Source of the DNA: Candidatus Micrarchaeota archaeon
GTDB taxonomy: Archaea; B1Sed10-29
Direction of reading: 5' to 3'
DNA: 32,797 nt
Assembly (NCBI GenBank): GCA_964388265.1
Contig: CAYLXZ010000006.1
Coordinates: 1-32,797 of the forward strand
Under the pieces are notes generated by a model. That model was not told where the DNA came from. It made no database searches and saw only the letters and a list, made by a program, of their open reading frames with translations. Made by a program: the position numbers and the translations under genes. The first letter of the stretch is position 1; each line of letters starts with the position of its first letter. Below are positions 1-32,797 of the stretch, piece by piece.

Positions 1-124
1 GTGTTTTCCGCTCTGTTTCTCCTGGCTTTACTCTTTCCTTGACTTGCCTCTTCTCTCTCATCTTCTCGAACTTGTTTTTCTTCTTTTGTTTATTTTTCTT
101 CCTGTCTTTTGATTTTCTACTCAT
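1..124 (-). CDS. Hypothetical protein, 5' fragment (runs off the window edge), Lys/Arg-rich N-terminus
   Basis: Manual translation from the ATG at 124 on the minus strand gives MSRKSKDRKKNKQKKKNKFEKMREKRQVKERVKPGETERKT, open to the edge. It is divergent from ORF 182 across a 57-nt AT-rich spacer and has the same purine-rich coding bias as real genes. Confidence 0.6.
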   Translation of the reverse strand, partial: MSRKSKDRKKNKQKKKNKFEKMREKRQVKERVKPGETERKT

Positions 125-181
125 TCTGGACCACGTTTGAATTAAGGGTTTTATACTTATATTCCTTAATTTAAAAGTAGC

Positions 182-892
182 ATGGTTGAATCTAAAAAGA
201 AAAAGAAGAAAAAGAGAAGGCAAGAAGAACTCCCTATTCATGGAGGAAAGAGAGGGATATGGGAGGAAGTTGAAAAAGAGGTTGGGAAAAACGCTTCCTA
301 TAGGGAAAAGATACAGGAGTACAAGAAACAGATTCTGGAGAAACACCCTGAACTAGTGTCTTCAGCAGAGAAACCTAAGAAGAAACTTTCAAAGGAGAAA
401 AAGGAAGAACTAGAAGAACTGGAAATGTATTCCTTGGAACGAAAAGTAGTTAAAGGTGATGCTAAAAAGGAATTACAGAGAAACCCTGAATTAAGCCCTA
501 CCGAAGCATTGGAGAATGTAGGTGGACCCAGAGCCAGCTTATCAGCTCCTGTTCTGCAGGCAAGAGAAGATATAATGCAGGACAAAGAAGTTATAAAGGA
601 ACTTGAAGAAGTTAAGAAAAAAGCTCAGGAAGAGAAGAAAGAGAAAACAGAGGAAGAGAAGGTTTTAGAGGAGCAGGCTCAAATACGTAGAAATATAGAG
701 AAAGAAGTCAAAGCGAAAATAAAAAAATGGCCAGAAACAGATATCGAGCGAGCTATTTCAAAGGCTGCCCACACCCAAAAGAAAGGCATGGGACGAGTAG
801 CAGCTAGAAAAACTCTTCTAAATGACGAAGAATTTAAAAAAGAACTTGAAAAAATAAAGGAAGAAGCTAAAAAGGAAAAAGAGCAGAAATGA
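182..892 (+). CDS. Hypothetical highly charged helical protein with two ~68-aa internal repeats
   Basis: 236-aa K/E-rich ORF with a TATA-like TTTTATAC at ~149-156 upstream. Repeats lie at aa ~87-155 and ~169-236. Confidence 0.75.
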   Translation: MVESKKKKKKKRRQEELPIHGGKRGIWEEVEKEVGKNASYREKIQEYKKQILEKHPELVSSAEKPKKKLSKEKKEELEELEMYSLERKVVKGDAKKELQRNPELSPTEALENVGGPRASLSAPVLQAREDIMQDKEVIKELEEVKKKAQEEKKEKTEEEKVLEEQAQIRRNIEKEVKAKIKKWPETDIERAISKAAHTQKKGMGRVAARKTLLNDEEFKKELEKIKEEAKKEKEQK

Positions 893-967
893 ACAATATT
901 TATATACAGTTAATCTGCCACCCACATAATTAAATTTTTCGAAGCACATGAAATAAACAGGGATTAA

Positions 968-2332
968 ATGGATGAAACAGAAGTAGAATTAATGGCTGTT
1001 TCTCAAGGAACAGGACAAGAGGGATTGGGACCTGAAGAACTATCAGCCTACGGAGCATACGGGTGCTTCGAACAAGAAACGTCCTATGAAGTGTTCAAAG
1101 ACCATCTAGAAAACAAAAATGAGTCTGAAAGAGAAGAATCGGTTAAGGAAGTTCTGAAAAATAGCATTGGGAAAGGACACGGGGCGGTATCAGACCAAAG
1201 TATGTTCATATTTTCGATAAAAGACTTGCCACGTGCAGCTACCCTTCACTTTGTCCTCCCTGAATACCTAATGCATCTACAGCAATCCATGCGAAGAGCC
1301 ACACCAGAAAGAGGATATGTATTGCCTGATGAGATAAAGAACTCAGATATGGAAGAAGAAGTAAGAGAAGTACTAAATCAGTCCTTTGAAACCTACAAAA
1401 AGCTAGTGGAAAATAATATCCCAAAAGAAGACGCTAGATTTCTCCTACCCCTATACACCAAAACTAACATACAGACAGCAGGAAACCCAAGAGCCCTAAT
1501 GCACTTATACGACATGACAAGAAGAGAAAAAGTCCCAACACCCGTACGAAAAGTAGTTAACCAGATGATGGAGAAGGCAAAAGAAAGAACACCCACACTG
1601 TTCAAAGACCTTGGGTACAACTACGAAACTCTATCCTGGTACCCTGCAGCACAACTCTACGCTGAGAGAAACAGCACCCTAAAACGAATAATTAAAGAAA
1701 ACAGCTACCCCAAAGAACCTAAATTCATTAAAGAAAGGATAACCGAGGAAGCTATGGATAAAGCCATCAAAGAAAGAGACGAAGCCGAACTATCCAACCT
1801 AAAACACATTCATGACGGAGGAAAATTCCAAGGGTTCCTCTCACCAATGTCTCTAGCCTGTTTCCATCAATCAATTAGACAGAGAACTTGGAACCACTCC
1901 GTAGAATCAATCTACAGCTCTGCCAAAAGAGGAAGCATAGTCATACCTCCTTCGATAAAAAATTCAGAGCACCGTGAGGAGTTTAAAAAACAGCACACCA
2001 AAATGGTTAACCTATACAAAAGCCTTAAAGATGAAGGAATTTCTAAAGAAGAAGCTATTGGGATAGTTCCTCATTCTCTCGAACTATACGATTTCATCCA
2101 CGTTGACGGATGGAATTCCGTACACTCAATAGGAAAAAGAACGTGTACAAAAGCTCAATGGGAAATCAGAGAAATAGCAAACAAGATAGCAGAAAGAATA
2201 AGAGAAAGAAACCCTATAGTCGGCAAATACGCCTACCCGCAAGGCGTAGTGTATGGGGAATGCCCAGAAAATGACTCTTGTGGACTATGTGAAAAAATAA
2301 GGAAAAAGAGAGAAGAACAAACTAAACTGTAA
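968..2332 (+). CDS. thyX: Flavin-dependent thymidylate synthase, tandem two-domain form
   Basis: Motifs KGHGAVSDQ, QQSMRR, EDARFLLP..T..NPRALMH, HQSIRQR-x7-S, KRTCTKAQWEIR and C-terminal CPE..CG.C. About twice the length of a single ThyX, and adjacent to glyA. Confidence 0.85.
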   Translation: MDETEVELMAVSQGTGQEGLGPEELSAYGAYGCFEQETSYEVFKDHLENKNESEREESVKEVLKNSIGKGHGAVSDQSMFIFSIKDLPRAATLHFVLPEYLMHLQQSMRRATPERGYVLPDEIKNSDMEEEVREVLNQSFETYKKLVENNIPKEDARFLLPLYTKTNIQTAGNPRALMHLYDMTRREKVPTPVRKVVNQMMEKAKERTPTLFKDLGYNYETLSWYPAAQLYAERNSTLKRIIKENSYPKEPKFIKERITEEAMDKAIKERDEAELSNLKHIHDGGKFQGFLSPMSLACFHQSIRQRTWNHSVESIYSSAKRGSIVIPPSIKNSEHREEFKKQHTKMVNLYKSLKDEGISKEEAIGIVPHSLELYDFIHVDGWNSVHSIGKRTCTKAQWEIREIANKIAERIRERNPIVGKYAYPQGVVYGECPENDSCGLCEKIRKKREEQTKL

Positions 2333-2361
2333 ATTAGAGATCGAGAAGGAAGGATTAGAAG

Positions 2362-3597
2362 ATGCCGAAGAACCTCCGTGAAACAGATCCTGAGATAAAT
2401 GAAGCAATAGAGAAGGAAAGAGAAAGACAGAGAAACCAACTGGAGATGGTTGCATCCGAGAACTTCACCAGCAAAGCAGTACTCGAAGCACAAGGCTGCG
2501 TGATGACAAATAAATACGCTGAAGGACTACCAGGAGAAAGATACTACGGAGGATGTGAATACGTAGACATAGCTGAAGAAAAAGCAATAGAAAGAGCAAA
2601 AAAACTATTCAATGCAGAACACGTAAACGTACAACCTCACTCTGGTTCACAAGCGAACATGGCAGCCTATTTCTCAGTACTAGAACCAGGAGACACAATC
2701 TTAGGTCCAAAACTAAGTCATGGGGGGCACTTAAGCCATGGTAGTCCTTGGAGTTTCTCAGGACAACTCTTCGAAAAAATACCTTATAAGGTAGATCCAG
2801 AAACTGAAAGATGGAACCACGATGAAATAATGGAACTAGCTGAAGAACATAAACCTGATTTAATTCTTACTGGTTACAGCGCCTACCCAAGAAAAATAGA
2901 CTTCGAAGCCTTCAGAGAGGCAGCTGACGCGGCAGACGCCTACCTAATGGCAGATATAGCACATATAGCTGGGTTAGTGGCTGCAGGAGAACATCCTAAT
3001 CCTTTCCCAGAAGCAGATATAGTCACTTCCACTACACACAAAACTCTTCGAGGAGCAAGAGGAGGGTTTATAATGAGCAAAAGAGAACTAGGAGAAGATA
3101 TAGACTCAACTGTGTTCCCATGGATGCAAGGAGGTCCACTAATGCACGTGATAGCAGGCAAAGCAGTTACTTTTAAACAAGCAAAGGAAGAAGAATTCAA
3201 AAAATACACAGAAAAAACTGTAAAAAACTCCAAATCTTTAGCAAAGACATTAAAGGAAAGAGGAATAAGGCTTGTAACCGATGGAACAGATAATCATTTA
3301 ATACTGGCAGACGTTACTAGCATTGGATTAACAGGACAAGAAGCAGAGAACAGACTTCATGACATAGGAATAACTGTTAACAAAAATACAATTCCATTCG
3401 ACGACAAAGAACCTGAAGATCCTAGCGGAATAAGACTCGGAACTCCTGCATTAACTTCTCGAGGGATAAATGAAAGAGAAATAATTCAAATAGGAGAAAT
3501 AATAGCAGATACTCTCAAAGGAGAAGTAAAAAATGCAGAAAAACAAGTAAAGGATCTCTGTGAAGCTAACCCACTTTACCCGAAGTTAGATAAATAA
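2362..3597 (+). CDS. glyA: Serine hydroxymethyltransferase (bacterial-type)
   Basis: [40 protein letters not shown]-Lys motif [15 protein letters not shown] and SGIRLGTPA. Confidence 0.97.
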
Positions 3598-3640
3598 ACT
3601 TCAAGATACTAAATAAAGTAGATATAAGGAAGGGAATGAA

Positions 3641-4024
3641 ATGACCGAGAAAAGACAAATATATAAATGTGAAGTATGTGGAAACATCGTAGAAGTAGTT
3701 CATGAAGGAGTAGGGGAACTAGTATGCTGTGGAGAACCGATGAAATTACTAGAAGCAGGTACAGAAGACGAAGGATATGAAAAACACGTTCCTGTGATAG
3801 AGGAAACTGAAGAAGGAATAAAAGTAAAAGTAGGGTCCAACCCACATCCAATGGAAGAAGAACACTACATAGAATGGATACAGATAATAACTGAAGAAGG
3901 AGAACACAGAGAATACCTGGAACCAGGTCAAAAACCAGAAGCGGAGTTCTCTGTTAAACCAAGTGAAATCAAGACAGCAAGAGAACACTGTAACATCCAT
4001 GGGCTATGGAAAACACCTGAATAG
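3641..4024 (+). CDS. dfx: Desulfoferrodoxin (2Fe superoxide reductase)
   Basis: N-terminal CEVCGN...CCGEPM desulforedoxin centre, followed by SOR motifs [17 protein letters not shown] and CNIHGLW. Confidence 0.95.
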
Positions 4025-4044
4025 ACAAAAAGGAGGTGAAATAT

Positions 4045-4329
4045 ATGTTATCCGAGATACCGATAGACTTAGATAAAATAAGTCAAGAAGACCTAGACAA
4101 AGAGATACTTAGAAAAAGCGTGATAGCGGAACTAGATGCAATAGACCTGTACGAGCAGATGGCACACATGACCAATGATAAGAACCTTAAGAAAGTGCTT
4201 CTAGATGTAGCAAAAGAAGAAAAAGAACATGTAGGAGAGTTCCAAGAAATGCTGGCTAGAAGAGACCCTGAACTAGTGGAAGAAATGGAAGAGGGAAAGG
4301 AAGAAGTCAAGGAAATGACAGGTAAGTAA
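4045..4329 (+). CDS. Ferritin-like protein of the encapsulated-ferritin (EncFtn/Flp) type, 94 aa
   Basis: Half-ferritin diiron motifs AELDAIDLYEQ...DVAKEEKEHVGEF. Start moved from 4036 to the in-frame ATG at 4045 because GGAGGTGA (4032-4039) is a Shine-Dalgarno sequence. Confidence 0.85.
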   Translation: MLSEIPIDLDKISQEDLDKEILRKSVIAELDAIDLYEQMAHMTNDKNLKKVLLDVAKEEKEHVGEFQEMLARRDPELVEEMEEGKEEVKEMTGK

Positions 4330-4330
4330 A

Positions 4331-4377
4331 TCTCTCCTGTTTTTTATCTTCCTATTTTTCTATTTCTCTTATTTTTA
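4331..4377 (+). terminator. Pyrimidine/T-rich tract, putative archaeal terminator of the thyX-glyA-dfx-ferritin unit
   Basis: tctctcctgttttttatcttcctatttttctatttctcttattttt immediately follows the stop codon and contains several T5-T6 runs. Confidence 0.55.
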
Positions 4378-4416
4378 GGCGAATAACTTCCTATATTAGA
4401 TATCTGTCCCCTGTGA

Positions 4417-4437
4417 TTTTAAATACTTTGAAAGTAT
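4417..4437 (+). promoter_or_regulatory. TATA box overlapped by a 7-1-7 inverted repeat (putative operator) upstream of the Kef pair
   Basis: TTTTAAATA at 4417-4425 and ATACTTT-G-AAAGTAT at 4423-4437. Confidence 0.45.
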
Positions 4438-4504
4438 ACACACATCACGACGACTCGTACCTCGAAACTAGTGAAAAATAAAGGACAGAGAGAAGAGTGA
4501 AACT

Positions 4505-6187
4505 ATGGATGGATTAACACCTTTAACTTTGAACTTTGCAATACTAATAGCAACTGCTACTGCTCTAGTTATAGTAGCTAAAAAACTTAAACAACCTCCA
4601 CTCGTTTCCTATATACTGGCAGGGCTTCTAATTGGACCTGTAGGTCTAGATATAGTTACAGAGACCACTTCAATTGAATTCTTCTCTAAACTAGGTCTTA
4701 GTTTTCTTTTATTTTTAATAGGAACAAAGATGAACTTCAAAGGACTAAAAGATTTATTTAAACCTATACTAAGAATTTCAACGCTTCAGATTCTTATTCA
4801 TGGGGTCTTATCTGCCTCTGTAGCTTTCCTACTAGGGTTTGGAAGAACTGAAGTTATCATAATAACTCTAGCCACTATTTATTCATCAACAGCTGTTATA
4901 GTAAAGCATCTGAGCGATAGAAATGAGGCTTCCACTGTCTACGGAAAGATAGATACAGGTGTCCTCATAGTACAGGATATAGTTGTTGTAACGGCTCTTG
5001 GGTTATTGAGTTCTCCCTCATTAGGTGATCTTGAGGTTCTAGCGGTTAAATTGATTGAGGTGATCTTCTTAATCTCTATAATCGGTTTAGTGGCTTACGC
5101 TTCATCTAAAAAACTTCTTCCAAGGATATTTAGGTTCATAGCTGAAGAGAGACATGTCCTATTCATCAGCGGGATAGCTTGGGTCTTCGCCTTTATAACA
5201 GCTTCAATTTACTTTAATATATCTATAGAGATTGGTGCGTTCCTAGCTGGACTTGCTCTCGGTCAGATACCATACAGGAAAGAGCTAACTGAGAACGTGA
5301 AGCCCCTTACAGATTTCTTCATGGTTGTATTTTTCTCTTCAATAGGTTTAAGTCTTACTGAAGGAACTCTCTTTTTCTACTTGGAAGAAGCGATCATCAC
5401 GTCAGTGATATTCATCATAGGTGGGATTTTAATCATGTTCTTCCTTATCCAACGAGAAAACTTTTCACTTGAAACAGCGTTTAAAGGAAGTGTGAACATG
5501 TCTCAAACCAGTGAATTCTCTCTAATACTAGGAGCTCTTGCAGTTACCCAAGGATTCATCCACTCCAATATTTTAGGATACATTGCTCTCATTGCAATCA
5601 TCACAATGTCCGTATCAGCGTACCTTATCCACTACAATGATCTTCTGTTCAAAAAGATACGTCCTTATTTATCTAGATTCGAATCTGGAGAAGTGGAAAA
5701 AACTGAGGAGGGACTGGAAGGCCACGCATTAATAGTAGGGTATAACCAGATGAGTGAAGCAGTACTGCCTGTAATTCAAGATCACTTCAAACAAGTGGCA
5801 GTAGTGGACAAAGACCCTGAAAAAGTAGAGAGGCTGAAGAAGAAAAACCTGAAGTACATTTTCGGGGACTTCAAGCACAGTAACATCCAAAGATCAATGG
5901 GTTTAGGGAAAGCAGATCTGATAATAAGCTTCGCTGAAGAAGAAGCACTAAACAGAGAAATAATAGAGGAATGTAGGGAGGATGCATTAGTATTCATAGA
6001 AACCAGATCCATAGAGCAAGCTGCCGAATACTATGACTTAGGAGCAGATTACATTATAAGAGAAAACGAACTCACTGCTGAAAAAATGAAAGATTACCTT
6101 GGTCAATTTATTGAAGATACACCTAAATTCATGGAGAAAGTGGAGAAAGATAGAGAGTCACTCATATGGGGTGGAGAGAGTGATTGA
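4505..6187 (+). CDS. CPA2 (Kef-type) cation:proton antiporter with C-terminal RCK/TrkA-N domain, copy 1
   Basis: Many hydrophobic segments, motifs SSTAVIVK, GVLIVQD, GAFLAG and SQTSEFS, and a C-terminal Rossmann-like region HALIVGY..VVDKDP..IFGD. Confidence 0.9.
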   Translation: MDGLTPLTLNFAILIATATALVIVAKKLKQPPLVSYILAGLLIGPVGLDIVTETTSIEFFSKLGLSFLLFLIGTKMNFKGLKDLFKPILRISTLQILIHGVLSASVAFLLGFGRTEVIIITLATIYSSTAVIVKHLSDRNEASTVYGKIDTGVLIVQDIVVVTALGLLSSPSLGDLEVLAVKLIEVIFLISIIGLVAYASSKKLLPRIFRFIAEERHVLFISGIAWVFAFITASIYFNISIEIGAFLAGLALGQIPYRKELTENVKPLTDFFMVVFFSSIGLSLTEGTLFFYLEEAIITSVIFIIGGILIMFFLIQRENFSLETAFKGSVNMSQTSEFSLILGALAVTQGFIHSNILGYIALIAIITMSVSAYLIHYNDLLFKKIRPYLSRFESGEVEKTEEGLEGHALIVGYNQMSEAVLPVIQDHFKQVAVVDKDPEKVERLKKKNLKYIFGDFKHSNIQRSMGLGKADLIISFAEEEALNREIIEECREDALVFIETRSIEQAAEYYDLGADYIIRENELTAEKMKDYLGQFIEDTPKFMEKVEKDRESLIWGGESD

Positions 6188-6188
6188 A

Positions 6189-7799
6189 ATGATAAATTCT
6201 CTCTCGCTAGTGTTCATAGTAGCTTCGATAATGCTATTCATATTCTATAAATTGAATCACCCTCATATTCCTGCCTATATAATCGCAGGGATTCTAGTAT
6301 CTCCGTTCGTGAGTGAAGCTGGAATTATACCTCTAGCTGAGATAGGTATAGCTTTCTTGGTATTTATATTTGGATCTAGCCTGAAGCTAGAAGAAACTGA
6401 GAAAGCCATGGAAAGCACAGCCATACTAACAATAAGCCAAGTAGCAATAATTGGGTCCCTAGTATTTCTTTACGCCTACATAATTGGCTTTGGGGCTCTT
6501 AATTCAATTTACCTAGCTGTAGCAGCTTCCTTAAGCTCATCGTTGGTTGGAATGGAATTAATAGAAGGTAGAAGAATTAAGTTAGCATATAAAAGACTCT
6601 GTAATTCTATAAATTTAACTCAGGACCTCATTGCCATATTAGTTTTCTTGGTCCTTGCTTCTTTCCCACTCACTCAGGCAGGGGTTCTTTCAAACATACA
6701 GATAGGAGCGTTAATATTGCTCTTAGGGTTTATGGCTCGGTTCTTAGTTCCTTATCTGCTTGAATTCCTGAAACGTTCATCTGAAGCCTCAATGCTCGTG
6801 GCTCTTGCCTTGCTACTGTCCTTTACTTCTTTATCTCAGTATTTCGGTATCTCAATCGTGATAGGTTCATTCGCGGCTGGGATTGCTTTATCAAAACCTC
6901 CTTATGATGAAGAGATAATAGATATATTCGAACCACTTAAAGACTTCTTCTCGGCCTTATTTTTCGTTTCTTTAGGTGCTTTAGTTATGATTCCAAATCT
7001 ATCGATTATATTAACATCTTTAGGGTTAATAGTTGTTATAACGATAGTAAAACCACTTTTCACTGTCTTACTGCTTGAATCTGAAGGATATAGTAGGGGA
7101 ACCTCTCTTATGACTGCGCTTAACCTTGATCAGATGAGTGAATTTGCCTTGATACTAGCTATCTATGCTTACGTGGCGGATATGATTATTCCTACTGTTT
7201 TCCAGGCTATTATACTGTCAGCAGTGGTTACAATGATAATAAGCTCTTATACTAGCAGACATGTTTGGGATATCTATGACAGGGTAAAGGGCTACTGGCT
7301 GTTCAATCTCTCTAACCTGGAGTTCGTGGAATCAGAGGTGCCTCAAGATCTCTCTGGCCACTTCATTATAGCAGGATATGATATACAGGGAGGGGAAATA
7401 GCTGATTTCCTCGAGGAAAAAGACCAACAAGTAGTCGTGATTGATAATGATCCTGAAAGAATTCTTGAAGCTAAAGAGAAAGATATGAACTATATATATG
7501 GGGATTTAATGATCCAGAAAACCTGGGAAGAAGCAAGATTTAAAGAAGCACAGATGATTATATCAACAGTTCCACTTCAGAACATAACAGAAAAAGTAAT
7601 TGGGTTAGGTACCTCAGCATACAAAATAGTTCGTGCGAAACATCTTGAAGAGGCTAGAAGATACATAGAAGATGTATTGTACGTGATAGTTCCCAGGTAT
7701 TTATCTTCTAATAGATTAATTGAGCATCTTAAGGGTTGTCTGAACAGCGAGGGTTATAGAAAGAAGCTTAGAAGGATAAGTAGAACAGAGTTAACTTAA
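6189..7799 (+). CDS. CPA2 (Kef-type) cation:proton antiporter with C-terminal RCK/TrkA-N domain, copy 2
   Basis: SSSLVG, NLTQD, GSFAAG, DQMSEFA and HFIIAGY..VIDNDP..IYGD. Start moved to the in-frame ATG at 6189, 1 nt after the copy 1 stop, because the track's TTG at 6099 overlaps copy 1 by 89 nt. Confidence 0.88.
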   Translation: MINSLSLVFIVASIMLFIFYKLNHPHIPAYIIAGILVSPFVSEAGIIPLAEIGIAFLVFIFGSSLKLEETEKAMESTAILTISQVAIIGSLVFLYAYIIGFGALNSIYLAVAASLSSSLVGMELIEGRRIKLAYKRLCNSINLTQDLIAILVFLVLASFPLTQAGVLSNIQIGALILLLGFMARFLVPYLLEFLKRSSEASMLVALALLLSFTSLSQYFGISIVIGSFAAGIALSKPPYDEEIIDIFEPLKDFFSALFFVSLGALVMIPNLSIILTSLGLIVVITIVKPLFTVLLLESEGYSRGTSLMTALNLDQMSEFALILAIYAYVADMIIPTVFQAIILSAVVTMIISSYTSRHVWDIYDRVKGYWLFNLSNLEFVESEVPQDLSGHFIIAGYDIQGGEIADFLEEKDQQVVVIDNDPERILEAKEKDMNYIYGDLMIQKTWEEARFKEAQMIISTVPLQNITEKVIGLGTSAYKIVRAKHLEEARRYIEDVLYVIVPRYLSSNRLIEHLKGCLNSEGYRKKLRRISRTELT

Positions 7800-8351
7800 T
7801 TAAATCTTCGCAGACACTATATTGTCATTTAGGTCATTGATCACTTTCCTAGCTACATCTTGCTTTCTCTTCAGGTTGTTTACCATAGAGTTAGGATAAC
7901 TGAATCTATTGAACTTCACGTAAAGATTCTCTAATCTTCTTTTCATCTCTTCAGCTGTTTCTATATCTCCTTCTCCAAGTTTATCCATGGCGAATCTTTT
8001 AAGTTCTCCTATAGCGTCTCCTAAACCGGTTAAATAGTATCTGTCTGGTACATCTATTTCAGGTAGCTCTTTATCTTCTAGATAGCTTTTAACTATGCAG
8101 AGCTCGGCGTATTCCTGATAGCTTTTACCAAGAGCCTTATCCATCAGAACAGGGCGGCCTTCTAAAATTTCTTCACATTCTTTTATTATTCTGTGTGCTT
8201 TTTTCTTCTTTTTTTCAACCCCAGGAAAATTTTCTTGGTGTATCGCTTTTATACCTTCCTGGCAGAGGGGTAGAATGTCTCTACGTTTCTTTAGAACTTC
8301 TTCTCTCTTCTCGTAAGCGTCTTCCAGTTCTTTCTCTATCTTATCTAACAT
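7800..8351 (-). CDS. Translin/TRAX-like (archaeal C3PO) protein
   Basis: KREE....R, YQEYAE, YLTGLGDAIGELKR and LKRKQD signatures. The acidic catalytic residues appear retained. Confidence 0.85.
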   Translation of the reverse strand: MLDKIEKELEDAYEKREEVLKKRRDILPLCQEGIKAIHQENFPGVEKKKKKAHRIIKECEEILEGRPVLMDKALGKSYQEYAELCIVKSYLEDKELPEIDVPDRYYLTGLGDAIGELKRFAMDKLGEGDIETAEEMKRRLENLYVKFNRFSYPNSMVNNLKRKQDVARKVINDLNDNIVSAKI

Positions 8352-8431
8352 GTGTTAATTATATCGATCTTCGAATAAAACACTTATTGCAATAACCTTA
8401 AATTCCAGGATAAGGACAAATTAGCAACACC

Positions 8432-11161
8432 ATGAACAGCTTTGAAGTTCTAGAAGACGAAGTAAAAGACCTCGTGACACAGAGGTTTGAAGAACCAACC
8501 CCAATACAGGAGAAAGCAATCCCTAAAGTAGCTGAAGGAAAAAACAGCCTGATAATAGCCCCAACCGGAACAGGGAAAACCGAGAGCTGCATATTGCCAA
8601 TAATGGATAACTATCTACAGCAAAGAGATGAAGAACCAGAAGAAGGAATCAAGATACTCTACATAACCCCTTTGAAAGCACTTAACCGAGATATATTGGA
8701 TAGAATAAAGACATGGTCGGAGGACCTAGAGATAGACGTAGCAGTAAGACACGGAGACACATCCAAATCAGAAAGATCCAGACAAACCAAGAACCCACCA
8801 GAGCTACTCGTAACCACACCGGAAACCCTTAACATCGTTCTAACAGCACCGAAACTAGGAGAACACCTAAAAACAGTTAACCATGTAGTCATAGACGAAA
8901 TACACGAACTATGCGAAAGCAAAAGAGGATCACAACTAACCATAGCGCTAGAAAGACTGATGGAGAAAGCCGGAAAATACCAAAGAGTAGGCCTATCAGC
9001 CACAGTAGGAGACCCAGAACAAGTAGCCAATTTCTTATTCAGCGAAAGAGACCGAGAAATAATCCATACACCAGGAGAAAACAAGATACAGCTAGATGTA
9101 GAGAAACCAGAGCCAATTGAAGAAGATGAAGAACTCAGCGAAGAACTACTCATCCCACCCGACGCAGTAGCAAGACTAAGAAGACTAAAAGAACTAATAG
9201 ATGAATACGAATCAGTACTCACATTCGTGAACACACGACAGATGGCTGAAATGCTATCCAGCAGATTCGCAGCATGGGAAGAAGCAGAAGACATAGGAGT
9301 ACACCACTCCTCACTATCCAAAGACGCAAGAGTAGTATCAGAAGGAGAGTTCAAAGAAGGAGAACTACGAGGAATGATAAGCACATCATCACTAGAACTA
9401 GGCATAGACATAGGACAGATAAAACTAACAGCACAGTACCTCTCACCAAGACAAGTGAATCGACTTATACAGAGAGTGGGAAGAAGCGGACACAGAGCAC
9501 ACCTCTCACCAAAAGGCAAAATAATCACCGTGGACCCAGAGGACACCTTGGAGTCGGCAGTGGTCACAGAGAATACACTGAAAGAAAACCTCGAAGAACC
9601 AAAAATATTCCAATCACCACTGGACGTTCTAGCACACCAAATAGTAGGTATGGCAATGGAAAACTACAAGATGAAGAAAGAAAAAGCCTATGAAGTAGTA
9701 AAAAGAGCCAATCCATTCAAAGAACTATCATTCAACGACTTCTTAGAAACAATTGAACAACTAGCAAAAGAAAGAGTAATCTGGACAGAAGAAGACAAAT
9801 TCGGAAAAAAGAGAAACTGCTACGAATACTATTACGGCAACATATCCATGATACCTGACGAAAGAACCTACTACATAAAAGACACAACCACGAATGACAA
9901 TGTAGGAGTACTAGATGAAGGGTTCGTAGCTGAAGACCTGGTTCCAGGAAAGAAATTCATAACAAAAGGAAGACCATGGAAAGTCCTAGACATAACTGAG
10001 AGCGAAGTAATAGTAGAACCAACTGAAGAAATAACCAGCGCAATCCCAGCCTGGAGCGGAGAAGAAATACCAGTACCAATAGACATAGCAAAAGGATTCG
10101 CAGAGAAATTCAACCAAGAAATAGACTCAGAAAAAATAAACACAGGGAAAAATGCTCATAAATCAATAAAAAACTTTATCGAAAAACAATCAGAATACTT
10201 CAAACCAGGAAAAAACCAGATACACCTAGAAGAGATAGATAACTACCTAGTGATACATTCATACAACGGAGACATAGTGAACGAGACCCTAGAAAGACTA
10301 TTGACAATTCTGATAAGCAGCTACATAGGAGAATCAGTTGGAATGGAGAACGACGCCTACAGGATAGTCCTGGAGTTCCCAGGAAAACCAAGAAAAGACC
10401 TAGTGAAGAAATTCCTAACCGAAACAGAGCCAGAAGAAGTAGAAACAATACTCGAAAGATCCCTGATGAGAACCTCACTCTTCAGATACAGATTCATACA
10501 CATAGCAAAAAGATTCGGATTAATAAGCAAAGACGCGGACTACCAGAAAATAAGCATAAGAAGACTAATAAGAGCAGTCCTAGACTCACCAGTATACAAA
10601 GAAACCATGAAAGAAATAAAGAAAGATAAACTCGATGTGGAAAACACTGAAAAGATAATAGAAAAGATACAAGAAGAAAAGATAGAAATAAAAGAACACA
10701 GCTTCAAAGAACCATCTCCCCTTGCTCAGAATGCGTTCAGCAAGGTAATGAGAGCACCAGAGCTAGTATCCCCAGCTACACCTGAGAAAGAAATACTTGA
10801 ACTAATGAAGAAAAGAATACTGAACGAAAAAGCACACCTAAACTGCACATATTGTGGAAACGAATGGTACAGAGACATAAAGGAACTTTCTGAGGATATA
10901 GATTGCCCTGAATGCGGTTCATCCATGGTTTCCTACATTCAAGGGAAAAACAAGGAAAACTACGAGGATACTAAAGATCTCTTGAACTCCTATGGTAAAA
11001 AAGCAGTCATAGCACTATCATGCACAGGGGTAGGTCCGGAGACCGCTAAACAGGTTCTCAATAAAAGAAGAAGAGATGAGGAAAAGTTCTACAAAGATTT
11101 ACTTGAAGCTAAAAAAACCTACCTGAGGACGAAACAGTACTGGAAGGATGAAGACAGTTAA
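8432..11161 (+). CDS. lhr: Lhr-family SF2 helicase with C-terminal Cys4 Zn ribbon and HhH-like motif (aLhr1-like)
   Basis: APTGTGKT, TPLKALNRD, RHGDT, DEIHE, GLSAT, HHSSLS, TSSLELGIDIG, QRVGRSGH and SMIPDE, with C-terminal CTYC...CPEC and GVGPETA. Confidence 0.93.
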   Translation: MNSFEVLEDEVKDLVTQRFEEPTPIQEKAIPKVAEGKNSLIIAPTGTGKTESCILPIMDNYLQQRDEEPEEGIKILYITPLKALNRDILDRIKTWSEDLEIDVAVRHGDTSKSERSRQTKNPPELLVTTPETLNIVLTAPKLGEHLKTVNHVVIDEIHELCESKRGSQLTIALERLMEKAGKYQRVGLSATVGDPEQVANFLFSERDREIIHTPGENKIQLDVEKPEPIEEDEELSEELLIPPDAVARLRRLKELIDEYESVLTFVNTRQMAEMLSSRFAAWEEAEDIGVHHSSLSKDARVVSEGEFKEGELRGMISTSSLELGIDIGQIKLTAQYLSPRQVNRLIQRVGRSGHRAHLSPKGKIITVDPEDTLESAVVTENTLKENLEEPKIFQSPLDVLAHQIVGMAMENYKMKKEKAYEVVKRANPFKELSFNDFLETIEQLAKERVIWTEEDKFGKKRNCYEYYYGNISMIPDERTYYIKDTTTNDNVGVLDEGFVAEDLVPGKKFITKGRPWKVLDITESEVIVEPTEEITSAIPAWSGEEIPVPIDIAKGFAEKFNQEIDSEKINTGKNAHKSIKNFIEKQSEYFKPGKNQIHLEEIDNYLVIHSYNGDIVNETLERLLTILISSYIGESVGMENDAYRIVLEFPGKPRKDLVKKFLTETEPEEVETILERSLMRTSLFRYRFIHIAKRFGLISKDADYQKISIRRLIRAVLDSPVYKETMKEIKKDKLDVENTEKIIEKIQEEKIEIKEHSFKEPSPLAQNAFSKVMRAPELVSPATPEKEILELMKKRILNEKAHLNCTYCGNEWYRDIKELSEDIDCPECGSSMVSYIQGKNKENYEDTKDLLNSYGKKAVIALSCTGVGPETAKQVLNKRRRDEEKFYKDLLEAKKTYLRTKQYWKDEDS

Positions 11162-11170
11162 TTTTCTTCC

Positions 11171-11272
11171 CTAAATACCCTCAAAGAGCTGAGATTTCAA
11201 TAGAAAGTAAATTAGGAAGATTCCTACTACTATCCCTACTAATGTAATCTCCCAACTAGCAATATTAAACAT
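11171..11272 (-). CDS. Putative 33-aa single-pass membrane microprotein (not in the ORF track)
   Basis: Translates to MFNIASWEITLVGIVVGIFLIYFLLKSQLFEGI*. It fills the lhr-nfo gap, and a TATTTAAA box lies ~25 nt upstream on the minus strand (leaderless spacing). Confidence 0.55.
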   Translation of the reverse strand: MFNIASWEITLVGIVVGIFLIYFLLKSQLFEGI

Positions 11273-11362
11273 GTTAATAATTTATCATACAACCTTTAAA
11301 TAATTTTTGCCTGAACCCAGAGCCTATAAGGAAGAAAACCTAAAAATCTAAATAGGGATCAA

Positions 11363-12196
11363 ATGGTATTCAAAATAGGTGCCCACGTAAGCAAATCAGG
11401 AAACTTCTCCAAAGCCCTGGAAAGAGAAAGAGATGTAGGAGGAAACTGCGGCCAGATATTCGTAAAAAGCCCCAGATCATGGAGATTTGCAGACCTAGCC
11501 AAAGGAGAAGTAAAGAAATTCCAGGAAAACTACAGAGAAAGCGAACTCAAACCATTCATGACCCATGGAACCTATCTCATAAACCTAGCAACACCAAAAG
11601 AAGACCTCTTCCAGAAATCCATAGAATGCCTAAGAAAAGAAATAGAAAGAACAGACAGACTAAACATACCTTACATAACTTTTCACCCAGGAGCACACAC
11701 AGGTTCAGGAGAAGAAAAAGGATTAAAAAGAATAATAGAAGCATTAGATCAATTGGAAGAGACCCTTGAGAACTCAGATATCCAGCTACTGCTTGAAAAC
11801 ACAGCAGGAAAAGGAACAACCCTAGGCTACACAATGAAACAACTTCAAGAAATGAAAGAAAGGACAAAAGCACCAAACATAGGAGTATGCTTAGATACAG
11901 CCCACGCCTATGCTGCAGGATATGACTTAAGCACTGAAGAAGGGATACAAGAAACCATTAAAGAGATAGAAGACACAGTGACCGTGGAATCAATTCCAAT
12001 GGTTCATCTAAACGACTCAAAAGCTCCATTAGGATCAAAGAAAGACCAACATGCTCATCTAACGGAAGGAAAATTTGGAAGAAAAGGAATAAAGACATTC
12101 ATAAACCACGAGGCCTTCAGAGACATCCCTATGATCCGGGAATCACCCTTCAAAAAGAAAGATATCAAAGTAGCTAAGAAACTTAGAGAAAAATAA
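11363..12196 (+). CDS. nfo: Endonuclease IV (AP endonuclease)
   Basis: IGAHVS, QIF.KSPR.W, HGTYLINL, FHPG.H, LLENTAG.G, CLDTAH, HLNDSK and D.H Zn ligands. Confidence 0.95.
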   Translation: MVFKIGAHVSKSGNFSKALERERDVGGNCGQIFVKSPRSWRFADLAKGEVKKFQENYRESELKPFMTHGTYLINLATPKEDLFQKSIECLRKEIERTDRLNIPYITFHPGAHTGSGEEKGLKRIIEALDQLEETLENSDIQLLLENTAGKGTTLGYTMKQLQEMKERTKAPNIGVCLDTAHAYAAGYDLSTEEGIQETIKEIEDTVTVESIPMVHLNDSKAPLGSKKDQHAHLTEGKFGRKGIKTFINHEAFRDIPMIRESPFKKKDIKVAKKLREK

Positions 12197-12209
12197 AGGA
12201 GGAAAAAGC

Positions 12210-12992
12210 TTGAAAGCCATCGTAGCATCGGAAAAAGACACAGCAGGAATGAACATCTTCAATAAACTCCTAGATAAAGGATTCGATTCAACGGACAAGA
12301 AATGGCTGAATAAAACTCTTTTCCAGAAAGATGAATGGCTCCTAGCACGCGCAGAATCCAGAGTAATCTACGCAGATGAAGTAGCGGAACTAGATGTAGA
12401 TGAAGTGATCTTCGCTTCAAAACATTCATCCGAGTCAGGCAAACCAACATTAACTACCCATGTCCCTGGGAACTTCGGACCCGCTGACTACGGAGGCGAA
12501 CCAGGAAAACTCTGCCACACTTATTCAGATAGAAGGAAAGCAATTTACATGGAGCTACTTAATCCCCCTTTCGAGTATGAAGTGTCTCTTGAGGTAACGC
12601 ATCATGGTCCTCTTATTCCACAGCCATGTTGTTTTGTGGAACTCGGATCAACCCAGGAACAATGGGAAAATGAAGAAGCAGCTGAATATCTAGCTGAAGC
12701 AATAGTGAAAGGAATAGAGAAGGAACCACCGGAGACAGATACAGCTATAGGTATAGGTGGAAACCACTACGCCCGCAAGTTCACAGAAGTAGAGGAAAAT
12801 AGAGATATAGCAATGGGTCACATGATCCCAAGATACGCTCAGAAACACCTTGATCCAGATATAGTTGAACAGATGATTGCTAAAACTCACCCAGATCCAA
12901 GTAAAATAATGATAGATAAAAAAGGAACCAGGAAACAGTCAAAGGTCCGAGAAATGCTTGAACAGTTCAATATGGAACTAGAGTTACTTTAA
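12210..12992 (+). CDS. dtdA: D-aminoacyl-tRNA deacylase, archaeal DTD2/GEK1 type
   Basis: S..D.AG.NI, FASKHSS, LTTHVPGN, EVTHHGP, FVELGS...W and GIGGNHY. GGAGG precedes the TTG start. Confidence 0.92.
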   Translation: MKAIVASEKDTAGMNIFNKLLDKGFDSTDKKWLNKTLFQKDEWLLARAESRVIYADEVAELDVDEVIFASKHSSESGKPTLTTHVPGNFGPADYGGEPGKLCHTYSDRRKAIYMELLNPPFEYEVSLEVTHHGPLIPQPCCFVELGSTQEQWENEEAAEYLAEAIVKGIEKEPPETDTAIGIGGNHYARKFTEVEENRDIAMGHMIPRYAQKHLDPDIVEQMIAKTHPDPSKIMIDKKGTRKQSKVREMLEQFNMELELL

Positions 12993-12993
12993 T

Positions 12994-14385
12994 TTATCTA
13001 AACTGGTTTTTTATCTGTTCATCTATTGTTTCTAGGAACTTTGTTTTCTTTTCTTTTGGTACTGTGGCTCCTGCGGCCACGTCGTGTCCCCCACCTTCTC
13101 CTTCTAGTTTTTCACTGGCTTGATACATTGCTTCTCCTAGATTTAATCCTTTATTCACAAGTGTTTTGTTTCCTCTTCCGCTGAATTTTATTTTATCTTC
13201 TTCTTTTTCTGCTGATCCTATTATTGCTTTCTTTCTGTCTATCTCGTTGGTTGAGTACAGCATTCCTACTACTATGCCGATTAATGTATGTGGGATTTCT
13301 CCTTCTCCGTCTAGGAAATAGATGTTTTCTTTTTCTTCTACTCCTTCTTCCTTGGCGTACTCTATTCCTTTTCTTAGTTTTCTTCTATGGGTTTTGAGTA
13401 GGTTTTTTGCTTCTTTGAAGTGTTCTTCTCGGTCTCCCATTGCTACTTTTATACCTATTTCTGGTTCTTCGTGTCTTCCACATGAATTTAGGAGAGTTGA
13501 GAATTCCTTGCCGTCCTTCACTGGTGATTTCTTTGGTTCTTTCTTCATTTCGTAGACTTCTCCTACGAGGTTTTTAAGCACTCTTTCCGGAACTCCTTTC
13601 TGTCTTCCGTATACGTGGAGACCTGATATCAGTTTCTTTTTCTCCTCATCGCTGAGATCGCAGTAGTATCTCATGTTTCCTTCTCCGTCTTTTATATCTA
13701 TTTCAAGGTGTCTTAGGAATTCTCTGCATTCTCCTCTGTTGTTGGTGAGTCCAGGTAGATATGGGTCGGTTGAATAGGCTAGAAATGGGATTATTGGCCT
13801 TGAGTGTCTTCCGAATAGTGTGATGTCTTCTCTTGCTTCTAGTTCACCTGATTTCTCCGCGTCTTTCACTACTTCTTGGTTTAACCCGATTAATCTATTG
13901 TCGTCGCTGTACTGCATGTCTCCTAACGCGCCTACTATACCTATCTTCGCGAGATCAATGTTTGATTTATTTATTTCTCTGGCCACGAAGTAGCTTAGTC
14001 CGGATGAACTTATTTCGCTTGATCCGTCGTGTCCGGATAGATGTGGATTAAGGTGTGGGTGGCTGGTTTCTCCTTCTATTTCGTGGTGGTCTATTATGCA
14101 GTATTCTCCGTTGGTTAATTCTTCTTTAAGCATATCTAGATAACCTGAACCGAAGTCTATTAGTATGAATGGTTTTTCTCGTCCTTTGTATTTCTTTATT
14201 TCTTCTTTGGAGAAGTGTTTCAGGGTTTCTGCTTCGTATTTCTTCCCTAATCGGTTCAGGGTTTTTCTTATTATTGCTCCTGCGGATAATCCGTCTGCGT
14301 CGTAGTCGTTCAGTACTATGAAGTTGTCTTTGTCTTCTATGTATCTTGCCACGTCTTCTAATCCTTCTAGGTTTTTTGATTTCAT
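12994..14385 (-). CDS. DHH/DHHA1 RecJ-like nuclease (GAN/Cdc45-like)
   Basis: DYDADG, IDFGSG, IIDHH, GALGDMQ, EFSTLLNSCGR and GGGHDVAAG. Confidence 0.9.
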   Translation of the reverse strand: MKSKNLEGLEDVARYIEDKDNFIVLNDYDADGLSAGAIIRKTLNRLGKKYEAETLKHFSKEEIKKYKGREKPFILIDFGSGYLDMLKEELTNGEYCIIDHHEIEGETSHPHLNPHLSGHDGSSEISSSGLSYFVAREINKSNIDLAKIGIVGALGDMQYSDDNRLIGLNQEVVKDAEKSGELEAREDITLFGRHSRPIIPFLAYSTDPYLPGLTNNRGECREFLRHLEIDIKDGEGNMRYYCDLSDEEKKKLISGLHVYGRQKGVPERVLKNLVGEVYEMKKEPKKSPVKDGKEFSTLLNSCGRHEEPEIGIKVAMGDREEHFKEAKNLLKTHRRKLRKGIEYAKEEGVEEKENIYFLDGEGEIPHTLIGIVVGMLYSTNEIDRKKAIIGSAEKEEDKIKFSGRGNKTLVNKGLNLGEAMYQASEKLEGEGGGHDVAAGATVPKEKKTKFLETIDEQIKNQFR

Positions 14386-14441
14386 CTTCTCTTACCTGTA
14401 GTTATTTAAGGGTCCTGCGTTTTAATGGCTTAGGTGGTAAC

Positions 14442-14579
14442 ATGAAGTGTGTTGAATGCGGTGAATTCATGGTCTTGAGACCTGTTGAAAAGCACGATGG
14501 TTTCTACTACGGACCTACTGTTTGCTCTAACTGTGGTAGAAAAGAGCTGGATGGATCTACAATTCATAATCGGCTTTGA
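14442..14579 (+). CDS. 45-aa zinc-finger microprotein (two CxxCG knuckles)
   Basis: MKCVECGEFMVLRPVEKHDGFYYGPTVCSNCGRKELDGSTIHNRL*. SD-like AGGTGG at 14432-14437 and TATTTAAG at 14403-14410. The true start is likely ATG 14442 rather than 14346. Confidence 0.7.
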   Translation: MKCVECGEFMVLRPVEKHDGFYYGPTVCSNCGRKELDGSTIHNRL

Positions 14580-15891
14580 TGTCAGGTAGATAGGTCTCGT
14601 GATCTCTTTCTTCTAGTTCTCTGTTTATGCTTTGTCGTTTATCTTCTTCACCATGCACTAGGAATATTTTATCTAGGTCTGGTAGGTCTGAAACGTATTC
14701 TAGAAGTTGTTGTCTGTCTGCGTGGGCGCTGAAGTGCAGTGACTTCACGTCTGCTCTTATTCTTACTTCTTCACCGTCTGGAAGCTCTATTATGTCTTTT
14801 CCGTCTTGTAGGTCTCTGCCTGGTGTGCCTTCCACTTGGTATCCTACTAGTATGATTTTGTTCTTGGGGTCGTGTCCCAGTTCCTTCACGTACTTTATCA
14901 CTGGTCCTCCTGTGAGCATTCCTGAGGTTGTTAGTATTACTCCTGGTTTATCGCTTTTTACCACGTCTGAACGGTCCTTTGTCCTAGGTGGATTGAATTG
15001 CTCCGGGTTGAATGGGTTTTCCTGCGCCATCAGAATTCTTTTCTGTATCTCGTCTTTTGCGTGGATCACGTTCTGTCTGTGGATTGAGTTAGCTTTCTTT
15101 ATCATTCCATCGATGTATCCTGGTGTGTCTGGTAGGAAACCTGATTTCATGTAGTTGCTTAGTGTGATCATTAGTTCTTGTCCTCTTCCTACTCCGAAGC
15201 TAGGTATGATTACTTTTCCTCCTCTTTCCACTGTTTTCTTAACTTCTTTAGCTAGCTTGGTGCTGTTTGTTTTAAGGCTTGGTAACTGATCTTTCTTCCC
15301 TCCATACGTTGTCTCCATTATCAGATGATCAAAGTCCTCTATATCTGTATCTGCTTCGTCTAGTATTGTGCTGTCTCTATATGATAGGTCTCCTGTGTAT
15401 AGTAGAGAGGATTCTGGTCCTTCGAACCTCACTGTGGCTGAGCCCAATATATGTCCTGCATTGTAGAGCGTGAGATCGGTGTCTTGAGATAGTTTTTCTT
15501 TATCTCTGTAGTCTAGGTATATAACGTCTCTCATTATGTTGTTTATCTCTTCTTGGCTGAACTCTGGGTTTCTTTCTTCTTTAGCTATCTTCAGGTAGTC
15601 GCTGAGCAGTAGCTGCATCAGGTCTCTTGTTGGTTTTGTTGCGTATATGTTTCCTCTCCATCCTCTTGCGTAGAGGTGTGGAAGGTACCCTGAGTGATCT
15701 AGATGAGCGTGTGTAATCACTACGCTGTCTATTTTGTTCATCAGGCTCTTTGGGATATATGGATATCTCTCTGTATCGGATTCTGCTCCTAGTTTTATCC
15801 CGCAGTCCATGAGGATGTTCTCTTGTTCTGTTTCTACGAATATTGCTGACTTGCCTACTTCTCCGCAGGCTCCTAAAAACTTCAATTTCAT
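14557..15891 (-). CDS. MBL/beta-CASP ribonuclease lacking KH domains (aCPSF1b/aCPSF2-like)
   Basis: FLGA..EVGKS, MDCG, THAHLDHSG, AGHILGS, YTGD, ETTYG, GRGQE, FSAHAD and LVHGE. Confidence 0.92.
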   Translation of the reverse strand: MKLKFLGACGEVGKSAIFVETEQENILMDCGIKLGAESDTERYPYIPKSLMNKIDSVVITHAHLDHSGYLPHLYARGWRGNIYATKPTRDLMQLLLSDYLKIAKEERNPEFSQEEINNIMRDVIYLDYRDKEKLSQDTDLTLYNAGHILGSATVRFEGPESSLLYTGDLSYRDSTILDEADTDIEDFDHLIMETTYGGKKDQLPSLKTNSTKLAKEVKKTVERGGKVIIPSFGVGRGQELMITLSNYMKSGFLPDTPGYIDGMIKKANSIHRQNVIHAKDEIQKRILMAQENPFNPEQFNPPRTKDRSDVVKSDKPGVILTTSGMLTGGPVIKYVKELGHDPKNKIILVGYQVEGTPGRDLQDGKDIIELPDGEEVRIRADVKSLHFSAHADRQQLLEYVSDLPDLDKIFLVHGEEDKRQSINRELEERDHETYLPDIKADYEL

Positions 15892-16010
15892 TATTAATCA
15901 TCTCCTTGTTTTGTTGTTGAAGAGATGGAGTTTGAGAACTCACTTTAAGGTGAAGTTTCCAAAAATCCATCATTTACCTGTTTATCTGTTAGAAATAAGG
16001 AGGTAAACCT
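15892..16010 (-). promoter_or_regulatory. Putative structured 5' leader of the KH-less beta-CASP RNase
   Basis: Stems TTTACCT/AGGTAAA (15973-16007) and GATGGA/TCCATC (15924-15971, with inner pairings), plus an alternative stem CATCTC/GAGATG covering the SD. ATTTAAAT at 16037-16044 could be its TATA box. Confidence 0.4.
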
Positions 16011-16047
16011 TACTTCTTTATATTTTAAGCCTCCTAATTTAAATACC

Positions 16048-17133
16048 ATGGTTAAAATCCCTTTCCTCAATAAACTTAGAAAACCCCAAGAGAAGATAGA
16101 GATAGAGAAACAGATAAAGCAACTTAATAAAGAGAAAGCAGAGCTTAAATCAAGCAAGAAAGAACTAGAAGAGATGGATAGAGACACTTCAGATATAGAT
16201 GAAGAGCTTCAAGAGATAGAGAAGAAACTAAAGAAAAGATACGATGAACTAGCTAACTTAGAATACAAACAAGCGTTAAATGAGATAGGAGAGAAGTCGA
16301 AAGAGAAGAAAGTAACTTTAAGTAGAATGAAAGGTGAATTAAAAGAAGAGAGAAAGAAGAGAAGAAGACTTGAAACCAAGCTAGAGGAACTTGAAGAGAA
16401 AAAAGAATCACTGAAAGAAGATAAAAAAGACTTAGCCAAGAAGATAAACGAACTTGAAGAGAAAGTAAGAGACAAAGAGATGAAGATCCAGCAAAAAGAA
16501 GACATAATCCAGGGCCTCAAAGAAGAACCAGAAAAAGAAGAGAAACCACAGGAAGAACCAGAGCAATCCGAGGAAGAGAAGTCAGGTAGAGAAAAAATAC
16601 TTGAATCTCTGTTAAAAGATTACAGCAGCTACATCGAAGAGAAAGAGAAAAAAACAATCCAGGAAATGAAGGAAATGGTACAGCCGAACAACATAAACCT
16701 AAGAGAGTTCCTAGAAGACATAGAGAAAGACGGCTTGGAAGCATGTGAAGAAGCCTACGATAAAATAATGGATAAAATAGAATCCTGTTCACCACTTCCT
16801 GTCGAGTACTGGATGAACATAAAAACAATGATAGACCTCAAAGCAGCCGGACACAAAGACAAAGCAATACTACTATGCTCAGCATTCCGACACTTCGGCG
16901 CAGAATCCCACGTAGCCATAATAAAACTAGAAAACGGAGAAAGAAGACCCTTAACACAGATAAAAACCAACAATAAATATCTGTTGATAGATCCAAATCA
17001 AAAGCAACCATTCAAAAGATACTACGGAACAAGAGGAGAAATAAAAAACCAATACAAATACAAAGGAAGCAAAATCAGGGAATTCAAGTACCTATTCAAT
17101 GACAGAGAATACATAACCTATGAAGAAACATAA
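16048..17133 (+). CDS. Coiled-coil protein with C-terminal transglutaminase-like domain (probably inactive)
   Basis: About 150 aa of K/E heptads, then YW...AGHKDKAILLCSAFR.FG...YLLIDP, which resembles the YW..P......GDCED.AILL.S..R..G...LDP pattern. Confidence 0.6.
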   Translation: MVKIPFLNKLRKPQEKIEIEKQIKQLNKEKAELKSSKKELEEMDRDTSDIDEELQEIEKKLKKRYDELANLEYKQALNEIGEKSKEKKVTLSRMKGELKEERKKRRRLETKLEELEEKKESLKEDKKDLAKKINELEEKVRDKEMKIQQKEDIIQGLKEEPEKEEKPQEEPEQSEEEKSGREKILESLLKDYSSYIEEKEKKTIQEMKEMVQPNNINLREFLEDIEKDGLEACEEAYDKIMDKIESCSPLPVEYWMNIKTMIDLKAAGHKDKAILLCSAFRHFGAESHVAIIKLENGERRPLTQIKTNNKYLLIDPNQKQPFKRYYGTRGEIKNQYKYKGSKIREFKYLFNDREYITYEET

Positions 17134-17181
17134 TCTTGCACCTAAAACAACAAAATATATTTATATAGCAGAGAATAAACT

Positions 17182-17250
17182 TAGAGAGGAGGAACGATAA
17201 GATGAAAAACCTTATCCTTCAACTGAAAGATAGAGAGGAACGATAAGATG
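17182..17250 (+). repeat. Direct repeat of an RBS+ATG cassette
   Basis: TAGAGAGGA(GGA)ACGATAAGATG at 17182-17204 and TAGAGAGGAACGATAAGATG at 17231-17250. The 16 nt GAGGAACGATAAGATG are identical. Confidence 0.9.
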
Positions 17251-17427
17251 CCAGTGAAATCCAACCCAGATAAATGCATATCATGCGGAGGATGCACCTC
17301 AGTCTGCCCAGTAAACGCAATCACACTCAAAAACGGAGAAATAACCATAGACCAAGAAAAATGCATAGAATGCGGATCATGCATCAAACTATGCCCAGTA
17401 AACGCAATAAAAAACAAAAAAGAATGA
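17248..17427 (+). CDS. 2x[4Fe-4S] ferredoxin, 59 aa (not in the ORF track)
   Basis: [59 protein letters not shown], with two perfect CxxCxxCxxxCP motifs and GAGG upstream. Confidence 0.95.
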
Positions 17428-17450
17428 AAAAATAATGAAGATGATGAAAA

Positions 17451-18683
17451 ATGACCTATAAAAACAACCCAACAAAATTCAAAGATAAATACGATGTGAT
17501 AGTGGTAGGAGCAGGTCCAGGCGGATCAATAGCAGCAAGAGACTGCGCAGAGAAAGGACTAGACACTCTAGTAATCGAGAAAAGACAAGAACTAGGAACA
17601 CCAGTAAGATGTGGAGAAGGCCTAGGAGAAGCCTGGATGGAAAAAGCAAACATAGAATACGATCCAACCTGGTGCATAAGAGAAACAACAGGAGCAATAG
17701 TGTTCCCACCAAACGAAAAACAACTAAAAGTAGATCCAGTTAACAACGGATACATAGTAGAAAGAAAGATATTCGAAAAAAGACTAGCAGAACAAGCAGG
17801 AAGAAAAGGAGCCGAATACCTACTTAAAACCAGAGTAACAGACGTCATAAAAAATAACGGAAAAGTAGAAGGAGTTAAAGTCAAAACAGACAGAGGAAAA
17901 ACAAAGAAATTCAAGGCAAACATAGTTATCGCCGCAGACGGTGTAGAATCACCCACAGCAAAACTAGCAGGAATAAACACATCCAACCAACTGAAAGACA
18001 TGGATTCAGGCTACGAATACGAAATGGCCAACCTTAGCTTCGATTCAGAAGACACAAGATACATAAACATATGGATGGGAAACGACATAGCCCCAGGAGG
18101 ATACATCTGGGCATTCTTCAAAGACGAAGACGTAGCCAACGTAGGAATAGGGATAAATCCAACCCAAAACGACACAGATAAAACAGCTAAAGAATTCCTG
18201 GACGAATGGATAGAGAACCATCCAGAGTACTTCGAAGATGCAGTAATCACAGAGAAGAAAGGAGGAGCAATACCTCTAGGAGAACCACTCGACGAACCCT
18301 ACACAGATGGATTAATGATCGTAGGAGACGCAGCTCACATGGTGAACCCCATCCACGGAGGAGGAATGGGACTAGCAATGGAAGCAGCAAGAATAGCAGC
18401 AGAAGTAGCAAAAGAATCAATAGAAGAAGAAAACTACAGTGAAGAATTCCTATCCAGATACGGTGAAAGATGGTGGGAACAAAGAGGAAACCACCTAATG
18501 AAAGTCCAGAAAGTCCGAAAATTCGCAGAATCACTCACAGACAAAGATCTAAACAAACTAAGAGAAATACTGGACGAAGACCAACTTCTAGAACTAACAG
18601 AAGCAAGTAAATTCAAACAATTCCTCAAATTATTCAAAGGAAGCCCAAAGATAGCTATGAAGGCAACAAAAGCCTTTACCTAA
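17451..18683 (+). CDS. Digeranylgeranylglycerophospholipid reductase (geranylgeranyl reductase family)
   Basis: YDVIVVGAGPGGS, PVRCGEG, IAADGVES, APGGYIWAF.K, ANVGIG and VGDAA..VNPIHGGG. Lies directly downstream of the ferredoxin. Confidence 0.88.
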   Translation: MTYKNNPTKFKDKYDVIVVGAGPGGSIAARDCAEKGLDTLVIEKRQELGTPVRCGEGLGEAWMEKANIEYDPTWCIRETTGAIVFPPNEKQLKVDPVNNGYIVERKIFEKRLAEQAGRKGAEYLLKTRVTDVIKNNGKVEGVKVKTDRGKTKKFKANIVIAADGVESPTAKLAGINTSNQLKDMDSGYEYEMANLSFDSEDTRYINIWMGNDIAPGGYIWAFFKDEDVANVGIGINPTQNDTDKTAKEFLDEWIENHPEYFEDAVITEKKGGAIPLGEPLDEPYTDGLMIVGDAAHMVNPIHGGGMGLAMEAARIAAEVAKESIEEENYSEEFLSRYGERWWEQRGNHLMKVQKVRKFAESLTDKDLNKLREILDEDQLLELTEASKFKQFLKLFKGSPKIAMKATKAFT

Positions 18684-18716
18684 ACCTTTTATGAAGACAC
18701 TTCCTAGAAGTAGACA

Positions 18717-19661
18717 ATGAAATCACAAACCCTAGAAAAGGCAAGAACCTACCTGGAAAAATCCCCACAGGGAACATTCACACTTCTAACAGTATCTTTA
18801 ATAGGATTAACTTACCTTTTCCTGTCCTACAATTATCTCTACATCCCTAACGAAAAACTATTATCCTACGGGTTTGAACTATCCAACCCACTGGGAGCAA
18901 TAACCTATTCATTCCTCCACCTAAGCCCCCAGCACATAATAGCGAACGTAGCTCTCCTTCTAGCAGTAGGGATAATAGCTGAAAAGAAACTCAACTTCAA
19001 AGACTACTTCACCATATTCTTCACCTCAGCAATAACAGCAGGAGTAGCCTTCCAGCTATTAACACCAACACCTACTGTACTCGTCGGAGCATCCTCAGCC
19101 GTATCAGGAATACTCGCAGTAGCAGTATTCGTGGACTTCAAGAAAACCATCCCAGCAATACTAATCTTCGGACTATTCCTAAGCATCGTATCCCCAGCAG
19201 TAACTACCTACACAGAAAAACAGCTAGGGTTACTGGAAAATGAAACAACTGAACTAGGAAAACAATATAATAAAACAAAAGAAAAAATAGAAGAGTCTCA
19301 ACAACAGTTAGAGAACCTTACAATCATGATATCCAGATTAAAAGAAGAATGTCTAATCAAAGAAAACGAAACAGCATGCGTAAAATGGAAAGAACTAAAT
19401 AAAACTCTGAAAGAAAAAGAAGAAAAAGAAGAAGAACTACAAGAAAAAGAGAACGAAACCGTGAAGGACCTGAACAAAACCATGACGGACCAGATGAAAC
19501 TAGAACAAGGAATAAAAAGAGAAGAAAGAGCAAAAACAAGCGCTATAGTACATCTAATAGGAGCCTTCACAGGCATAGGATACCTCTGCATATTCAGGAG
19601 AGATATATTATGGAGTCTACCCTCTCAAGCCTCACAATTAGAAAACTACTTCCAGAAATAA
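18717..19661 (+). CDS. Rhomboid-family intramembrane serine protease with a large coiled-coil insertion
   Basis: FLH....HI..N, VGASSA (Ser126), AIVHLIG (His279) and six hydrophobic segments. Confidence 0.82.
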   Translation: MKSQTLEKARTYLEKSPQGTFTLLTVSLIGLTYLFLSYNYLYIPNEKLLSYGFELSNPLGAITYSFLHLSPQHIIANVALLLAVGIIAEKKLNFKDYFTIFFTSAITAGVAFQLLTPTPTVLVGASSAVSGILAVAVFVDFKKTIPAILIFGLFLSIVSPAVTTYTEKQLGLLENETTELGKQYNKTKEKIEESQQQLENLTIMISRLKEECLIKENETACVKWKELNKTLKEKEEKEEELQEKENETVKDLNKTMTDQMKLEQGIKREERAKTSAIVHLIGAFTGIGYLCIFRRDILWSLPSQASQLENYFQK

Positions 19662-20641
19662 AGGAAGAGACCGAAGGAAAATACCTAGGGAAAGCACAGC
19701 AACTTGACAACAACACCTACAGATTCAGATTCAGCCCAGGATCAATCGACCTAATCATAGAAATAGGAAAAAGACTAAATATAACAGACTACAGACTAAA
19801 AGCTCCAAAAAAAGCAACACAGCCATCAATGATACTCAGAAAACACCTGAGCAACTCAAAACTAGAAAAGATAGAACAAGTCGGCTTTGATAGAATAGTG
19901 GAAATGACATTCACAAACGGTAAAAAGATAATTATAGAGCTATTTGCAGAAGGAAACCTCATACTCACGGACGACAAGGATAAAATCATATTCACACACA
20001 GGACCAAGGAATGGAGAGATAGAGAAATAAGAAAAGGAGAAAAATACACCTATCCACCATCTCAACTAAAAAACCCCTTCAAAGTAGACCAAGAACAATT
20101 CAAAGAAGCTCTATCAGGAAAAAGCATCGTAGCCAGCATAGCAACCAACCTAGGGCTAGGAGGAGACATAGCCGAAGAAATATGCAGAAAAGCAGAAATA
20201 GACAAAAATAAAACTAATGAACAATTAAACGAGAAAGAACTAGAGAAACTATACAGAAGCATGGAAGATCTTTTAAAGAAAGATAGAAATCCTGTAAAGC
20301 AAGATGGAAAGATAAGGCCCTTCCCAATATCTGGAGAAGTACAGGAAAGATACGATTCACTGAACACAGCCATAGACGAGAACTACAAAGGAAAAACCGA
20401 ATCAGAGAAAGAACCGGAAGATCTGATAAAACTCAAGAAGAGACTGGAAAGCCAGAAAGAATCAATCAAAGAATTCAAAGACAAGATAGATAAGTACAAG
20501 AAGAAAGGAGACGCAATCTACAAGAATTACAGTAAAGTAGGTAAGGCAATACAGCTATACAAAGAAGGAAAGACAGATAAACTAAAAGAAGAACTAGATG
20601 CGGAGATAAAAAACAGAAAAATAAAACTAGATTTAAACTAA
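19610..20641 (+). CDS. Rqc2/RqcH (NFACT-N, FbpA-like) homologue, short form
   Basis: LSSL.I, M.LRKHL, IEQ..FDRIV, IIELFAEGNLIL.D, R.IR.G..Y..PP and HhH-like LG...AEEIC. No NFACT-R domain is evident. Confidence 0.82.
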   Translation: MESTLSSLTIRKLLPEIKEETEGKYLGKAQQLDNNTYRFRFSPGSIDLIIEIGKRLNITDYRLKAPKKATQPSMILRKHLSNSKLEKIEQVGFDRIVEMTFTNGKKIIIELFAEGNLILTDDKDKIIFTHRTKEWRDREIRKGEKYTYPPSQLKNPFKVDQEQFKEALSGKSIVASIATNLGLGGDIAEEICRKAEIDKNKTNEQLNEKELEKLYRSMEDLLKKDRNPVKQDGKIRPFPISGEVQERYDSLNTAIDENYKGKTESEKEPEDLIKLKKRLESQKESIKEFKDKIDKYKKKGDAIYKNYSKVGKAIQLYKEGKTDKLKEELDAEIKNRKIKLDLN

Positions 20642-20893
20642 CATAGTTTCATCCACGACAACTACGTCAGACACTGAGAAAACAGCTTTAAACGGTATTC
20701 TCGCCATATTATCGGCACCTGTTAAATCTTTTGCTATTCTAGAGCTTTTATTGGCTTCTATCACCATTGACTCTAGATCTCCGCTTTTTTCATCTATTTC
20801 GACATCGCTCAGTCTGCCGATTTCTTCTCCTTTGTTCGTAATAACTCTCATCCCGCCAAGCTGTTTTGCTATGACGTATTTTTTTGAAGCCAT
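20633..20893 (-). CDS. PRC-barrel domain protein (CdpB-like)
   Basis: L.G..VIT..G..IG.L.DV.ID..SG....V...IPF.AV..V.DVVVV, with GGAGG upstream. Confidence 0.85.
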   Translation of the reverse strand: MASKKYVIAKQLGGMRVITNKGEEIGRLSDVEIDEKSGDLESMVIEANKSSRIAKDLTGADNMARIPFKAVFSVSDVVVVDETMLV

Positions 20894-21046
20894 GTTTATA
20901 TCCTCCTTTTAAATATTATTTCTTGGTTTTTCTCTGTTAATAGTAAAGAAACATATATTTAAAAAGGTTTCCCTGGTTCGAATTAACTCTAATTAACCCA
21001 ACATATTCTGGAAAAAACCAAAAAGACCCATCCCCAGAATACCAAC

Positions 21047-24000
21047 ATGCCGGCATTAACCATCACAGCAACAGGGGGAGCAGCCCTAACAGCGATACAA
21101 GCAATATCAGCAATTAACCTACTTACAGTAAGTTTTCCTGGATTAAATTTCCTATCGAACGGAGCACCTACCTCTAACTCCATCTCAAACATAGTAGAAA
21201 AAACAAACCAACTAGAAACACCTTCTCATCTTCATTCCTATCTTCAGAAAAACCAGATAAACCAACCAATAGATAAAAAACTAGAGAAATCTATCCTAAA
21301 CGCTGAGAAAGCCAAAAAACACGCTGAAGAAACCCTGGAAGAATATAGATTAATCTTCACAGTAACAGGAATAAATCTAAAAGCTCTCTCAAGAACCATG
21401 AAAAACAAACGAAAAACAGAGAAACATTACAATCTAGCTATGAAGAACACAAAATCTATGTATAAAGAAATAACAAAAGACCTGCTCGAAGAACACCAAA
21501 AACTGAGCTTCCTAGGAGCAGACACCAACTACACAGGCCCCATAACCCAGATCCATGAAAAAACCAAAGAAATAATAAAAAACCTAAACAGAGAAAAATG
21601 CGGAGACGAAAAAGACATCTCAACCACAGTAGGATGCCTGACAAAAGATATAAACACCTACAGAAACACAACAGGCGAATTCACACCTTCACTCTACAAC
21701 AAGATAACACAAACTCTGATTCCCAAATACTCCGAACTAAAGAAACAGATCAATAAAAAGACAGATAACCTCAAACAAGAATACAGAGAAACCGAGAAAC
21801 TACAAAAAAGAAATATAAACAAAGCAAACGAGAAACTACATGAACTCGAAGCACAGAAAACAACTTTAATCAACTGGAACCCAGGATCAACCCAAAAAAA
21901 CCAAATAGAAACCAGCATAGCAGGAACACCAAGACAACAGCTACTGAAAATAAAAGAAAACCAAGAAGAATCCAGATTCCTGGCTGAAAAAGCAGAAAAC
22001 ATAAAGAAATCAAAGAAAGAAAACTACCTAGTTCAATCAGTTAAAAAATACAAGAAATCGCTAAGTAAAGCCGAAATTACCTATAAAGAATCAAAAAACC
22101 TCTTAAAAAGACTTCGAAACATAGAGAAATCATACAAAGATAAAATAAAGAAATTAAGAAGCCAACTGAAACAGACTCTAACCAGCAGATACTGGGAAAG
22201 GATAGAAACCAGATACAAAAAATCTCTACAGCAATCCACCTATGGTGAAAGAATAAAATCGTTGAAAAACACCTATCAATACATCAAATCAATCAAGAAC
22301 GCCGAAGATAAAGAGATAATACCGATAAAGAACAAGATACAGAACCTACTAAAGAGAATTCAGAAGTACCAGGACCTTGGATACGACTTTGAAGACAAAA
22401 TAAAGAAATTAAAACACCTTCAGAAAGTGAAAGACCCTGAGATGATTCCAAGAACCTATGAAGTATACAATGAAATAAAGAGATTAGTTGAAAAAAGACT
22501 CACGCCACTAAGACAAAAAATAGAAAGAAAAAGACAAGAATCATCCCAATACCTCAAATCAGCAGAAGAACTACGGAAGACACCATCAACCCAAGAAAGC
22601 ATCAACACACAGCTACTGAAGAAACTAAAACAAGAACACAGAGAAACAAGAAATAAACCACCTCTCAAACAACCAAAACAAACGCTCAAAACCTACAATA
22701 AGATAATAAACCAGATACACACCTCCATAAAACAACTAAAATCCAAATTACTCTCCAAAAACACCCAAATAAAAACCAAAACAGAGAAAACAGTATCTTG
22801 TAACCAGCAAATAAAAAGAGAACTAACTCTAACAACCAAGAACCCTCTCCAAGTTCCTTTATACGATACAAAAATAACAAAAACAATAAAGAAACCAGAA
22901 GAAGAAATCAACTTCTACATACCAGTACTAGAACCAGGTCAAATCACCCAAAGAACCACCACTACAACCATAACTCCATACAGATGTAATTTAATCTCAG
23001 AAAGCGATATACAAGCTACAGAGAACTGGATAACCAAGATGAAGAAGATAAAGATTGAAAGAAACGTAGAGTCCACAGAGGTCTTCATCACCCAATACAT
23101 ACCAAAAAACGCCGAGATAATACACCTAGAAAAAAGTAAAAGAACAAAAAAAGGACGAATAAAGCTAAATATAAACTCAGAACAAGAAAACATAACAATA
23201 ACCTATAAAAAACCACCAAAACTAGATATAGAAGGACATAAAGAAATAAATCCAAGTAAAAGAACTCAATACATCATTAATATAATTAATAACGGAGATA
23301 AGATCTCAAACTTTACACTAACCCGGAGCATAGACCCAATAGGAAAAATTGAAAGCAACTACCCAATTGAAGAATCAGAAAACCACGTTAAGATAACAAT
23401 ACCTGAACTAGGTGCACGAGAAAAAATCAAGATGACATACAAGCCAAAGAGCCTGAAAAAAGAAGCTAAAAAAAATTTAATGAGATTAAACCAACTTAAC
23501 TACACCAAAGATGCCTCAAAGCACCTTATGAGTAGATTAAAAGAAATAAGAAGATTATATAGAGATCAGGAATACAGGGAAGTTATTGAAAAGTCACCTA
23601 ATTTGATCAATGAATTTCGGTCTCTACCTAGCAAATCCAAAGACAACTACACCAAGGATACGGATACTAGGAATGAATCAAATAAAACAGTTCCTAAGTC
23701 CGAAGAAAATGAATTAACAACTATAACCCAAAGAACCTCTAACCTCTGCGAGCTAATAGAATGTAGAGACCTAAAAATGAAATTGGAAGAACTTAAATCC
23801 ACTGAAACTCCACAAGAGAAAAAAATAACCAAGTTAAAAACCCGGTTGAACAATCTTGAGGAAGAGGCTATGAAAAAAGTGAAAAAGAACAAAACCAAGA
23901 TCAAAGAAACATTTAAACTTCTTGAAAAAGCATTCAAAACCGCAGATCAATTTACAACTGAAAACAAAGAGATACCATACACTCAAGAAGATCTAAAATC

Positions 24001-24475
24001 TCTTCAAGAAAGAAAAAAATCTCTTAACAAAAAAGAATTAGTTTTTGGAATAGCTGAACCTTCTTTCACACAACTAGTTGAAGAACACGGTACTGAAAAG
24101 ATAAAAAGAAAGATAGAAAAGAGAAAAGATCTTATAGAAGACGCTGAAGACATGTTATCTAATATTAAAGAATCTTCTATCTTAAGGCTGGAAAGAGCAA
24201 GAAAAATATTCTCTAAAAATAAAAATGAAGTAACCAGAAAATACCTAGAAAAAGCCAAGAACTATCATGAGGAAGGAGAGTACCTTAACTCAATGCTATC
24301 TTCTCATAAAGTAATTCAATTCACTCAAGGGAACTCAGGAAATTCTCTTCCACTAAAATACATAGCTGCAGGCATCATAATCTCCGGAACAACTCTTTAT
24401 ATACTAAAGAAACCGGGAAATGATGAAGAAGACGGTATAGAAGATGTTAAGATGAAATTAAAAAGAGGAAAGTAA
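21047..24475 (+). CDS. Large predicted membrane-anchored protein (helical/coiled-coil, Ig-like, helical, C-terminal TM)
   Basis: 1142 aa with an apolar N-terminus, a central beta-rich region containing IPVLEPGQ and IPELGARE, and C-terminal YIAAGIIISGTTLYIL-KK. Confidence 0.75.
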   Translation: MPALTITATGGAALTAIQAISAINLLTVSFPGLNFLSNGAPTSNSISNIVEKTNQLETPSHLHSYLQKNQINQPIDKKLEKSILNAEKAKKHAEETLEEYRLIFTVTGINLKALSRTMKNKRKTEKHYNLAMKNTKSMYKEITKDLLEEHQKLSFLGADTNYTGPITQIHEKTKEIIKNLNREKCGDEKDISTTVGCLTKDINTYRNTTGEFTPSLYNKITQTLIPKYSELKKQINKKTDNLKQEYRETEKLQKRNINKANEKLHELEAQKTTLINWNPGSTQKNQIETSIAGTPRQQLLKIKENQEESRFLAEKAENIKKSKKENYLVQSVKKYKKSLSKAEITYKESKNLLKRLRNIEKSYKDKIKKLRSQLKQTLTSRYWERIETRYKKSLQQSTYGERIKSLKNTYQYIKSIKNAEDKEIIPIKNKIQNLLKRIQKYQDLGYDFEDKIKKLKHLQKVKDPEMIPRTYEVYNEIKRLVEKRLTPLRQKIERKRQESSQYLKSAEELRKTPSTQESINTQLLKKLKQEHRETRNKPPLKQPKQTLKTYNKIINQIHTSIKQLKSKLLSKNTQIKTKTEKTVSCNQQIKRELTLTTKNPLQVPLYDTKITKTIKKPEEEINFYIPVLEPGQITQRTTTTTITPYRCNLISESDIQATENWITKMKKIKIERNVESTEVFITQYIPKNAEIIHLEKSKRTKKGRIKLNINSEQENITITYKKPPKLDIEGHKEINPSKRTQYIINIINNGDKISNFTLTRSIDPIGKIESNYPIEESENHVKITIPELGAREKIKMTYKPKSLKKEAKKNLMRLNQLNYTKDASKHLMSRLKEIRRLYRDQEYREVIEKSPNLINEFRSLPSKSKDNYTKDTDTRNESNKTVPKSEENELTTITQRTSNLCELIECRDLKMKLEELKSTETPQEKKITKLKTRLNNLEEEAMKKVKKNKTKIKETFKLLEKAFKTADQFTTENKEIPYTQEDLKSLQERKKSLNKKELVFGIAEPSFTQLVEEHGTEKIKRKIEKRKDLIEDAEDMLSNIKESSILRLERARKIFSKNKNEVTRKYLEKAKNYHEEGEYLNSMLSSHKVIQFTQGNSGNSLPLKYIAAGIIISGTTLYILKKPGNDEEDGIEDVKMKLKRGK

Positions 24476-24994
24476 CTGGTCAGAGAAATCAATATCTTTA
24501 TCACCTTCATTTTCTTCTCTTATGATCTTTAAGCACTCTTTAACCGTTTCTTCAATATCTCTATCTGTTGTTTCTACTTCAAATACTTCACTGTAGTTTT
24601 CCCTGGCTCTCTGAGTACAGTAGTCTATTTTCTCGGCCTCTAAATTCTCTTTCACTTTTTCTTCTGGATAATCTCTATCTTCTATCCTTTCTTTAAGTGA
24701 TTCAGGGTTACATCTCAACACTATGACAATTGAATCAGGTAAATTGAACTCACATAATAAATGACTCTCTATTATTCCTTTAAAATCCGTTAAAATCTCT
24801 TGGAGTTTTCCCAAGTCCACTTCTTTAGATTCCTTTTCCTTATCTATACCCTTGGAAACGCCTTGTGATTCAACAAAATCTGAATCCACGTGTAGAACGT
24901 TTAAACCTGTTTTGGAACCTAGTTTAGATGCTACTGTGGACTTACCTACCCCTGGTGTGCCAGTGATTATTATTTTCTCTTTATCGAGATTCAT
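24458..24994 (-). CDS. Adenylate kinase AK6/Fap7 family
   Basis: IIITGTPGVGKST, IIESH, VLRC.P..L..R and RDY.EEKV.EN.EAE. Confidence 0.9.
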   Translation of the reverse strand: MNLDKEKIIITGTPGVGKSTVASKLGSKTGLNVLHVDSDFVESQGVSKGIDKEKESKEVDLGKLQEILTDFKGIIESHLLCEFNLPDSIVIVLRCNPESLKERIEDRDYPEEKVKENLEAEKIDYCTQRARENYSEVFEVETTDRDIEETVKECLKIIREENEGDKDIDFSDQLLSSF

Positions 24995-25062
24995 CTTTTC
25001 ATCTATCTATATTGAGCGAGGATATTTAAAGTATGTTTTCGTTAAAAAAGTGGTGAATATTA

Positions 25063-25200
25063 ATGTCAGAATTCAAACGAACATGCCAACAATGCTTCCA
25101 GGAAGACGGGTTAACCATCCCTCTTGTTAAAGAGAACGGAGACTGGGAATGCCCGAGAAACCCTGAACACAAGACCAAAAATAATATAATCATAGCTTAA
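25063..25200 (+). CDS. 45-aa putative Zn-ribbon microprotein, CxxC-x18-C-x5-H (not in the ORF track)
   Basis: MSEFKRTCQQCFQEDGLTIPLVKENGDWECPRNPEHKTKNNIIIA*. SD GGTGA at 25052-25056 and TATTTAAA at 25023-25030. The stop is 8 nt before the next gene. Confidence 0.72.
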   Translation: MSEFKRTCQQCFQEDGLTIPLVKENGDWECPRNPEHKTKNNIIIA

Positions 25201-25208
25201 GGTTAAAA

Positions 25209-25721
25209 ATGTTCGGTAAAACTCTCTCAAGAAAGGAAAGAGAAGAATTTATGAACATAGCGATGGCTGGAAGGACAAGTGTAGAGGAAAGCGAGAAAGG
25301 AAGAGTTTTATACACATTGAAAAAAGGACAGGTTACTAAACAGGATCTCCAGGATCTTTTCCCAGAGGAATACAGAGATATAAAGAACCTTAAGAAAAAA
25401 GAAAGCGGGTTTCTAGGGTTATTTGATAAGACAAACTACATCCATAAATACTTCTTCACCATCCATAATGATAAATACGACTGTAAAGTAAGACCAGGTA
25501 AAATCATTGGATTTAAAGCCGAGAGAAAGAATGAAGATAACAAGATGAAGGCTAATGTTGAATATCCTGATGGTGAAGTGGAAGAGAAGGCTATGGAGAT
25601 ATTCCCAGGCGTTACACTAACTGACCTTAACCTCAATACTTATGTATTGGTTCATAGAGGAACAGTTTGCCAGGAAATAACTGAAAAGCAGTACAATAAC
25701 ATCCTTGAAAACTATCTTTAG
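25209..25721 (+). CDS. Hypothetical protein with C-terminal HypC/HupF-like domain
   Basis: From Cys92 it reads CKVRPGKI...ANVEY.DG...YVLVHRG...EITE....ILE, which parallels HypC C...PGKI...A.VD.GG...YVLVH.G...I.EEEA...LE. Confidence 0.6.
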   Translation: MFGKTLSRKEREEFMNIAMAGRTSVEESEKGRVLYTLKKGQVTKQDLQDLFPEEYRDIKNLKKKESGFLGLFDKTNYIHKYFFTIHNDKYDCKVRPGKIIGFKAERKNEDNKMKANVEYPDGEVEEKAMEIFPGVTLTDLNLNTYVLVHRGTVCQEITEKQYNNILENYL

Positions 25722-25731
25722 ATTTAATTCT

Positions 25732-27018
25732 TTATGGATACACTCTATTTATCGTTCTAGGGAACCCTATTGTTTCTCTTATATGCTCCATGTCGAATAA
25801 CCATTTTAAGAGTCTTTCTATTCCTAATCCGAATCCTGAGTGTGGTACTGAACCGTATTTTCTAAGATCTATGTACCATTCATAAGCCTCTTTGCTCATG
25901 TTCCTTTCTTCCAATCTGTTTAGGAGTTCTTCTAGTTTCCAGATTCTTTCTGATCCTCCTATTATTTCTCCATGTCCTTTTGGAGCTAGCATGTCGTTGC
26001 ATAGGACAGTTTCTTCTTCGTCATCGGATTCTGGCATGTAGAATGTTTTTGTTTCTTTTGGCCAGTTGTAGACGATTACCGGTTTCTTTTTGTCTTCTGT
26101 AAGGGCTTCTTCTGCCTTTGAACCTAGGTCATCTCCCCATTCTAGGTTTATGTTTTTATCTTGTAGTTTTTCTAGAGCTTCGCTGTATTTTAGTCTAGGG
26201 AAAGGTGGCTCTATGTTTCTTAGGTGTTCTGGATCTCTGTCAAAGTGTTTTAATAGGTCTTTATGGTTATCTGCGAGCCCTTGGGCTACGTGGGTTATCA
26301 TTTCTTCCTGTAGCTCTATGTTATCTTGGTTTCTGTACCATGCCATCTCTGCTTCTAGGTGCCAGTATTCGGTTAGGTGTCTGCTTGTTCTGGATTTCTC
26401 TGCTCTGAAGCTAGGTGCTATACAGTAAACGTTTTCTAATGAGGTCATGAAGGCTTCTAGGTAGAGTTGAGAGGATTGTGTTAGGTATGCTGTTTCGTCG
26501 AAGTAATCTAGGTTGAATAACGTGGATCCTCCTTCTACTCCGGCTTGAGTAAGTATCGGTGGCTGTACTTCGTAGAAGTCTTTCTGTTCAAAGAAGTCTC
26601 TAAATAACTTTAGGGTTTCTTCACGTGCTTTTATCATTTCTCTTAGTTTGTTGCTTCTTAGCCATAGGTGTCTGACATCCATGAGGAAAGAGGTAGATGG
26701 TTCTTCGGTTATTGGGAACTTCTCTGATTTGTGGTAGTGTTTGAATTTTTCTCCTTCTATTTCGTATCCTCCAGGAGCTCTTTCGTCTTCTTTAACTTTC
26801 CCTATTATCTCTATGCTAGATTCTACTTTTGTATCACTTGCTTCTTCGAACCCGTCACTTTCTGAGTCGAATACACATTGGATGGTTCCGGTTGAATCTC
26901 TTAAGACTATGAATGCTAGGTTTCCTGTTTTTCTTTCTCTGTGTACCCATCCTCTTATCTTTACTTTCTTTCCAGTTTTTTCACTGGTTTTCACGTCCTC
27001 TATCTTGCTGTATTCCAT
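25732..27018 (-). CDS. asnS: Asparagine--tRNA ligase
   Basis: N-terminal OB fold RGWVHR..FIVLRD.TG.IQCV, RHLWLRS, YLTQSSQLYLE, FRAEKSRT.RHL.EYW..EAE, EIIGGSER and WY.DLRKYGSVPHSGFGLGIER. Confidence 0.92.
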   Translation of the reverse strand: MEYSKIEDVKTSEKTGKKVKIRGWVHRERKTGNLAFIVLRDSTGTIQCVFDSESDGFEEASDTKVESSIEIIGKVKEDERAPGGYEIEGEKFKHYHKSEKFPITEEPSTSFLMDVRHLWLRSNKLREMIKAREETLKLFRDFFEQKDFYEVQPPILTQAGVEGGSTLFNLDYFDETAYLTQSSQLYLEAFMTSLENVYCIAPSFRAEKSRTSRHLTEYWHLEAEMAWYRNQDNIELQEEMITHVAQGLADNHKDLLKHFDRDPEHLRNIEPPFPRLKYSEALEKLQDKNINLEWGDDLGSKAEEALTEDKKKPVIVYNWPKETKTFYMPESDDEEETVLCNDMLAPKGHGEIIGGSERIWKLEELLNRLEERNMSKEAYEWYIDLRKYGSVPHSGFGLGIERLLKWLFDMEHIRETIGFPRTINRVYP

Positions 27019-27046
27019 GGTTTCCCGGTTTTCTAATTGGTTGTTT

Positions 27047-28942
27047 TTATTTTAATCTAAGGGAATCTAGGTTATGAGGTACTTTGGTGTTGGCGTTGAA
27101 TTTGTATTTTAGGCTTTCGGCGAGGTTTTTACATTTGCTTTCTTCTCCGTGTACCATCAGAACTTTGTTTGGTTTTGGATTTAGTTTTTTGTAGTATCCT
27201 AGTAATTCGTTTATGTCGGCGTGTCCGCTGAATCCTTTTAGTGACTCTACTCTGGCGTTTACTTCGTATTCTTTGATTTCTCCGTTTCTGTCTTCTAGTG
27301 CTACTTTTTCCGCTCCTTTCTCTACTTTTCTTCCGAGTGTACCTTTTGCTTGGTATCCTACGAATATAACGGAGTTCTTTGGATCTTCTGTTATGTTCTT
27401 GAAGTACTCTATTACTGGTCCTCCTGACATCATCCCGCTTGGTGATAGTACTACTGATTTTCCTCTTTCTATTATTTCTTCTCTTTCGTCTGGATCTACT
27501 CTTTGGAATATTTCTGAGTCGAATGGAGAGTCGTCGTGGAGTATTCTGTTCTTCACGTTTTTCTTCAGGAGCTCTGGGTAGGCTGTGTGGATTGCTGATG
27601 CTTCTTTTGTCATTCCGTCTATGTATACGGGTATGTCGAAGTCGTTTTTCTTGTGGTATTCTTCTAGTATGAGCATTATTACTTGTGCTCTTCCTACTCC
27701 GAATACTGGTATTAACGCGATTCCGTTTTGGTTTGTTGTTTCTTCTATTATTTTCATTAGTTCTTTTTTTCCTTTTCTTGTGTCTTTCTGTCGGTCGTTT
27801 TGTCCTCCGTAGGTGCTTTCCATTAGTAGTGTCTCTACTCTTGGGAAGTTGGTGTGTGCGGGGTTTAGTAGTTCTGTGTATCCGAATTTTAGGTCTCCTG
27901 TGTACACTAGGTTGTGTTCTCCTTCTCCGATGTGTAGGTGGGAGATGCTTGATCCTAGTATGTGTCCTGCGTTGTGTAGTGTGAGTCTTATGTCTGGTGT
28001 TATGTCTGTGACTTCTCCGTAGGATTTGGTTATGGAGTGCATTAGTTGTTTCTTTATGTTTTTCTCTGTGTATGGTGGTGATTCTCCTTCTCTATGGCTT
28101 ATTTTCACGTAGTCTTTTTGTAGTAGTGTCATTAGGTCTCTTGTTGGTTCTGTTGAGTATACTGGTCCTTCGTATCCGTATTCGTAGAGGTATGGGATGA
28201 ACCCTGAGTGGTCGAGGTGGGCGTGGCTTACTATCACTCCGTCTAGTTCGTCGAGTGAGAAGTTTATGGAGTTTAGGTAGGGGTATGCTCCTTCGTCTTT
28301 TCCGTCTACTTTTACTCCTGCGTCGAGGAATACTTTGCTTGTTGGTGTTTCTAGTAGGAAACAGCTTCTTCCTACTTCTCTGCTTGCTCCTAGTGAACTT
28401 ATTCTTACCCATTTGGTTTCTTCTGGTGGTTCTCGGAATATTTGTTTCCCGAAATCTTTTAGTATCTTTTTTCTTTCTTTGCTTTCTTCTATCATCATGT
28501 TTCTTATGGCTTTCAGGGTTTCTGATTCTCCTGTAGGTTTTCTCAGGAGTTTTGGTTTCCATCCTGTCTTGCTGTTTATTTTCTTTATTGTTTTTCCGTT
28601 TTTCCCTATTATTAGGCCTAGTTTCTTGGCTTCTATGTTTACTTCGTTGAAGTCTTCGTTGAATCTTATTGATTCTATGCCTGCGTCCCCTGGTATTATG
28701 TCTTCTATCATCTCTTCTGATTTTTCCGGTGGCTCTAGCATTGAGGAGTCGGCTCTTGGTACGAATCTTTTCTTGAATTTCTTTGCTAGGTCTCGGATTA
28801 TCTGTTCGTCGTTGAGTAGCTTGGATATGTTTTTTGAGTATAGGACTAGGTCTGGTCCTTCTGCTTCTATGTTTGTTACCATTGCTTCTTTTGGCACTTC
28901 GTCTTTTATGTTTTCTTTGAGGTTCTTCAAGTAGTTTACCAT
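27047..28942 (-). CDS. fttA: aCPSF1/FttA KH-MBL-beta-CASP ribonuclease and transcription termination factor
   Basis: N-terminal KH region (EGP.LV.Y, GLIIGKNG), EVGRSC, SHAHLDH, AGHILGS, MESTYGG, GFSGHAD and VHGE. Lies downstream of psmB, the usual archaeal synteny. Confidence 0.95.
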   Translation of the reverse strand: MVNYLKNLKENIKDEVPKEAMVTNIEAEGPDLVLYSKNISKLLNDEQIIRDLAKKFKKRFVPRADSSMLEPPEKSEEMIEDIIPGDAGIESIRFNEDFNEVNIEAKKLGLIIGKNGKTIKKINSKTGWKPKLLRKPTGESETLKAIRNMMIEESKERKKILKDFGKQIFREPPEETKWVRISSLGASREVGRSCFLLETPTSKVFLDAGVKVDGKDEGAYPYLNSINFSLDELDGVIVSHAHLDHSGFIPYLYEYGYEGPVYSTEPTRDLMTLLQKDYVKISHREGESPPYTEKNIKKQLMHSITKSYGEVTDITPDIRLTLHNAGHILGSSISHLHIGEGEHNLVYTGDLKFGYTELLNPAHTNFPRVETLLMESTYGGQNDRQKDTRKGKKELMKIIEETTNQNGIALIPVFGVGRAQVIMLILEEYHKKNDFDIPVYIDGMTKEASAIHTAYPELLKKNVKNRILHDDSPFDSEIFQRVDPDEREEIIERGKSVVLSPSGMMSGGPVIEYFKNITEDPKNSVIFVGYQAKGTLGRKVEKGAEKVALEDRNGEIKEYEVNARVESLKGFSGHADINELLGYYKKLNPKPNKVLMVHGEESKCKNLAESLKYKFNANTKVPHNLDSLRLK

Positions 28943-28976
28943 GTTATTCTCCTTTTTTAGTGGTTGTAGATCTTTA

Positions 28977-29030
28977 GTTTTATCGATAAAATCTCTGGGT
29001 GATGGGGTTTGGGTGAGCCTTCCAGAGATT
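28977..29030. repeat. Palindrome plus hairpin in the psmB-fttA spacer
   Basis: Perfect 14-bp palindrome TTTTATCGATAAAA (28978-28991) and a 9-bp stem AATCTCTGG/CCAGAGATT (28990-29030). Confidence 0.75.
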
Positions 29031-29035
29031 GTGAG

Positions 29036-29692
29036 TTATATTTTTCTTAGATTGATATCTTCTTTAAGTTCTTCTATTTCTTCTTGTGTGTATTTCTTAG
29101 ATCCTTCTTCCGTGATCTTCATTAGATGTATGTTTTTTCCTCCGCTTGCTGAGTCTCTTTCTTTCGCGGCGTGGATGGCTTTCAGTGCTATTTTGATGTT
29201 TTCATCTATAGAGTTTTCTTCTTCGTAGTAGTTTTCTAGTACTCCGTAGGCTACTTGGGATCCTGAGCCTGTTGCTGCTGCTTTTTTCTCCATTTTCCCT
29301 CCTAGTGCGTCGAGGGAGTATAGTTTTGGTTCGTTTTTGTATCCTCCCATTAGGAGTTGGATGTAGTATGGTAGTACTTTGTTTCTTTGAAGCACGTTAG
29401 CTAGTAGCGTGGCTGCGGATTCTGTGGTTATTGTTTTCTTTCTTTCGAGTTGGTAGAGGTTTGTTTCTGCTTGCATTATTCTTCCTAGGGTCTGTGCGTC
29501 TCCTACGCTTCCTGCTATAGTTACTGATATGTGATCTTGGATTGGAATTATCTTTTCTGCGTATTTGTCTGCTACTAGTCTTCCTAGTGATGCTTGGCTT
29601 TCTGTTGCGAGCACTATTCCTTCTTCGGATTTAAGTCCGACTGTGGTGGTTCCTGTTTCTTTTTCTTGGGCGGATTTTCTATCTGCTACCAT
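29036..29692 (-). CDS. psmB: Proteasome beta subunit
   Basis: Propeptide ending ETG|TTTVG, then IAGSVGDAQ, LYSLD..GG, ATGSGS..AYGVLE and ERDSASG. Confidence 0.96.
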   Translation of the reverse strand: MVADRKSAQEKETGTTTVGLKSEEGIVLATESQASLGRLVADKYAEKIIPIQDHISVTIAGSVGDAQTLGRIMQAETNLYQLERKKTITTESAATLLANVLQRNKVLPYYIQLLMGGYKNEPKLYSLDALGGKMEKKAAATGSGSQVAYGVLENYYEEENSIDENIKIALKAIHAAKERDSASGGKNIHLMKITEEGSKKYTQEEIEELKEDINLRKI

Positions 29693-29786
29693 TGAAAAAC
29701 ATCCTGGTAAAATAGTTTAAAATAAGGTTAGTTGAGTGAGTTAATAACCTTCTGTAGAGCGAAGTATTTAAAGTTTTCCACTATAT

Positions 29787-30467
29787 TCACTCTTCCTCTT
29801 CATCTTCCTCTTTTTCTGTTTCCCGAATCTCTACTTCCTCGTAATCCGTGTTTTCTTTTATCTCTTCTTTTAGTTTGTCTTTTATCTCTTCTTCGTCTTC
29901 TTCTATAGTGTCTTCAGGTATCTTGATCACTATTTCGTTTTCTTCTTTTTCTTCTGTGTCTATTTCGTCTTCTTCTAGATCTAACAGTTTTTTTGATAGG
30001 CTACCTGCTTTCTCTTCATCTTCTTTAATTTTTTCAATTAGTTTAAGATCGTATTTTAGGTTTTTCCCGGCTAGGGGGTTGTTGAAGTCTACTCTTACTC
30101 TTCCTCCTGATACTGTTTGAATCTTAGCTGGTTTACCGTCCAGGAGAACTCTTAATCCGGGTGCTGGATTTACTTTTGTGTCTTCGAAGTCTTTCTTCGG
30201 TACCATATCTACTTTGGATGGGTCTCTTTTCCCGTAGGCTTTCTCTGGTGGTAGTTCTATGGTTTTTTCCTGTTCTTCATCCATGTCTTTCAGTGCTTCT
30301 ATGACTCCTTCGACCATTTCTTCTTCATCCGTGATTGTCTTTGAACCGTAGTTGAACTTCTCGTTGTATATGTCTTCTTCTTTTGCCTTCTCTTTGTCTG
30401 TGGTGTCGAATATTCTTCCTGTTCTCTTTATCTTACCGGTGTATTCTATCTTGAAGAATTCATCCAT
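29787..30467 (-). CDS. FKBP-type peptidyl-prolyl isomerase, archaeal long type (IF domain, acidic C-terminus)
   Basis: IEYTG....FDTT, PPEKAYGKRDP and GGRVRVDFNNPLAGK.L.Y. Confidence 0.92.
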   Translation of the reverse strand: MDEFFKIEYTGKIKRTGRIFDTTDKEKAKEEDIYNEKFNYGSKTITDEEEMVEGVIEALKDMDEEQEKTIELPPEKAYGKRDPSKVDMVPKKDFEDTKVNPAPGLRVLLDGKPAKIQTVSGGRVRVDFNNPLAGKNLKYDLKLIEKIKEDEEKAGSLSKKLLDLEEDEIDTEEKEENEIVIKIPEDTIEEDEEEIKDKLKEEIKENTDYEEVEIRETEKEEDEEEE

Positions 30468-30619
30468 GTTACCTTCTCCTGTGGTGTTAGAGGTAAATTT
30501 AAATACTTCGAATGTATTTCTTGTATAGAGGTTAATTAACCTATTGTTTCTCCAGTCACGGAGGCAATAAACTCGTAGGAATTTAAACTCCTGTAAACAA
30601 AAGTATTCAAGGTGATTAA

Positions 30620-31765
30620 GTGAAGAAAAGCGGTTTCATATTAATAGCTATAATCGTTGTAGGGTTGTCTCTAGGACCATTAACCTATTTCTCAGGAATC
30701 GGAGGCGACGGAAAAGAACTCGGACCAGCCAACGAAACCCAGGGAAACCAAGAGAACTTCTATGTAGCTTCATCGAACTTCACAGGATACGTGGAAGAGG
30801 TAGAACCCTACGTGTACTTCGAAGGAATAAAAGAAAGCAACAACGCCACTAAAGCAAAGGAGGAGATCGCTTCAGTTCTTCCAGAAATCGAGAACTATTC
30901 TCTAGGTCTTGAATTAGGTCAAAACGGATGGATTTATAGTATAAAAGTTCCTGTGGAAAACTTATCTCATGCGAGTGAGGTAGGGTTTAAGCTTGACTTC
31001 CTTCTCTCTTTGTATTATTCTGATTCAGTTAATCCTTACAAGCCTGCTAAAGTAAAGATGCCAGATACTGTGAAGGGTAAAACTAAGGAAGGAGAAATAA
31101 TAAATATTAAAACCAGTAATAAAACAGTAGATTCTACTTTAGTGTATTCTGAAGAGGGGGGAGATGTAAAAATATCTTGTTCAAGACTTCTAACAAGTTT
31201 GAATGGTGAATTAACAGAAAATATGGGTCAGTGTGCTCAACCTAAGCTTAGTTTGTATAAAAAAGCAGATAAAGAAAATATTAAAGATCTTGAGTATATA
31301 GTTACAAAAGACCACTTTGAAAGGGTAGGTGGAAAGACTCATAAGTTAAATCAAACTCTTAATATCACGGATCGGAAATATAGAGCAATTTATTCATATA
31401 ACAACACTAATAAAGCTATGCAAGTGATTAATACCATCGATTCAGAAGTAAAACCAAGGGATGGATCTAAAACTATAACAATAATAGATGAAAACCACTC
31501 GAATCTCTTAAAATCTATGGATAAGCTTAATGATGGAGGACTGAAGCAAAGAAGCCCTATAGGGAAAATAGTAGAAGTAGATATACCTGAAAAGATAGAA
31601 GTTGGGGAGAAACAATTTCCTATATTAAGGCCAAAGTTAAACTCGGCGAAATTAAGTGTTCCAATGCAACTTGATAAGGATAAGGTGAAATGTGAAGTTA
31701 CTTATGGTATCCTTTATGGATACGTCTTTGCCACCCCTGAAGTTAGATTCGTTGGAGATGTCTAA
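30620..31765 (+). CDS. Hypothetical exported or membrane-anchored glycoprotein
   Basis: Signal/anchor MKKSGFILIAIIVVGLSLG, about ten N-x-S/T sequons, beta-rich sequence, and GGTGA before the GTG start. Confidence 0.75.
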   Translation: MKKSGFILIAIIVVGLSLGPLTYFSGIGGDGKELGPANETQGNQENFYVASSNFTGYVEEVEPYVYFEGIKESNNATKAKEEIASVLPEIENYSLGLELGQNGWIYSIKVPVENLSHASEVGFKLDFLLSLYYSDSVNPYKPAKVKMPDTVKGKTKEGEIINIKTSNKTVDSTLVYSEEGGDVKISCSRLLTSLNGELTENMGQCAQPKLSLYKKADKENIKDLEYIVTKDHFERVGGKTHKLNQTLNITDRKYRAIYSYNNTNKAMQVINTIDSEVKPRDGSKTITIIDENHSNLLKSMDKLNDGGLKQRSPIGKIVEVDIPEKIEVGEKQFPILRPKLNSAKLSVPMQLDKDKVKCEVTYGILYGYVFATPEVRFVGDV

Positions 31766-31769
31766 TAAT

Positions 31770-32096
31770 TTAAGATAGCTCCATTATTGCTTCGGCTATC
31801 TCTCCATCTGTTTCTTCCAGAGCTTTCTTTGCTTCTTCTTTGGATGCGTCTGCTTTTTCAGCTACTGTTTCCACGTCTTCGTCTGTGTAGCTTTTCTTCT
31901 TTCCTTTCTGGATGTCTCCCATTACTTGGAATGTTTTCTTTCCTTTCATGTCGATTAATGTTACTTTTGGGTTTTTGACAACGTAGTTGTCTTCTCCTTT
32001 GATCACTACTTCCTCTGCGTTCACTTCTTCGGTCTCTAGACCTAGTTGCTTCATCATCTTCTGCATTTTACTTGGATCCATTGATCCTGGCATCAT
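31770..32096 (-). CDS. nac: Nascent polypeptide-associated complex protein
   Basis: M.KMMKQLG, EEVVIK...V..P.V..I...G..TFQV.G and C-terminal UBA-like EDV..VAE.A..S.EEA.KALEET.G.IAEAIM.L. Confidence 0.95.
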   Translation of the reverse strand: MMPGSMDPSKMQKMMKQLGLETEEVNAEEVVIKGEDNYVVKNPKVTLIDMKGKKTFQVMGDIQKGKKKSYTDEDVETVAEKADASKEEAKKALEETDGEIAEAIMELS

Positions 32097-32141
32097 AGTT
32101 GAACCTCCATGTTTAAATTGTATATTCTTTTTATCTAATAT

Positions 32142-32780
32142 ATGTCCACAATACTAGGAAGGTTCTCGGAGTATTTAAACCTAAAGTCCCTGACAGGAGA
32201 AGATCTACCTGAGACCGAGGAAGCGATTCAAAACTACCTTGACCAAGGTGGATTGCTCAAAGTAGATGATTCAGGGGACGGAGAACCAGAATTGATCTAT
32301 CCAGGTGCTGAGAGGATAAAGAAACAGCTGAGAAACGTTAAGAAGAAGGAAAAGTTTCTTCAGAAGGAGATTCTGAACCTCAGGAGAAAGAAGGGAGATA
32401 AGACAAGCGAGGCAGTTAAGTCGATTAAGAAGACATTTGACCCTCTTTACTGGGAACATAAATACAAGATGAGGACTGACGAAGAATACAAGGAAACCTA
32501 CGAGGAGCTGGAGCCACCTATAGAGAAGATTAATGACCCTGAATGGAGAAACATGCTTAACATGTTCATAAAAGAACCTGAATACAGAGAAAGATTACTC
32601 GAAGCAGCTAGAAGCGAGATATCTGAAGGGAAAGGAACCATGAGGGATCAGATGAAGGAAAGAGAAGAATTCAGCAAAGAAGTAATAGACAAAAGACTAA
32701 AAAAACTTCAAGATAAACTCGAGAACTTCAGAGAGAAACGAAAAGCTCTAAAAGTCCTGCTCAAATGGGCAGGGAACTAA
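32142..32780 (+). CDS. Hypothetical coiled-coil protein
   Basis: 212-aa K/E-rich ORF divergent from nac. No family recognised. Confidence 0.75.
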   Translation: MSTILGRFSEYLNLKSLTGEDLPETEEAIQNYLDQGGLLKVDDSGDGEPELIYPGAERIKKQLRNVKKKEKFLQKEILNLRRKKGDKTSEAVKSIKKTFDPLYWEHKYKMRTDEEYKETYEELEPPIEKINDPEWRNMLNMFIKEPEYRERLLEAARSEISEGKGTMRDQMKEREEFSKEVIDKRLKKLQDKLENFREKRKALKVLLKWAGN

Positions 32781-32797
32781 AAAAAAAGATTTAAATA

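Follow-up and report, generated by a model that had tools for sequence, protein, structure and literature searches.

An archaeal rhomboid-family protein with a predicted two-helix stalk between TM5 and TM6

The structural prototype of the rhomboid intramembrane proteases is GlpG, represented by the enzymes of Escherichia coli and Haemophilus influenzae (MEROPS S54, PF01694). Its catalytic dyad consists of S201 and H254, which are 53 residues apart, and passages of PMC10355837 describe both a lateral gate between TM2 and TM5 and a cap formed by loop L5, with TM5 dynamics that correlate with GlpG activity. The route by which substrates reach the buried active site is debated, the lateral TM2/TM5 gate being set against the L5 cap (parts of PMC10355837 and PMC12615303). 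The latter source, a 2025 JBC review of rhomboids, uses neither 'archaea' nor 'coiled' and has 'loop 5' once, with reference to GlpG. In the archaeon Haloferax volcanii, deletion of the rhomboid RhoII (HVO_0727) leaves an N-linked oligosaccharide on the S-layer glycoprotein truncated and has effects on both adhesion and motility, according to sections of PMC9263693; RhoII was the sole archaeal rhomboid with phenotype data in the literature that we searched. Accessory domains of other rhomboids are found at the termini, as TPR, WD40 and zinc-ribbon fusions (Atlas rows). The openly readable rhomboid, archaeal and DPANN papers that we searched contain no description of a 'stalked' architecture or of a helical insert between TM5 and TM6.

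Here we describe a rhomboid-family gene with such an insert. It lies in a stretch of 32,797 nucleotides, which was analysed as a whole and is referred to below as the window (contig CAYLXZ010000006.1). The features of the gene, in window coordinates, are as follows.

18717..19661, + strand: whole ORF of 314 aa, encoding a rhomboid-family intramembrane serine protease with a TM5-TM6 hairpin insert (ORF call and translation, Pfam, AF2).
18918..18947, + strand: TM2 motif H68xxxxH73xxxN77 (H68-L-S-P-Q-H73-I-I-A-N77), located by regular expression and GlpG alignment.
19086..19097, + strand: start of TM4, G124-A-S126-S127, located by regular expression; S126 is the predicted nucleophile.
19146..19208, + strand: TM5 (aa 144-164), the membrane part of a continuous helix 141-214 (hydropathy, AF2).
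19209..19358, + strand: predicted stalk arm 1 (aa 165-214), TM5 continued outward (AF2 helix 141-214).
19239..19481, + strand: span of seven N-x-T sequons (motif scan, shuffles).
19350..19379, + strand: hairpin tip C212-LI-KEN-ETA-C221, with 215-217 modelled by AF2 as a non-helical turn.
19368..19529, + strand: predicted stalk arm 2 (aa 218-271), the return helix into TM6 (AF2 helix 218-271).
19509..19541, + strand: stalk base G265-I-K-R268-E269-E-R-A-K-T274-S275, directly before TM6 (conservation).
19542..19595, + strand: TM6 (aa 276-293) with H279xxG282xxxG286 (H279-L-I-G282-A-F-T-G286), located by regular expression; H279 is the predicted general base.
19596..19661, + strand: conserved cytoplasmic tail F293-RRDI...Q304, in which F293, R294, R295, D296, I297 and Q304 are invariant in a 12-sequence alignment.

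An initial annotation of this DNA had recognized a rhomboid with intact catalytic motifs, and this identification stands: HxxxxHxxxN, GAS126 and H279xxG were all located, and the product scores 64.9 bits with PF01694 (Rhomboid; E=1.2e-17), above the cut-off of 22.6. The match was expected to be split by the insert, but we obtained a single one, which pairs aa 61-153 with positions 7-99 of the 143-position profile and leaves the TM6 portion below threshold. Conservation was assessed in an alignment of 12 sequences (a close subclade) and in a broad set of 68 sequences. In the latter, conservation is at least 90% at H68, H73 and N77, and G124, S126 and H279 are invariant (68/68). The TM2 pattern H-x3-N, whose His and Asn stabilize the oxyanion, is present as H73-x3-N77, with H68 upstream, and the catalytic His of TM6 is followed by the G-x3-G packing motif, here G282-x3-G286. 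A profile built from the 68 sequences matches 17 distinct GlpG sequences (E 1.8e-07 to 2e-06); in these alignments the TM2 motif falls opposite the corresponding His-His-Asn region of E. coli GlpG and, weakly, the His-Gly-Gly part of TM6 opposite its counterpart in H. influenzae GlpG. The residue that follows the catalytic serine is A in 97, S in 16, G in 16, T in 10, I in 2 and L in 1 of 142 members among the matches listed, that is, a small residue in 139 of these. The suggestion that activity may be altered because GxSG reads GASS is therefore not indicated, since GASS is an ordinary variant in this family.

The AF2 model of the window protein (pLDDT 96.6, pTM 0.87) was compared with the PDB by Foldseek. 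GlpG made up 20 of the best 50 matches (prob 1.00, TMt 0.47-0.61), and E. coli GlpG aligned with an rmsd of 2.4-4.0 over ~123 columns; these alignments mostly end before TM6, and the best E-value, 0.02, is weak. With the model of a short-stalked relative (P0043), GlpG accounted for each of the best 34 matches, and TMt reached 0.69 over 243 columns. Matches to the GlpG-like six-TM core were thus obtained at prob 1.00, but with weak E-values (0.0016-0.02), and the rhomboid protease chains of solved structure matched in this analysis were GlpG throughout. The fold match would place Ser126 and His279 side by side, and the sequence suggests that the gene product is probably an active rhomboid intramembrane serine protease. 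At the 3' end, the last 52 nt of the segment encoding the tail overlap the start of an NFACT gene at 19610; the corresponding rhomboid/NFACT overlap in three related genome loci is 31-43 nt.

Our analysis confirms that this rhomboid carries a long insert between TM5 and TM6. The insert comprises aa 165-271, about 107 residues (nt 19209-19529), in agreement with the position of approximately 19200-19530 given previously. AF2 models it as an antiparallel hairpin of ~50 residues per arm, with a stalk pLDDT of 97-98, a measure that AF2 can set too high on long helices. At 1.5 A per residue, the predicted stalk would be about 7.5 nm long. The heptad-like pattern that had been remarked on is real and falls on the two long AF2 helices, the best a/d register collecting 10 hydrophobics in arm 1 and 8 in arm 2, although few core hydrophobics are found in the middle of arm 2 (aa 232-247). 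In the arm 1 register (a=170), N175 occupies position f, N185 b and N200 c; in that of arm 2, N228 is at e and N246 and N253 are both at b. At the stalk base, G265, R268, E269, T274 and S275 are invariant in 12/12 sequences of the smaller alignment, and G265 is at least 90% conserved across the 68 sequences. A G..[RKT]E motif within ~20 aa before the catalytic His occurs in 78/142 members among the matches listed. We propose that this base would stand in for the cap. Mean column identity in the 68-sequence alignment is 22%, and the stalk surface varies except at its base, at its tip and at the sequons. An origin of the insert by internal duplication found no support, as the comparison returned one 31-nt pair (74% identity) and low-complexity AAG/GAA runs only. 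Sub-threshold NCBIfam coiled-coil matches over the insert (SMC, MukB, SbcC, SH3_and_anchor) were rejected as compositional.

The TM5-TM6 hairpin is not peculiar to this protein, as had been implied, but is the rule in a large family, of which the window protein is one long-stalk member. Our family counts rest on 150 listed of 735 matches. Among the matches listed, the spacing from the catalytic Ser to the catalytic His is at least 101 in 145 of 146 members with both motifs; in the window protein it is 153. On the basis of sequence comparison and two AF2 models, one of a long form and one of a short form, we define here what appears to be a large, hitherto undescribed 'stalked' subfamily of archaeal rhomboids, by a spacing of at least about 100 and a TM5 continued into an antiparallel hairpin, both of which the window protein has. 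The short form modelled (P0043, 255 aa; pLDDT 97.5) has helices 126-174 and 178-207 in the same layout. Short-stalk members have the TM5-helix-turn-TM6 layout and catalytic motifs of the window protein, but their arms are ~25-30 residues long (a predicted stalk of ~4 nm) compared with ~50, and, unlike the window protein, none carries the Cys pair (0/82 among the matches listed). An Atlas cluster of short-stalk kin (292 aa, 67 members) is assigned to Archaea, most commonly to Microcaldota = Micrarchaeota, the taxonomy of the short forms being taken from Atlas cluster labels alone. The relatives with a taxonomic assignment belong to the DPANN archaea, and the host of the window gene is most likely a DPANN archaeon of the Iainarchaeota. 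On the core tree, stalk length class has switched at least 16 times, which argues against a single precise length-dependent function. Eleven homologues from other contigs (33-75% identity) retain the insert architecture, and three related genome loci, from a search with the 12-sequence alignment, show the same architecture in the same gene order; an assembly chimera, which read mapping was to have tested, can therefore be excluded without it.

All seven N-x-T sequons of the initial annotation were located: NET at N175, N217 and N246, NKT at N185, N228 and N253, and NLT at N200. Every Asn of the insert (7/7) is part of a sequon, a count beyond chance (shuffle mean 0.79; 0/20,000 shuffles reach 7), and each sequon column is kept in 6-9 of the 12 homologues. 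Five of the six helical sequon Asn are at heptad positions b, c or f. Of 28 window ORFs, the rhomboid (7 sequons versus 1.96, P=0.001) and one other are enriched, the second being a signal-anchored protein at 30620-31762 (10 versus 3.13, 0/2000 shuffles). Among the matches listed, 270 sequons fall in the family inserts, where 69.8 would be expected, and 57 in the remainder of these proteins, where the expectation is 91.1. Insert sequons are absent from 45 of 82 short forms among the matches listed, so that glycosylation is no requirement of the architecture. No AglB gene was found among the 29 window ORFs scanned. The predicted cytoplasmic segments (N-terminus, L2, L4 and C-tail) contain 12 K/R residues versus 1 in L1 and L3. 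Of the outward-projecting helical hairpin envisaged earlier, the antiparallel fold is thus seen in the AF2 model, and its location outside the cell fits both the K/R distribution and the conserved sequon enrichment. N-glycosylation at up to seven Asn would most likely follow from these features.

The central Cys pair in CLIKENETAC was also upheld, with C212 and C221 kept in 11/12 homologues; the twelfth sequence carries neither Cys. In the AF2 model the pair is symmetric about the turn, C212 being 3 residues before it and C221 4 after. Two insert Cys, 8-10 residues apart, occur in 12 of 146 members among the matches listed (none in 133, one in 1), and among these matches the Cys212/Cys221 pair is confined to the 12-member subclade of the window protein. 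The tip pair probably forms a disulfide. A desulfoferrodoxin encoded in the window suggests an anaerobe, which makes extracellular disulfide formation less certain.

Taken together, we favour, as having a somewhat better than even chance of being correct, a reading of the protein as an active stalked DPANN rhomboid with a glycosylated stalk outside the cell that bears the tip Cys pair, has a base acting as the cap and serves as a lever or docking arm. TM5, the gate helix, would run straight out of the membrane, turn and return as an antiparallel helix, whose end, the conserved G-x-x-R-E...T-S segment, immediately precedes TM6 with the catalytic His. The conserved base would then cover the Ser126-His279 dyad as L5 does in GlpG. 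TM5 would be coupled rigidly to TM6 by the two arms, and opening of the TM2/TM5 gate would therefore require the whole stalk to tilt. Used as a lever or docking arm, the stalk would allow binders or restraints outside the cell, such as a substrate ectodomain, the S-layer or a neighbouring cell, to set access to the active site. DPANN archaea are tiny and mostly host-dependent. In a stronger version, to which we give a low probability, the stalk would be a mechanical sensor, a rigid glycosylated rod joined directly to the gate helix; contact with the S-layer or the surface of a host cell would push or tilt it, so opening the TM2/TM5 gate and setting off cleavage of a membrane-anchored substrate.

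Other roles for the stalk draw on the same observations. It could be mainly a substrate-selecting arm (exosite) devoid of lever action, which binds the ectodomain of single-pass substrates, perhaps by helix-helix contacts, and guides their TM segment to the gate. Since the stalk continues TM5 it would be directly above the TM2/TM5 entry side, the conserved base beside the active site could touch the juxtamembrane segment of a substrate, and exosite binding at TM2/TM5 is mentioned in a passage of PMC10355837. The stalk surface is, however, highly variable, base, tip and sequon sites excepted, its length is labile, and a dense glycan coat would hinder protein contacts along the shaft. Moreover, the gene neighbourhood names no substrate candidate; the adjacent 1142-aa protein, considered as a glycosylated surface substrate, was rejected, as its sequons are not enriched (9 versus 12.2 expected) and nothing supports an extracellular location. 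On balance this role is unlikely, though it merits consideration. A passive glycosylated spacer or tether from membrane to S-layer, which positions or immobilizes the protease in the envelope or shields its active site and has no part in regulation, would be in keeping with the predicted stalk length of ~4-7.5 nm, with sequon enrichment typical of envelope-exposed archaeal proteins and with the S-layer of a cultivated Micrarchaeon (described in part of bioRxiv 10.1101/2021.04.28.441871). We nevertheless regard it as distinctly improbable: the insert occupies the one loop that forms the active-site cap and prolongs the gate helix, a plain tether could be terminal like the accessory domains of other rhomboids, and the strictly conserved base beside H279 points to a role in catalysis or access.

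Antiparallel two-helix hairpins frequently pack as four-helix bundles. The stalks might accordingly pair as an oligomerization module, with the tip Cys forming intermolecular bonds or a shared metal site, and the scarcity of core hydrophobics at aa 232-247 could leave a lone hairpin marginally stable. Positive support is absent, AF2 gives the monomeric hairpin a pLDDT of 97-98, and seven outward-facing glycans would crowd the bundle interface; a homodimer prediction (two copies, 68-sequence alignment) returned 'no answer' (score 0.00, mark 0.42) and is evidence neither way. We consider pairing of this kind very unlikely. The least credible reading, that the protein is a catalytically dead pseudoprotease or the product of an assembly or annotation artefact, could appeal to GASS in place of GxSG and to Pfam coverage of TM2-TM5 only. 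It is close to refuted by the invariance of G124, S126 and H279 in all 68 sequences, by the normal occurrence of GASS, GASA, GAST and GASG in the family, and by the recurrence of the architecture on other contigs, in the 11 homologues, and in the three loci, where the gene order is also shared.

The active stalked rhomboid that we favour would bear on the question of substrate access, as it would represent a large family that has, in place of the cap loop, a rigid rod of two helices linking the gate helix and the catalytic-His helix. Since the rod would tie TM5 and TM6 together outside the membrane, any gate movement would have to move the rod, and the stalk variants (predicted lengths of ~4 nm to more than 10 nm, with or without the tip Cys pair, with or without sequons) may offer a ready system for studying gate dynamics. 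If the sequons are used, this would also be a rare instance of an intramembrane protease that is apparently heavily N-glycosylated itself. For DPANN biology, it would be a conserved protease exposed at the envelope, with a possible part in maturation of the envelope or in contact between cells. Were the sensor version true, the protein would be an intramembrane protease activated by contact and would provide a natural test of the lateral-gate and cap models, and the stalk lengths of the different clades would be adapted to the dimensions of the envelope in each lineage. Overall, we regard the window protein as a real, new structural variant within a known enzyme family, for whose stalk we infer a role as gate lever, cap or docking arm.

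In comparison with known systems, the window protein has in common with GlpG, its best structural match in the PDB, the six-TM core, the TM2 H-x4-H-x3-N, TM4 G-x-S-x and TM6 H-x2-G-x3-G motifs, and the predicted topology, in which the N-terminus is on the inner and the TM5-TM6 connection on the outer side of the membrane. The two differ in that GlpG has a short L5 cap and a dyad spacing of 53, whereas the window protein has a predicted two-helix stalk of ~107 residues continuing TM5 and a spacing of 153; it also, unlike GlpG, has no N-terminal cytoplasmic domain beyond a 14-residue helix. A W-R motif in L1 is important in GlpG-type rhomboids; this 'WR' motif is absent from L1 of the window protein (aa 37-59), and the WR of GlpG aligns to non-conserved positions of the family profile. 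The score against the NCBIfam GlpG model TIGR04239, 21.6 bits, is below the equivalog cut-off of 250. For TM2-TM5 the best NCBIfam match is rhombosortase TIGR03902 (E=8.1e-13, aa 62-163), but membership was rejected, the score being 48.6 bits against a cut-off of 84. RhoII of H. volcanii is likewise archaeal and linked to the cell envelope, a likeness drawn here by description only, and the sections of PMC9263693 consulted mention no TM5-TM6 insert in it. Both rhomboids have a link to glycosylation, which in RhoII concerns the targets, whereas in the window protein the protease itself is apparently glycosylated.

The reading frame at 18717 encodes a rhomboid carrying a long predicted helical hairpin between TM5 and TM6. 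All five defining features of the rhomboid family that we examined were found in this protein, and the catalytic motifs, seven sequons and Cys pair reported in the initial annotation were each located where it had placed them.

Features of the window rhomboid
18717..19661, + strand: rhomboid open reading frame, 314 aa (translation)
aa 68-77, + strand: TM2 motif H68xxxxH73xxxN77 (motif scan)
aa 124-127, + strand: Ser motif G124-A-S126-S127 (motif scan)
aa 279-286, + strand: His motif H279xxG282xxxG286 (motif scan)
nt 19209-19529, + strand: insert of about 107 polar residues (hydropathy)
N175, N217, N246: NET sequons in the insert
N185, N228, N253: NKT sequons in the insert
N200: NLT sequon in the insert
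Cys212 and Cys221: Cys pair within CLIKENETAC (sequence)

Hydropathy resolves six hydrophobic segments, and the polar stretch separates the last two (approximately 144-164 and 274-294), in agreement with the insert of about 110 residues originally claimed. The Pfam Rhomboid domain was matched at E=1.2e-17 (64.9 bits, cut-off 22.6). A split match had been anticipated; the domain did score above its cut-off, but the alignment is confined to aa 61-153 (7-99 of the 143 profile positions), with no second stretch recovered for TM6. In an alignment of 68 family sequences G124, S126 and H279 are invariant (68/68), while H68, H73 and N77 are conserved in at least 90%. By computation, then, the rhomboid core is intact, and the protein belongs to the rhomboid family and is predicted from its sequence to work like a rhomboid. 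The earlier suggestion that the GASS motif might alter activity found no support: the residue following the catalytic Ser varies among 142 members (A 97, S 16, G 16, T 10, I 2, L 1), so that GASS is an ordinary family variant.

To model the protein, AlphaFold2 was run on the 68-sequence alignment (mean pLDDT 96.6, pTM 0.87).

Helices in the AlphaFold2 model
aa 126-139: TM4 helix
aa 141-214: TM5 and 50 further residues, a single unbroken helix
aa 215-217: turn K-E-N
aa 218-271: second (return) helix
four residues: link A-K-T-S to TM6
aa 276-293: TM6

The insert is therefore modelled as an antiparallel two-helix hairpin, as had been proposed, with a length of perhaps 7.5 nm from helix geometry (1.5 A per residue). 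Foldseek searches of the PDB returned GlpG chains as the best matches (prob 1.00, TMt 0.47-0.61, rmsd ~2.5 A over ~123 columns), with weak E-values (0.02 at best) and most alignments ending before TM6. The family profile matches 17 distinct GlpG sequences (E 1.8e-07 to 2e-06) and aligns the TM2 His/His/Asn motif with its GlpG counterpart. From the fold match, Ser126 and His279 would be juxtaposed. Twelve Lys/Arg residues are found in the N-terminus, L2, L4 and C-tail (4+3+2+3), and one in L1 and L3 together; this distribution obeys the positive-inside rule and thus indicates a topology like that of GlpG, in which TM5 and TM6 are joined outside.

The sequons provide an independent argument for this location. 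All seven Asn residues of the insert lie in N-x-T, whereas shuffling gave a mean of 0.79 and reached seven in 0 of 20,000 insert shuffles. When the same treatment was applied to 28 window ORFs, only the rhomboid (7 vs 1.96 expected, P=0.001) and a 381-aa anchored protein were enriched; the other 26, mainly clear cytoplasmic enzymes, were not. Across 146 family members the inserts contain 270 sequons against 69.8 expected, and the rest of the same proteins 57 against 91.1; 45 of the 82 short forms (Ser-His spacing 101-106) carry no insert sequon. Each of the seven columns holds a sequon in 6-9 of 12 close homologues, and the heptad register that fits best places the Asn residues mostly on outward helix faces (positions f, b, c of arm 1, the turn, and positions e, b, b of arm 2). 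Such a pattern is expected of an extracellular segment N-glycosylated by archaeal oligosaccharyltransferase. Computation thus points to selection for sequons in the insert and to a predicted extracellular site, so that charge distribution and sequon enrichment both agree with the original claim of an outward projection. N-glycosylation of the stalk is likely; a domain scan of the window ORFs found no AglB gene. The 381-aa protein that served as internal control (30620-31762, + strand) has an N-terminal hydrophobic anchor or signal, 10 N-x-S/T sequons (3.13 expected, 0/2000 shuffles) and no match in a Pfam search; it is probably a secreted or anchored glycoprotein.

A word-indexed search yielded 11 homologues (295-364 aa, 33-75% identity), all with the insert. 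An exhaustive search of 1.84 billion representatives gave 735 matches at E<=1e-3, of which 130 reach E<=1e-10 and 18 reach E<=1e-30. Among 160 family proteins collected, drawing on the best 150 of these 735, both motifs are present in 146, and 145 of these have a Ser-to-His spacing of 101 or more; the His assignment of the sole exception, P0093, is doubtful.

Ser-to-His spacing among the members collected
101-106: 82 members
112-131: 31 members (in P0127, P0129 and P0134 the pattern took an upstream Gly-x-Ser, and their spacing of 120-121 is probably about 104)
141-159: 26 members
182-219: 6 members

The predicted model of a short member, P0043 (255 aa, pLDDT 97.5), has the same layout (helices 126-174 and 178-207 around a turn, TM6 212-229), and GlpG accounts for every one of its 34 best PDB matches (TMt up to 0.69 over 243 columns, TM6 included). 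A FastTree phylogeny was computed from 142 cores after excision of the insert, leaving out P0093, P0127, P0129, P0134 and 14 proteins lacking both motifs together. Here the window protein belongs to a clade of 12 rows (SH-like support 99) nested in a 29-row clade (99) that also has spacings of 116, 118, 128, 141-142 and 156, whereas a clade of 87 rows (97) gathers most short forms. At least 16 changes on this tree are required to account for the four length classes. The hairpin is therefore labile in length, yet universal among the members examined; the expectation that homologues would keep the insert was borne out, and the stalked architecture is widespread rather than unique to the window protein. 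Five members (P0058, P0144, P0069, P0113, P0158) form a separate deep clade with spacings of 182-219, within which a 115-spacing member is nested; such spacings imply much longer stalks, exceeding 10 nm if wholly helical.

Exactly two insert Cys, 8-10 residues apart, occur in 12 of 146 members, which are the window protein's own clade; 133 have none and one has a single Cys. In the 12-sequence alignment of close homologues both are present in 11, and the twelfth lacks either. C212 lies three residues ahead of the modelled turn and C221 four past it, so the two would face each other across the tip, most simply as a putative disulfide staple; the window also encodes desulfoferrodoxin, a hint of an anaerobe, in which an extracellular disulfide would be less certain. 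Conservation within the insert is highest at its base, G265-x-x-R268-E269-x4-T274-S275, invariant in 12/12 close homologues; G265 is conserved in at least 90% of the 68 sequences and a G..[RKT]E motif occurs in 78/142 members. This computationally conserved motif directly precedes TM6 and hence would lie above the active site.

In the window the rhomboid gene lies among housekeeping genes of archaeal type (geranylgeranyl reductase, ferredoxin, NFACT, proteasome subunit, FttA, NAC, aCPSF-like beta-CASP, ThyX). Relatives with 48-53% identity lie at three genome loci, in two 'Candidatus Iainarchaeum' MAGs and one Micrarchaeota-labelled MAG. The order geranylgeranyl reductase, rhomboid, NFACT, ~1150-aa protein is kept at 3/3 loci, and at one (L001) the genes upstream of the reductase also follow the window order; because these genomes are close relatives, synteny says little on function. 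For long and short forms alike, the nearest large ESM-Atlas cluster (292 aa, 67 members) is 100% archaeal, its commonest label being Microcaldota, of the DPANN kingdom Nanobdellati (NCBI taxonomy).

Other features of the window
3641-4329, + strand: desulfoferrodoxin gene adjoining an EncFtn/rubrerythrin-like gene, hence a hint of an anaerobic or microaerophilic lifestyle
4505-7799, + strand: pair of neighbouring Na+/H+ exchanger genes that overlap slightly, both encoding a TrkA_N domain at the C-terminus
16048-17133, + strand: 361-aa protein that begins with a long K/E coiled coil (SMC/Rad50-like matches sub-threshold) and a C-terminal CEP76 peptidase-like (transglutaminase-like) domain (29 bits, cut-off 27.8)
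19610-19661: last 52 nt of the rhomboid gene, overlapping the NFACT (Rqc2-like) start; overlaps of 31-43 nt at the three loci
21047-24475, + strand: 1142-aa K/E/Q-rich protein, hydrophobic segment near the C-terminus

The NFACT overlap suggests co-transcription and a dual-coding constraint on the conserved rhomboid C-tail. The 1142-aa protein gave no family in Pfam and NCBIfam searches and is not enriched in sequons (9 vs 12.2 expected); it may be tail-anchored, or conceivably a substrate of the rhomboid. It and its counterparts (L001 8293-11709, L002 5946-9476, L003 8489-12097) follow NFACT downstream of the rhomboid, the window adding a small PRC-barrel gene.

In the computed model the hairpin extends the gate helix TM5 and leads back into TM6, the helix with the catalytic His. 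The base motif may stand in for the L5 cap, and the two arms would couple TM5 with TM6 on the outer side of the membrane, so that lateral opening of TM5 would require the stalk to tilt. The stalk would then be a lever or docking arm through which extramembrane events control access to the active site. According to PMC10355837, TM5 dynamics of GlpG correlate with activity.

This proposal has rivals: the stalk might instead be purely a substrate-docking exosite, a passive glycosylated spacer reaching the S-layer, or an oligomerisation module. That the protein is a dead enzyme or an artefact is nearly excluded, since the catalytic residues are conserved and the architecture recurs in independent assemblies. 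We regard the structural description of the stalked rhomboid as a whole as very probably correct, and the lever idea specifically as tentative and rather doubtful. The main interest is twofold: the family offers a natural experiment on rhomboid gating, and it gives DPANN archaea an intramembrane protease that is exposed in the envelope and apparently glycosylated.

Within a known enzyme family, the TM5-TM6 hairpin is a real feature and a structurally new form. In the openly available literature searched, a 2025 review (PMC12615303) included, no helical insert at this position was described. Assignment as a GlpG orthologue (21.6 bits, cut-off 250) or a rhombosortase (48.6 bits, cut-off 84) was rejected against NCBIfam. 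PMC10355837 gives S201/H254 as the dyad of GlpG, which makes its spacing 53, compared with at least 101 in all but one of the 146 members of the stalked family. The window protein also lacks two GlpG features, the WR motif of L1 and a short L5. Whereas accessory domains of other rhomboids among the ESM-Atlas entries are terminal fusions (TPR, WD40, zinc ribbon), the insert of the window protein is internal, between TM5 and TM6.
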